DNA of 63,091 nucleotides, filler included, from Reticulomyxa filosa (lineage: Eukaryota; Protista; Foraminifera), in the NCBI GenBank assembly GCA_000512085.1. It is 15 parts of 15 records of this genome, joined end to end, with 100 filler letters (N's around TTAATTAATTAA, not from the genome) between each part and the next. Parts side by side here need not be neighbours in the genome. Positions count along the whole stretch, not along the records: positions 23,439 to 28,388 come from ASPP01003111.1; 14 more parts are not named here. The stretch is one strand, 5' to 3'. Shown here piece after piece: positions 1 to 63,091 of this stretch. Each line of letters starts with the position of its first letter. The stretch's first letter is position 1. A program made the position numbers and the translations under genes. The notes beneath the pieces were generated by a model that saw only the letters and a list, made by a program, of their open reading frames with translations, was not told the DNA's origin and searched no databases.

Positions 1-727
1 CATAAGTGATATTTAAAAGACTTTGACAATAATTTAAATCTTGACTGGAAAATGATAAAAATAACAAATGCAATTATGCAAAGGACAATGTTGGGGGGGA
101 TCTATGGGATGTAGTCATCTTGGACTGCTTAGATAATAACAAAATCAGAAATCTTTACCCAACTTTACATTCTATAAATCACTGTCTTATCATCAAATGA
201 AAATACAATCATTTGATCAATTGTATCGCACACCAATAAATGTAATTGTATCATTGTAAGAAAAAAATACAATGGCACTACTTGTCATCTTAAAATATTT
301 TATGCAAATGTTTGTTGAAATATTTCATATCAATTAATTTTTTGCCTGCTTTTTTAATGAATAAATTAGAAAATGGGAATAAACAAATTCATTCAAAACA
401 AACTTTATCTATGCTATTATTTGCATGTATTTATCTCCAAACACAAATTGAACCATAACCATAATTGATACAACTATCACCATTTGATTTTTCATTTATT
501 TTCTTTTTCAATTCTATAAACAACTTCACACTACTCTTTATTACAATGAATATCCAACAACAATACAGTATTTGTATATCCATTGAATGATTAAGTTTGT
601 TTGTTGTTAAATTCTATTTTAATGTTGTCAAGTGTCCTTGAGAGCCCCTTGAATGAATTTGATTTAAAAAAATCAGAACTTTTTTTCATCTTACATCACT
701 ATCTAACCCAATCTCAAAAGATCGCAA

Positions 728-2102
728 ATGATTACTTTTGTGAATAAAAAACTAGCTTCAATACAACAACCATTAGTAAGCTTCATTTTAATCTTTGAGA
801 AAGCTGGCTGTTTATATCTAACACATGTGACTTGTGATTAATCAGTTAGAAGAAAAAGAGGTCCAATTAATTATTCGACATTGGATTAGAATGCTACACA
901 TTAGATTTGGATGGATTCAAGACTTTGACAACTTGTTGTCAATTACGTTATGTCTTCTGTTTTATATTTGATGGCAAATAAAATATTCAGGTATTATTTG
1001 TTATCATCATCTAACACAGGCAGCGACAGTCCTAACGCTCGATATGTTTCGTTCAAAGTCTACATTACTCAAAACTTTTTACGGACACACAAGATTGGTA
1101 ACTAGTATTGATTACTCTACATTTGATTGCAATCAGTTCATTTGTTCTGGATCAGATGATTGTACAGTTCGTTTATGGGATATAGAAGAAAACAATAAAA
1201 TTCAATTATTCCATGGACATTCATCTGTAAATTGTGTAAAATATTCACCATATCATTATTATAATAATAGTTGCACCGTCATTTGTTTTTCGTCAAACGA
1301 CAAAACCATTCGTTTTTGGGATATCAAAGGCGGTCAAAAATTACGACTATTAGATGGACATACTGGAGCTGTTTGCGGTATTGAATTTTCACCATTTAAT
1401 GGTGGTAGATATTTGTGTTCTGGATCTTGTGACAATACTATTCGTTTATGGGATGTTGAAACATTCAAATCATTGCATGCATTTAATGGACATACAAGTG
1501 CTTGGTGTGTTGATATTTCACCATTACAAAGCAATAACAATAACAAGAATGAAAGTAGTGATATTGGTGTAATTGGTGGTAATGGGTATACCATTTGTTC
1601 TGGATCATGGGATAAAACTATTCGAATATGGGATATTGAAACGACCAAACAAACAATTGTATTCAAAAGACATGAAGGCTGTGTGTTGAGTGTAAAATAT
1701 GGACCAAATGAACTAGGAAATATTGGTTGTTCAAATACAATACTATCCGGATCTACTGATGAAAGTGTTCGTTTGTGGGATATTCGATCTGGTCAACAAA
1801 TTCAAGTTTTCAATGGACATACAGATAATGTGAATGCTGTTGAATATTCACCACTTGTAACAAAGCATAGTGTTGGTAATTCAAATGTGATATGTTCTGG
1901 ATCACAAGATAATACAATTCGTTTTTGGGATATTCGCTCGAATTATGGAGAATTGCATGTGATTAAAAGGTATAAAGAAGATATTGGAATAACATGTCTT
2001 AAATTTCTAAAATTAAAAAAGGACAAAAAAAGCAATAATCATGGCTGTGATATTAATTTGTGCTATGGATCAAACGACAATACAATTAGTATTTGGGGAT
2101 AG
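728..2102 (+). CDS. WD40-repeat protein (about 7 repeats), 3 exons (728-775, 846-946, 1020-2102); exon 2 is 1 nt short of frame
   Basis: ORF 1044-2102 has repeated GH...CSGSxDxTIRxWD motifs. GT-AG introns at 776-845 and 947-1019. Exon 2 reads LEEKEVQLIIRHWIRMLHIRFGWIQDFD and is 101 nt long, so one base is missing near 929 (error or pseudogenisation). Confidence 0.88.
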
Positions 2103-2356
2103 TATCATTTTTCCAACATAAGAAATTTATTTGCGTTTGACTGAGTGAATTAAATGAAATAATTTTCCTCCTATTAATATCAATATTTCATGTTTCTATT
2201 CCTCAGAAAAATTTAATTTGCAATTGTTCAAGTGCATTTATCACACAAATGGGATTGTGTACTTTTTAAACAATCATCCTTTTGAGCTCTTTTTCTTTGA
2301 AAGCAATCCTTAAAAAAATTAGCCTATTTACAAAACTTTGTGTACAAAAACAACGA

Positions 2357-5300
2357 TTAAAATATACCGCCACGTTGTCCTATAAGTAATTTTTGTTGAA
2401 TTGTTAAGCCTTTTATATTCTTCCAAATGCTATTCTTTATTGATAAACCACTTTGGAGGCCTACTCTCCAAATACAGTTCGCCAAATTAGTTTCTGCCAC
2501 ATCAATTACTTTATTACTCCATAATCGAATCGTCCTATCTTCTGAGTATGATATAATTTTTGATCTATCTGGAGATACTTGAATACCTTTAATTGCTCCG
2601 TTATGTCCTTCTAATAGTTGAATTTGTTTTCCTAAAGATAAGTCCCATATTCGTATAGTTCCATCCTTTGAGTATGAAATAATTTTAGAATTATCCAACG
2701 AAAATTGTACTCCCCATACAGAAGCTGAATGTCCTTCTAATATCTGAAGTTGTTTTCCAGATAATGAGTCCCATAGTCGAATTGTTTTATCACGTGAACA
2801 TGATACGATTCTAGAACCATCAGAAGAAAGTTGTGCTTTATTTACTGAATTAGAGTGTCCTTCTAATGATAGGAGCTGCTTTCCTGAGGATACAGACCAT
2901 ACTCGAATTGTATTATCATTTGAGCATGAAATGATATTAGTAGCATCTGGTACAAATTGTACTTTTAATACAGAATCTGAATGCCCTTCTAATATCTGAA
3001 GTTGTTTTCCAGATGATATATCCCATAATCGAATAGTACGATCTGATGAGCAAGAGACAATGTTAGATCCATCTGGAGAAAATTGTACTCCAGTTACATT
3101 ACCTGAATGTCCATTTAAGAATTGAATTTGTTTTCCGGACACTAGATCCCATATTCGAATAGTTGTATCTTTTGAATAGGATACTATTTTGGAACCATCT
3201 GGTGAAAATTGAACCCCATTTATATTATCCAAGTGTCCTTCTAATATTTTAAGTTGATTTCTAGACTGTACATCCCATATTCGAATTGTTCTATCTGCTG
3301 AATATGATATAATTTTGGAACCATCGAGTGAAAATAATGCTCCACGTACCCAATCTGAATGTCCCTCAAATACTTGAATTTGTCTTCCTGATTGCACATC
3401 CCATAATCGAATTGTTTTATCTACAGAACATGATACCATTTTGGAGCCATCGGGTGAAAATTTCGCTCTTGTCACAATATCTAAATACTCTTCTGCTAAC
3501 TGAATTTTTCTTTCTACAGTTATATCCCATATCCGAATTGTTCCATCATACGAGCATGATAAAAGTTTGGAATCTTTTGGAAAAAATTCCACTCCACTCA
3601 CAAAACTTGAATGTCCTTCTAATACTTGAAGTTGCTTTCCAGATGATACATCCCATATTCGAATTGTATTATCATTTGATCCAGATACAATTTTGGAGCC
3701 ATCAAATGAAAATCTTGCTACATTTATCCAACTTGAATGCCCTTCTAAAACTTGAAATTGTTTTCCAGATAAGAGATCCCATATTCGAATTGTATTATCA
3801 TCTGAATAGGATAATATTTTTGTTTTATCTGGTGATAATTCAACTCCATTTACTCGTTTTGAATGCCCTTCAAATGTTTGGATCAGTTGACTTGAAGAAG
3901 ATATATCCCATATTCGAACAGTTTTGTCTTCTGAACAGGTTATAATTTTTGATTCATTATATAAAAATTTTACCTCTTTTACACTCTTTAAATGTCCTTC
4001 TATTATTTGTAATTGTTTTCCTGACAATACATCCCATATTCGAATTGTTTTATCCGCTGAACATGATACAACTTTAGAACTATCTGATGAAAATTGTACG
4101 GAATGTACTACCTCTAAATGTCCTTTCAATGTTTGAATTTGTTTTCCGGAATGCACATCCCATATTTGAATGGTTTTATCTTTTGAGCGGGATACAATCT
4201 TAGAATCATCTAATGAAAATTGTACATCAATTACACTGTCTGAATGCCCTTCCAATATTTGAATCTGTTGACCTGAAGATACATCCCATATTCGAATTGT
4301 TTTATCTTTTGAAGAGGATACAATTTTAGAACCGTCAGAAGAAAATCGTGCTTTTGTTACATAATCTAAATGTCCTTTTAATAATTGAAGTTGCTTTCCT
4401 GATGACACATCCCATATCTGAATCGTTTTATCTCTTGAATATGATAATATTATTGCTCCATCTGGAGAAAATTGTATTCCACTTACACGTTGTAAATGTC
4501 CTTCCAAATAAGCGTGTTCTCCAAAATAAATTTCATTCATTGATGCATTTGTGAAGTTGACATTGTTTAAACAAGATTGAGCAAAACGAACATGATTTTA
4601 AATTGGCATTACTTAAATCTGTTCCTTCTAGAAATGCATGGTCTAGAATTGCGTGAGGAATTTTAATATTACTCCAATTTCGGTTGTGCATATTGACATT
4701 TGCTGAATTAAGTATAGTAATAGCATTTGCTGCTGCAATACTGACTTGCTCACTGTTTTTTGATGATTCAATGATTCGAAACAATCTTGACTTTAAATTT
4801 ACAAATATTGGATTGATATTGTCATGAATTCTCTCTGCGATAAATTGAATAATTCCTAGTTCTTCATTTAATAATTTATAATTGATAGATAATTTTGGAA
4901 CATAATCTTCAAATTGCTGTTGAAATTGTTGATTATTAATATCATCAACAATATTGGGTTTCCACGAAATGATATCAGACATTATTTTTTGTGCTGTATA
5001 ATATTCTTGACATGATTTATGTAAAAATTGATATTTATTGTCACCAACTCTTCTCAATACATATTTCGCAATACTGTCGCCATTGAAATATTGTTTCCAA
5101 ATATCTTGTGTTTTTACAGCATGAGTTACACAATCATTTGCTTGAAAATCAATTTTTTCATCTTCATTTGATGGATCTAATTTGCTCAAAATTTCGTTAT
5201 TTATATGTGTTATAATATAACTTTCCGTCGCAACTTGATTCCCTTGAATGAACATTTCAAACCCTAAATCTTGACAATATTGTTGAAATGCATATTTAAT

Positions 5301-6110
5301 TTTTTTTGGACTTGTTTGAACTCTTAATTCTGATAATTTATTTGAAATTTCCTTTACATGAATATCAATCCATTGTTCATTAAAGGCTTCATACACTTGT
5401 GCTTTTGATATTTTAGTTCCAATGGAATGTCGTTTCATCAATGATGGCAATACTGTTAAAATCATTCGAAGTAAAAATGGTTCTTCCATCATTTTATTTA
5501 AATTTGGGTAATTTTTTAATGTTTCTTCATATTGCTGTGTTGTCCAATCTAAGTTATTATTCATTTTTACGAATTTGTCAATGTAACCTTTCATTTGTTC
5601 TTTTGAAAAAGGCCATAAATATACCATTGACGTTGTCAGATTATTTGAACCAATTAAAACTTGTTTGATTTCTTCATTATTTAATACATGACTTCGACAA
5701 GTGGCAATAATTTTTGCATTCCATTCATTTAAATTAAATCTATCATAAAAATATTTTCCATTACTATTATTTTTATTATATTTATCAAATATTTCATCAA
5801 AGCCATCTAAAATAAATATAAATGAAATATTTTCACGAATAATGTCAATTATTTCTTTGTTGATTTGTTTCATTTGTAGAGCTTGAGAAATGATTTGTTT
5901 TTCATTTAATTCATTATAGCACTTTGGCAATGAGATGTAAATTGGAATGAATAGCTTAGAATCATTTAGATATGATTTCCATAAAGACTCTTCCAAATGA
6001 CGACAAAATAAACTTTTTCCTGATCCTGATTTTCCTTGTAATATCAAAACTTTTTTTTCTTCTTTTTCTTCCGTTAGTAAATCAAATATATGTTGATGAC
6101 AATCATACAC
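2357..6110 (-). CDS. STAND/NACHT NTPase + pentapeptide repeats + 16 WD40 repeats (NLR-like); 5'-truncated, one frameshift at about 4597
   Basis: Walker A GKSGSGKS, Walker B FILDGFDE, PFLL and FLHKSCQEY motifs, pentapeptide stretch (AILDHAFLEGTDLSNANL), then 16 x 42-aa WD40. Removing one T from the run at 4596-4599 joins the two ORFs and matches the paralog at 48058 (NLxHVRFxQSCLxxVNFTNASMN). Confidence 0.92.
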
Positions 6111-6135
6111 ATTACTATTATTTATATTATTATTA

Positions 6136-6235
6136 NNNNNNNNNNNNNNNNNNNNNNNNNNNNNNNNNNNNNNNNNNNNTTAATTAATTAANNNNNNNNN
6201 NNNNNNNNNNNNNNNNNNNNNNNNNNNNNNNNNNN
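6136..6235. other. Artificial contig spacer (44 N + TTAATTAATTAA + 44 N); also at 7566, 9392, 12948, 14537, 23339, 28389, 31065, 35988, 37255, 43456, 47937, 60272, 61876
   Basis: The same 100-bp structure occurs 14 times. The 12-mer puts stop codons in all six frames. Confidence 0.99.
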
Positions 6236-6262
6236 AAAAAAAAAAAAAAAGATATAATGTAT

Positions 6263-6991
6263 TTAAGTATAATCAATGAAGTATAACTCCAAAGCCATAA
6301 AATATCCAATTACAACGACCGTCGTCAGCCGACGAAAAATGTAGGCGCAAAAATATCGTAAAGCCTCGGCACCTATATTGACACAGTGTAATACTGGTAA
6401 ATAGAAATGGAGGCTATTTCGTTCATCCACGATGAACGACTTCACCAGTCCTGCGATTTCAATGGCGTGATGATATGCCAAGCAACATTCGACGACAAAC
6501 ACATTGCCATCGGTGTGGTCTTCGTTGCTTGCATCATCCGCCCGCCTACTGAACTTTTGCTGCGATGTCGATCGCATCTCTAATTTGAAAAAAGTGCGCA
6601 GACGGCTGACAGGCTCCACCACGACACCGGAATCCACCATTCCAACCACCAACCAAGAATAACCAGGAACCCATAAATCACAATACACACGAATAATCTA
6701 TTTTTCATAACGCTCCAAACTTTTAGTCTTCAAAAAAAAAAACAAAAATAAACAAAAATAAAAAAAATCATTTCTTTGACCTTTCTGGAGTGATGTCGAC
6801 GTTGATTCCAACGAATCACTGGAATCTTGACACGACGACTTTGAAAACCGTTCCGAAAAGGGGAGGAAAAGGTTCATCTTTAACAACGATCTCAACTTTT
6901 TCACTCGAAAAGCATTTTGTTTTTGTGTACAATCAATTATCAAAATTAAATTGATGCCTAGTGGTAATGCAATATTTTTTGAGACGCACAC
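6263..6991 (-). CDS. Hypothetical protein, 5' fragment
   Basis: Higher-GC, coding-like ORFs 6263-6688 and 6698-6991 separated by an AT-rich putative intron. No family recognised. Confidence 0.3.
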
Positions 6992-7702
6992 AAGTGATAT
7001 CTATTTCAAGTGATTGAAAAAGTAATATTTCTTTAATACTATCACATATCATTCGTTATTTAGTCTAGTCAATCCTTTGCTATGTGGATAAAAAATTTTA
7101 ATTTTTTAACACTGGAATTTCTTACATGAGAAGAGAAAAAAAGGATGATAGTGGCATAAACAAAAATTAAAAAATGTGTAAGTTCAATAGAAAGGGAACA
7201 AGAAATATCAAAGTCATTTTTGTATCTACTGAAGTTGCAAAATTTTGTGCTGAGCCAAACGAAATGAAGAGTAAAAAAAAATACATATAAACCCAATTCA
7301 TTGAATGCAAATTCGAGTGATAAATTATTATTGGATGCAATATATATTGTTTTACTACGTGTTTCACAAAAAAATAATAAAAAAATGAAACAAAAATGGA
7401 TTGCATTGTTATTTAAAAAAATAATTGAAAATTTTACTTGGTTGTCAATGAATCAGATGAAGAAGGTGGTAGGCTAACCAACTCAGAGATTCGAGACTCA
7501 AGTTCATTAATTTTATTTTCCAATGTTTGATTGTCTTTGGTCAATTTATTTTTCACATCGAAAAGNNNNNNNNNNNNNNNNNNNNNNNNNNNNNNNNNNN
7601 NNNNNNNNNTTAATTAATTAANNNNNNNNNNNNNNNNNNNNNNNNNNNNNNNNNNNNNNNNNNNNAATAAATAAATATACATATATATATATATGTATAT
7701 TT

Positions 7703-7733
<31 letters not shown>

Positions 7734-7770
7734 CTTTTCTTTTGTTACTCTTTGTTGTCTGCATTTGAAG

Positions 7771-9391
7771 GTATCTTGATTTCATTGAAGGCCCCCATCG
7801 AATGCGCAAAATATTGAAGCGTTACACCGAGTTCCTTCGAGATTACAAGATCAACCAGAAAAAGTTTTTGGAGATGCTTTCTCAAAACAAGTCGGTGCAA
7901 GAATTTATGGAGCTGTGCTATTCCCACAACGGACAACCTCCGTCCTCGCCAAAGGGGCAATTGCCAGGTACCGACCCGCTCTCGTATCCCCCCACTGGCA
8001 ATCAGAGCCGCGCCGATACTCCTGTCTTGCAATCGCCTGCGCGTTCCAAAGAAGAGGCGAATACACAAAATCGTTCTCCGAAAAAAGAGGACGAGTCGGA
8101 TATGAAGGAAGTGGACGCTGTGGTAGCCAATGAAGAGGAGACCGAGGCAGATGAAGACACGCTCAACTTCGAAGACAACAATAAGGAAAAAGACAAAGAC
8201 AAAAATAAAGATGCAGACAATACCAACGACGAGAAGGAAGACAGAGACGAAATCTCGGAAAAAGACGCCAACGGAGAGAATGATACGACTTTGGAGTTAC
8301 TCCAAGATGTGATGCAATCCTTCCAGAGCAACATGCGCAGCCTTGCATCCGAGAAAAGCGACGAAATGGAGTCACCTCTATATTTCATCGAAGAAAAGTA
8401 TGCAGCGGAAAAGGATACAGATAGCAAAGCGGCAGAGATCACAGACAGCAGTATGTTGATATTGCCCGAGAGCAGTGAAAGAAAGAGGCAGTCACAAGTT
8501 GAAACTGCAAGCACGTCTCAAACACTTGTAGAGCCAAAAGAAGAAAAAGAAAAGGAAGAGGAAAAAGGAGAAAAAAAAAGAAAACCAAAGAGAACAAGAA
8601 AACAACAAAGAAGAAGAAGAAGAAGAAGAAGAAGAAGAAGAAAATGAAGCGTTACCATTTGAAAAAGAAGAAGACATAACCGATTTAATTGTACGCAAAA
8701 ACGACAAAACGATAGGCCTTGTGCAAAGAATGTCGAGGGTGTTGAAGTCAGGAGACATCTTTCACTCTTCGTCCACGTACAATTGCGGTACTGTCAGCGG
8801 TTTGAACCGAGACGACGGTATTATCCTGCTCTGCAACACCGCAATGTACTTTTTCTACCATATCGAATTTGATTCAAAAAATTGTTAAGTTTTGTGTGTG
8901 CATGTGCAAGATCAAACTTTAAAAGTGTCGACATATTGTTTTTTAGCTGAAAACAGATGAGTGGAATGTATATGTGTATATATGTATATATGTATATATG
9001 TATATATGTATATACATTGAAAAGGTGAATTGAAAGAGATTCAAACCAAGACACGAAAGGGAATCGAGTTTACGACATCCTTTGACATGACTAATCCACA
9101 ATTGGGACCATTGCTGACAATAACAAAGAAACCAAAAAAAGGCAAATCTGAAACCAATAGCATCCCCTTTGAATAGCATGAACCTTGGCCACGATACAGT
9201 CAGCGTAAAGGCATCAGAAGAAGACGCCATGGAACATAAGGAACCCTTGAGATTTACATATGAAAGCTTGCGTGAAGTTTACAAGCGACAGTATCAGCTG
9301 TCAGCAAATTGCCATTGAGTTTTTCTGTTCAATGCTCCAACTTTTTGCTCATCTTTGCAAAGCGCGAGTTTAGTTGTTTTTTTTAAAAAAA
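7771..9391 (+). CDS. BEACH-domain family protein (ALFY/WDFY3/Lvs-like), fragment containing the BEACH-type PH domain
   Basis: YLDFIEGPHRMRKILKR (cf. EGPxRMRKK preceding PH-BEACH), then an acidic linker. After an A-run frameshift at 8571-8579 it reads YNCGTVSGLNRDDGIILLCNTAMYFF. After an intron it reads RFTYESLREVYKRQYQLSA(IAIEFF) (cf. FAYEDIKEVHKRRYLLQPIAVEVF). Confidence 0.82.
8609..8643 (+). repeat. (GAA)n microsatellite encoding poly-Glu in the BEACH-protein linker
   Basis: About 11 tandem GAA units read directly from the sequence. Confidence 0.9.
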
Positions 9392-10760
9392 NNNNNNNNN
9401 NNNNNNNNNNNNNNNNNNNNNNNNNNNNNNNNNNNTTAATTAATTAANNNNNNNNNNNNNNNNNNNNNNNNNNNNNNNNNNNNNNNNNNNNCAGATCATG
9501 GGGATAATAAAAATTACTTTTTTCTCGATTTTGTAAATTTGTAACAAATAAATGTTTAGAAAATGCTTTAGCTTGGTTCAATTCAATTTTTTTTAGTGCA
9601 TAAGTATGTTTTAATTTTGGAGAAAATTGAAAATACTTATTTTCGAATTCAAAGACTTTTAACTAAAAAAACTCCAATTTATCAATCCACGTAAACAAAT
9701 GGAACCATTATGTTTTACTTTTGTTGAATATTTTACACTTACTGTATATTGATATTTTAAATAATTAATTCTTTTGTGGTTTCGACATCCCATAAACGAA
9801 TAGTATTATCACATATTAATGGTAAGAATTTAAAACTACAATATGTGTGTCCATTAAAAATTTGAAATTGCTTAGTAGTTTGTAAATCTCAAAAATAAAT
9901 AGTTATATCACTCTAAGCAGAACAAATAATTAGACGACTAGTGTTATGATAAGAGGAAAATTTTACACAATTCACATAACTCAAATGTCAGTTGAATATT
10001 TTTGCTGTTCAATAGTATTATACATGAATTGTCAAATGACAGCATAAACAAACAGAATATTATCTTCATTTATGGCCAGTTTTTATCAAAGCATGATTGC
10101 TCTACAAGAATGTATCTTAAGTTGTTAAAAAAGTTATGACAGAAGTTTTGTGCAAATTGAACAAAAAAATAGATAAAATTGGAACTGAAAAAATTTTAAA
10201 AAACAAGCTTTTTAATAATACATAAAATCACTCTTAATAGTATTTTATTCTTCTAATACGTAGTCCTTTATCATTGTATTTGCACAAATTATTTTTCACG
10301 CTGTGCAAGCGCAGACATTAATAATCGTTGATGAAAGTAACAGTCTTTTTATTTGTGTACTACTTACAGTTTAACTACCTTTGTTCAGTCAATTTGAGGT
10401 TAAAATTCTCTTAAATTTTGTGATCAACGACTATTTATCACAAATCTTGAGCCATGTCATTTGGAACTCGTTACACAAATTTTGCTTAGGATTACAGTTG
10501 AGCTTTACCGAAAACGATCGCATGTCTAAAAGTTCAAAGTTTTTTAAAAGTTTTGATCTGTTCAATCATGAAATGATTGAAAATGTTTCTAAAAAAGAGT
10601 TTTGGAAGAGATCTAAACGAAACTGGTGGCAGTTTACTTTTGTTAGAAACACAAATGGTTTTAGCACAAATGAGAACGAAAACGCAGCACCACATTTGGT
10701 AATAAGTAATTTTTACTATCACAAACAAATGAACCAAATGAATGAAAACAACAAAAATAG

Positions 10761-11806
10761 TCAGAAGAAGAAATAACAATAATTATTCAAAATTGGATTG
10801 GAAATTTGAACGTAAGACTTGGATGGATTCATGATTTTGATATAATTGTCGCAAAATATGTAAATTGTTATTTTGTGTTTTTTTGTGATTTATTTAATAA
10901 TCAATCATCCATATGAAAATACAGGCAAAACATTATGAATTGTTGAAAATTATACAAGGACGTGACACTACGGTAAGCAATGTTAAGTATTCATCAGACG
11001 GTCAAAAAATTGTTTTCGTATCATTTGATAGAATAATTCGAATATGGGATATTGTATCAGAAAAACAAATTCAAATCTTTAGAGGTCATTCTAGTGCTGT
11101 TCATGTTGCAGAGTTTTCATCAAATGGAAATATTATTGTATCATGTTCACATGATAAGACAATTCGGTTATGGGATGTAAAATTAGGAAAAGAAATAATG
11201 AAATTAGAAGGACATTCGAATTTTGTTTTAGACGTAAATTTTTCTTCTGACAGTAAATATGTTGTATCATGTTCTCTTGATAAAACAATTCGAATATGGG
11301 ACACATATTCTGGAAAAGAGGTTCAAAAATTAATTGGTCATTCGGATGGTATACTTAATGCTCAATTTTCATCAGATGATCGGATGATCGTTTCATCAGA
11401 TGGTGAAACAATTCTTTTATGGGATGTTCAATCTGGAAAAATAATTAAAGAATTAAAAAGTGATTTCAATTTTGTTATACGTGCAAAATTTTCTCCAGAT
11501 AATAGATTTGTTGCAGCTTGTTCATTTGATAAAATTATTCGAATATGGGATGTACAGTCAGGAAAAGAAATTCAACAATTTAAAGGACATACAGCTGTTG
11601 TTAATGAAATTCAATTTTTTCCAAATGGTCAAACTATTGTATCTTGTTCAGATGATAAAACAATTCGTTTGTGGGATATTCATTCAGGGTCTGAAATACA
11701 ATGTTTAAAAGAAAATCTCAGATCTGTAAAAAGTGTAGATATTTCACCAGATGGTTCTTCTATTGTATCATGTTCAGATGATAAGACAATACGAATATGG
11801 GGATAA
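10761..11806 (+). CDS. WD40-repeat protein (7 repeats) with the conserved N-terminal exon (10761-10859; intron 10860-10924)
   Basis: Exon SEEEITIIIQNWIGNLNVRLGWIHDFDIIVAKY splices in frame to AKHYELLK..., followed by 7 x 42-aa GH..SCSxDKTIRxWD repeats ending in WG*. A short upstream exon probably ends at 10698. Confidence 0.9.
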
Positions 11807-12462
11807 CAAACTTGCACAACACAAACAACAGACATCTTTCTAATTAATAAATAAACTATATATGCTCACAAATGAAATAAACATGCTTTCACTTTGATTT
11901 AAGTTTGGTCATTACTTTTAATAGTTTTCTTTGTTGTGGAGTTTATATGTATGCAAAGTCAAGTCCGTTGGACTTTTTACGTAACAAAAGAGTTGACATA
12001 TCATCAAATATACGTTTTCTACTTCGTCTCAGCCATAAAGACACTGAATACACTTTAAAATTTGACCGATTTTTGAGTATAGACCAGTTTGCCAGAAAAA
12101 AAGGAAATACATTTGTAGCGATATTCTTGCAAGTAGTTTTTGTCATTATTTGCTTGCAGTTTGTGTGTAAGCATTTTTACGGTTCTCTTGAGTGCTATTG
12201 GCCGGCGGAACCTTGCTCTGCGTAACTTCAACATAAATCTAAAATACCACGAGCAGGAATCCAGGATCCGAACAACCAAGAAAAGACAAAAGACAGCGAA
12301 AGGAGTAAATACTAATCAACATTCTAAAACGAAAACAAATCATTGTTACGTACTTAATGCAAAAATAAGATGAGCGAGCAAAAAATGACAAGGTTTTCTT
12401 TTTGTCTGGGTAATTTTTTTAAAAAAACCTAGATTTGAAGCTTACTTTCAAATTAAGGGAAG

Positions 12463-12818
12463 ATGGATACATTATCGGCATTATCATCATTAGATGGTTC
12501 CCGACTCCCTTGTGGTGTACTTGAAGAATTTGTGTTGGCTTTAGATCGAAATGCAGTTCTCACAGACGAGAACAAAGAAAACGAGAAGAACGACAACGAG
12601 GACAAAAAGAAGAAGCTATTGGTTCCAGGATCGAGCGAGCACACATATTATCGACTGTTGCAGTTATCAAATGAAATTGGACAAATGGTGTTGGACAAGT
12701 CGAGCGACAGTCAAAAATTGGAGACAAGTATCAAAGCATTTGACAAGATCGTCGCAGGGTTGGAAGAAAAAGCAAAGCAAGACTCATCGTACGAGATTCC
12801 ATCGGACGTTGTCAAATG
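12463..12818 (+). CDS. First exon of an uncharacterised protein (EEFVLAxDR...LVPGSSEHTYYRLL)
   Basis: ATG-initiated, coding-like ORF ending at a GT donor (gttagg) near the contig end. Confidence 0.6.
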
Positions 12819-13272
12819 TTAGGCTAAAACTTGTTTAATCCAAAGTGTTTTTTTTTTTTTCATTGGTATTAAACTATTATAAATATGCATATACATACAT
12901 AAATATTTATCAATTCAAGTTGATTGTTAAAAACCATTAATCATTATNNNNNNNNNNNNNNNNNNNNNNNNNNNNNNNNNNNNNNNNNNNNTTAATTAAT
13001 TAANNNNNNNNNNNNNNNNNNNNNNNNNNNNNNNNNNNNNNNNNNNNATAAAAGAGGCTTATTTTTCATTATTTTTCTTCAAATGCATTTTAGACATTCT
13101 TTTCCTATCCAATAAACTTGTGTTGCATTTTCATGTTTATTACACTGTAATTTCACTGCATTATTTGCAATTTGACAAATTTTGTTGAAACATCACATAA
13201 TACAAAAATTACAATGAAAAAGATATGTGAAATAAATAACAATTAAATTTGTAATACCAAGGTTTTTTCACA

Positions 13273-14490
13273 ATGTTGTGGGAACCAGTTTCAAAGAGAA
13301 TTTTAAAAAAGCTGAACATGTTCAATCATCATTTAAAGGAAAAAGAGAATAGCGCTGCTGTTGCTGCAATCAATTTTGGAATATTGCAAACAGAGATGGC
13401 ATTTTGTTTAAATGCGCAACAGGGACGTATAGTCCCACTGAACGACGAGACGACATGGGGAACGACAACAACGTTATTGTTAGACAAGGCTTCTCTCAAG
13501 TATTAATGTATTTAAAATTTGAAACTTTCAAAATACATTATTTTTAAACAATGCATTAAATAATTGTTAAGCAACAATGGCCTTTTCTTTGTTTCGAAGG
13601 TATCATTCCTATAAGAGCTTCAACGGGTGGTTATTATTTGATCGATTCACCGAGAATGCATATGGTTTGTTCATTTATATTAGCTTGACTTTGATTAAAT
13701 CCATTAACACATTACAACAGACTTTGCAATTTTCGATAATAATAAAAAAAGAGTGCCAAGGAAGAAAAGAAGCAACTCTAAAAAAAGAGTTGAAATCTGT
13801 CAGTGGTGTCAGCATCGATACTGAAATTGTGTTCATTCGCGCGTTGCAATATTGCAAACAAAAGTTACTGAAACGTTTGCAACAGTGTGCAATCACTGCA
13901 GAGGAAAATACAATTCAATGGGTAATAGTTGTGCCGGATATTTGGAGTGAAGAAGCGAGAGGATTAATGCAGCAATGGGCAATACGAGCAAATCTATGGG
14001 ACCCATCTATTTCCAATCAATTACTACTTGCTTCTGAAAATGAATGTAGAAATATGTTTGTCATATCTGAACTGAATCATGGTCGAAATACAAAACCATT
14101 AAAAAAAGGAGATTGCTATGTGTTAATGGACTTTGGAGAAGCGATCTCAGATGTAGCATGCTATCAAGTCTCTGGACAATTTGAAGTGAAGGAAATAACC
14201 ACACTTAGAATCCCTTGGAAATTTTCATGCATTGATCAAGATATTATGAACATTATCGAACAAATTTGTGGGAAAAAAACAGTGCAAGATTTTCAAGTAG
14301 AGACTCCTGAGTGTTACGCAAAATTATTGAACAATATCACGAAAAGCAGAAAGGGGTTTTTCATTCATAAAAAGACAAATGGAATACATCGGATTGAAAT
14401 CCCTTTTGAATTTGTTCATTTTATGGATAAGCGTGTTACTGGTGACTTGAGTGATTTGGTTTCCAATTTTGAATATCTTGGAGAATCGGG
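13273..14490 (+). CDS. HSPA12-like atypical Hsp70/actin-fold protein with degenerate nucleotide-binding motifs; 3'-truncated, with introns
   Basis: AAINFGILQTEMAF (cf. AIDFGTTYSGYAF), IQWVIVVPDIWSEEARGLMQQWA (cf. WVLTVPAIW...AKQFMREAA), LLLASENEC (cf. LIALEPEAA), YVLMDFGEAISDV (cf. YxVxDxGGGTVD). Confidence 0.85.
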
Positions 14491-14492
14491 GT

Positions 14493-14533
<41 letters not shown>

Positions 14534-14989
14534 TTTNNNNNNNNNNNNNNNNNNNNNNNNNNNNNNNNNNNNNNNNNNNNTTAATTAATTAANNNNNNNN
14601 NNNNNNNNNNNNNNNNNNNNNNNNNNNNNNNNNNNNAAAATGAGAGCGGGTTTTTTCAGTCGTTTTCAAAAGTGATGGGATGAAAATTGCATCTATGGTC
14701 TAAAATACAATGAGATATTGAAAAACGTGGATTTTTTTAAGTGTTCTTTTTGCATCATTTTTAAGGCAATATATTTTTTTTTACTTAGCCAGGTTTTTAG
14801 TCTCAAAGAAAATAGAGAGAATAAGAAAGTATAGTAGAGAGATTTGGCACGTTGTACATTGCATTTGACAAAAAAAAAAGCCAAAAAACGACAAGCAATA
14901 TAAAAAGACGCATGAAACGACTTGGATCGATGTAATGTGGTACACCATATATTTGTTTATATACTGACATGTGTAACGTTGTTGGGCGT

Positions 14990-17900
14990 TAGTTATGTAT
15001 TTTTATGTGTGTACAAGACAGTGATTGCAAAGTGAGTAAAAGCAGCAGCTACTCGAGCGACGACGATGTGAGAGATATGGAACAGTACAATACATGCAAA
15101 CAACAAGACCCACAAAACAGGAAAAAACGAGTTAGCAAAAGCAAAAGCAAGAGCACGAGCAAAGGGATATTCAACTTTAATGAAATCGATATGTGGGACG
15201 AAGGAGACTTGGACACTGAAAAAAATGAAATGTTCAAAGAACTTGCCAAACTTATGGTTACTACCACTACCAAAGTTTCGAATTTTTTTCCTTCTCCCCC
15301 AGTCTTTATTATTTTCAAAAAAAAAAAAGTGTACGTAATTGCAAGTGGGAGGCTGAATGGGAAAAAAAAACAAAGCTAACATTAAAAGAGATGTCTCACA
15401 CTCGAAAAGCAACGATGTCGAAATTAGTAGACATACTCCGACGGGCAGATACAACAAAGTGATGATGTTTGATATGGCTGAACTGTGCAAGGGCGATGAC
15501 AAACATGGCGTCCCACACGATCCGGAAATCCTTCAATATCTGCAAGATTTGATGGGCGGCGAGACAAGAGTTTTTTGAGACCGACATCTTTAGCTGCATG
15601 TTACGCGTGGCATTATGACGACTTGTCACACGAGGACCACACTCATCTGTCCATTCATTCCTCGTCTTTAGAAAATACTAATGGCTTATATTTAGACCTG
15701 ACTTCGAAAGACAATTGTTACGTGTATCTCAAATGAAAGGCAAGACTTTAGTTCGCTTCATTTGTGTTTTTATTTGTTATCTGTTTGTTTATTGAATACC
15801 ACGTACTCATTTACAGCCTCGAGACTCATGTAATGCAATCATTGCCGGATTAAACAATTGTGACAGCCTTCCAAAGATATAACTGTGATATGCACTCAAT
15901 TGTGGATAGTCCAGTACCCAGTACATCAAATCATTGGCACTTGAGTTTTGTACCACTATGTTATTAACACATTTACTGTTATTTCCATCCAATGTGTGTC
16001 CATTATCATCGCTGCTATCATCCGTGCTAATATCACTTCCACTTTTGCTTTTTGAGTGACTTTCGCTTTGACTGTCATGCTAATTATCTCCATCATGACC
16101 CCGCAGCGAGGTTGCAAAATGCACAAGCTCATACTTTTTAGTGGACTTGGACGATTGCTGTATCCTTCTTGCTCCACAATCTTTAGTATTTGATGAACGA
16201 CCTGGTCAATGTCTTTACAATTCCAAACGTCTATTTTTTGTCGTTGGTGGCGATATGTCTCACCGTTTGCGATTGTAACTTTTCGTCCATATAGCTTTGC
16301 ACGACTTAATACGACAAGTGTTTCGAATCATAAAAAGAGATCCAATCTTGAACTTTTGCATCGTCATATTTCAGCAAACAATATTACCAATATATACAAA
16401 TATATATACATATATATGTAACTATTATTTTTTTTAGGGTACTGTTTGCGATAGAAATCCTTCCAAATATGAAGGAGTTCACGTTTGTTTTGATTGGCTA
16501 ATTTGTCTCACAAGTCGATAATATCACATTTTAACTCGGTGACAACTTGTGGCGACGTGAGGAGAACGGATTCTTTTTTACGTCATCGTCGTTGTTATTA
16601 CCTTTGTGTTGTCATGAATGGCAGTCGCATCAAACTCGACTCCACTTCCTCATTGTATCCATTGAGAGACTCCATTGGCCATTCCTTTTCCGGCTTCGTC
16701 TTGGTTCAATGCTTTATTGTCTCCAAGTCTTTCACATCATCTTCATTATTATTGTTATTAGGAATGGATAAGAGAGACTCGGCAGTGGCAATGGATTTAG
16801 GATGGAGCGACAATGCCACGGAGCAAGGGAGAATGAACGGCTTGACCAAAGTTCCGTTAAGTGCTGCTTCAAGAAGCAGAAGAGAATTGTTGTTATAGCG
16901 AGTGTGGGAGATGCCCGAGTAATGCTTTTTCAATTGCGAATGCTCGTCAGATGCAGTCTCCATTCCCGGCAAGGCACCTATCACTTCTGTGCCTCAGTCA
17001 TCACTCACCAAATGAAAGATACGATCATTGGATGTCTGTTGCGACAGGCATCATTATCATTATCATTATCCACTCGCGATTCTAAAGACGACGACGATGA
17101 TGTCATCAGACGATCTTGCGAGTCAAGCGCGTTTCCGCAAAACCTTTCTTTTGGACATATTTCTTCTTATGTTTCTTATTCTTTTTTTGTTGGATACATT
17201 GTTATGATTTCCATGATGGTCTGCTGTTCACTGAACCGTTTTGCTTTGGCTTTGGTGATCTTTCGTCGCTTTTTTGTACTAGAGTTTGAATTTGGATTCG
17301 GGTTTAACTGTGGCGTTGATGCCACGGGTTTTAGTTTAGTCGCCACCATTGCAGCCGCTGCTGCAGCACTTGTGAGAAGAGCTTGCTTCATTGCTACTGT
17401 TGCATTGCGACTTGTGTACAGTTGTAGCACGGAACTGTTCAGCACCATTTGCAACCCCTCTCCAAACATGTGCAATTCACTTCCAATCACTCTTCCTGTC
17501 TTCGATTGTTGCTTCTATCTTTTCTCATACTATCCCAAGTATTTAAAAATGCATATACAAATGTATGTATATACATATATGTACATTTTTTTAAAAAAAG
17601 GATGTATGTGAATGAAATTTTAAGCAAACTTGTCAAAGACAGCGGCGATGAAGTGTTGATACTGCATGCCACTTGATCCGGTCTTGTTGGAGCGAGGGCC
17701 CTTTGGCGACGCCAGCGTTGGAATATGAAGAAGCATAATAGCACTTGGCGTCCTTTTCGCACAAGTACTTGATGGTCTACACTCGACAGCAGTGCAAGAC
17801 ACAAGTACAAAAATATACACACATGATCTTTGTTGGACAGCGCTTGTAACTTTGCTACTACAGTAGTAGAGGAATGATAATTTCCATTGAAATTTGAATT

Positions 17901-20900
17901 CGAATTCAAATGCAAGCTCATGTTGATGTTGAGATTGGACAGAAAAGTGATGGAAAAAAAGGTAAAGAAAACAGGATAAAAGATGTTGTCGAGTACATCT
18001 CGACGTTTATCTTGCAACATGTCGGCAATCTCTTTGTAAGATACTATGTAGTTCGAACGCAACTACCTGTTCGCCACTTTGCTTTGCAATTGCCGCAAAA
18101 AGTGCAAGTAGTCTCTTATTCCAAATGTCTCCTCCGTCATCTGTGGCATCATATATCATTTCTCTTACTCTTTTTCATTTCTGTCATCATCTTCGTCGTT
18201 GACATCTGCTTTACTGTGATTGTTCAACCAAGAGTCCATTAAATTTGTCTTTTTCTTTTTTTTTTCTGTCTCGTCGTGTCTATCTCCGATTTCGTATTCT
18301 TTGAATTCATTGCAAACGACAAACAAGTAAGGCTCAATATCAGACGACGCTAATTTCATTCTTTGCTATATGCATATATAGTTGGAGTTTTCGAAACAAT
18401 ATGCCTGATTGTATGATGTTCCGAACGAAAACAGCGAGAAAGGAGAAGACGGCAAGCAGCTGACGTCGATCGTGCAATGGAATTGCCACAAGAACACGCT
18501 TACGGTGAACAAGGCGCTGGCGAAAGTGCAAGACCAAATCGAAAAAGTGAAGGAAAAGCAAAAGAACGGAGGAGAAAGAACGTAGAGACGAGCCACATCA
18601 AATTGCAAGGCCACAGCCATTGCAGCATGCCTTGCATCAAGCCAAAGATCGTTCTGCAAACCGACTCAAATTGAGATTGATGCCCCAAGGCTATTGGGTT
18701 AAGCAATGCACTAGCACCACTGATGTTGAGTTGTCCACGATGACAAAGTGATGAAGAAATAACAAATAACATCTTAATTAAATCTTCGCACTCACAGATC
18801 TTTCTTATATTTTAAATATAATTGATGTCGTATGTTCACTTTTTCTCTTTTTTCTAATCAAAACTAGCTTATCCCCGTTTCACCTTAAAAATTATATCAT
18901 TTTTAAATTTATTTCTCTTAAAACTCATTTGAAAAACTATTTACAACATTCTTTTTCTCTTTTCCGTGTTCTAATTGAAAAAAAAGGAAACAATGCGAAA
19001 CGCCATATCAAAAAAAAAAAATCTTTGTACTAAAAACAAAAACTAACCGTCTTAAAGATGTTGCTTGCAATTCAATATTTTATTGGCTTTTGTGTACTAG
19101 CTAAAGGAGTATTATCCCAAAGTTGCACTTATATGAGCGGTGACTACAAATTGTCGTTGTCATCGGTGACAATGTTGTCATGGTACGCAGAAGCGCGTTT
19201 ACATAATACTAGACCCCATGTACTGATTGCTATTCGTGCGGAACCAGCGGTAACATAATGGAGGGACAAAAGAACAAGTTGGCAGGATGAGACAACTCTG
19301 AGGAGGTAAGCTACATTCAACCGCCGGAAAATGGACGATCAGATACGCGAACATATCAACATGCAACGGGCCGCAAGAACAACAAAGTTCTTTTTGAGCT
19401 TTGGGAGTGACAGAGTTCAGTTAAAAGAAGGAGGATGAAAAAATGGGCGGGGCTTGAGAATAAAATAACCTAAATGGATTTGAATATCCGACAGACAGTC
19501 ACGAACAAACCAAGTTTTTGTTTTGTCGGATTGTGGGTATCCACTATAATAACAAATTGTTGTCACCGACAAAGGCTGCAAATCCAGTATCCAAAAATAA
19601 CAAATCGACACAGTTCATCCGAAAATATCTTCGCAGCCGAAACGGAGAATGAATAGCGTCTGGAGGAAGAAAATGATAAAGATAAAGTGTCATCACTACA
19701 ATTGACGGAATTGGAGCAACTCCAAGAAGACAAAAATGTAGTAAGCGATGTTAAGGCAGAAGCACAAGCAATTAAAACAAATGAAGTGAATGAGGAAAAG
19801 ACAGACGCACAAGTAGAAGCATTAACAAAACAAGAGGCAGTGTGTGCACCTGTGAAATGGGAAGACACATTTGGAGCCATTGATTTTTGTGATGGGAAAA
19901 ATGAAGAAACAGATAGAATGAACAGGTCATTGAAACATTACTTCGTGCATTTGATATTGTGTATCAATTGATCAAAAGTAAATTGAAATTTTTGTTCGAT
20001 ATCATTCCCGCCGTAAAAACAAGTATTGGAAATTTGCAGATTGCAGTCACAAGAGATAAGTGCTGAAAGGATGCAAAAGCAACGAAAGAGCATCATGAAA
20101 AAGGAAGAAAACAAGATCGAAAGAAGAAAACCAAGAAATATGGAGCTGGAATAAACAAATTGACAAAAGGGTATTCCCAAAAAGAATTATATAAACAAGT
20201 GCTATTGCAATTGTTTGATTGATTTTCCATCAAAGACGATTTGGTATATATGCTGTTGCTACGAGAGTCGATGCTCAAACGCGCAGAGGATGTTCTGGTC
20301 ACCACCATACAAGGATATTCCTCTGATTCGAAAACAAGAAAAAGAGTCGAAAATAAATGAAACATCTTCGGATATGAAGAAGCCAAGATCCTCGCACAAA
20401 ATCCATCTGAACATCATTATGTCAATGTTTTGCAGAATTGATCGAATTTTATGTCAATCAATACGTTACGCTATTTACATATATGAATATATAATGTGCA
20501 TATATATATTAAATAACATACACCTTGCAAATAATAAAAAATGCAGATCAACACATTGTAATTGGGGAATGAGTCAAATGCGTCCGAACATAGCGCAATC
20601 CAATTGTTAACCGGATTGCAGAAGGATTTAATGTCGAAACGATTGCTTATTCCTGACAACGTCTGGCGTAGTCAATGATATCACATTCCAAAAATCGTAT
20701 ATTGCTTGCATAAACGCATCACTGTCAAACATTATACGTAAGTACACACATACACATATGTATATGTACATATATGTGCAAATCGTATATCTTCTTTGGA
20801 GTCCATCTTTTTTTACAATTTATCTATAAAAGCAAGAAAAAAAAACATGACTGTAAACAGCAAAAAAAAAAGTTATCCAGTGAATATAGCCACTTACAAA

Positions 20901-23300
20901 CACCGTGAATAAGATTAAGATACACAAGACAAAAATTGTTGGATAAGGTGATGTCACATAATAATGATCTTTTGTTCAGTTTCGAAGTTGGCATCGCCAA
21001 ACTTCTTCTCCGATTAAAGAGAGTTGCAGCAAGTGGTGAGCTCAAATCAACAATGCATGTAACTGATTTGGAGGTTCTTGTCAGCACCAAAGGTCAACAA
21101 GTGCTTGTGGCGGATGCTCAACAAAGACATGAGATAATGGTCAATGTCTTAACACAGGTTGCACGGTGATTGTATGTTATATCGCGTATGTTTTGTGTTT
21201 ACTTCGTGTGATCGTGTGTTTTTGTTGTTTTTTTTTAATATGTATATGGTATACGTAATCACCACAATTTTTTTGTTAATTTGAGTATAATGGCGACTGT
21301 GAAGACATTAAATCAAAAATATTTGGTAGAGTTCATCAAAGTCTTGTCTAATTAGTAGTCAATGAAATCAAGGCTATCGAAAATCCGACCAGTAATGGTG
21401 CACTACCTGCATCAATAACGGATGCAACGGACAATGCATAGCTTCCACTTCCGGATGACACAGATGAGTATGCAAAAGTAAAGCGAAAACGAAAGCGGCC
21501 AAGACTACGACAACTGTCAAAATGAAAGAATAGATGAAAACATCATTCTAAGTTTTGTGTTGTATTTTTAGCACTAGAATGTTATTTTTTCGATCAGTTG
21601 ATTTTCTTACACATTTATGTGTTTGTCCATTTTTTGTCTTGGAAATTGAACAAAAAGAGCAATTTGGACAACTACAACTTTTAGCAACAGTGTATGATGA
21701 CTCAATGTTGTGGTATTTACTCAACTGACGCCAGACTTTTTGGGCGCCAGTATCATTCAATTATCAAACTTATAATAGCTCATTCACTTGAATGCTAATC
21801 AAGCCGAATACAATGTCCAACTAGTCTTGTCCAGTGCAAGCTTTGAGAATACATCTTCCAAGATACAATTCAAAAGACTGTATGAATCAACAAAAAAATG
21901 TCAACATATTTTTGGCTCTTGTAAAAGAGTTATGTGATTAAATTTACATATATATCAATGTCAATAAACATACAAATTTGTTATACAATCTTTTATTTTG
22001 TTGTTGTAAGCGTCATTGATAGCCAATGTCTAAATCAAACCGATTCAACAAATACACAAGATAAATAAACAAAATTGATTCGTTTGGCTGCCGATAACAA
22101 AGACAGTGAATCCATTGAAGACTTGACCTGATTTCACGATTGATAAACTGCATCCAAAAACGACACTTAAATAAACCAATTGAAGGATTTCATTTGGAAA
22201 TTTTTAATATAATGGCCAATCAAAAAATACGCAAAAATTCCGATACGGTTGTGCGTTTATGATTAATTATCGGTAGTTCATTGCAACGGACAGCAGTATC
22301 TCCACACAGTAGTTGATTAGAATATCTTGGTGTTTGTGGAGGCATCGAGTAGAAAGCAATATGGCGCGCTCATCGTAATCAACACCAGCTCTTATGTACG
22401 CGTTGAGATAGGATTCTTCGTTTCCATCTGCTCGATCTACGCGAATCAGCAACTTGGAGCAAGCCACGGCGCCTCGAGGAACAAGGTCACCGTTGTCGAA
22501 TGAAATGCAGCACGTCCACATTGATATCAAGCAGATTTAATATGTCCAATTTGCACAGCACAAGCTTTATTAGTTGGACTAGTTTGATGGAGACTTATAG
22601 ACAATGGTCTTCACTGACTCGTGTGACTAATCCTTTTGTGCTAAAAAAAGATTTAAAGATATTAATATTATATTTATACATATATATATTGATATGCATG
22701 TATCATTTTGCACTTGCTGAAGCGAAAAACAAATACTAGATTTGTTCAATAGATACTGTTGCAAAGGACTAATTGGTGTTTTGATACATGACAGAACTAC
22801 CATTGAGTTTCCTCTAGATTCCAACTATTCCAACTTTGATCAAATGTGGGGGCAATTTTGCAGTCTTTTTTGTCGTTTTGTGCAGAAGACGACGATAACA
22901 CATAGTAACTACACACAATGCTTCTAGCTTTCATGATAGTGACACTTGCATTTTGCAAGGTGATGATTCACACGATTATCGACAGACTGTCTTCAATGAC
23001 GTCGTGTGCAATGTGCACGTGCGTGTAGATAGCGGACAGCGTCTTGGGCAGTTGGGCAGAGATGCTGCATGTGGAACATCCATTCGAGCAGCTAGTCCTT
23101 GTAATGCAACATGTCATTGCCAATGGCATAAGCGAGCATGTAGATTCGCTTGATCACATGTTTGAAAATTTTGCGAATAGTTATCGTCGGTACTGGTGCC
23201 ATAGTCGTGGTCGATCACATTTCCATCAACGAGTATTAACCCGCCTTGTGGCATGTAGTCGTGAATATTCATTGACTACTGTTTGTGTTTGAGTTTGAAT
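14990..23300. pseudogene. Patchwork of decayed coding-like fragments on both strands
   Basis: Codon-like acidic and low-complexity stretches are repeatedly broken by stops and frameshifts (e.g. ETENE*RLEEENDKDK with TAG at 19654-19656) and mixed with TA-rich intron-like tracts. No family recognised. Confidence 0.45.
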
Positions 23301-23438
23301 CGATACTTTCTAAACCTTAATGATGGACAAAACAGAATNNNNNNNNNNNNNNNNNNNNNNNNNNNNNNNNNNNNNNNNNNNNTTAATTAATTAANNNNNN
23401 NNNNNNNNNNNNNNNNNNNNNNNNNNNNNNNNNNNNNN

Positions 23439-26400
23439 AACAGGTATCGTCGAGTTTATTGGTACTGTCGAATTTGACGAAGGAACATGGGTCGGCTTGA
23501 TCTTGGATGAAATATCCCCCAATGCGACCGATGGCATCATCAGCGGAAAGTTATACTTTCAAACCCAACCGCACAGAGCATTCTTCACAAAGCAAAAGCA
23601 TTTGACAGAGAATCTGGGTTCCATTCTCAACACGCCATTGATAATGCTGGGAAGAAACACCGCTCAAAATGACTTGGCGTTTAAAATCGGAGACCGAATT
23701 CAATTGGCGGAAGGTGGCACAGGCACTGTGAAATATATCGGCTCCGACGAGGATAGCAAAGAAATAGAACCGATCGTTGGAGTGGAATTGGACACGTGGG
23801 ATCCCAATGCCAATGATGGGATATTTAAAGGCAAGGAGTTGTTTCAAGTCAAAATGGGCAGAGGTCTGTTCACACGTCGCCAATCGATACTCCAGGTATT
23901 GCCAGACAAGCCCAACGATACGCGCCATTTGAAAGACATGCCAAAGATTGGAAACCGTGTGAAACTGCATTCGGGAGAAGAGGCTGTCGTGGACAGTATT
24001 GGCGACGATATCACTGTCACATTGCTGTTCTCGTCCACGCGAAGTGATATCCGACGGACGGTAAAGTTGACCGATTTGAGTGAAAACTTGGGCAAATTTT
24101 ATGACAAGCAATACACCGTCTTGCCAAACAAACACTTGGAATTGATCGTCGGTGATCATGTTCGTTTGATCCGTGGCAAAACAGGCAAAATCAAATATAT
24201 TGGCCGAGTGGGCAATGAAGGCGAAATGATCGGACTTGAAATGGATTCGTGGACTCCGAGTGGACACACTGGCAAAGGGTATTTCATTGCTCCCAATGGC
24301 CGTGGACACTTTGCAAAACGCTCCGATATCGTCGAAATCATTAAACCTCCGGAAAAATCGGAACAAGCAAAACTTCAAATCCAAAGACATCGACAAATGC
24401 TCAATTTGCAAAATAAAGTATACAAAATCGAACAATTGGAAAAAAAGCAGCGCTTGGGAATGGACTTAGACTCGGAACAAAACCAATTTGTTCAGCGCAA
24501 AACGCTGCTGCAAAGACAATTGAAAGACTTGACCGAGGCGTTCAATCAAAACTATCCTTTCGTCGAAATTGATGAAGTCGTCAAACGCGAGGCAAGTGCG
24601 GGATCGAATGGATATGGATCGCTTGTGATCCAAGAGTCATTGTCCGTAAACACCGGCGATCGAGTCGTCCTGGACAGTGGCGACATTGGCAAAGTGATAT
24701 TTATTGGGTCGGTGAGCTTTGACAATCGACAAATGCTTGGAATCCTCTTGGATGAGTGGTCTCCCAATGGACACGATGGAACAGTGGATGGCACGCAGTA
24801 CTTTGAAGCGCCCGAGGGAAGAGGCCTATTGGTACCCTTTGACTCCGTCGTGGGGTTGTATGATGAGTACGGAGAGGTGCAAAAGGCCGCACCCAAAAAA
24901 AAGATCAAAAAAAATGATCAAAAACGAGGATCCGTGGAATTGAAGCCAGTCATGGAAGAAGAAGACGATGACGACGATGAAGATTACAAAAATGAATCGG
25001 AAAGGCAATCGATAATAACAAAAATTTTTGAGGGAGATAAGACAGTGTATCCTGATTTGCCAAAAGTGGGCGAAAAAGTAAACGTTGGAGGTGTGTGTGT
25101 GGGAAGGAAAAAAAAAAAAAAAAAAGAACTTTCATATACGATTTTGTCGTATTGAATGATAGATATGCGGTGTTGTAATGTTTTTGTGTGTTTTGGCAAC
25201 AGGAAAATCGGGAGTGGTAAAATATGTCGGAAAAACAGAATTCAGCAAGGAAGAACCAATGATTGGAATTGAATTGGAAACGTGGAGTGCCAATGCCACG
25301 GATGGGTCGTTCATGGGGACGAAATACTTTGAGTCTGCTCCAGGCAAAGGATACTTTCTCCGTAAAGATTCGTATGCCTCTTTAAATGATATGATGAACA
25401 ATAGCAAAGCCAAGTCTATTCTGCAGCAAGGCTCTTTGGCTTTGGAAAACTTTGATTCCAAAGCCTTGGGAGTGTACTTTGAGGAAGATGACCACGTGGT
25501 GACCAGCGAGGGCCACAGTGGGAAAGTTGCGTTTATTGGAAAAGTCAAATTTAGCACAAAGGAAATGGTCGGCTTACTTTTGGACGAATGGGACCCCAAT
25601 GGACATAACGGAAGGGTGCGCGGTGAGAAATACTTTGACGCCTTGGACGGATTTGGCTGGTTTGTGCCCGTGGACTGTGTTATCGAAAAAATTACCGACG
25701 ACGAGGAATGGAAAAACAAAAGAGAAGAAACGCAACGCCAAAAATCGAAAAACAAATACCGTCCAAAGATTGAGATTGGACAACGTGTGCAAATCAAAGG
25801 AGGACTTCGTGGCTTGGTTCGTTTCTATGGAAAAACAGCCTTTGACGATAGCAAATGGGTTGGATTGGAATTGGATAACTGGCATTACAATGCACATGAC
25901 GGCACTGTCGATGGCAACAACTACTTTACTGCGAACAAAGGACGTGGATTCTTTGTTAGGCCAGAGAACATTTCTGTTGTGCTGAGAAGAGAAGACGAAA
26001 AAAAAGACGTGGAGTCATTGACAGTGATGCCAGAAATTGGAGATCGTGTGCGAACTGTTCGTGGCAAGACTGGGATTGTTCGTTTCATTGGACCTGTCAG
26101 CTTCTCCAGTGGAGTGCTCATTGGTCTTGAACTGGATCGCTGGAGTGCTAACGGCAATAACGGCTCTGTCGACGATTCCCCTTATTTCAGTTGTCCGTTG
26201 GGTCGTGGCTGCTTTACCTCTTTGTCTCATTTGATCGAAAACTTGGGATCCACTTTACCCACTCAGTCCGAATCAAATGAAAATGATTCCAAGACATCCA
26301 CCGAAAATTCAAAACAAGACTCATCATCATTACGACTCGGAGACAAGGTCCAATTACCTCAAGGAAAAGTGGGCACTGTTCGTTTTATTGGAACGACTGA

Positions 26401-28339
26401 AGCGACTGGAAATGATGAAATTATTGGCTTTGAGTTTGTTTTGTTTTGTTTTGACATTCAAACTTGTCTCAAACTATTCTTTTTATTAAATCGAACATGC
26501 TTTGTATATAACTGTTGGAAATACTGATCAGATTGGAGTCATGGGACGCCAATGCCACCGATGGCTCTCTTGGAGGAAAACGCTTATTTGAAGCGCAAAA
26601 TGGAAGAGGCTATTTTACTCGTCGAAAATCAATAGCCGATGTGGTAAGGCCGCAAATCAAAAAGGATGGCTATGCCAAATTAAAGGGGTTGCAAAGCATG
26701 GTCAACTTCAACGGTCGAGTGGTAAAGCTAATTGAATACGTGCCCGAAAAACAAAGATGGAAAGTGCGATTGATTGGAGGGAAAAAGAAAGATAAGAAAA
26801 GTTTGGGAGTGAAAGAAGAAAATTTGACACCAACATTGGACTGGGAAATACTTCCTGCTCTTGGCTCCAGCAGCACGCACTTGACGAGAGCGCCCATGAT
26901 TGGTGATCGTGTGCGCACCAAAAATGGAAAAACTGGAATTGTCCGATTTGTGGGAGAAGCAGAGTTTGCGAAAAACCAGATTACGATTGGGTTGGAATTG
27001 GATGAGTGGAGTCCATCAGCACACAATGGTACATTGGACAAAGAGTATTTCAAATGCAAAGAGGGACACGGTTACTTTACGAGTTTGGAAAATTTGATTG
27101 CCAATTTAGGGCAATTTGATGAAAACCAACCCAACGCTCCACCTTTGCAAAAATCTGAATTTAGAGTTGGTGACAAAGTCAGATTGGCCCGCGGAAAAAT
27201 TGGAGAAGTCAAATTCATTGGAGTCACCGATTTCAGCAAAGGTGAGGAAATTGTTGGACTGGAATTGTCCCAATGGACTCAAGGAGCACACGACGGAAAG
27301 GTGAGTGGTAAGGAATATTTCAAAACAAAGAAAGGCCGTGGTTATTTCACTCGCAAGGCATCCGTGGCAAGTATTGTGTTATCAGATGCGGTGCTCAATA
27401 GTGAGAAAAATGCAGACAATGATGATACTAACAACAACAACAATGATAAGAAAGGCGTCAGCAAAGCACGAATTCGTCGTGAAGCTAACAAAATGAAGAG
27501 CAAAATCCATCAGATATTGGTATTGGAAATGCGCGAAGCGAAAGGAGAAAAATTAACCCCTTATCAAATAGACGAAATCAAACAGAAAGCAAAATATTTG
27601 CAAAGACTAAACGATTTGGAAAATGGCAACATTGATCTTGAAGCGGAAGATAGGGAAAAAAAGGAACAAGACAAAAAGAAACGCAAGCATTTGTTAGAGA
27701 GAAAAGCCACAATGGATTTGACCGCAAAGAAATGGAAAGTCCCCGTTAAAGTGGATGATTTGGTGAAATTGGAAAATGGAGACACTGGCGTGGTGAAATG
27801 GATTGGCAAAGTAGCATTTCTTCCCGACGACATCATTGGGTTACTGATGGACCAAAGCAATCCTAATTACCACACCGGCGAATTAGAAGGCAAAGAATAT
27901 TTCAAAGCGCCAAATCATCGAGGATACTTTGCATTGGCCGAAGAAATCGAAGAAAACATGGGCACGACAAAGCGTTCTCGTCGTCGAAAATCTGTCAATT
28001 TGACCGAAGAGAATAAGAGCGAGAAAAATGTAAAGATTGGAGATGTTGTGCAGACAGCCGAAGGATCTGGGAAAGTTGTTTGGATGGGCACAGTGACTGC
28101 AGGAGACGAAGAGAAAACAAATGAAGAAATGCTTGGCGTGGAATTGGAATCCTTTAGTGCCAATGCCAATGACGGATCGGTTGAGGGAACAAAGTACTTT
28201 GATAGCAAACAAGGACGTGGTATGTTTGTACGTACGCAGTCGGTTCAACTCGATCTGAATTCCGATTTTGCAAAAAGTCAACTGGAAAATGCGGTAATGC
28301 CAGGAGATCGAGTCAGAACAGACAGAGGCTATACAGGAG
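23439..28339 (+). CDS. Giant multi-CAP-Gly protein (at least 13 domains plus one partial), truncated at both contig ends
   Basis: Repeated (I/V)GDRV..G.V.(F/Y)IG...GxELDxW....DG...G..YF....GxGxF. Three ORFs are joined in frame by GT-AG introns 25091-25202 (phase 1) and 26434-26531 (phase 2). Confidence 0.95.
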
Positions 28340-28564
28340 TTTTGAAACTATATTAACTGATTCTTTTTTTTTCACCAAAAAAAAAAAANNNNNNNNNNNN
28401 NNNNNNNNNNNNNNNNNNNNNNNNNNNNNNNNTTAATTAATTAANNNNNNNNNNNNNNNNNNNNNNNNNNNNNNNNNNNNNNNNNNNNAGAAAAAAAAAA
28501 AAAAAAAAAAAATCATCCAAGAGACAAAAAAACAAACAAACAAAACAAAAACGACGAAAATTAG

Positions 28565-31003
28565 ACAGAACGAAAAGAGCGAATTCGTAGTCTGTTAGTG
28601 CAAATAGGAGAAAAGAATAACAATAAATTGGAAGAAAATTTGGATCAATTGAGCAAAGTGTTATTAATAGATATTGCCAATTATCGTAAATTTATAATAA
28701 CCTCTCTTTTTGAATGGTATTAATTTGTGAGTTTGTTTTCATTTATTGATTTATTTATCTATCTATCTTTTTTTTTTTTTTTAAATTAACAAACAAACAA
28801 ACAAACAAAAAATGTAGCATTGCCCACATTGGTGTAAAAATCCCAATTTACGCGACATTGATTGGGCTGATGAATTGTGCGCAAGCCGAATTTGGAGAAG
28901 AGTGTGTGCGTCAATTGATTCATGAGATTGAAATTGTATTGATTCCGACAATTCAATCGCAAAAGCGAATAGAGGATAATGCAAGTGCAAGTGCAAGTGC
29001 GGACTCGAGTGCAAGTGGAGGAGATGCAAGTGCGAATGCGAGTAATGCGAATGCGAATAATGCGAATGCGAATGAAAATAGTGGTACTGTGCGTCGTAAG
29101 TTACAAAATATAACATCATTGTCAACATCTTCATCTTCATTATCATCATCTTCATCATCTTCTGCAACTTCTGGACCCAATGAAAACACGGATCGAATTC
29201 CATCATGGATATATCCTTTTGATAAAGATATTGACAATGTCATCTCGCTCATCTCCAAAAATAATAGCAACACCGACTTTGTGGTGGATTGGAATCGACT
29301 GCGACTCTTGCTGCGCTTCGCCGTGTGCTTGGCACACTGTCACGTTATCTCCTCGTCGAGTGTCCTCGACATGCTGCGTCTCTTTGTCAGCCGAGTTGTG
29401 GCCACCAACAGTGGAGACAGCTCCATCCTTCACAATGAATCCGAGCTGTTTGTCGTCAATCGCTTTATCAAAGAGCACGTGGTTTATGTTGTCATTTCAA
29501 GTTTATTGTGGGTATGCTATTATATATATATACATATATACATATATAGTGTACATATACATATATATATATATATGTATATAGTGCATATGTATATATA
29601 AATGGATTTATTATAATAGGGAGGAGAATATCTATTGGCTGGTAACAGCGATAGCTATCAGGAAGTAATAAAGGATTTAACCGAGTACATGGAAGAATAC
29701 TCTGGCCATTACAACAATCGCGAGAACGAAACTGAACGTGAGCGATTGCACTCTTTCAATCACAAAGTCGATGTTTTGTCCAATGCATGGAGTGCCCTTT
29801 TGTCCTTGTCTCAGTCTCAGTCTCAGTCTCAGTCTCAATCTCAATCTCAACCTCAGACTCAGCCCCGTCATTCCGTCATGCAAAAAGACGAGGATGAATC
29901 TTCACATTCCACGGCGTGGCAACAACAACAGCAACAAGCCGCCAATGAAAAAACACAAGAACCCTTTTCCAATGATCTTTCTGTCGGAGATAACTTGAAT
30001 GACATTAATACACCCGAGGGTGTGTATATAATGCATATACATATACAAATATAAGATTAAAAATGAAATGGATGGAATAAATAAATATATATACACACAT
30101 ATTTAGGAAGAGGAACAGAAACTGTTGACGATCATCACACACTGAATGTTGAACGAATACAGAGTCCTTGGCAAGGGTTCTCTCGACTAAAAAATTCGTC
30201 ATTGCACTCTTTTCGATTGTATTATTTTCCTGATTTGGTATATAATTATATACACATATATATATATATATATATATATATTTGTATATGTGTGCATATA
30301 TGTATATGGTATATGTTTTGTATTGTATGGAATACAGAGTAATATTGAAGTGAAGATACGTCCAGTGTGGCTTGAATTTGGAATCCCCGAGTTGTTGGAT
30401 ATGAAAATTACCAGTTTTGCTTTTTCTCAAATAAATTGATACAATATATACATATGTATACACATATACATATATATATATATATTTTTTATTTTTTTTT
30501 TGAATAGAAAACATTCGTGAAAACGTGCCAAAAGCAGAACAAATAATCGTGTCGGAACACATCCATGATATATTGTATTATTTTGTTGACAGCGCACAAG
30601 TGTGTGCAGATCAACTCATTTACTTACCTTCTTCCTTTCAAAATCAATACTTGGTTGTGGAGGCCATTTTTTGCAATATGCTCAAATTGCCAGAGTCCAT
30701 TCAGCCATTTATATTTTATGCCAAAATTATTGTAGGTAATCAAGCGTTTTTGTTTTTGTCTTTATTTTTATTTGTGGAGGGGGGGGGAGGACAGATTTAA
30801 AAATAATAATAATAATAATAACAATAATAATTAATAGAACTGTTTCGAAAACAAGCAAAAGTGTGGCCTCGTGTGGTTGGGCCCGTTATCAACAAATTAT
30901 TCCACGAAATCGATAAATTAGATGCAGAATGTAGAGATCGATTAGCCGATTGGTTTGCCTTCCATTTGGAAAACTTTAATTTTCAATGGCCGTGGCAAAA
31001 CTG
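28565..31003 (+). CDS. NCBP1: Nuclear cap-binding protein subunit 1 (CBP80), multi-exon, partial
   Basis: LEENLDQLSKVL..., KIPIYATLIGLMN..EFGEECV, LLRFAVCLAHCHVI and CRDRLADWFAFHLENFNFQWPWQNW match CBP80 MIF4G motifs. Intron 28717-28817 splices in frame. Confidence 0.92.
29808..29862 (+). repeat. (TCTCAG/TCTCAA)n hexamer repeat encoding an SQ tract inside NCBP1
   Basis: Tandem repeat read directly; translates SQSQSQSQSQSQSQPQTQ. Confidence 0.9.
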
Positions 31004-33065
31004 GTATGAATAAATGAGCAAATAGTGCAAATGACATAAACAAATATATACACATATATATACANNNNNNNNNNNNNNNNNNNNNNNNNNNNNNNNNNNN
31101 NNNNNNNNTTAATTAATTAANNNNNNNNNNNNNNNNNNNNNNNNNNNNNNNNNNNNNNNNNNNNTTGATATATTTATAATAAATATATTTATATTTTATT
31201 TATATGTATATATTTTCTTTATTAATATTGTTTAATATTTATTTTGTTGTTGCATTAGTCATCTTCGTCGATTTTGATATTTAATACATTTTCATTTTCG
31301 ATCGATATTGTCTTTTGTTGTTATATAATGAATAATATTTTTATTAACTCAATTTTATAATTTTTTATTTTTATTTTTATTTTTATATAATAAATATAGA
31401 TAACCAATCAATTACTTGTATTATCTATAAAAAATACTTTTATATTTAATTAATGTTTTCATCAATAATTGACATTATATTCAAGTCACTATCATGTTTA
31501 TAGACACTTTCTACATGATATTGCAAGTTTCCTGCATTATATGTGAACTGTGATATTTGTTTGATAATGCATATAAGTCTCCGACCATATAAATGTGACT
31601 GTATATATTCAATTCGTACATTCGAAATTGATCTCCATGCTCGCGATTTGAGATTTGACTGTAAATTATCATTAGTATCCAGAGTAAGAATCACGATTCA
31701 CACACAATCTTGTCTTTTTTATTTTTTTTCATTTACATACATTTCATCTTCTCTTTATGTTATGAATTTTCTTTTGTAGACAACTCTCTATTCATTACGT
31801 ATCCGATTGGATTTGTCGTAATTGATTTTGCATTGTGGTTGTTGTGACGTATTATTGTGTATCATTCTGTAAAATTGGATGTGGTGGAATTTGTGGGTTG
31901 AGTTTGCTTTTGTTGTGAGATTGTAACATATGATTATTGCTTTTGGTCGGATTAGTTTTATGATATTTAAAAAAATTTTAGCGAGACCATCGTTTTTGTG
32001 GTTTTTTTCTGTTAGTACTGAAACAATGAACACCTTACTATTTTGGCTTCGAAAAAGGTAAAATTTTTTTTATTTTAAAAAAAGGATATGATAAAACTAA
32101 AAATTGTGTTAAAATTTGTTTTCAGTCACAAAAAAAAAGGGTGTTACTAGACTTTGAAACTGAAATTTCGCAGAATGCAAAGAAAAGGGCATTTCAGAAA
32201 ACATCCTGGAACAACTAACTTTGGACTGTACTTCTAAGCGACGAAGCTTATAGCAAACAACTTACTTGAACACACAGTAACTGACCCTTGTATAGAACGT
32301 TTTTATGTCACTCAATAATGAAATTCTTTTGGTATGAAAAGAAAAACTACAAATTTAAAAAAAATGTTTTCATTTTTTTATACTATTAATTGTTTTTTTT
32401 GATTAATCAGCTTTTTTTGTAATTTTTTTCTTTTCATGTTTAGAGCATTACATCATTTGTCATATTCTCTTTTTTAAAAAAAATATTTTGAGCGAACACT
32501 CTATTTTTTTGTAATTAGTTTTTATGTTATTGTTTTCAAATATTGAGAAAACAAGCTCCACTTATATACTTGCAATTATCCGTTAGCACGCAAACGGCTG
32601 ATCCAAAACAGCAACAAGATCACAAAAAAACAAAAACAAATCAACGAAATTCGAGTAATGTGTCAGGAAGCAATTTAGTCTTATTACTTGTCGCTCCTTA
32701 ATTTTAATTTGTTTTTTTAATTAGGTTGAACAAGTTTATCTTCATTTTAGCAGTAAAGCTTTTTTTTTTTTCTACTAAACATAAAGAGTTTTTTTCTTTA
32801 CAAACCCACAGTTAGAGCGACGATTAGAGAAAAAAAATTATTAAACTTTGGCGGACAAAGAAAGACTACCACTTTCTAAAATTCCAGTTTTGATATTATT
32901 TTTAAATCTACAATAATGTTTTGGCTTTCATTTTGTATTCTGCAACTTTTGTCAAATACAGCTTTTGACTGTAATGATCCAAGAAAAGAGTAAATTAGGA
33001 TGCAAATTTGATCCACACTGACAAACAACACATTAATAATAATTTTTTTTATTATGACCCAAAGT

Positions 33066-35542
33066 TCATATTACCTTACCCAACTCGGAACTCTTAAACG
33101 CAGCCTCATCAAAATAATGTGTTGTTATGACATGGTTGTTGAAAGTACGTCCTGCTAGGTTTTGCATGCAAACTTTTGCGTCTGCCGTACTTTGATATTC
33201 AAGAAACACCCGCCCACAACCATTTTCCCCTTTTTTTGGTATGACAATTGACAGCAAGTTGCCATACTCTTGGCAAGTATTGGCAATATCTTCCTTAATG
33301 TCAAGGTATTCTTTGTGATCCTCGAGTTCTGATTCTTGAACCATATTAAGTAAGAGTATAATGCGAGATGCATTTTCTTTGTTGTCCGATCCGCTGGTGT
33401 CATCATCTTTGTGCAGCTTGTCTTCATTATTTATTTCCTTCACTTCGTGTTCGACATGGTAAGGAAGCCCAACAAGACCACCGTTGCCAGTGGGGTTTGT
33501 AAGTGCACCCGCACTGGCCCGTGTTATGGATGTAGCTTCGGTCATCTTTTGTGAAGCAGCTTGTTGCATTTGTACCTTGGCAAATAGCTCTGCGGGCGAA
33601 GAAGGCTCCAGAAACTTTAAGTAAGCATCAACTCCATCTGTACACACGCGATCTTTGTTATTCCTAACAGGAAACGTGACAAGTGGCAAAGAGCAGAAGA
33701 GAAGAAAAAAGAGGGGAAGGGAAAAAAGGAGGAGAAAGACAAAAAAAAAAAAAAGAGAAAAAAATAACATATAGATTTAACGTAGAATATGAGGGGGAGT
33801 TTAGATACAAATCTAGCGAAAGAGAAAAAAAGTTCACTTCGAATTTTTTTTTAAAAAAAAAGGAGAGAGACTCAACCGCAGTCTTTTTGTGAATCAATAT
33901 CCGGGCCAGGAAGTATATAATTACGCAGGTCTTCGGAAGGCAGTTTGTAATCCATGGGCCGGCCGAAGCGCAAATGACGACCACCCAACTGTAGACTTTC
34001 AAACAAGGACAAGCAGAGAGTGGTGTCCCGGACACTTCGCATCTCCATGAAGCCAAAGGTACGATCCCCATGGATCCAAATGGATACAATCGGGTTGGGA
34101 GTGTTCACTCCAAGTCCTTTGCAACACTGCGTAAAAAAGTCACACAGCAGCTGCTCAGTGAAAGGGACATCAATGGGCAGATTCCCAACATACAACCGCC
34201 GAGCTGGCTTTGTGATTTGTGGATACATTGCTTCTCTTTGTTCCTTCATGGCATTGCTGGAAAATGACTAATATCCACGTCCGTCGCGCACGAAGGCAAT
34301 GACAAGAATGAATTCGCCGCTGTTGCTGTTGCCGCTGTCGCTGCTGTTGTCGAGTTCTTCAATAGCAGCAAGCGATTCAACAAGGGGTTCATCATCCCAA
34401 ACGGGTTCACTTTCGTGGCCATTGCTGCCATGTTCAATCCCGACATCCCCGACAACAAAGGGTTTGTTAATGCAGCTGCTGCCGCCGCCGCAATCGCCAG
34501 TGTGTTCGGATTTGGCATCAACAACATGTCTGTGTTCATATTTCCCAACTGATTGCGCTGCAAAGCAGTATGCGTATTTGATGAGGATAAGAATGAAGAT
34601 GAGGACGGGAGTGGAGACGAGGAGGATGCTGATGTAGACATGTATTTATTTGTGTTATCATTACTATTATTATTATTATTATTATTATCATTTCGAATAG
34701 TAGTATCCAAATGAACCAACTTTTCTTGCGTTTCTTTGTTTTGTCCCCATGGCATGTGTTGCACATGTTCCATTTCTCTTCTTTTTTCATTGGATTGTCT
34801 CCTTGTCGTTTCCTTTGGCTTGTCTGCTTTTTTTTTTCTTTTTTTTCTTTCGTTGCTTTCGACCGCTCATCTTCACGATCACCCCTACTTCTGCTCTTGC
34901 TATTGCTACTGCTCTTGTCGTGGTTGCGCTCTCTTCGGCGCTCATTTCTCTGGCTTTTGTGTCCTGCTCTCATCGATCGTGAACTTCGCTCCTCCGCTTT
35001 CAACGAGGAACGTGAATGGCGACCGGATGACACATGTCTTTTTTTTGTCAAAGTAGTTTTTTTTTTGGCTGCTCCCTGCGAGCGGAATTGCGCCGCGAAG
35101 AAAAAAAAAAAAAATGACAAATAAAAAATAACATAAATAACTACTTGTAAGCAAGTCGAATGAGAATAAAATCAAAACATTTTTTAATTTTAAAAAAAAA
35201 TTAAAAAATTTGGCTGAAGAAAATAAACAAACCTTTTTTTCTCGTGCTTGATTTGTTGGTACGCTTGTGTCCACGACTTCGGCTGCAACTTCGACTTTTG
35301 TTTCGTTGCTTTGAATCCCGTTCTTGCATCTTCCTCTTTTGCAACTCTCTTTCCGTATCTCCTCTGTCTTTGTCCTTGTCTTTATCTTTGGTTTTGTGTT
35401 GGTTTTTGGGTGACTCTTTGCTGTGACGTGAATCCTTTTGTTTTTGCGACTTTTCCTCTCTTGATATTTTTACATGATCCCGTTTTTCTTTATTATCTGA
35501 TTGTTGTATCTCTGATGATTTTTCAGTTCTTGCTGGATGCAT
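33066..35542 (-). CDS. U2AF2: U2AF large subunit-like splicing factor (RS-rich N-terminus, RRM1, C-terminal UHM; no visible RRM2)
   Basis: ARRLYVGNLP...FGFMEMRSV...LRFGRPMDY matches U2AF65 RRM1. LLLNMVQESELEDHKEYLDIKEDI...GCGRVFLEY...LAGRTFNN matches the UHM. The N-terminal exons are SR/charged. Frameshift in the A run at 34261-34264. Confidence 0.85.
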
Positions 35543-36762
35543 CCTCCTTTGGAAATATATATATCCAAATCCCCCTTTTTAAAAGTAACTTTCATAATTT
35601 TTGAACCTTACTTCAAGTGCTTAATTTAAAACTGTATGTACAAACTTGCTGTTAAATATACAGCGTATATTCTATTTTTTCACTGTCAATAACCTGTATG
35701 CGTCTTCGCTCTTCTAATTCACTGTTAAAAAGGCTACTTCAAATTCGCAAACTTATGACGAAACAACAAATGTGTATAAGAATTAGCTCATTTTTATCTA
35801 ATAACTAAAGCCATTTTTACTGTCGTTGCGTATATTCAACTAAACTATTCATTTCATAGTTTTGATTTGTCATTAGCAGATTTAAAAAATATCGTAGTTT
35901 GCAAAAAAGATATAAAGATTTTTTTAAGCAAATTTGTTTGGTATCTTTTCGTTTTTGAACTTTTTTATTGGTTTTTGTAAAATGACANNNNNNNNNNNNN
36001 NNNNNNNNNNNNNNNNNNNNNNNNNNNNNNNTTAATTAATTAANNNNNNNNNNNNNNNNNNNNNNNNNNNNNNNNNNNNNNNNNNNNGTCCAAGAGCATT
36101 TTAATGATGGACACTCAAGAGTTGTTATTCTGTAAATTTATTTTTCTGCTTTTTGTTTGGATAACTATATCTACTTTAACTTGTTTTTGTTTGCGTTAGA
36201 GCGAATAGCAGTGTTGAGTGAATGACGAAGCAAGGAGTAGTCGGACACCTTCACGCCCTCCCGTGCAAAAACTTAAAAAAAAAAAAAAGAATAATGGCTA
36301 TAACCAAATGCAAACTTTCCTTCTTCTTGCTTTCCTCGCTCGGAGCCATCCTCGCGTTGTGTCTCCGCACATGTTAATCCGCCATTTAGTTTTCCGGTCG
36401 ACATGAATGGAATGTATTTGACATCTTGCCCTTCTCTTTTGTCCGGTGTGGCTTTTAGTTTGCCAAAGAGGGATATTTTTTTTTTCAACACAGAGCAATG
36501 GAATCCACGACATTTAGTAAACGCAAGATCATTTGTTTAAGATTTGAATCAATTTCCATCAATTTAAATGACTTTAATGTTTTTCTTTTAATTATTTTTG
36601 TAATTTGTGATGTTCTTTTGTTTTTTATTTTCTTTTGAGTACTGTGTTCTATTTCTTAGAACGAGGTACTCTTAACTAGAAAGACATGAGTTTGTGCATG
36701 TAGAGAGGCAAAAAGCAGTGTGAGTTGAGGATGAAGCGAGATAGTATTCCAACATAGTGTGC

Positions 36763-36998
36763 AAGAATCATCGACCAATTGCATTGTTATCAAGCGTTGG
36801 TAAAAGAATCATCACAAGGAGATTAATGTGGTGAGACAATCCACAAGTCTTTCGATTGTAACTGTCACTTATGCAGTGTTATTTCTGCGGCATATGATAT
36901 AAAATAAGAAACGAATTCCAACTAGACGGAAGATTATTGTCATTCAACAACCTATTCAGTGTGGTATGTTCGCTGATGATGTGGCATTGTGGACATAG
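36763..36998 (+). mobile_element. Degenerate non-LTR retrotransposon reverse transcriptase remnant
   Basis: KNHRPIALLSSVGK at 36763 (cf. YRPISLLSxxGK) and IQCGMFADDVALWT* with FADD at 36969-36980. The segment between them is much shorter than in an intact RT and contains stops. Confidence 0.8.
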
Positions 36999-39273
36999 AC
37001 ATTTACACGTGATTAATTAGGACTATTACAGCGAAGAAGACAAGAAGAGGTGAAGCTGTACAACAAGTGTATCAGATGGTCAGGTCGTTTCAATGGTCAT
37101 AATCTCGTGTTGGCATACAAGATTTGGAATGAATCAAGACCGAAGACTCAATTGAATTATATCTCATGGATTGGTAAATTGTCGACATTATCTCGTGGAT
37201 GTATCCATGCAGCTGAGGCTGGAGTGCCGATAGTTAAACCAGATTCTCATACAANNNNNNNNNNNNNNNNNNNNNNNNNNNNNNNNNNNNNNNNNNNNTT
37301 AATTAATTAANNNNNNNNNNNNNNNNNNNNNNNNNNNNNNNNNNNNNNNNNNNNTTTGTAATTCTCAATTTTGATCAACATATTTCATCAAAATAAAATA
37401 CTTTTAATTCAAATATTTGATCAAGATAACTTTGCAACACTTTTCATGCCAACAGGAAAAAAGTTCTCGGCTAAAAAAAAGTTTTTTTTGAAAATCTAAA
37501 TCTAGCAACATTTAAACAAGACCTTTCAAATGAAAACTAGTATTGAGTTATTGTCCCTTGACATCTATGATTTTCAGTTTTTTTAAGCTATTCTTACGAC
37601 GCTGTTACAACAAAAACACAGTACAAGAGCTCCTAAAGTTAAGTTGAATATTAACATACTTTTTTTCATTTTGAAATAATAGTACACAAAAAAAACAAAA
37701 CAAAAAGAACAGACTTCAAATGAAACAAAAAAGGAAGTCGAGACATAATATTGTGCAGAAATTAGAACTAATTTCACAGTCAAATAGTTTGGATTATCAA
37801 TGAAAAGAGAAGACAATGACATCCCTTTTGTAATCATTTTTTGCAATCAAATGATTGAATTAAATAATTTAAGAGTCATTCCAATGTGGTTGTTGCTGTA
37901 TTTGTAAATCTTATAAGGCGACATGTAACGACAAAACTGTCGTCCTACGATTATTTGGCTGCTGGACAAGGGAATCATAAATATCGCAAATGGAATGACC
38001 AATACTCTGGCGCACTCTCAGTTATTCTTAGTTGGTGCAGGCAATGACTACAAAATCGGATAATTAAAAAATAGGAGGTTATATACACCTTTTTTTTTTT
38101 TTGTGTATATGTTGTCTCTAATAGTCTTGGCCCCTTTTTGACATGCGCACTAGAACTTTTTGTATATTATATATTAAATGTATAAATAACCTTAATGATC
38201 AAATGTTCTTGACATTAAGAATTCTGTATTTTTGAATTTTTTGTTATAAATGAATTAAGAATTTTTCTTACAAAACATTTCAGCATAACTAACTTAAAAC
38301 ACTTACGTTTTTTCTTCTGTTATAAGTTGAATAGTATTCCAAGGTGAGCCCTGATGTTGACAACACCTGAAGAGAAGTATCTTTTTGTGAATTACAACAA
38401 ATTTACTTATTAATGTTTAAAATTTGAAAAAAAATATCAAAAACTGGAGAAATCGATGAAATTATTGAAATTAAATAACACAAAAAAAGAAGATGCTTTT
38501 TCAACTCTAGTCCAAGTTTTTTTCTTGTAAAAAGTTTTTAGAAAAGTTCAGTAATAACATTTAGACATTAAGATGAACTGATTCAGCTCGGAAAATTATA
38601 GTCGATTTGAAAAGAGAGTTTTGATTTTCCAATTCACATCATAAAATATCTTGTATGATTATTTTGAAATGATTCTCCGCAGAAACTTTGAATATTTCAA
38701 TGTCCATATTTTCAACAAGTTGTTTGTTTCTTTTTTTTGTTATCAAATCATGAATGGTTGAGCTCCACTTTGTCGGATGGGCTGTTTCCACAGATATTAG
38801 TTCTTTTCCATTTTGATAGAATGTATTTGAATTGACTTGTTCACCAGGCAATGCGGAAGGTGAATGTATTTGTGTCAACATTTTTGTTCATTTTCTTTAT
38901 TGTAGTCAATACTTGTATTCTGTTTGTTGTAACTTTAGAGAAAAAACAGCTCAAACACAAATTAATTTAAATATGATTAAAAAAGACAATAATGCGTTGA
39001 GCAAGTTTTGCCACTAATCAATTTGATCTTGCGCAGACAAACAAATAAATATTTTAAAAAGTGTTTGTATAAACAAAACAGTTGCTTTAATATCTTCTTT
39101 CAAAAGGATTGAACTAATGAAGCGTAGTCATTGCATCCGAAACACAATCTACTTACAATTTTAATGTTTTAAAATTTGAACAGAAGTTGAACTTGCAGAA
39201 AATTTTTAAATATCAAACAATTGGAGAAATTTATAAAATTTTGAAATTAAATAACACAAAAAAAGATTCAACT

Positions 39274-42200
39274 TCAGCACAAATTTTTTTTTAGAAGCTC
39301 AGTAAACAAATACTTCACATGACGGCAACTAAAACAGCTCGAACGAGAGCTTTTTTCAGACCACAGTTGACAGCGTCTTAATTTGGTACACTTACAACCA
39401 CAAATGAACTGTCTCGCAAAGTCACAACCATATTTCAAATCAAATTTTGTGCCAATCGACAACATATAGCCAAGAGTGATGTTTTCACATAAATTCCAAT
39501 GGTCCTTTCTTTAAGTTCGTGTGCTTGTCGACGTACTTTCTGTTCCATTCTTGAACAATGACTTGATTTTTTTTCCCGCTGGCCGTGTCTATACTGGTAC
39601 GCGTAGTTCTTGTTTTTTGCGGATCATTGATAAATATTGTGCCAATGGCATTTTGGACAGAGGATCACACAATCAGGTCTCTTTCATTGTAACAAATTTG
39701 ACAGGTGGCTATTATTCTCTTTTTACTTCTTGATGCTATTCATTTTACATTAATCATGAGATATTTTCTTGTAACTAAAGAGAAAGATAAAAAAAACAAA
39801 TGATTTTTAACTTGAATGACTTTGAGCGAATCTTATATTTACCAATTTTGAGAGCACACCAATTGAATTGTGACATGTCACAAGTTTCATATCTTCCATA
39901 CCAGCTTGCACCGCTGAAGTGTGTCCATACACCTGGCGTGTGACATCGGAGGCACATACAATATCATATCGAATACATGCAAAAACAACGAACACCAATA
40001 TCCAATCAGTCGGATATTTTCATATAATTAATTTTGGAAGCGAATGTTGTGTTTGACTGCAAACACATAACACTCCATTGCTACCTGCGTTCCTCGTCTC
40101 CATGTACAGCATCTATATGCACCTTTAATGAATTTATTCTGTTGGTCCTCTTCATCCGCATTGCCTCTATGTGGACATCGACAAATGCCTTGCTTTCACG
40201 ATAGATTCATGCTTCTTTGCAATGATACATCGTCGTTCTCTTTCACACGATTCATTGCCGCTTGTCGTACTGTTTGAAATAGTCCGACTATGTTTATGTC
40301 TCATTTCTTTTTTTTTTCCACTTTCATTAATTTTTTTCTATCCAAAGCTAAAAGAAATAACTCCACAACGAAAGGGTCCATGTTCACATTGCCTTGGCTG
40401 ATATATATTACAACCACTGACAACATGATGCAAATGACGTATAAATCCACATTTAGAATGAAATACAACTCTTTTATCCATTAAACGGAACTTCTATCCT
40501 TTGCGATACCAATTTCACGCATATCACAAGGGATATTTTCTGCGGAATAATGACCACTCCATTACCTCCATAATTCTCTGCTGCCATTGTCCAATGGTAA
40601 AATCACATTTATGTTCACTACAATCACAGAAAGATTTTCTCGTTCCTTTCTTTAATTGTATGGATCGATTTGTGAATTCACTACGAAGCAATCCATTTTT
40701 GGAATGTAATTCAGTTGGACAATCGCACTGTCGCAAATGTATTCAGTTAATGGATACTGATTCACGTCACCTTCTTTATTTTCGATGGTGGTGGTGGCTC
40801 ATAACACGATTATATTTATGACCGTTTATGTGATCATGGCTTTTTCCATGTGGTAACACGAATTTGGAGGGCAAGAAATTTGAACAGCGCCATTGCCGGA
40901 GGTACCCAAGTGTCTGCGAACAGCACCCAATACCAACTGTTATTGAAAATAACGTATTCAATGCTTGCACAACAACCAAAGACGTAATATTCAATGGAAT
41001 ACTTGTTACATATACTGGCGGGCTGCATTGAACCACTTGTTCACAATCTCTGAAGCTTTCATCTAGGCCCCAATGTTTCAATTGGATACAATCTTTTGGG
41101 TTGCTGTTTTTTGTCTTGTTATTGGAATATACAGTCGCAGGAGAAGAGCCAACCAATGACACGTCAATTACTTTTCCGTACATGTCAATGATACCTCCAT
41201 TGTGCTGATAGATAAAATAGTCCATATTCGATGTTATCGTATTGCACAACCCGTCACTGGCTCGAACGACTTGGTGGTGCACATTGTATGGATGCTACAT
41301 GAAAATAGTAGCCATTGACTACCATTGTCGCGTCCCTCCACATTTGCACCAGGTGAGATTGTGTACGCATTTCCATTCAAAAGCAATATTGGACCATGGA
41401 ATTTGAATTTGTGTTGGATTATTTATTTAAAATGGGGTTGACTGATTTCCAGATATGCAACGATTGTCCACACGTATCTTGGTACGACGTTTTGGAGGCG
41501 ATGTTTGAATGTATAAAGATATTAAGGAGATGCGACTATTGAGACCCCGGTTGCAAATATTGATTGGTATATCTTTTGATCGAACGTGGCTTTTTTTAAA
41601 TACGTGCTCGAGCTGCTGGTAAACTTTGATATTGCTTGCTTGATCGGAATAGATAAAGCCAAATTTTTGCATGTTGTCGTATAATTGGCCATCAAATTGG
41701 AAGTGAGTCCGGAAGTATGACCAACTAATATCCATATACTTTCAACACGCTTGCACACAATAGAGATGCAATTTGCACAAGCGCTGGCATCGACAAAGCA
41801 GTGGGGCGGCAATTGAGCAACAGTTGAATAAACGCATACGACGGCAACTGTTCATTGTGGACCGTATTACAGGCAATAAATCCCGTGCGCACTTATTTTC
41901 GGCAATCCATTTGAAACATTTTTAATACCCCAAATCAAATCAATAACAATATTTTACAAGAAGGTGGATCACAACGTGACTTCGGATTGAAATAAGATAT
42001 TGTTGCGATCAAATTCTTCGACGATATATGATCCAACACGAGTAAGGATAACAACAATCCAAAATTTTTGTACGGTAATACTCAAGCTCACTCGCCACAC
42101 AACACTCGCTTGATTGTTGGTATCGTTCCGTGTTCGTAATCAAATAAATATATTCGCATCCTCCATCCTTCATTCGAGTATGGTCATACTAATGATTGTT

Positions 42201-43455
42201 CCACACATCGACCTTGTGCTGTCACATGCTTCGTCGTATGCACAGGTTGAATGCACTCCCTTTGTTGTATTCGACGTAAATACTAACGAAGAATAGCTCA
42301 CGCTCGAGATTGCCACAATTGACACTGTAAAGCTTAATGTACTGCTTCTTGTTATACAAAACTTGCACGTATAATAAGATCTTTTTCCTCCTTCACGTTT
42401 GAGAGCTTGTCACCGTCTGTCGTTGTGATTCATCTTCAATAATTCTGCGCCATTCAAAACTGTTAACGGATATTCGCTCTAGCAACTCAGTACCTTAATG
42501 TTGCAATTATATCTGAATACTATGCATTTCAATTCGCAATGGGCTTATCTTTGCCATTTGTCGTTCCAGTTTGATAATGCCCCATTGCCTTGCAACCGGG
42601 GGTCTTTGTTAACGTATATCCTATTCAACATGTAAAGCCATTTGTGCGACAGGCCGTTCTTGTTCTTCAATGTCAATACAATGGATCTGCAGGTAACATA
42701 ATCCGTGCAATCGGAAAAACACGACTGACTGGCACAATCCAAGACTACTTTTCAACAGCCTAATCACCATCGCACATTGGCAGCTCGCAACACGCACCGT
42801 GTTTACAACTATAGTACAAAGGCATGTAAAGATATCGTATGATGTGTTGTTGAGAATACCAATAGAGTTACCGTTTGACTTTGCATTGGCTCAAAGCTAG
42901 GACTTTTGTCGGGAAGGATACGAATAGTAAAAGTTTGGTACGATTGCCGGAACGTGATCAAACGAATTCGTGAAGCATAGTAGAGACTATCGCTTTGGAT
43001 CCAGGAACAACTTCTGATAATTCTACGTCACTAAAACTTGTACATTGGACTGACTGAATTAGCGCAAGTGCAGTAATAACTGCAAACCAAAAACCAAAAT
43101 TCAAAATCCAAATTTTTTTTCTGCCTTCATGGCTTGGACGAACATATCTAGACAGGATTGGGTATGATAACACGACAAAGCGCAGCGAACGAATACCAAA
43201 TGTTATTATAAATGACACATTTTCCACGATATATTTGAAAAAAATCTTGCACGAAGTAGTTTGTATTTATCAACGCATGTACATTCCAAAAAAATTAATG
43301 GTCGAATAAACTTTTGGGCACGATAGATACTCGGTCCACAGTCAGCATCACAACAGAATGGAGAGTGGTAGAAAAATTTGTGGCATAGATCGGAGGATAA
43401 CATGGTGATTGCAGTTGAAGTGGAGTATATTCATATAACGAGATCTGGCAGTTGG
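39274..43455 (-). pseudogene. Large decayed gene, possibly a Cys-containing membrane or secreted protein
   Basis: A chain of short, co-oriented minus-strand ORFs with Cys-rich and hydrophobic segments and many stops and frameshifts. Confidence 0.3.
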
Positions 43456-43723
43456 NNNNNNNNNNNNNNNNNNNNNNNNNNNNNNNNNNNNNNNNNNNNT
43501 TAATTAATTAANNNNNNNNNNNNNNNNNNNNNNNNNNNNNNNNNNNNNNNNNNNNAACCGCAGAGAACGTATACAAAAAAAAAAAAAATGATTGACTAAC
43601 AATAACTCATAATAATAATATTATATACATACACACATATACATGTACATATATATATGTATATATGTATATGTATATATTTATTATTATTATAAGTTTT
43701 TGTGTGATGACAATGGCAAATAG

Positions 43724-45647
43724 ACCTCCGTTGGTGTTCAGCAACGACGACAATATATGTTCGCGCATAGCAAAGGAAGGGCTGCAGATGTTCAACAGTA
43801 ACCAGCTGCTGTGCAACATCGCGCAGAAAGAGAGCGGACGGACGCCGTCGTATCGGATCAGTGTGTTTGCGAAGTTGGACGTGCAGAAAATTGCAAAAAT
43901 AAAGTACGCGCCGGTATTGGGCTCGCCGAAAAAAGGGGGCGGCAAGCACGCGCAAAAGGTCGACGAGGAAAAGCAGCAAGCCATCCCAAACATGGCAAGC
44001 CAATATCTCTTGGCCGTATTCAACCTGCCCAATCCAAAGAAGTCCCTACCAGCGAGCGTCACTATTTATGAATTCAACACTATTTCAAAGTTCAAAAAAA
44101 AGGGGTTTTTTTTTTTTTTTTGGGAGGAGGAATTAAATAATAATAACAATAACAACAATAATAATAATAGTAATGATAATAATAATAATAACAATAATAA
44201 TAATAATAATAAATAAATAAATATATATAATTATTTATTTATTATTATTGTCTATTGAATGAATAGAAATGAATTGTGACAAAAAAACAAAACAAAAAAA
44301 AAAACAAAGAGCCTTTTCAAACTACTGACGAGAAGCATGTTCGAGGCGGACAACTGCCATTTGCTGTGGAACAGAAGTGGCAGCGGACTGCTTGCGTACG
44401 TATCGACGGACGTGGACACGAGCGGCAAGTCGTACTACGGGAAGGAGCAGCTGTACCTGATGCATCCCAAGCGCAATGTGAACGCGATGATAACACTGAG
44501 TGAAAAGGGCGGACTGCAGGAGGCGCAGTGGCATCCCAACAGCGACGAGTTTGTAGTGATTGACGACCACCCTCCTCGCGTGACGTGCTACAATCACAAG
44601 GGCATGGCGGTGAAGGAGATCGCCAGCGGATGTCCGCGCAATATCATTCGCTTCGATCCTCACGGCCAGTTTATGTGGATGGGCGGCTTTGGCAATTTAA
44701 ACGGCGAAATGAGCTTCATGCACTGGAAAGATGCAAACGCCGTCGAAATGCTCGGCTTCAACAAGGACGAAACCTGTCGCTATTACGAATACAGTCCCGA
44801 TGGCACCATGTTCGTCACTGCCAGGATCCACGAGTTTATCAAAATCGATAATGGCTTTCGCATTTACTCGTACAATGGACATTGCATCACTGAATATAAA
44901 CATGAGCGATTACATCAGGTTAGGAGAAGAAGAAGAAGGAAAAAGTTTTTTATGTATACGTATGTTCTTTTTGGTGGGGGTTTTTTGCTACATGCATCGA
45001 ACATGCAAACATGTTTGTGTATATATACTTATATATATATGTATATATATAAAATATTAGATAGCATTTCGTCCTGTTGCTGCACCACAACTGTATCCCG
45101 AGAGGACTAATATTCGCAAAGGCCCGACGCAACCCAAACAGTCGGAAAAGAAGGCGTACGTACCTCCTCATTTGAGAGACAAAGGCAACACACAACAACA
45201 ACAACAACAACAACAACAACATAATAATAATAATACCAACCAAAGCTCCGAACATGACAACGAGAGCAAACACAACTCAAATGAGCCCTCCCAACACAAA
45301 CATCAAAATCCTCCCAAACCAAAAAAACAGAAGCAAAACAAACAGGTTTGATTAAGCTTTACTTAACTTTTTTTTTTTTGAAAAATAAATTTTTTTGCGT
45401 CTTTGAATTGAAGGAAAATGACAATACTCCTTGGCCACGAGGCTCCAGATTTCAAGAGCACATAGGAAAGACCTTGGACGATACAGAAACCAAGTCTGCA
45501 AAGAAAAAAAGAAAAAAGAAACCAAAAGAAAAGAGAGAACAAGCACAACAAGGAGGACAAGGGCAAGAGCAAGAACAAGAGCAAGGACAGGGATCAGGGA
45601 CCTCAATCGACGCCTCTGCAAAAACTGAAAACGAGGGAAACGAATAA
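43724..45647 (+). CDS. EIF2A: Eukaryotic translation initiation factor 2A (beta-propeller), multi-exon, 5'-truncated
   Basis: STDVDTSGKSYYGKEQLY, PRNIIRFDPHG..MGGFGNLNGEM, YSPDGTMFVTA, KIDNGFRIYSYNG and AYVPPHLR are eIF2A signatures. Confidence 0.93.
44136..44220 (+). repeat. Intronic (AAT/AAC)n microsatellite
   Basis: Read directly; lies within an eIF2A intron. Confidence 0.9.
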
Positions 45648-47242
45648 TCTCTACATTTGAAATTCTTTCATAGTTTGGCTTTGTTGTGACTGATTTAATC
45701 AACTGTGAGTTTTGAAACAAATGTGTTGTCTCAATGTGAAAGTTTTTCCGTTTTTTTTTACAACAACAAAAACTTATTCACGTTGCAGACATTAATTTTT
45801 TTTTTTGGCGCACATTTTTATCCGGAAATCTACTTTATTTGTCACATTTTCTGGACCAAGACACTTTTCGTTCTGTCTCTCTTCTTCTTTCATATATATT
45901 GTGTTACTTTTCTTTCTCACGACAAGTCAGCCTATTTATCTTTTTTTCAGAGTTTTCCACACCGTTCACACTCCATTGAACATTGCAGAGATTGCACAAT
46001 CTTGATGTTTCCAGGTCTCTTGTCGTTATTCCAAACAGTTTTTACAATAAACAGCTACAAATAAATTGTACAATCTGGGACTAACATTCGCTATCAAATT
46101 CAACTCATTTACATATATTCATCATTGCTGTCTGTTGTTCTCCCAAAGCTTTACGAAATGATTTTATTGTGTTATTATTCTGAAGTGCAAAAGACGTTAT
46201 CACAAAACTAGAAATCAATTTTTTTTTAAAGACAAAACAAATTTAGTTTTGTAAAAATTTCTAAAAAAAAAAAGAAGTGTCGATCATGAAATAAAAATTA
46301 TTTATATGTTACCCTTTTTCTACATACATAAATACAATGAACTTATTAAAAAAAAATTATACAATTAGAATGCCCTTGACTTGGGCAACAATTGGTTCTA
46401 TTTTCATTATATAAATTTGACTTTTAAATGTAATTAAAGTTTCCAGCACATGCGTCACACTTTTTATAATATTCTTTTAAAAGAATTGATATTGAAAAAA
46501 ATTATGAAAAATTTGTAGAATTGAATTTATTAGAATAATCGTATTGCAATTTATTGCTGTTGATACCTTGTTCGAATTTAACCTTTATCATTTTATTAAT
46601 TCTTTAAACTTTTGAAAAAAAGACAAACGATACATACCAACACGACACAAAACATGGAATCGATTTTGCAGTTGTTTGTTTCAATGCCCTTTCAAAAAAG
46701 AAACATAATCCAGATTGAAAATTGCTTTACAATTACTTCATACCTTTTAAAATGCAGAACACCTAGTGACATTCAACATTGTGAGATTGAATTGTCCCAT
46801 CAATTCCCTAAAGTTATTTTTTAAATTTTTTTTGAAGCATTTTTGGTAAATTTTCAATCACTTCAAAAATCAAATAAGTAATGATAACTTGTTCTCAAAC
46901 AATAAAGAACGCTACAATACGTACAATAGGTGACTGTCAAACAAAGAAAAAAAGGGATTTCCGAACGACACCTTGTGCAAAGTTTTTTGATTAAATGTAC
47001 ATTGCATATCCTTTATAATATATGAACAAAGAGGGAAAGTTTTTGAGATCATACTTGTCTTTAAGAAGAATTTCGGCGATATTTAAAAAAATTACAAACA
47101 AAAAGGCTTGAAACTATTTTTTCCCATTTGTCAAGCATGATAAGGTCAAAGCTAGAAGGAAAGGGGAAAGATTATGTGTGGAAGAAGCAAGCACAAACGT
47201 TGAAGAATCCCACCACACACGATAGCAACAGAAAAGGTTTAT

Positions 47243-47805
47243 TCATTGGAAGATTGCCTCACGATATAACTGTGAATCCAATGCAATCAAACATCTTTCC
47301 ATACATAATGAGATTTGTGACAAGAGCAAAAGAATAAACATAACAAAAATAAAAAAAGGAAGCTTGAGAGAAGAAAGTATATACCTTGGAGGCGCCGGAT
47401 CACAAAGCGCATGCCCACAATTAGTTGTGTAGCCTTCATCATGCGGGTTGTCGGACGCAGAATAAGTATTCTTGACGTATTCAAAAGTCGTTTGGTTAAT
47501 AAGAATTAAATAAAAGTGATAAACTGTCAAAGAAAATACAAAACAAAAAACAAGGAAAGCATAAATAGCAATGGCAACAGCAAAAGGACTTCTTTTAAGG
47601 GCAGGAATAATTTGGTGTGTCCAGCGTCCATTCGATTGGTGATGTGCCAAATGTTGACATTTTAAATACACGATATACAAACAACAGCAGCCATTATAAG
47701 CGGAAAACAGGGTAACATTGGTAATAAAACCAACGAAATAGCGATAGTTTCTTTCACCAACACAAGTACCGAGCCAGGGACAATGATGATCAAATTTCCT
47801 CACAC
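47243..47805 (-). CDS. DHHC (ZDHHC/Erf2-like) protein S-palmitoyltransferase, 3' portion
   Basis: VRKFDHHCPWLGTCVGERNYRYF, two TM helices, NQTTFE (TTxE motif) and NPHDEG..NC. Confidence 0.95.
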
Positions 47806-48036
47806 TTTTTTTAAATAAAAAAAAAGGGGGGGAGGGGGGGGTACATCATACATACGACCACATATTTGTAAACTGTAAAACGAAAAAAGGTTATTTTTAA
47901 AAAGGAGAGAAAAGCAGGAAGAGGAGAGGGGGAACTNNNNNNNNNNNNNNNNNNNNNNNNNNNNNNNNNNNNNNNNNNNNTTAATTAATTAANNNNNNNN
48001 NNNNNNNNNNNNNNNNNNNNNNNNNNNNNNNNNNNN

Positions 48037-50395
48037 ACAATACTCAATTCAGCAAACGTGAATATGCATAATCAAGATTGGAGTAATATCAAAATTCCTT
48101 ATGCAATTTTAGATCATGCATTCCTTGAAGGAACTAACTTTAGTAATGCAAATTTAGATCATGTGCGTTTTTATCAATCTTGTTTAACCAAAGTCAACTT
48201 TACAAATGCATCAATGAATAACATCTACTTTGGAGAATATCCATATTTAGAAGGACATAGCTCAAATGTACTTGGTATTAAATTTTTACCAGATGGAACA
48301 AAAATAGTATCTTATTCAAATGATAATACTATTCGAGTATGGGATACATCCTCAAGAAAACAACTTCACATACTAGAAGGACATTCAAGTATAATAAACG
48401 CAGTTCAGCTTTCAAATGATGGTTCCAAAATTGTATCATGTTCATCGGATAAAACGGCTCGAATATGGGATGCATTATTAGGTCAACAACTTCAACTTTT
48501 GGAAGGACATTTAAAGAGTGTGAATTCAGCGGAATTTTCATCAAATGCTTCTAAGGTTGTATCTTGTTCAGATGACACTACTATTCGAATATGGGATGTA
48601 TCATCTGGAAAACAAACTCAATTATTAGCTGGACATTCAGCTTGGGTGAAAAAAGTGAAATTTTCACCAGATGATTCTAAAGTTGTTTCATGTTCAGTAG
48701 ATAGATCCATTCGAATATGGGATGCATCCTCTGGAACACAACTATTATTATTAGAAGGACATTATAGTTACATAACTGCTGTGCAATTTATATCCAATGG
48801 ATCAAAAATTATATCATCTTCATATGATAAGACCATTCGAACATGGGATGCATTATCAGGTCAGCGGCTTCAATTATTGGAAGGACATGTACATTATATT
48901 TATGGAATCCAATTGTCATCAGATGGTTCAAAAGTCTTGTCATATTCAGACGATAAAACAATTCGAATATGGGATTTGATATCTGGAAAACAACTTCAAG
49001 TCTTAGAAGGATCCTCTAGCGATATAAAAGCTGTAAGCTTTTCATCTGATGGCTCCAGAGTTGTGTCTGGTACATACGATGGTGCAATTCGATTATGGGA
49101 TGTATCATCTGGAAAACAAATTCAAGTACTAGAAGGACATTCAGAGCCAATACACAGTGTGGAATTTTTTCCAAAGGAATCCAAAATTTTGTCATCAGGT
49201 GGACGTACTATTCGCATATGGGATATATCTTTAGAAAGAAAAATCCAGTTAACAGAAGGACATGTAAATATTATGATGACAGTAGAATTTTCTCCTGATG
49301 GCTCTAAAATTGTATCAGGTTCTGAAGACAAAACAGTACGACTGTGGGATGTACAATCAGGAAGACAAATTCAAATATTTGAAGGTCATTCAGATCGTGT
49401 AAATGGGAACATTATTTTCTCACGATGGTTCTAAAATTGTATCATATTCATATGATTACACAGTTCGAATATGGGATGTGTTATCAGGAAAACAACTCCA
49501 ATTATTGGAAGGACATTCAAGTTGGATTTATAAAGTGCGATTTTCACCAGATGGTTCAAAGTTTGTATCATGTTCACATGATAAAACAATTCGAATATGG
49601 GATATATTCTCAGGAAAACAGATTGGATTATTGAATGGACATTCTGCCGATGTAATTGAAGCACAATTTATGCCAGATGGAAATAAAATTATGTCATGTT
49701 CATGGGATCATACAATTAGATTGTGGGATGCGTTTTCTGGCAAACAAATTCAGATATTCGAAGGACATACAAAATTTGTAGATGGAATTCAAATTTCATC
49801 AGACGGTTCTAAATTTGTATCATATTCATGGGACATGACAATTCGAGTATGGGATGTATCATCTGGAAAACAGCTATTTTCATTTGAATATAAAGATGTA
49901 ACTGAAATACAATTTTCTTCAGATGATACTACAATTGTGGCTTGTTCAAAAGATTGTACAATTCGATTGTGGAATGTATTGACTGGAAAACAAATTCAAT
50001 TATTAGAAGGACATTCCAGCGGCGTACGAGGAATAAAATTTTCATCAGATGGTTCTAAAATTATTTCATATTCAGATGACAAAACCATTCGAATATGGAA
50101 TGTATATTCAGGAAAACAAATTCAAGTATTAGAAGGACATAACGGTTATATTAACTGTATTCACTTATCACCCAATGGTTCAAAACTAGTGTCATGCTCA
50201 ATGGATAAGACAATAAGATTATGGGGCAGTGATAATAGCAAAATTGTTGATGTAACTGAGACTAGTGTAGTGCATTATATTTGGAGAGTAGGTGTTCAAA
50301 TTGGTTTATCAATGGAAGACAGTATTTGGAAGAACACAAAGGGTTTGGAAGATCAACAAAAATTACTTGTGAAACAACGTGGTGGAATATTTTGA
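48037..50395 (+). CDS. Paralog of the NACHT/pentapeptide/16xWD40 protein (C-terminal part); frameshift at about 49406
   Basis: TILNSANVNMHNQDWSNIKIPYAILDHAFLEGT is nearly identical to the first paralog. It has 16 WD40 repeats and the same C-terminus (KGL..QQKLL..QRGGIF). Removing one G at 49405-49407 restores the frame. Confidence 0.92.
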
Positions 50396-51776
50396 TGTCT
50401 TTTTGTTTTTATTTGTGTAAATAAAATTCATTTTTAGTATTCTTGTTAAATACATTAGCTCTAGCAAAATTAGCAATTAAAATAAAAAAGAGAAATCACC
50501 GTTTTTAGTTTGAAGAGCAACATCTTAATGCGTAAATAGAAGAAAGTTTGCTTTATTTGAATCTTATTCAGGAATCGAGTTCTTTGTTATTGATTTATAT
50601 ATAAATCCAATTTTTTAATCATGTGGAAAATGATTGTCGTGAATCTCTTTGTTTAATATCGTTCCTTTCCTTAAACAGGAAAAAACTTTACTATACCAGT
50701 AAAGACTGGATTTTATTAATTTAACGAACAGCAAAAATTAAACAAGTTTGAGTTTGTCAATTAAAAAGGGTTGTTTTTCTTTTAAAAGTTGCAAACAATT
50801 ATATTCCAACAAAAGTGGAAATTTTAAAAAGAAAAGATTAAACACGAAATAATTGTGTTTATCTTTATTCAAAATAGTTATATTGCTAGCAATTTTAGAA
50901 TGGGATATAAGGATGACACTAGACCTCAATCCAATCTCTTATGAATTACAAAATATTTGTTTTTTAGAGTAAAATTGACTATTTTTGATTTATACTTTGA
51001 GTCATCGTGAAAATTCTTCATTTGTATAATCTTATTGTAACATCAGATACCAGTCACTTTAGCATAAGAACATTAGTTTATTGAGGGTTAATCTTTTTAA
51101 TTTGGCATTGAGAAGAAGATAAATCGTTATTTGTCTCTGACATAAATGTAGTTTATTTGTCCGATCAAATACCAATTCACAATAATTGGGAATAATTTAT
51201 ACTTTGAGACTACATAACTTTTTGGATAATAAACATTACATTTGTGATTAATAGAATATCCATATGTTCTGACAAAGATACAGATTTTATTAAAACAATG
51301 AAGTTATAAATGTGTGACACTATTGGAGTTTCTTTTCACTCTAATTTTAATTGAAGTTTTAAGAGATACTCTAATTTTTTTTGGAGTAAAAATAAATGTA
51401 ATTCTATTTTCTGTAATTAGCAACCCCTTGATATATTGTATTGAAAACAATGTTTTTGTATTTCTTTACTGCCATGCAAAATATCTTTTTTGTTATTTTT
51501 TCAAATTGGTGGGATTTTTCGACAATCATCAATACGTAGTCTTTTAAAAAACAAAAATTTACAGTTATCCCTTAACAATCGAATAAAAAACTTTGTGCAT
51601 TTTTATTTTTTCTAATCATAAAAAAAAAGTGTGCATTCAAAAAATAGTTCGAATTTTTTAGCGTGCCAAGTTCTTGAATTTGTTTTATTTAGAAATGGGA
51701 CCATTCAAACTCAAAAAAAGCGCAATCAATTCATTTCCAAAAATCAAAACATTTTTTCGTCAATAAAAACTTTTTA

Positions 51777-52319
<543 letters not shown>

Positions 52320-53383
52320 TTCATTTTGAACATTAATAATTATAAACTTATTTATTTAAAAAAAAAGATGTTGTTGTAATCTATAACAAAACCATATGCA
52401 ATGATCATTTTAAATATAAACAATCATACGTTATCTTGGACCAGATTATTGCATTATGCAAAATCTCTCTAGGAAAGGATCCACATAAAGTTAACCGACA
52501 TTTACGCCTCTAGGACTTATTATGACTACTAGTTGATAATATATTAGTTTTATTTTAATAGATATACTAACAATATACTAACATAATATTAATAAAGAAA
52601 AAGAAAAAGTACATTAACACTTAATTAAATTAAAGTTGTTGCAAGTCTTGATGAAGGACAGTATGATAACAGATTGCATGCAGTACTTCATAAATTTTTG
52701 ACACCAGAACTATTTTTAATTTTTTATCATGTTTTTGTAACGACAACACTCGTCATTCTTTTTTGAACACACGTTCTCTTTTTTACTTTGAACTAGTTTC
52801 TTGACATTATGACAAATATCATTTTCCTTTTGTTAAAAAAAAGAAAGACAATAAGAAGTTAATAACTAGATAAAACAACTGACAGTGTCTACAATTACAA
52901 AAAAAATTTTTTACTAAAATGTTTCCTTTTTACTATGAACGTTTTTTTTGCCAAACTTTTTTTAGGTTGTAATTTGAAATTTATGTTTTATGTCATCAAA
53001 AAATAAAAATATTTTCAATTTAGAGGCCAAAAAGAATAAATGGAAACAGACATGTTTGACCGAGAGATTGACTCCTGGTTTCCAAATACTAACTCAAAAC
53101 ACAAACAAAAAAGACGCTTGACCACTTTTATAAACGTTATACAGAAGTATGAAACAGCTCTTATTAGTACTTGCGTTTGTAGTCTTTTTATAATATTGGA
53201 AAGTTCCACAACGTTTATCTCTGTTGAGAAGTTGAGCACGTGCAGTTGTGTTATCAATATTTGATTGAAATGAAGATAATCCCGCTAAAACGCTGCTCAC
53301 AAGTGGAAATACGCTGAGGACTCACGGTATGGAACTTTTTTAGGGTATGCCAGATACTCTCGGGTGGCAATGAATGAATAAGA

Positions 53384-54277
53384 ATGAATGAAGGTAGTTT
53401 TCAAGCACGTGGGACATTATTTATCTTAGATAATTGTGAATGGAGGCAATATTATGTGGTGATGGGGCTTGTGTCAGACGTGAAAACGCAGCGCATAATT
53501 CTGACAGCAAGATCGAAGAAGAGAAAGGAAGAAGAAGGCGAAGAAGAATTTGTATACCGTTTTAGGCCAGAAATACAGAACAAGGGGCCTCGAGCATACG
53601 TGATTCGAGTAGAATCAAGTGCCAAAAGTACAGAAAAGGAGACCATAGCGCTGAGATTTGAAACGGACAACATATCGAAAAAGTTTGAGCAATTTGTGAA
53701 CACTTGGAAAGTGTCCCAAGCCAATTCATGTTCTAGTATGAACACTGGTGCACAGGGTCACATTGCCACTCCAAAAGAAAGAACCCACCACAAGTTGCAC
53801 CATGGTCAGCAGCTCAATGATAAGTGGGCCCTTGATCGAATCATTATCCCAACATCAACACCGACATCCACCTCAAAAAAAAAAAAAGTGTCCAATTGCA
53901 ACAAGGTGACAAAAATTTTTTTTTGGTCGTGCCCTTCTTGTCTCCAAATGAACGATCTTGAGTACGCTACTTGCGATGCTTGCGATACCCCGCGACCTTC
54001 TTATGTGTGCAACGACACCCAATCAGGTGAGAGAACTTGTGAAAATGCAAACCATTCCACCGACCCCTGGGGTGGTGGTGGTGGTGGTGTTGGTGGTAGT
54101 GGCAGTGGTCGTGCGTCGGTGGATGATAGCCGGGACAACAAAATCAGCAGCTCCCATATCATGACTTTGACCAGTGCCAATTTGGAAATGTTTACCAACA
54201 TGTGCCCTTCCAAACGACCTACCATTGAACAATTGCTGGGCTCACAAATCAAATTTTGGGTCCAACGAGCAGGATAA
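53384..54277 (+). CDS. PH-like (RanBD/EVH1-like) domain + RanBP2-type zinc finger protein
   Basis: WSCPSCLQMNDLEYATCDACDTPRP fits W-x-C-x2-C-x3-N-x6-C-x2-C. The N-terminal FQARGTLFIL..EWR...ALRFET....KFEQFV resembles the RanBD/EVH1 fold (weaker evidence). Confidence 0.72.
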   Translation: MNEGSFQARGTLFILDNCEWRQYYVVMGLVSDVKTQRIILTARSKKRKEEEGEEEFVYRFRPEIQNKGPRAYVIRVESSAKSTEKETIALRFETDNISKKFEQFVNTWKVSQANSCSSMNTGAQGHIATPKERTHHKLHHGQQLNDKWALDRIIIPTSTPTSTSKKKKVSNCNKVTKIFFWSCPSCLQMNDLEYATCDACDTPRPSYVCNDTQSGERTCENANHSTDPWGGGGGGVGGSGSGRASVDDSRDNKISSSHIMTLTSANLEMFTNMCPSKRPTIEQLLGSQIKFWVQRAG

Positions 54278-55097
54278 AATTGTAATTCAATCAAATTATT
54301 AATGTCAACTACAACTTTTTTTCTTTTCCACTTTTTTTTGTCAGAGTGTTAAAAAAAGTGGTTTTTTGCAGTTTTCTTTTTTTTTTAGTTATTATTTGAG
54401 TCTTCGAAGAAATCTCTTTTTATAAAAAAAAAACACGTTTTAATGCTGTACAACAATCATTTTTGGAGTGTATCAACAACTTATTTTCATGTCAAACAAA
54501 CAAAGATCTTTTCTGTGTCTCAAAACTTGCTAATGCAAGAAATATGATTATTAGTTTTTGGAAGTAGATAATGCAAAAGAAACTTTATGCTCGTACAAAC
54601 AGTTACAAATTTCCCAAAACAACAGCTTTTTTTGGAATTCAATGTTAATGACCATTTCCAAATGCTTTGCGGAAACAAAAAATTCTTGGTTTTTAAAATA
54701 GTAAATACTATCACCTGTTAAATTTTGCAGATTTTGTAGTCTGTTCTCCTCTACTATGCTTGCCACAACTTAGCAAATGGTCAGTCCTTGCCCTTATATC
54801 AACACAGCAACAAAACAAGTGTAATACGAAAGTTGTAGCTTTAAAGCAAAAATTCCAGCAAAAAGGAAAATGCAGCGAATAAAGGAGAATACAAACGCCC
54901 CGGCAAATGTAAGTAGAGTTTTAGACAGTTCCAAGATCCTCTACAGATGAAAACAACGATTTTCATTCTACAACTGAAGTCTCTTTTAAATATACTCATA
55001 TGTAATGAATTTAATAACATAGTCCTCCCTTCAATCATTTTATGTTAAAAAAGAAATGCTATTTCAATATTTTTTCTAAAATTCGAAAAAATAATGT

Positions 55098-58002
55098 TTA
55101 GTGGTCAGTCGTCTGTTCCAATAATAGTTGAATAGTTTTTTGCAAGTTTTCAATGTTTTTAATCTTATCCTCTTGACACAGATTGTGTGACGACTCCGTT
55201 TTTTCAGTGAAATGATCGTTGCCAGAAAGAGATTTTTCCTTTTGTAAAAAATTTATTACTTTGTCAAAAAAACGGATGTATTCAATTCGAAACTCATACC
55301 TCATTGTCAATTTTTGGTAGATCAAATTTGGTTAAAAACTGCGGCAATGGATATGATGCTTGTACGTTGTACTTCTGGTGATCAAAGCTGTCGTTGAACA
55401 TCGTTTTCCACTCAGACTTGCAATTTTTTAGCACAAGATGTGTATTTATCAATAATCTTTGAATATGAACAGCACTCGGATTCTTTAAGAAATTCTTCAT
55501 CTCCGTCCTACAAAAGAGGAACATCCCAACAAAGGTTTCGTTGTCATTGAGATTCATTTTAAAAAAGTTTTAATAAAAGAGAGCAGAATTTGCAAACTGA
55601 AATTTGAAATTCATCAGATGAGATTTTTGAATGAGCATGAATGCCACCGGCACACAGTGCAAGAAAATAATCCCATAGGTAATAATATGATCCCATAATG
55701 TGATCCAGTCCTCTTGGCTCAGTCCAAGTGTAGAAAAGGCATTTGTTATTATGTACCAGCACTCATTTTCAATTGGAAGCTTTGGGGAGGGCCAGTTCAA
55801 AGTTCAAACACAATACACAGTTCCTTTTTTTTTTTGTTTTCAAAATAATTTAAGAAGGTAAAATGCACTTAATTCGTTGTTTACTTGATGTTTGCAACAA
55901 TATTGAAAGAGTTGATCATCTACGTGTTTCAAAATGTTTTTCCATTTTCCTATTAAAGTGGGACTTGGCTCGGGCCACGTCTCAAACCAAAAAGTTCCAA
56001 ACGCATGAAGTATTGACATCAATACTTCAAATGCGTACTGACGATTTGACATTTCTTTCAAATGGACAACAAATGGAGCCACGAATTTGGGTAAATCTTT
56101 GACTTCTGCCAAAACATTGCTCCAATGGCTCAATAATGACAGTTGTAATTTCATTTTGTTTTCATTTCGATTGTATTTGTCAATTTTTACCGATTTCCAT
56201 TTTCCATGTATCCCACGGCGGTGCAATGCCTCGAAATTTTCCTTTTTTTAAAAATCGAACTAAAGTACTGAACTAGAAAATCGGCAATTTTTTTGTTCAT
56301 AGACAAACAATGCAAAAAAAAACCAGAGAATTTGGCAAACGCAGCAAAAATGACCAAATTCGTTTTCTGTATTGACTCGGATAGCAAGGGCATAAGTTTA
56401 AAAAACGAACTAGTTTTTGACGCGTTGACTGTGGCCAAGAGTTGTTATTTTTGAACTCTCCGATGGTATGTGATGGCACGGAGTCATTCATGGAGTGTGT
56501 GCACTCCGTATTTTGAACTGTGGAGCCACCAAAAGTGGAGAGCAAAGACTGTATAAGTTGCTGTGAGGATGCGTCTACTTTAGGGGAAACAGTGTCGCTA
56601 ACAACAAGAGGCTCTGTTGTTTTACTGTGCTTGCTTAACAAGTAAGACAGAGATAACAACTCCAAACTTCCGTCATTCATAATACAAAGCAATTTTTTCG
56701 TGGTCATTTTATTTTCTTCGCACAGTTCAAAGCGAGTAATTTTTTTTTGTGATCTCTCGATAGTGAACAATACATCCAATGTATCAATGGCAGTACAAAG
56801 CACTGTGCCTTTAGAACCCAATACTAAGAGTTTCTGATCTCCACAAATGTACATCCAACTTTTAAAAGTAAGCAATATTAATAAAAAGAATGGACTCTAC
56901 AAAACTTTGGAGGGACGTATAAAGTGTATTTGACAAATTTTTTTGAATGCAGAAGGCAGTTCAATAACCTTCCATAATACTGGTTCGGTGATGTTGTAAC
57001 ATTCGCTCCACAACACGCTAAAGGTCCACACATAAATATATGGTCCACCTTTACCTGCTGTGGCAAAGTAATATCTATCGTGATAACGTTCAGCCGTTTC
57101 GTTGTTGTTATCATGTTCATGTGCGAATTGCAACAAGTCAGCACAACAAAGTTTCATGTTCGTAAACGACTCACCTAAGTATTTTCGTAACGCTTCGCCG
57201 TCATTTCTATACTTTAAGACAAGTTCACGATACCAATGCCCCCCGTCCAATGACGAAAAGTTCCAAAATATCGCACCGTCGTTCAAACAGGTAATTATCC
57301 ATGGAATATTAATGTATGAAATGTTCGCCACCAAACACTTTCAACACAAAATAAAAAAGATTAGTTTTTTTGAAGTCACATGTGCAAGAAATTAATCTTT
57401 AACGTATTGCATGTTATTATATTCTAGTGTTTGCAATGGAATATATCGTTCTGGTGACGTGCTCCAAATAATTGTTCGATCTTGTGAATGTGATACTAAC
57501 AAATAAGAATCGTTTAGTTTTTGATATTTCAACAAAGTGATTTCTTCCATATGCGAAGTGTTCAATTTGGACACTAACTTTTGTGCTTTGTTATCTAGTA
57601 AAAATATGCATCTGTTGCTCAGAGCTACAGTAACGATAGATTCGTTGGGTTTATAAGTCAGACATGTTCCATAAGACCCACAGCGAAATATTAACAGGCT
57701 CCTATTGGGATATCGATTCAATAGAATTGACTTTTAATAAATCTTACAAAACTTAACGTCCAATTCTTGAGATTAAATTCATACACATTACCCCTACAAT
57801 CAACAGTTGCGAAAATATTAGTGTCATTTTTGCACCAACAAAAGTTAGTAAAAGCAAATTTGTCGCAATATTCGTGTTGTACGAATAAAAGACTGCCAGT
57901 CTCACGAGCAGGCTTGAAAGGTTTTGACAAAAACGCTCTAAAAACACATTTTTCTCCATCCAAATACCAACGTCTAAAACTTTCAGTTTTGGTTGGGGTC
58001 AT
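55098..58002 (-). CDS. TBC1D31: TBC1D31/WDR67-like protein (WD40-like N-terminus + TBC domain), with introns and several frameshifts
   Basis: YPSQYRKRIWSFLLRLPN, LSLLSHWSNVL...LPKFVAPFV, AFEVLMSIL..F..FWFETWPEP, ILKHVDDQLFQY and LSQEDWITLWDHII parallel TBC1D31 motifs (YPxKYRMFIW..LLQLPEN; LSALAHWS; WFEYFPNPP; LTREEWLKLFDNI). Confidence 0.82.
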
Positions 58003-59057
58003 ACTGAACGTAACGTTTTTTATTTACTTCTCCTAAACGAATTACGTCAAAAGAGAATAAAAGAACTCATTCCTAGTATTGAACATTTTAAAATTAAAAT
58101 TTACAAAAATGAAGTCACCGACTGCGATTTTTCGTAATTGACTATTAAGTTAAAAATTTTGAAATTGTAAGCAAAGACAAAAAAACAATTATAAACAGTA
58201 AGGTCAAACAATTTCTTCAATTCACAAATTTTTTAAGCAATTGCCGCTTGCACCAACCTGTTACAACATTACACACAAAAGAATGTCTTGTACAAAGAAA
58301 ATGAGTAATTGAAATTTGCTGAAAAATTTCATTTCAGATTTGTGGTTTTTTTAATCAAGATTAGTCATAAGACCATCGCGAAACCGTTGTTTCATCCTTA
58401 AAAACACAGAAAAAAACAAAAATGTAACTGTTTTGTAAAATTAGCCAGCCGAAACAAATCATGTTTTGTTGGTTGATGATCAACAAAAAAGAGGAACAAA
58501 AGAAACAAAAAACAGTCTAAAGTTCTTAAAAAGTTTAACCCCCTAAATTAAAGTTCCAAGGTATGCTGAAACTATGTTAACTACTATTTTTCGTGGTATC
58601 GAATCGTAACAACTTATTTAACATATAGCTGTTCCAAGATTGAATAAACATTAATTTTACTGAAAATAGCAATCTAATTTTGTGAACATCAAAGAAAATA
58701 ATATTATTCTCACTTTTTTTTCGTACATATGTTAATTTGTTATCTCTGAACAATGAAACAGTTTCGATTCCGCAAACTTGTCTTCAGAAACTTGAATGGT
58801 ATGGAAATTGGATTACAGTTATGGTTTGTATTGATGAAGCCTCAAAACAGTAAAAAAAAGAGGAAGCAGGAGTGATTTCCCATTCTTCCAAAATACCACT
58901 TTTGAAATTTGTTTTTTTTGCACAAGTTTGAGAAAGAAAAAAATGTGTAAATGACTATCTATATTAAATAACACTATCCCCCAACAAGATTTGCTTTACT
59001 CAACGAGTGAAGAAGAAATTGAGAGAACTTATTCTTGCCGTCTTCTCTGTGGGACAA

Positions 59058-59736
59058 TCAAATAAAGCAACAATTGATTTGTGATTTCAAAAAGAGGGGG
59101 GAAAAAAAAAGTGTAACTTTTCTGTCTCTCCTGGATCTGGTATGCAACGACCGTTTGCATCCAATGCCTTTGTTTTCGTCGATGATGGCCTCACTGTCTT
59201 CCAACGTGTTGGTCGTGTCTGACAGCGGCATGTGTTCAGCCTTTGTCTCCAAATCCGCCTCGTCGTCGTTCGAGAACAGCGCATGGGCATTCTCCTTGCA
59301 GTCGTTGGGACTGAAGCAAAGACGAGAAGTGGGCTTGCATATTTGCAGTTGGTTGTGTTGTTTCAAGTGTTGCAAGTAGTCGCGTTCGAACTTGTTCAAA
59401 TATCCGAAGAGCCGTTGCAAGTGCAGCGCGCGAAGATGGAACAAGGCGGCATTGACCTCGTAGCCGTGCTTGTCTCGCACCCACATTTCCATGTCGCGGT
59501 CGTCTAGTGAGTACGCAGGTTTGTAGCAGTCAATGTACTCATGCACAGGGATGTTCAGATCCAACGTGGTCCTCGTTACCAAAGAGACAATCTTGAGCCA
59601 GCACCGAGCAGTGTCCGCAGGTGGTACCCCCCTCCACCAAGGATCTTGTCACAATTACATGTATGCATATATATTTATATTTATATATTGTATGAGTGTG
59701 CCAATTGTTTTCGGGTCCTGCAATATAATAATAATG

Positions 59737-59799
<63 letters not shown>

Positions 59800-60229
59800 T
59801 AATAATAACATCACAACACAACTAAAAACAAAACGAAACAACAGTGGGTACGTCCAAGATATTCAAAATGGTCTCGACACACATGGCCACGCCTTTGGTG
59901 GTGATACTCCATTTGCCTTTCGGATCTCGCGCGAGGATGTCGCCGCCGACCGTGACGACGACGCACTGCGGCTGAAAGTAGTATGCAAAGCGATGACATA
60001 GCTTGTTCACAAACTCGTGCAGCTGCGCGTCACCAATCCCGCCCAGTGAAAACGGGACATTCAAGTTGTGGAACAGGCCGTCTCCGTTTCCTTGCTCGTC
60101 GATCCACCCGTTCCCGGATAAAAGCCCCTTTCGTAGTGGTGGAAGCTGCACACGAATACGTCGCCATTGCTCATGTATGCCTCCGCAACGCCGTCGCAGT
60201 GATGGATGTCCAAGTCCAAATATAATACT

Positions 60230-60232
<3 letters not shown>
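59058..60232 (-). CDS. Class I histone deacetylase, HDAC8-like, 5'-truncated
   Basis: RVLYLDLDIHHCDGV, SFHH..GFYPGTG, NLNVP, FQPQCVVVTVGGDILARDP, ILGGGGYH..DTARCW and IPVHEY..Y.P.Y.L. Single-base frameshifts at about 60108 and 59620. Confidence 0.9.
59723..59810 (+). repeat. Intronic (AAT)n microsatellite
   Basis: About 25 AAT units inside the HDAC intron. Confidence 0.92.
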
Positions 60233-60269
<37 letters not shown>

Positions 60270-60847
60270 TTNNNNNNNNNNNNNNNNNNNNNNNNNNNNN
60301 NNNNNNNNNNNNNNNTTAATTAATTAANNNNNNNNNNNNNNNNNNNNNNNNNNNNNNNNNNNNNNNNNNNNTAAAAGAAGTCCAAAAGGATAGAATTTGC
60401 TGGTTTTTGTTGGTGGCGTCTTTTCTTTCTTATATGGACAATATTGTTTATTTTAAATTAGAGTCAATGAACTTTTCTGATTTGATCAATGGTTATTGCC
60501 TTTTTGCAAATTCAAGTTTTATCATCAGCAGAAAACTTTGAGGGAAGATATTGTTTAAGCAATTTTAGCTCTTTAAAAATCCAACCACAGTTCATATTCA
60601 CAAATGATTATTTCAGAAGTGTGTTGTTTTTTTTTGGAGGGGAAAAAAACCTGGCAAAACAAGTTTTTCAAAAAAAATTATCAAATTTCGTTTCGAAAGT
60701 TGATTCTTGAGGTCAATGGCACATTTTATCTCCAAAAATAAAAATCAGTGGAGGATATAGATAGAAGAACATGATTTAAAAAGTGAAAATTTTTTTTTAA
60801 ATGCGACTTCAACGCGTTCGAAATAGGGATCAAATTTGAGTGGAGAT

Positions 60848-61875
60848 TTAGTGATTCGGAAAGTACTTGAATAAATTGCTGCTAACCCACGACAAAGACG
60901 CGTTATCAATATCGCGGATTGGGACAACAATCTTTTCTCCATCAACATTGTTAATCACATGTGCAAAAATATCTATTCTACAATTCAGTAATGCATCATA
61001 ATGAGTTCGAATAACATCTTTTTCTCTATACACATATATACATATATTCCTCTTTTGTTTAAACATTACAAGATAAAAAAAAACAAACTTGGTATTGACA
61101 TCCAATTGAGCTTTGGGTTAGCTTACCAAGGATTTGACATATTCCAAGGCCGGTGAAGTGTTAAGATTAGTTGTGGAGATGTTATTGATAGCCAAGCCGG
61201 GACTGTTGAGACGAAGTTGCAAAGCCATCGAATCGTTTGAGATAATCCTTTCGCTCTTCATAGTCTTCAGCCATCCAATCACCCGCACGACATTACATTG
61301 ATTTTTCCGGCATTATTTTAAGGCCTGTTTCATGTCTTTCTTACTGAAAGTGACGTCAATACACAGCCGATAATTGACAGCCAATAAGCCAATGCCAAGC
61401 AAGCCTCTCGCAAAGGTGGCTTCCGGCCACAATGGGATCAAATAGAAGGCCGCACTCCACGCGGATGCCAGAGCACACCCATTTAAATCAGTCAAGAAAG
61501 TGAGCGAAAATCGATGCGTCAAATTGCAATTTCGCACTGCGTTGAAATTGGACACACAATAGAATAGTCGATTTATAAACTTTAAAAAAAGAAAATAAAA
61601 TAAAAAATAAAAAAGTTGACTCAACGACAACAGTATGCTGTTGCACAGCGCTAATGACTTTGACTGCATTTTATTCGGTGCATAAAATGACTTGTTAATT
61701 TCGATGAGGATGAGTCAGTGTTATTTCATCTCCTTGTGTTGTGCCGAGGCTTGCACCTCTAATACATTTTCGACCTGTAGATTGTCATCCACGCGTTGTT
61801 TGCACTTCGACATTTCCGATTCGGCCTTGGGCTTCAATTGCTTCCAACACTTTTTCACTGTCAATACGTCGTTAT
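60848..61875 (-). CDS. Hypothetical multi-exon protein fragment
   Basis: Coding-like minus-strand segments separated by AT-rich introns. No family recognised. Confidence 0.3.
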
Positions 61876-61999
61876 NNNNNNNNNNNNNNNNNNNNNNNNN
61901 NNNNNNNNNNNNNNNNNNNTTAATTAATTAANNNNNNNNNNNNNNNNNNNNNNNNNNNNNNNNNNNNNNNNNNNNATATATACATATATATATATAAAC

Positions 62000-63091
62000 T
62001 GATAAGTGGTATCACCCAAAAGTTGTGTTTGCAAAAGTGCAATGGCCTGATTAACGGAATTAGCAACGGTTTGTAAATCATCCGAAACTTGATGTTGCCG
62101 GACGCTCTGATGATGACGATGATGGAGTATGAACTTGTGCAAAGCAAAGGCTTGGTGAACGCCGTGTTTGGACAAGGAAGCGGTCGAGTTGACATTGGAG
62201 GTCTTTGTCGTCTTTGCTTTTTTTGTGATGGTGCGGCGCTTCTTGCCACCGGCGTCGGTGCCATCATTGTCCAAGATTTCATCGGTCGCATGCGACACGA
62301 AGACGATGACTTTCCACCAAATCTTTTTGATTTCGTTGACTTCCTCCGGCGGCTGAAAGTGCGAATGGGCGTGCGGCGCAGTGTGTTTTTGTGATAAGGA
62401 CGCCGTCGTCGGAGGCGGAGGTGTCGATGCGACAACTGTCGTGGCTGCAGCTGGACGAGGCATAAGCACATTCTGTTGCGTCAAGGCTTTTTTCGGCGGA
62501 GGGGGTCTCATTTTGGGTGGGGGCGGTCGTTTCTTTTCTGTGTTGGGACTGTCCATCGTAGATGTTCGAGATTGATTGGGTTGAGATTGATTGGGTTGAG
62601 ATTGATTGGGTTGAGATTGTTTAGGCTGAGATTGATTGGGTTGAAATTGATTGGGTTGAGACTGTTTGAATTGAGATTGATCCGATTGAGATCGAACCTG
62701 AAATAGAGACTGAGGTTGTGTCGGAATAGCGATCAAATGACTGACCGTGTTTGTGCGGGGCGCAGACGACGTTTCGGTCGTCGGAACGGAGGAACTCTTC
62801 TTCATCGACCCGAGCTGGTCGAGTGCGCCCATCGGGATATGCGGCTCCAGGTGATTCAAGGCCGGCGAGGACGTGGACAATTTTTCATTGCGCAAATGCT
62901 CGATCTTCGCTGTCAGACATCTCAGACACGCTTTTATTGCGGATGGGTTGGGGCGACGACATACCAATTGCTGCCGATTTTCTTGCGATGGAATGTAACC
63001 CAAATTGTACAGAAATTCCAATCCGCCGTCCAATTGCAACACCGATTTTTGCAATTCTGGGTTATTCAAGTGCAACACACGATACTTGGGG
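62000..63091 (-). CDS. PUB-domain (p97/VCP-binding) protein fragment with Gln/Pro-rich linker
   Basis: PKYRVLHLNNPELQKSVLQLDGGLEFLYNLGY fits the PUB consensus KYRxIxxxNxxFxxxV....GxxEFLxxxGF. It is followed by QSQPN repeats and PPPPK motifs. Confidence 0.75.
62568..62692 (-). repeat. 15-bp coding minisatellite (QSQPN)x~8
   Basis: The plus-strand unit GAGATTGATTGGGTT is repeated with variants. Confidence 0.92.

What the first reader, a model, noticed from the sequence alone, without database searches (positions are those of the whole stretch)
23439..28339. Giant poly-CAP-Gly protein: at least 13 microtubule-binding modules in one chain
Seen: after splicing two introns, about 1,550 aa contain 13 CAP-Gly domains, one degenerate copy and the start of another. 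The gene runs off both contig ends. Known: familiar CAP-Gly proteins (CLIP-170, p150Glued, TBCB/TBCE, CYLD) carry 1-3 domains, and foraminifera have extremely dynamic reticulopodial microtubules, a divergent beta-tubulin and helical tubulin filaments. Inference: this may be a lineage-specific multivalent tubulin scaffold, cross-linker or storage factor.
Basis: partly seen in the sequence, partly recalled or inferred. Interest (0 to 1): 0.85.

Follow-up and report, generated by a model that had tools for sequence, protein, structure and literature searches.

The report
Giant poly-CAP-Gly protein of a foraminiferan
This piece is part of one Reticulomyxa filosa gene whose protein strings together at least 13 copies of a variant CAP-Gly domain (normally a tubulin-tail binder found 1-3 times per protein). 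It belongs to a small, undescribed family of such giant arrays that, among named organisms, was seen only in foraminifera.

Summary
On the + strand, three open exon pieces (550, 409 and 602 codons, no stops) are separated by two short GT-AG introns. They encode 13 CAP-Gly domains, one degenerate half-copy and the first 13 residues of a 14th. The gene is cut at both contig ends.

The piece is the 4,950-bp Reticulomyxa filosa contig that carries GenBank RFI_03278 ("hypothetical protein, partial"). Its deposited model mis-splices both introns.

The array is old and under selection:
- Copies share a median 44% identity.
- There is no DNA-level tandem repeat.
- All 13 domains have one-to-one partners in a paralogue, RFI_31450, which has about 27 domains.
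- dN/dS against the paralogues is about 0.1-0.2.
- An intron-less homologue from a Tara Oceans metagenome is collinear across both splice junctions.

In 1.84 billion representative proteins, only four have nine or more CAP-Gly stretches: three from R. filosa and that Tara homologue.

The fold is canonical (TM 0.92 to p150Glued), but the domain is a variant. The Lys of the GKNDG motif is missing in all copies, the loop has one extra residue with a conserved Trp, and 9 of the 13 domains are acidic or neutral. Tubulin binding is therefore plausible but unproven.

Verdict: a real new variant of a known kind. Function is inferred only.

The parts
23440..25090 (+). Exon 1 (open at the contig's 5' edge; 550 whole codons plus the first base of a split codon)
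   Evidence: No stop codon. 59.6% identical and collinear with RFI_31450 aa 686-1245.
25091..25202 (+). Intron 1 (GT..AG, 112 nt, phase 1), splitting CAP-Gly 5
   Evidence: Removing it restores a full CAP-Gly domain. The intron-less Tara ORF P0029 aligns across the junction with no indel. The GenBank model reads into it.
25203..26433 (+). Exon 2
   Evidence: 409 whole codons, no stop. 66% identical to RFI_05929.
26434..26531 (+). Intron 2 (GT..AG, 98 nt, phase 2), splitting CAP-Gly 9
   Evidence: The two halves match profile positions 1-29 and 39-63. The intron sits at the same position in both paralogues. P0029 is continuous across the junction.
26532..28338 (+). Exon 3
   Evidence: 602 whole codons, no stop. 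Exact match to GenBank ETO33824.1. 59-62% identical to the paralogues.
28339..28388 (+). First 50 nt of intron 3 (GTTTTG donor), cut by the contig end
   Evidence: Both paralogues have an intron at this same point, L001 with the identical GTTTTGAAA donor start, and continue the domain after it.
23440..23601 (+). CAP-Gly 1 (N-terminus cut by the contig edge)
   Evidence: Pfam 49.8 bits, profile positions 13-64.
23686..23889 (+). CAP-Gly 2
   Evidence: Pfam 50.9 bits.
23947..24090 (+). Degenerate CAP-Gly: the N-terminal half and the ENLG tail are kept; the motif loop and the YF are lost
   Evidence: No Pfam hit. hhalign 91.8% to the CAP-Gly profile, columns 1-37. Conserved at the same position in RFI_31450 and P0029.
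24148..24327 (+). CAP-Gly 3 (short loop, basic)
   Evidence: Pfam 31.9 bits.
24340..24560 (+). K/E/Q-rich linker 1, coiled-coil-like by composition
   Evidence: No Pfam family. The helical or coiled-coil character is inferred by eye and was not tested.
24655..24849 (+). CAP-Gly 4 (acidic, pI 4.1)
   Evidence: Pfam 54.6 bits. Charge.
24955..24987 (+). Acidic run ending in Tyr (EEEDDDDDEDY) inside the linker
   Evidence: Read from the translation. Significance unknown.
25066..25372 (+). CAP-Gly 5, interrupted by intron 1 (25091-25202)
   Evidence: The C-terminal part scores Pfam 50.5 bits on profile positions 12-63. The N-terminal 9 residues lie at the end of exon 1.
25487..25681 (+). CAP-Gly 6
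   Evidence: Pfam 50.0 bits.
25775..25972 (+). CAP-Gly 7
   Evidence: Pfam 71.9 bits. AlphaFold pLDDT 96.1. TM 0.92 and rmsd 1.1 A to p150Glued 2hqh.
26036..26230 (+). CAP-Gly 8
   Evidence: Pfam 63.5 bits.
26339..26634 (+). CAP-Gly 9, interrupted by intron 2 (26434-26531)
   Evidence: Halves score 21.1 and 20.8 bits on complementary parts of the profile.
26650..26838 (+). Conserved, very basic (net +10) non-CAP-Gly module with an SH3-like small beta-barrel
   Evidence: No Pfam hit. 61% mean column identity across 6 homologues. AlphaFold pLDDT 75, five strands. Only generic KOW/Tudor-like matches, TM about 0.55. Unrelated to CAP-Gly by hhalign.
26899..27093 (+). CAP-Gly 10
   Evidence: Pfam 58.4 bits.
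27166..27366 (+). CAP-Gly 11 (basic, net +6)
   Evidence: Pfam 57.6 bits.
27445..27730 (+). K/E/Q-rich linker 2, coiled-coil-like by composition
   Evidence: No Pfam family. Conserved in RFI_05929. The coiled-coil character was not tested.
27751..27945 (+). CAP-Gly 12 (lacks the Trp; acidic)
   Evidence: Pfam 42.6 bits.
28036..28245 (+). CAP-Gly 13
   Evidence: Pfam 51.6 bits.
28300..28338 (+). First 13 residues of CAP-Gly 14
   Evidence: The GDRVRT..G.TG start is identical in type to the other copies. The paralogues complete this domain after the intron.

Best explanation
SHOWN. The piece is an internal fragment of one protein-coding gene of the foraminiferan Reticulomyxa filosa (GenBank RFI_03278 / ETO33824.1). 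It has three exons and two short introns, and a third intron is cut by the contig end. It encodes a beads-on-a-string protein of at least 1,563 aa. The protein contains 13 folded CAP-Gly domains, a degenerate half-copy, a conserved basic SH3-like barrel, two K/E/Q-rich linkers and the start of a 14th domain. It is one of at least three collinear paralogues in this genome: RFI_31450 with about 27 domains, and RFI_05929+05930 with about 16. The array is ancient and under purifying selection. The domains belong to a distinct 'W-type' CAP-Gly subtype, whose motif loop reads W-x-x-N-[AG]-[HNT]-[DNT]-G where canonical domains have GK(N/H)DG. Among proteins that carry a source name, this subtype was found only in foraminifera.

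INFERRED. Each domain keeps the canonical CAP-Gly fold, and the remodelled loop that lines the ligand groove is among the best-conserved blocks of the domain. The protein therefore most likely works as a high-avidity, multivalent binder of short C-terminal tails. Alpha-tubulin, EB-like proteins or a foraminifer-specific tubulin are the likeliest targets. It would then scaffold, bundle or cross-link the very dynamic microtubule/tubulin system of the reticulopodia. The altered groove suggests a ligand specificity that differs from the classical EEY/F recognition.
For: Identity. Exon 3 is an exact substring of P0028 (ETO33824.1), whose contig length of 4,950 bp equals the length of the piece.

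One gene:
- No stops in 1,561 whole codons.
- Both introns split CAP-Gly domains, and splicing rejoins them.
- The three pieces are collinear with RFI_31450 aa 686-2234 at 60-62% identity.
- They are also collinear with a single uninterrupted Tara ORF, P0029, at 39-42% identity, with no indel at either junction.

Selection and age:
- NG86 gives pN 0.20-0.25 against pS 0.64-0.75.
- All 13 domains have a clear one-to-one partner in RFI_31450.
- Copies share a median 44% identity, and there is no DNA tandem repeat.

Fold. pLDDT 96; TM 0.91-0.92 to p150Glued CAP-Gly complexes. The profile scores E 1.4e-17 against p150Glued.

Conserved groove loop. The WSPNAHDG block is among the most conserved windows of the domain.

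Rarity and lineage.

General role of the CAP-Gly groove in EEY/F and tubulin binding. PMC9062740 and 10.1101/130104.
Against: No experiment or RNA data bear on this: no RNA run was listed.

The Lys of GKNDG is Ala, Gly or Tyr in all 12 scored copies here, and in 0 of 87 domains of named foraminiferal proteins is it Lys or Arg. The K and N of this motif support EEY/F binding in CLIP-170.

Trp57 of p150 is replaced mostly by Met, Ile or Leu.

Nine of the 13 domains have net charge of 0 or below (pI 4.1-6.4), which is unlike basic tubulin-binding CAP-Gly faces.

CAP-Gly domains can have non-tubulin ligands, as in CYLD (PDB 7owc/7owd, CAP-Gly3 bound to ubiquitin, listed).

The true N- and C-termini of the protein are unknown.
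Confidence: 0.55

Rival explanations
1. The array is a multivalent scaffold for a non-tubulin ligand, such as other C-terminal aromatic motifs, proline-rich segments, ubiquitin, zinc-knuckle proteins or actin. Its link to microtubules would be indirect or absent.
For: The canonical Lys is missing in every copy. Most domains are acidic or neutral. CYLD CAP-Gly domains bind ubiquitin rather than tubulin (PDB 7owc/7owd titles). The CLIP-170 CAP-Gly region also binds F-actin (PMC9062740).
Against: Nearly all characterised CAP-Gly proteins act on tubulin or +TIP tails. Domain 7 is 45% identical to p150Glued with rmsd 1.1 A. The Y-F, the Gly scaffold and the Asn/His-Asp-Gly part of the motif are kept.
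Confidence: 0.27
2. It is a membrane-microtubule tether. The CAP-Gly array would be anchored to an organelle or the plasma membrane by a C-terminal part that is missing from this contig.
For: The collinear Tara homologue P0029 ends in about 260 aa with three hydrophobic helix-like stretches, within one uninterrupted ORF in AT-rich DNA.
Against: The R. filosa paralogue on L006 instead continues into more CAP-Gly domains, then a GKHDG-type CAP-Gly and a Cys-rich zinc-finger-like segment. No hydrophobic segment was noticed in its gene models or in the downstream ORFs, but no formal scan of that downstream region was run. The P0029 tail has no Pfam match and could be a read-through of non-coding DNA.
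Confidence: 0.1
3. It is an annotation or assembly artefact: several short genes, a collapsed repeat, or a decaying pseudogene array.
For: The R. filosa assembly is fragmentary. Deposited models in this family are visibly mis-spliced or split, as with RFI_05929/05930. No RNA evidence was obtainable.
Against: There are no stops in 1,561 codons. dN/dS is about 0.1-0.2. The copies are divergent, with no DNA repeat that could collapse. The order is collinear in two paralogues and in an independent intron-less environmental ORF. Multi-CAP-Gly proteins of the same subtype are present in the EukProt sets of Nonionella and Bolivina.
Confidence: 0.04

Closest known systems
R. filosa paralogues RFI_31450 (ETO05945.1, contig ASPP01027642.1) and RFI_05929+RFI_05930 (contig ASPP01005087.1)
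   Same: They have the same domain order, copy for copy, at 59-66% identity. They share the SH3-like module and the linkers, and introns 2 and 3 lie at the same positions.
   Different: They are separate loci. RFI_31450 extends about 685 aa further upstream and more than 370 aa further downstream, with about 27 CAP-Gly hits on its contig, ending in a GKHDG-type CAP-Gly and a Cys-rich segment. All are unnamed hypothetical proteins.
CLIP-170 / CLIP-115 (CLIP1/CLIP2)
   Same: They have CAP-Gly domains in tandem, separated by short linkers and combined with long K/E-rich helical regions. Fold match TM 0.87-0.90.
   Different: CLIPs have two domains with an intact GKNDG motif and basic faces. This protein has at least 13, with the Lys lost, one extra loop residue, a Trp, and mostly acidic or neutral domains. 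No zinc knuckles or ETF tail are seen in the fragment.
Dynactin p150Glued CAP-Gly
   Same: It is the best sequence and structure match: profile E 1.4e-17; 45% identity, TM 0.92, rmsd 1.1 A.
   Different: p150 has a single N-terminal domain followed by a basic patch and a coiled coil. Lys68 and Trp57 of p150 are not conserved here.
CYLD (three CAP-Gly domains)
   Same: It is a multi-CAP-Gly protein whose domains depart from the GKNDG consensus and bind non-tubulin partners (PDB 7owc/7owd).
   Different: CYLD is a deubiquitinase with three domains. There is no catalytic domain here, and the sequence similarity is lower (27-28% identity).
Tubulin cofactors TBCB / TBCE
   Same: They are CAP-Gly proteins that handle alpha-tubulin. 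TBCE uses His in the motif (GKHDG), as most copies here do.
   Different: They have a single domain, the Lys is retained, and they carry ubiquitin-like or LRR partner domains that are absent here.

Membership tests
CAP-Gly domain (Pfam PF01302) | Sequence match above the curated gathering score (26.5 bits) | tested here: met
   12 domains score 31.9-71.9 bits. The 13th is present as two complementary halves of 21.1 and 20.8 bits on either side of intron 2.
CAP-Gly domain (Pfam PF01302) | CAP-Gly fold | tested here: met
   Domain 7 has pLDDT 96.1. TM 0.91-0.92 and rmsd 1.1-1.2 A to p150Glued. The top 47 PDB matches are all CAP-Gly domains or CAP-Gly-containing chains (TBCE).
CAP-Gly domain (Pfam PF01302) | Conserved glycines and the Y-F pair | tested here: met
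   G13, G19, G30, G43 and F51 are invariant. Y50, G58 and F60 are conserved in at least 90% of the 12 aligned copies.
Canonical tubulin/EB-binding CAP-Gly (CLIP-170, p150Glued type) | GK(N/H)DG motif with the Lys | tested here: not met
   The aligned position is Ala, Gly or Tyr in all copies. The loop is one residue longer and carries a Trp.
Canonical tubulin/EB-binding CAP-Gly (CLIP-170, p150Glued type) | Basic face complementary to acidic tails | tested here: inconclusive
   Whole-domain net charge is +2 to +6 in 4 domains and 0 to -7 in 9. Surface electrostatics were not computed.
Canonical tubulin/EB-binding CAP-Gly (CLIP-170, p150Glued type) | Binding of C-terminal EEY/F peptides or microtubules | not testable with these tools
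This needs biochemistry.
CLIP-170 family | Two N-terminal CAP-Gly domains, a long coiled coil, C-terminal zinc knuckles and an ETF tail | tested here: not met
   At least 13 domains are spread along the whole fragment. No CLIP1 or zinc-knuckle Pfam hits were found. The termini are missing.
Foraminiferal W-type poly-CAP-Gly family (defined here) | W-x-x-N-[AG]-[HNT]-[DN]-G loop in most copies, six or more copies per chain, and collinearity with RFI_31450 | tested here: met
   All 16 proteins I looked up that carry a source name are foraminiferal.

The most novel reading that the evidence does not exclude
The W-type poly-CAP-Gly proteins could be a foraminifer- or Retaria-specific class of structural microtubule-associated protein. 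Their 13-27 evenly spaced, groove-remodelled domains would each grip a tubulin subunit tail. The protein would thereby template, stabilise or store tubulin in the helical-filament or paracrystal form, or zip reticulopodial microtubule bundles. In short, it would be a molecular ruler or scaffold behind the exceptionally fast assembly and disassembly of the foraminiferal cytoskeleton.
Probability: 0.15. Interest if true: 0.85.

Novelty: new variant of a known kind. Interest (0 to 1): 0.6.

Why it matters
CAP-Gly proteins are textbook regulators of microtubule ends and of tubulin folding, and they carry one to three domains.

A family with 13 to about 27 domains per chain would be a new architectural extreme. 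So far it is confined to foraminifera among named sources, and its ligand groove is systematically remodelled. Foraminifera have unusually fast microtubule turnover, helical tubulin filaments and a divergent beta-tubulin, none of which has a molecular explanation. This family gives concrete candidate proteins for biochemical testing.

The work also corrects public gene models. RFI_03278 is mis-spliced at both introns. RFI_05929 and RFI_05930 appear to be one gene. RFI_31450 reads through an intron.

Tried and rejected
- RNA evidence: the look-up of sequencing runs listed no RNA run, so read laying could not be used. Expression and splicing rest on homology only.
- The R. filosa genome paper (10.1016/j.cub.2013.11.027) is not held, so I could not check whether it mentions these genes.
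- Full-text searches for CAP-Gly with Reticulomyxa or foraminifera gave 0 papers, and with Rhizaria gave 2 irrelevant ones. Phrases for multiple or tandem CAP-Gly domains gave nothing relevant. A search for R. filosa tubulin tyrosination gave nothing usable.
- Antisense ORFs (up to 294 aa) have no Pfam family and no CAP-Gly hit. There is no Rfam family on either strand. I read these ORFs as chance frames opposite a long gene.
- No DNA tandem repeat of the domain unit was found, so recent amplification is rejected.
- The SH3-like module gave only generic KOW/Tudor/PWWP-like matches and weak Atlas leads. It shows no relation to CAP-Gly, and its function is left open.
- An Atlas search with the 8-domain Tara protein P0006 gave only generic CAP-Gly clusters and no taxon.
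- The C-terminal hydrophobic region of P0029 has no Pfam family.
All searches were exon by exon or domain by domain, by reference.
Full report
WHAT IS THERE

The piece 23439-28388 carries one long + strand reading frame in three segments:
- 23440-25089: 550 codons
- 25205-26431: 409 codons
- 26533-28338: 602 codons

None has a stop codon. The segments are joined by two short canonical introns: 25091-25202 (GT..AG, 112 nt, phase 1) and 26434-26531 (GT..AG, 98 nt, phase 2). With the two split codons, the fragment encodes 1,563 residues.

A third intron begins at 28339 with a GTTTTG donor. The contig end cuts it 50 nt later. The 5' edge cuts the first domain.

The − strand shows only chance ORFs. 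They have no Pfam family, no CAP-Gly signal and no Rfam family.

DOMAIN COUNT

Pfam CAP_GLY (gathering score 26.5) matches each exon piece four times. Scanned domain by domain, 12 domains score 31.9-71.9 bits. The 13th lies across intron 2 as two complementary halves, on profile positions 1-29 (21.1 bits) and 39-63 (20.8 bits).

Between domains 2 and 3 lies a degenerate copy at 23947-24090. It keeps only the N-terminal half of the domain (hhalign 91.8%) and a C-terminal ENLG tail.

The last 13 residues of exon 3 are the start of a 14th domain.

IDENTITY

Exon 3 is an exact substring of GenBank ETO33824.1, [quoted passage not shown]. That record's contig is 4,950 bp, the length of this piece.

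The deposited model differs from mine in four ways:
- It starts 51 residues later.
- It reads about 20 residues into intron 1 and skips the first 13 residues of exon 2.
- It keeps three extra residues at intron 2.
- It terminates inside intron 3.

My junctions restore complete CAP-Gly domains. They are also matched, residue for residue and without an indel, by an independent intron-less ORF from a Tara Oceans metagenome scaffold (P0029, locus L002). The same intron positions recur in both R. filosa paralogues.

ONE GENE, OLD AND UNDER SELECTION

The three pieces are collinear with residues 686-2234 of R. filosa RFI_31450 at 60-62% identity. Exons 2-3 are collinear with RFI_05929 at 59-66% identity.

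RFI_05929 and RFI_05930 are evidently one gene that was split at the homologue of my intron 3.

All 13 domains have a clear one-to-one positional partner in RFI_31450. Within the protein the copies are far more divergent: the domains are 33-47% identical to domain 7, with a median of 44% over all pairs. There is no DNA-level tandem repeat.

Nei-Gojobori counts against the paralogues give pN 0.20-0.25 and pS 0.64-0.75. That is a dN/dS of roughly 0.1-0.2, although dS is saturated.

The Tara ORF is collinear at 39-42% identity through all three pieces. The array therefore predates that divergence.

No RNA run was listed for this sequence. Expression is thus not shown directly. Multi-CAP-Gly proteins of the same subtype are present in the EukProt sets of Nonionella stella and Bolivina argentea. 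From my own knowledge, not from a tool, those sets are transcriptomes.

HOW RARE IS IT

I searched a profile of the gene's own 12 copies against 1.84 billion representative proteins. It found 8,397 CAP-Gly proteins. By number of matched stretches:

| Protein | Length | Stretches | Source |
|---|---|---|---|
| RFI_31450 | 2,604 aa | 23 | R. filosa |
| P0029 | 1,694 aa | 14 | Tara metagenome |
| RFI_03278 (this protein) | 1,525 aa | 13 | R. filosa |
| RFI_05929 | 994 aa | 10 | R. filosa |
| all others | - | 8 or fewer | - |

Canonical domains score 40-66 bits with this profile. Any 10-copy protein of any type should therefore have ranked near the top.

A six-frame scan shows about 27 domains on the RFI_31450 contig and about 16 on the RFI_05929/30 contig.

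One unrelated long array was hidden behind its cluster representative. P0171, from an unidentified eukaryote, has 14 copies of a 246-bp unit at 97% identity, with a basic RHDG motif. It is a recent amplification and quite unlike this gene.

A family of complete 6-8-domain proteins is common in Tara metatranscriptomes. Its taxon is unknown.

THE DOMAINS ARE A VARIANT

Domain 7 folds with pLDDT 96. It superposes on p150Glued CAP-Gly at TM 0.92 and rmsd 1.1 A with 45% identity.

The motif loop, however, is different. Where p150 has A-KGKNDG, these copies have W-S-P-N-[AG]-[HNT]-[DNT]-G:
- The Lys of GKNDG is absent in all copies.
- The loop is one residue longer.
- A Trp is conserved in 9 of the 12 aligned copies.
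- p150's Trp57 is mostly Met, Ile or Leu.

Across 87 domains of named foraminiferal proteins, none has Lys or Arg at that position.

In the 150 best hits the loop types separate cleanly into three groups: W-type, canonical GK(N/H)DG and GMH(D/N)G. All 16 proteins I looked up that carry a source name, all of them W-type, are foraminiferal.

The K and N of GKNDG support EEY/F binding and plus-end tracking in CLIP-170 (PMC9062740). Nine of the 13 domains are acidic or neutral. Even so, the remodelled loop is among the most conserved blocks of the domain, which argues that the groove is still a functional site.

OTHER MODULES

- A 63-residue, very basic (net +10) module at 26650-26838 is strongly conserved in six homologues. 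It is predicted to be a five-stranded SH3-like barrel with only generic KOW/Tudor-like structural neighbours. It shows no profile relation to CAP-Gly.
- Two K/E/Q-rich linkers look helical or coiled-coil-like by composition. This was not tested.
- The Tara homologue ends in about 260 residues with three hydrophobic stretches.
- The R. filosa paralogue instead ends in a GKHDG-type CAP-Gly followed by a Cys-rich segment.

INTERPRETATION

Shown: this is a real, selected, single giant poly-CAP-Gly gene. It is one of at least three collinear paralogues, and it belongs to a domain subtype so far named only from foraminifera.

Inferred: it binds short C-terminal tails multivalently, most likely those of tubulin or EB-type proteins. 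It would thereby scaffold, bundle or cross-link the reticulopodial microtubule system, possibly with a specificity shifted from classical EEY/F. I put about 0.55 on this reading. I put about 0.27 on a non-tubulin ligand, about 0.1 on a membrane tether, and under 0.05 on an artefact or pseudogene.

NOVELTY

The protein sequence has been public as a hypothetical protein. I found no paper describing CAP-Gly arrays in foraminifera in the searchable library. The genome paper itself could not be read.

I rate it a new variant of a known kind, of moderate-to-high interest. Its value depends on biochemical confirmation.

PROCEDURAL NOTE

All work was by reference to exon pieces or single domains.

Noticed in passing
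L001 3130-3420 (R. filosa ASPP01005087.1): GenBank models RFI_05929 and RFI_05930 look like one gene. RFI_05929 ends 13 residues into a CAP-Gly domain at a GTTTTG donor. The rest of that domain follows after an AG at about 3248, inside the gap between the two models.
   Followed up: partly
L006 1-12090 (R. filosa ASPP01027642.1): About 27 CAP-Gly hits lie on the + strand, spanning RFI_31450 and the next gene model. The last is a canonical GKHDG-type CAP-Gly followed by a Cys-rich, zinc-finger-like segment. This is probably one gene of more than 3,500 codons. The deposited RFI_31450 model reads through the homologue of intron 2.
   Followed up: partly
L002 452-5536 (TARA_SAMEA6035044_METAG-scaffold_15857): An intron-less, apparently complete 1,694-aa homologue has 13-14 W-type CAP-Gly domains. 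Its C-terminal region of about 260 aa contains three hydrophobic helix-like stretches and has no Pfam family. It may be a membrane-anchored relative. The organism is unknown.
   Followed up: partly
L007 10795-14236 (ENA ERZ26695579, 170-kb contig): An unrelated protein (P0171, 1,430 aa) has 14 tandem copies of a 246-bp CAP-Gly unit at 97% identity, with an A-RHDG motif. This is a recent amplification in an unidentified eukaryote.
   Followed up: partly
L003-L005 (Tara Oceans metatranscriptome contigs; P0002, P0004-P0008, P0013-P0024): This is a family of complete 560-911-aa proteins made almost only of 6-8 CAP-Gly domains. The loop reads W-x-x-(K/R/N)-G-(H/N)-D-G, and the proteins end in GWGYFTKP..IAEV. 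Several are present in more than one Tara assembly. The taxon is unknown.
   Followed up: no
window 23610-23620, 24080-24095, 26240-26255, 27095-27110, 27950-27965: A recurring short tail motif, (L/I)-x-E-N-(L/M)-G, follows domains 1, 8, 10 and 12 and the degenerate copy. The other domains end in G-R-G-Y-F-T-R-(R/K). This suggests two alternating domain subtypes and growth of the array by duplication of multi-domain units.
   Followed up: no
window 24955-24987: An internal acidic run ends in Tyr (EEEDDDDDEDY) and resembles a tubulin-tail EEY motif. It is not at a C-terminus, and its significance is unknown.
   Followed up: no
window 25108-25125 and 28377-28388: A homopolymer A run lies inside intron 1, and another lies at the 3' contig end. 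The latter probably caused the assembly break.
   Followed up: no

What the first reader, a model, noticed from the sequence alone, without database searches (positions are those of the whole stretch)
23439..28339. The CAP-Gly array is a higher-order super-repeat of about 8 modules plus a coiled coil
Seen: module identities recur in the same order with a period of roughly 2.6-2.9 kb. Pairs: HLTENLG / HLIENLG; IQLAEG...WDPNANDG..ELF..GRGLFTRRQSI / VQLPQG...WDANATDG..RLF..GRGYFTRRKSI; HLKDMPKIGNRV..ENLGKF / HLTRAPMIGDRV..ANLGQF; VGDHVRLIRGKTG / VGDKVRLARGKIG; coiled coil / coiled coil; VVLDSGDIGKV / VKLENGDTGVV; IELETWSANATDGS..GTKYFES / VELESFSANANDGS..GTKYFDS. Inference: an old block duplication kept with position-specific identity, like titin or nebulin super-repeats, possibly acting as a ruler matched to a tubulin polymer geometry.
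Basis: partly seen in the sequence, partly recalled or inferred. Interest (0 to 1): 0.8.

Follow-up and report, generated by a model that had tools for sequence, protein, structure and literature searches.

The report
Giant CAP-Gly array, no 8-module ruler
This is an internal piece of a giant microtubule-binding-type gene of the foraminifer Reticulomyxa filosa, a chain of about 30 CAP-Gly modules. Two module types alternate along it and one four-module block was copied long ago, but it is not a regular 8-module super-repeat.

Summary
The piece is the whole 4950-base Reticulomyxa filosa contig that carries the annotated "hypothetical protein RFI_03278, partial". It holds three exons and two short GT-AG introns on the + strand, cut at both ends. 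It encodes 15 CAP-Gly modules (D1 and D15 cut, D3 degenerate), two helical linkers after D4 and D12, and a 55-aa unassigned insert between D10 and D11.

The best profile alignment of the two halves is D1-D6 on D9-D14.

The i/i+8 rule is mostly a side effect of a stronger order: two module types alternate (P = 0.0001). With that alternation kept, the colinear pairing is not significant (P = 0.12). Specific signal exists only for D1-D4 plus linker against D9-D12 plus linker.

Colinear relatives complete D15 and D16. These resemble D11/D12 plus a third helical linker, not D7/D8. Helical linkers follow modules U4, D4, D12 and D16, a spacing of 7, 8 and 4 modules.

So there was an old block duplication inside a two-type array, not a titin- or nebulin-like ruler. 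None of the 13 complete modules has the canonical GKNDG lysine. Function is inferred only.

The parts
23440..25090 (+). Exon 1 (cut at the contig start): modules D1 (partial) to D5 and the first 9 residues of D6. It ends with the first base of a split Gly codon.
   Evidence: Open frame and GT donor at 25091. CAP_GLY 161 bits. 1499 of 1525 residues of the annotated RFI_03278 match my model.
25091..25202 (+). Intron 1 (112 nt, GT..AG, phase 1), inside module D6.
   Evidence: Splicing restores a complete CAP-Gly module D6. The loci L001 and L002 have an intron at the same place.
25203..26433 (+). Exon 2: the rest of D6, then D7, D8, D9 and the first half of D10.
   Evidence: CAP_GLY 220 bits. 67% and 61% aa identity to L001 and L002.
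26434..26531 (+). Intron 2 (98 nt, GT..AG, phase 2), inside module D10.
   Evidence: Splicing gives ..IIGFE-LESWDANATDG.., in register with D2. L001 and L002 have an intron at the same place.
26532..28338 (+). Exon 3: the second half of D10, the insert, D11, D12, helical linker 2, D13, D14 and the first 14 residues of D15.
   Evidence: CAP_GLY 195 bits. 59% and 55% aa identity to L001 and L002.
28339..28388 (+). Start of intron 3 (GT donor). The contig ends in a homopolymer run.
   Evidence: A stop codon follows shortly after the GT. In L001 and L002 an intron at this point is followed by the rest of D15.
23440..23643 (+). D1 (N-terminus cut), A type, tail HLTENLGSIL.
   Evidence: Sister of D9 in the tree.
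23683..23928 (+). D2, B type, tail FTRRQSI.
   Evidence: Its best partner is D10 (Z 2.1).
23944..24096 (+). D3, a degenerate module. The first strands and the A-type tail LSENLGKF are kept, and the ligand-loop region is lost.
   Evidence: No HMM hit. The same degenerate form occurs in L002, L003 (P0028), P0029 and P0033.
24145..24369 (+). D4, B type, followed by helical linker 1.
24331..24648 (+).
   Evidence: Orthologue L003 z = 17. Against linker 2, z = 1.9-6.6. Aligned on linker 2 in the profile alignment.
24649..24888 (+). D5. Its closest relative is D7 (Z 3.3), not D13 (Z 1.1).
25063..25414 (+). D6 (spans intron 1), B type.
25481..25720 (+). D7.
25772..26011 (+). D8.
26033..26272 (+). D9, A type, tail HLIENLGSTL.
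26333..26673 (+). D10 (spans intron 2), B type, tail FTRRKSI.
26650..26832 (+). Conserved 55-60-aa insert between D10 and D11, predicted beta-rich, with no family assigned. It is absent between D2 and D3.
   Evidence: 23 invariant columns across 5 sequences. No Pfam match. AF2 model pLDDT 52, strands only. Atlas hits are unnamed clusters.
26896..27135 (+). D11, A type, tail LIANLGQF.
27163..27405 (+). D12, B type, followed by helical linker 2.
   Evidence: The AF2 model matches solved CAP-Gly structures.
27364..27747 (+). Three predicted helices lie at about 27448-27711.
   Evidence: AF2 helices 102-132, 139-160 and 165-189 of the model, pLDDT up to 90. Orthologues z = 10-30.
27748..27987 (+). 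D13, with an A-like tail IEENMG.
28033..28284 (+). D14, B type.
28297..28338 (+). D15, first 14 residues only. Its closest matches are the starts of D9 and D11.
   Evidence: 83% and 71% identity to D9 and D11. Completed in L001 and L002 as an A-type module.

Best explanation
The piece is an internal fragment of one of at least three paralogous giant CAP-Gly array genes of the foraminifer Reticulomyxa filosa. It is the annotated RFI_03278.

Overlapping colinear loci indicate that the full protein has about 30 CAP-Gly modules: U1-U7 upstream and D1-D23. It also has three or four helical linkers of 60-190 aa and one small unassigned beta-rich insert.

The main higher-order order is a two-module alternation. 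Odd modules are mostly A type, with a C-terminal tail h-x-E-N-L/M-G. Even modules are B type, with the tail F-T/A-R-R/K-x-S-I/V.

On top of this sits at least one old duplication of a block of four modules plus the helical linker, D1-D4+H1 against D9-D12+H2. It may extend over two more modules. A further 'A-B-helical linker' copy (D15-D16+H3) follows only four modules later. The 8-module offset is therefore the distance between two copies of a block, not a constant period.

Inferred, not shown: the array is a multivalent binder of tubulin or microtubule-associated tails. The helical linkers would serve as spacers or oligomerisation modules, giving high-avidity lattice binding, bundling or cross-linking in an organism with extreme microtubule dynamics.
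For: - Identity and organism: P0031 (RFI_03278, partial, R. filosa, contig of 4950 bases) matches my model at 1499 of 1525 residues.
- Family: CAP_GLY is the only Pfam family. The AF2 model of D12-H2-D13 superposes on CLIP-170 and p150Glued CAP-Gly structures, with TM by target 0.80-0.86 and rmsd 2.1-2.4 A.
- Colinear relatives share the same introns: L002 at 55-61% aa over the whole window, L001 at 59-67% over exons 2-3, L003 and L004 at 37-40%.
- Positional orthology is starred for nearly every module.
- Alternation: same-parity minus different-parity mean Z is 1.15, P = 0.0001. The leading eigenvector changes sign with parity at 16 of 17 positions. A-type tails occur at U6, D1, D9, D11, D13 and D15, in degenerate D3 and, read off the translations, in D17 (L001 after its intron; P0009). 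All are odd positions.
- Block duplication: D1-D4 and D9-D12 are reciprocal best four-module frames, mean Z 1.99. D1+D9 are sisters.
- Helical-linker similarity across positions is weak: z = 1.9-6.6 for linker 1 against linker 2.
- Break of the period: D15/D16+H3. D12-D16 Z 2.4 and D9-D15 Z 2.6.
Against: - The domain tree leaves most deep forks open, and AU tests cannot reject D5+D13 or D7+D15. The extent of the duplicated block is therefore uncertain.
- The shift-8 mean Z is the highest of the well-sampled even shifts, and six of its seven pairs are positive.
- The module count of about 30 is a composite of different loci and organisms, not one assembled gene.
- Coiled-coil formation was not tested. 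AF2 shows three helices with a conserved Gly turn, which could be a helical hairpin.
- None of the 13 complete modules keeps the Lys of the GKNDG signature, so tubulin-tail binding cannot be assumed.
- No RNA or read evidence for the splice model was available.
Confidence: 0.6

Rival explanations
1. One reading: a true 8-module super-repeat. An ancestral D1-D8 block plus coiled coil was duplicated as a whole to give D9-D16. Position-specific identity was kept because the period matches a tubulin polymer geometry, and later remodelling blurred D7/D8 against D15/D16.
For: - The best hhalign path is the colinear one, D1-D6 on D9-D14 (score 624 against 526 for the next path).
- Shift 8 has the highest mean Z within D1-D16 among the well-sampled shifts (shift 12, three pairs only, is 1.18), and six of its seven pairs are positive.
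- P = 0.003 against free permutations.
- AU tests do not reject D5+D13 or D7+D15.
- D6 and D14 share the best 80-nt DNA match, 74%.
Against: - P = 0.12 when module parity is kept.
- D5-D8 has no preferred partner.
- D15 is A type and D16 is followed by a third helical linker, so the next unit starts after 4-6 modules, not 8.
- Upstream, the helical stretch after U4 lies 7 modules before the one after D4, and U5-U7 do not match D5-D8.
- There are only two copies at most, so there is no periodic ruler.
Confidence: 0.2
2. No block duplication at all. The array grew by many duplications of single A-B pairs. The D1/D9 and D2/D10 likeness and the recurring helical linkers reflect subtype convergence, gene conversion or chance among about 30 related modules.
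For: - The parity effect explains most of the shift-8 signal.
- Other strong pairs lie at other shifts: D5-D7 3.3, D9-D15 2.6, D12-D16 2.4, U1-D21 3.3, D4-U5 2.9.
- Linker-to-linker similarity across positions is weak, z mostly 1-6.
Against: - Three adjacent elements agree in register (D1/D9 Z 2.9, D2/D10 Z 2.1, D4/D12 Z 1.0), and the tail subtype is shared by D3/D11.
- D1-D4 and D9-D12 are reciprocal best among all frames.
- The profile alignment runs colinearly through linkers and helices.
Confidence: 0.12

Closest known systems
Reticulomyxa filosa paralogues RFI_05929 and RFI_05930 (contig ASPP01005087.1) and the four gene models of contig ASPP01005602.1 (including RFI_06886 and RFI_06887)
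   Same: - Colinear module by module, 55-67% aa identity.
- Same three intron positions, same degenerate D3, same insert and same helical linkers.
   Different: They are separate loci of the same genome. They extend further: L002 adds U1-U7 and D15-D16, and L001 adds D15-D21. They are annotated as several short 'hypothetical proteins' although the reading frame continues across short introns.
CLIP-170 / CLIP-115 / CLIPR-59 (CAP-Gly linker proteins)
   Same: - The CAP-Gly fold: rmsd 2.1-2.4 A and 33-39% identity to CLIP-170 CAP-Gly 1 and 2.
- CAP-Gly modules combined with helical segments.
   Different: - Those proteins have two CAP-Gly domains, one long dimeric coiled coil and C-terminal zinc knuckles (my knowledge of the family).
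- Here there are about 30 modules and short helical linkers of 60-190 aa inside the array.
- The window has no zinc knuckle.
- The GKNDG lysine is absent from all 13 complete modules, and one extra residue with a conserved Trp precedes the motif.
CYLD (three CAP-Gly domains)
   Same: Several CAP-Gly modules with diverged ligand loops. CYLD CAP-Gly3 is among the fold matches.
   Different: CYLD has a deubiquitinase catalytic domain and only three modules, some of which bind ubiquitin or NEMO rather than tubulin (PMC8511506, title and abstract). No catalytic domain is seen here.
Titin and nebulin super-repeats
   Same: A long array of one small domain type in which module identity depends on position and is conserved between gene copies.
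   Different: Those have many consecutive copies of a fixed 7- or 11-module unit matched to a filament period (my knowledge). Here there are at most two copies of a 4-6-module block, irregular linker spacing (7, 8 and 4 modules), and a dominant period of 2.

Membership tests
CAP-Gly domain (Pfam PF01302) | Sequence match above the curated gathering score | tested here: met
   161, 220 and 195 bits for the three exons against a cut-off of 26.5, with four stretches each. 13 module hits with my own HMM.
CAP-Gly domain (Pfam PF01302) | CAP-Gly fold | tested here: met
   The AF2 model of D12-linker-D13 gives Foldseek matches to CLIP-170, p150Glued and CLIP-115 CAP-Gly structures, TM by target 0.76-0.86, rmsd 2.1-3.6 A, probability 1.00. 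pLDDT of the modules is only 65-83.
CAP-Gly domain (Pfam PF01302) | GKNDG signature loop (Lys and Asn that contact EEY/F tails; my knowledge of the family) | tested here: not met
   The loop reads NATDG, NANDG, SGHTG, NGHDG, NGHNG, NAHDG, NGNNG, SAHNG, GAHDG or NYHTG. No module has the Lys, and one extra residue precedes the loop. See the alignment to CLIP-170 CAP-Gly2 and CEP350.
CAP-Gly domain (Pfam PF01302) | Binding of C-terminal EEY/F motifs of alpha-tubulin, EB1 or CLIP-170 | not testable with these tools
   Needs binding assays.
Super-repeat array (titin/nebulin type) | Three or more consecutive copies of a multi-module unit at constant period | tested here: not met
   Helical linkers follow U4, D4, D12 and D16, a spacing of 7, 8 and 4 modules. 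D15/D16 are of the D11/D12 kind.
Super-repeat array (titin/nebulin type) | Module i is closer to module i+period than to other modules of the same type | tested here: inconclusive
   Met for D1/D9 and D2/D10. Not met for D5 (best partner D7), D6, D7 or D8. Parity-preserving permutation P = 0.12. AU tests have no power.
Super-repeat array (titin/nebulin type) | Period matched to the repeat of a partner polymer | not testable with these tools
   Needs structural work on microtubule complexes.
CLIP-170 family (+TIP linker proteins) | N-terminal tandem CAP-Gly, long central coiled coil, C-terminal zinc knuckles and an EEY/F tail | tested here: not met
   The window is an internal array with helical stretches of at most about 130 aa. 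Only CAP_GLY was found by Pfam. The termini of this gene are not on the contig.

The most novel reading that the evidence does not exclude
The two-module A-B unit, not the 8-module block, is the functional repeat. One A-B pair would engage one alpha/beta-tubulin dimer, or two neighbouring tails. The roughly 30-module protein, joined by its helical linkers, would then lie along or between protofilaments as a multivalent clamp. Such a clamp would help foraminifera switch tubulin rapidly between microtubules and stored polymer forms. The non-canonical ligand loop (no GKNDG lysine) would mean a ligand other than the classical EEY/F tail.
Probability: 0.1. Interest if true: 0.8.

Novelty: new variant of a known kind. 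Interest (0 to 1): 0.4.

Why it matters
Known CAP-Gly proteins carry one to three modules. A protein family with about 30 modules, present in at least three copies in Reticulomyxa and in related uncultured organisms, would be an unusual microtubule-associated protein. Reticulomyxa is known for very fast microtubule assembly, disassembly and transport.

For the scan, the main result is a correction. The visible 8-module recurrence is largely explained by a simple A/B alternation plus one old block duplication. The idea of a molecular ruler rests on no more than two partial copies.

The analysis also shows that the public annotation cuts single giant genes into several 'hypothetical proteins' and mis-splices two modules.

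Tried and rejected
- The look-up of sequencing runs listed no run, so splice junctions and expression could not be checked with reads and read laying was not used.
- A self-BLAST of the whole model returned only the identity hit. It was replaced by half-against-half BLAST and hhalign.
- The domain tree of 79 modules over 81 columns resolves orthologues but not the deep forks. AU tests on D5+D13 and D7+D15 reject nothing.
- The insert gave no Pfam hit even at E = 10. Its AF2 model has pLDDT 52, too poor for a fold search. The Atlas returned only unnamed clusters, with recognition below the useful level.
- Literature searches for CAP-Gly together with Reticulomyxa, foraminifera, Rhizaria or super-repeat found nothing relevant. 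The R. filosa genome paper is not held. The Filoreta preprint does not mention CAP-Gly.
- A period of 4 (D2, D6, D10 and D14 share NA[TN]DG) was considered. It is not supported overall: shift-4 mean Z is 0.56.
- The large representative search was not used, because relatives were found by the word search.
- The spliced protein was joined only inside scripts, for self-comparison. All database searches were made exon by exon, by reference.
Full report
**What is on the piece.**
- The range 23439-28388 contains no N. Its + strand carries one reading frame that changes phase twice.
- Both changes have GT..AG boundaries. Intron 1 is 25091-25202 (phase 1, split Gly codon). Intron 2 is 26434-26531 (phase 2, split Glu codon).
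- Splicing at these points restores two complete CAP-Gly modules, D6 and D10.
- The frame is open at the left edge. At the right it ends at a GT donor at 28339, 50 bases before the contig stops in a homopolymer run.
- Pfam finds only CAP_GLY, at 161, 220 and 195 bits for the three exons against a cut-off of 26.5.
- ORFs on the minus strand all lie inside this coding region. I take them as chance frames.

**Inventory of the encoded fragment.**
- There are 15 modules. D1 lacks its start, D15 has only its first 14 residues, and D3 is degenerate.
- A helical linker follows D4 and another follows D12.
- A conserved 55-60-aa stretch lies between D10 and D11. It has no counterpart between D2 and D3.

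**Whose gene it is.**
- The word search with a relative returned P0031, 'hypothetical protein RFI_03278, partial [Reticulomyxa filosa]'. It is 1525 aa and sits on a contig of exactly 4950 bases.
- It is identical to my spliced model at 1499 of 1525 residues. It differs only at the N-terminal start, at the two junctions and at the C-terminal end, where it reads 5 residues into intron 3.
- At intron 1 the deposited model keeps 18 intron-encoded residues and skips 13 residues of D6. At intron 2 it keeps 3 extra residues, inside D10.
- The window is therefore a contig of the public R. filosa assembly, and the gene is already deposited, without a description.

**Relatives.**
- Two further R. filosa contigs are colinear with the window, module by module.
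- L002 (ASPP01005602.1) covers the whole window at 55-61% aa identity. It adds about 950 aa upstream (modules U1-U7), then D15 and D16 downstream.
- L001 (ASPP01005087.1, RFI_05929 plus RFI_05930) covers exons 2-3 at 59-67% and continues to D21.
- Both have introns at the same three places as the window.
- In both, the several annotated 'genes' lie head to tail on one strand. Where I read the junctions, they are separated by short introns that split CAP-Gly modules, so each contig carries part of one giant gene.
- More distant colinear relatives (37-41%) come from metagenome assemblies: L003, L004 and P0033.
- Put together, the order is U1-U7, D1-D23, about 30 modules. Helical stretches follow U4, D4, D12 and D16.
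- This count is a composite of several loci, not one assembled molecule.

**Check of the observation.**
- Start-to-start offsets are 2.6-3.1 kb (coordinates).
- Half-against-half BLAST gives the colinear alignment as best, 213 bits at an offset of 839 aa. Other registers reach 184-199 bits.
- I built profiles by anchoring L001-L004 on the window protein. hhalign then gives D1-D6 on D9-D14 as the best path (score 624 over 560 columns). It passes through the tails, the degenerate D3 on D11, and both helical linkers.
- Other registers follow at 526, 419 and 411. Per column, some equal or exceed the best path.

**Is i/i+8 specific?**
- With single sequences, only D2/D10 is close to a reciprocal best pair. 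D5 is closest to D7, and D9 to D11.
- To reduce noise I averaged normalised scores over all orthologues of each position and double-centred the matrix.
- All even shifts are positive and all odd shifts negative. This is the first main finding.
- Same-parity pairs exceed different-parity pairs by 1.15 Z units (P = 0.0001). The leading eigenvector of the matrix changes sign with parity at 16 of 17 positions.
- The two types are also visible by eye in the tails. Odd modules U6, D1, D3, D9, D11, D13, D15 and D17 end in h-x-E-N-L/M-G. Even modules end in F-T/A-R-R/K-x-S-I/V.
- Within D1-D16, shift 8 has mean Z 1.15. The pairs are D1-D9 2.9, D2-D10 2.1, D4-D12 1.0, D5-D13 1.1, D6-D14 0.8, D7-D15 0.6 and D8-D16 -0.4.
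- Shift 2 has 0.87 and shift 6 has 0.67.
- The colinear assignment beats free permutations (P = 0.003). It ranks 17th of 144 when odd modules are permuted among odd and even among even (P = 0.12).

**What does stand out.**
- I slid four-module frames along the whole array. D1-D4 and D9-D12 are each other's best partners (mean Z 1.99).
- D5-D8 has no preferred partner. D13-D16 comes fourth at 0.52.
- In the maximum-likelihood tree of 79 modules, almost every position forms a starred clade across loci.
- D1 and D9 are sisters (93/76) inside a starred clade with D11 (95/87).
- Tail subtypes agree in register. D1/D9 have NLGS[TI]L and D3/D11 have NLG[KQ][FY].
- The helical linkers are strongly conserved between orthologues (z = 10-30). 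They are only weakly alike between positions: linker 1 against 2, z = 1.9-6.6; 2 against 3, 1.8-6.0; 1 against 3, 1.0-3.7.

**What breaks the period.**
- The window stops 14 residues into D15. Those residues are most like the starts of D9 and D11.
- L001, L002 and L004 complete D15 as an A-type module with tail ENMG, ESMG or KNFG.
- It is followed by a B-type D16 and a third helical linker.
- D12-D16 (Z 2.4) and D9-D15 (Z 2.6) are among the strongest pairs in the matrix.
- A period of 8 predicts that D15/D16 resemble D7/D8 and that no linker follows D16. Neither is seen.
- Upstream, the helical stretch after U4 lies 7 modules before the one after D4. U5-U7 do not resemble D5-D8.
With 81 columns the deep forks are open. 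AU tests reject neither D5+D13 (p = 0.26) nor D7+D15 (p = 0.32).

**Structure and family.**
- An AF2 model of D12-linker-D13, built on a four-sequence alignment, has mean pLDDT 69.
- Its modules match solved CAP-Gly domains of CLIP-170, p150Glued and CLIP-115, with TM by target up to 0.86 and rmsd 2.1-2.4 A.
- The linker is predicted as three helices of 31, 22 and 25 residues, with pLDDT up to 90. A conserved Gly-containing turn follows the first helix.
- 'Coiled coil' is therefore plausible but untested. A helical hairpin is equally possible.
- By sequence, the closest solved relatives are CEP350, CLIP-170 and CLIP-115.
- In those alignments the GKNDG signature is replaced by NATDG, NGHDG, GAHDG, SAHNG and similar. 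None of the 13 complete modules has the lysine. One extra residue, usually after a conserved Trp, precedes the loop.
- That this lysine matters for EEY/F tail binding is my knowledge of the family, not a result obtained here.

**The insert.**
- The stretch between D10 and D11 is conserved in L001, L002, L004 and the EukProt protein P0023, with 23 invariant columns.
- It has no Pfam match.
- The AF2 model is all-beta but unreliable, pLDDT 52.
- The Atlas gives unnamed clusters only.

**Most likely mechanism.**
- Shown: a very long array of CAP-Gly folds with two alternating subtypes, position-specific conservation over long evolutionary distance, and interspersed helical modules.
- Inferred: multivalent, high-avidity binding to microtubules or to acidic tails of tubulin or associated proteins. 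The helical modules would act as spacers or oligomerisation points.
- Open: the ligand, given the altered signature loop.
- The ruler idea has no support beyond the existence of an array.

**Novelty.**
- The gene is public but undescribed.
- I found no paper on multi-CAP-Gly arrays in foraminifera or Rhizaria in the searchable library.
- I class it as a new variant of a known kind: a CAP-Gly microtubule-associated protein with an unusual module number and grammar.

**Limits.**
- No reads were available.
- The spliced model was joined only inside scripts. All database searches were made exon by exon, by reference.

Noticed in passing
window 25091-25202 and 26434-26531: The deposited model RFI_03278 uses other splice junctions. 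At intron 1 it keeps 18 intron-encoded residues and drops 13 residues of module D6. At intron 2 it keeps 3 extra residues inside D10. At its C-terminal end it reads 5 residues into intron 3. The GT-AG junctions given here restore both modules and coincide with introns in the two paralogous contigs.
   Followed up: yes
L001:3174-3248 and L002 (gene models 73-1823, 1951-2901, 3006-4510, 4565-8422): The R. filosa annotation splits single giant CAP-Gly genes into two (RFI_05929 and RFI_05930) and four neighbouring 'hypothetical proteins'. Where I read them (RFI_05929/05930 on L001, and 4474-4667 on L002), the gaps between models are short introns inside CAP-Gly modules (D15 and D6).
   Followed up: partly
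L002:2877-2880 and L002:3839-3845: There are two frame changes with no room for an intron, one inside module D1 and one inside helical linker 1 of the L002 paralogue. They are either homopolymer sequencing errors of the assembly or real frameshifts (a pseudogene).
   Followed up: no
window 26650-26832; L001:1501-1800; L002:6076-6330; L004:1288-1560; P0023:318-405: A conserved 55-60-aa insert between D10 and D11 has the motif Y-A-K-L-K-G-L ... N-G-K-x-V-K ... R-W-K-V-K-L ... L-G-V-K-E-E-N-L. It has no Pfam family. AF2 predicts beta strands only, at low confidence. It may be a small SH3- or chromo-like barrel.
   Followed up: partly
window 23944-24096 (D3); also L002, P0028, P0029, P0033: Module D3 is degenerate in the same way in five loci, including distant ones. 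The first strands and the ENLG tail are kept and the ligand-loop half is replaced. The 'broken' module is therefore old and retained, perhaps as a spacer.
   Followed up: partly
P0033 (ENA metagenome protein, 1694 aa), residues 1366-1694: A distant relative is colinear from U6 to D11. It then carries a near-identical second copy of its own D5, followed by about 260 residues with several long hydrophobic stretches that look like membrane spans. This is either a membrane-anchored CAP-Gly array or a chimeric contig.
   Followed up: no
P0023 (EukProt 78044_1), residues 1-130 and 470-600: This relative repeats a non-CAP-Gly N-terminal motif plus a D6-like and a D9-like module twice. That is a different, lineage-specific block duplication in the same family.
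   Followed up: no
all complete modules of the window: The CAP-Gly signature GKNDG is never canonical. Lys is replaced by Ala, Gly or Tyr, and an extra residue after a conserved Trp precedes the loop.
   Followed up: partly
P0002, P0007, P0017 (metagenome and metatranscriptome proteins, 570-910 aa): A second, more distant family of CAP-Gly arrays has 6-9 modules. Nearly all have B-type tails (FTKRS/FTKPS), without the A/B alternation, insert or helical linkers.
   Followed up: no
window 28370-28388 and the end of L002: Both contigs stop in A/T homopolymer runs. This fits assembly breaks at homopolymers and explains why these genes are in pieces.
   Followed up: no
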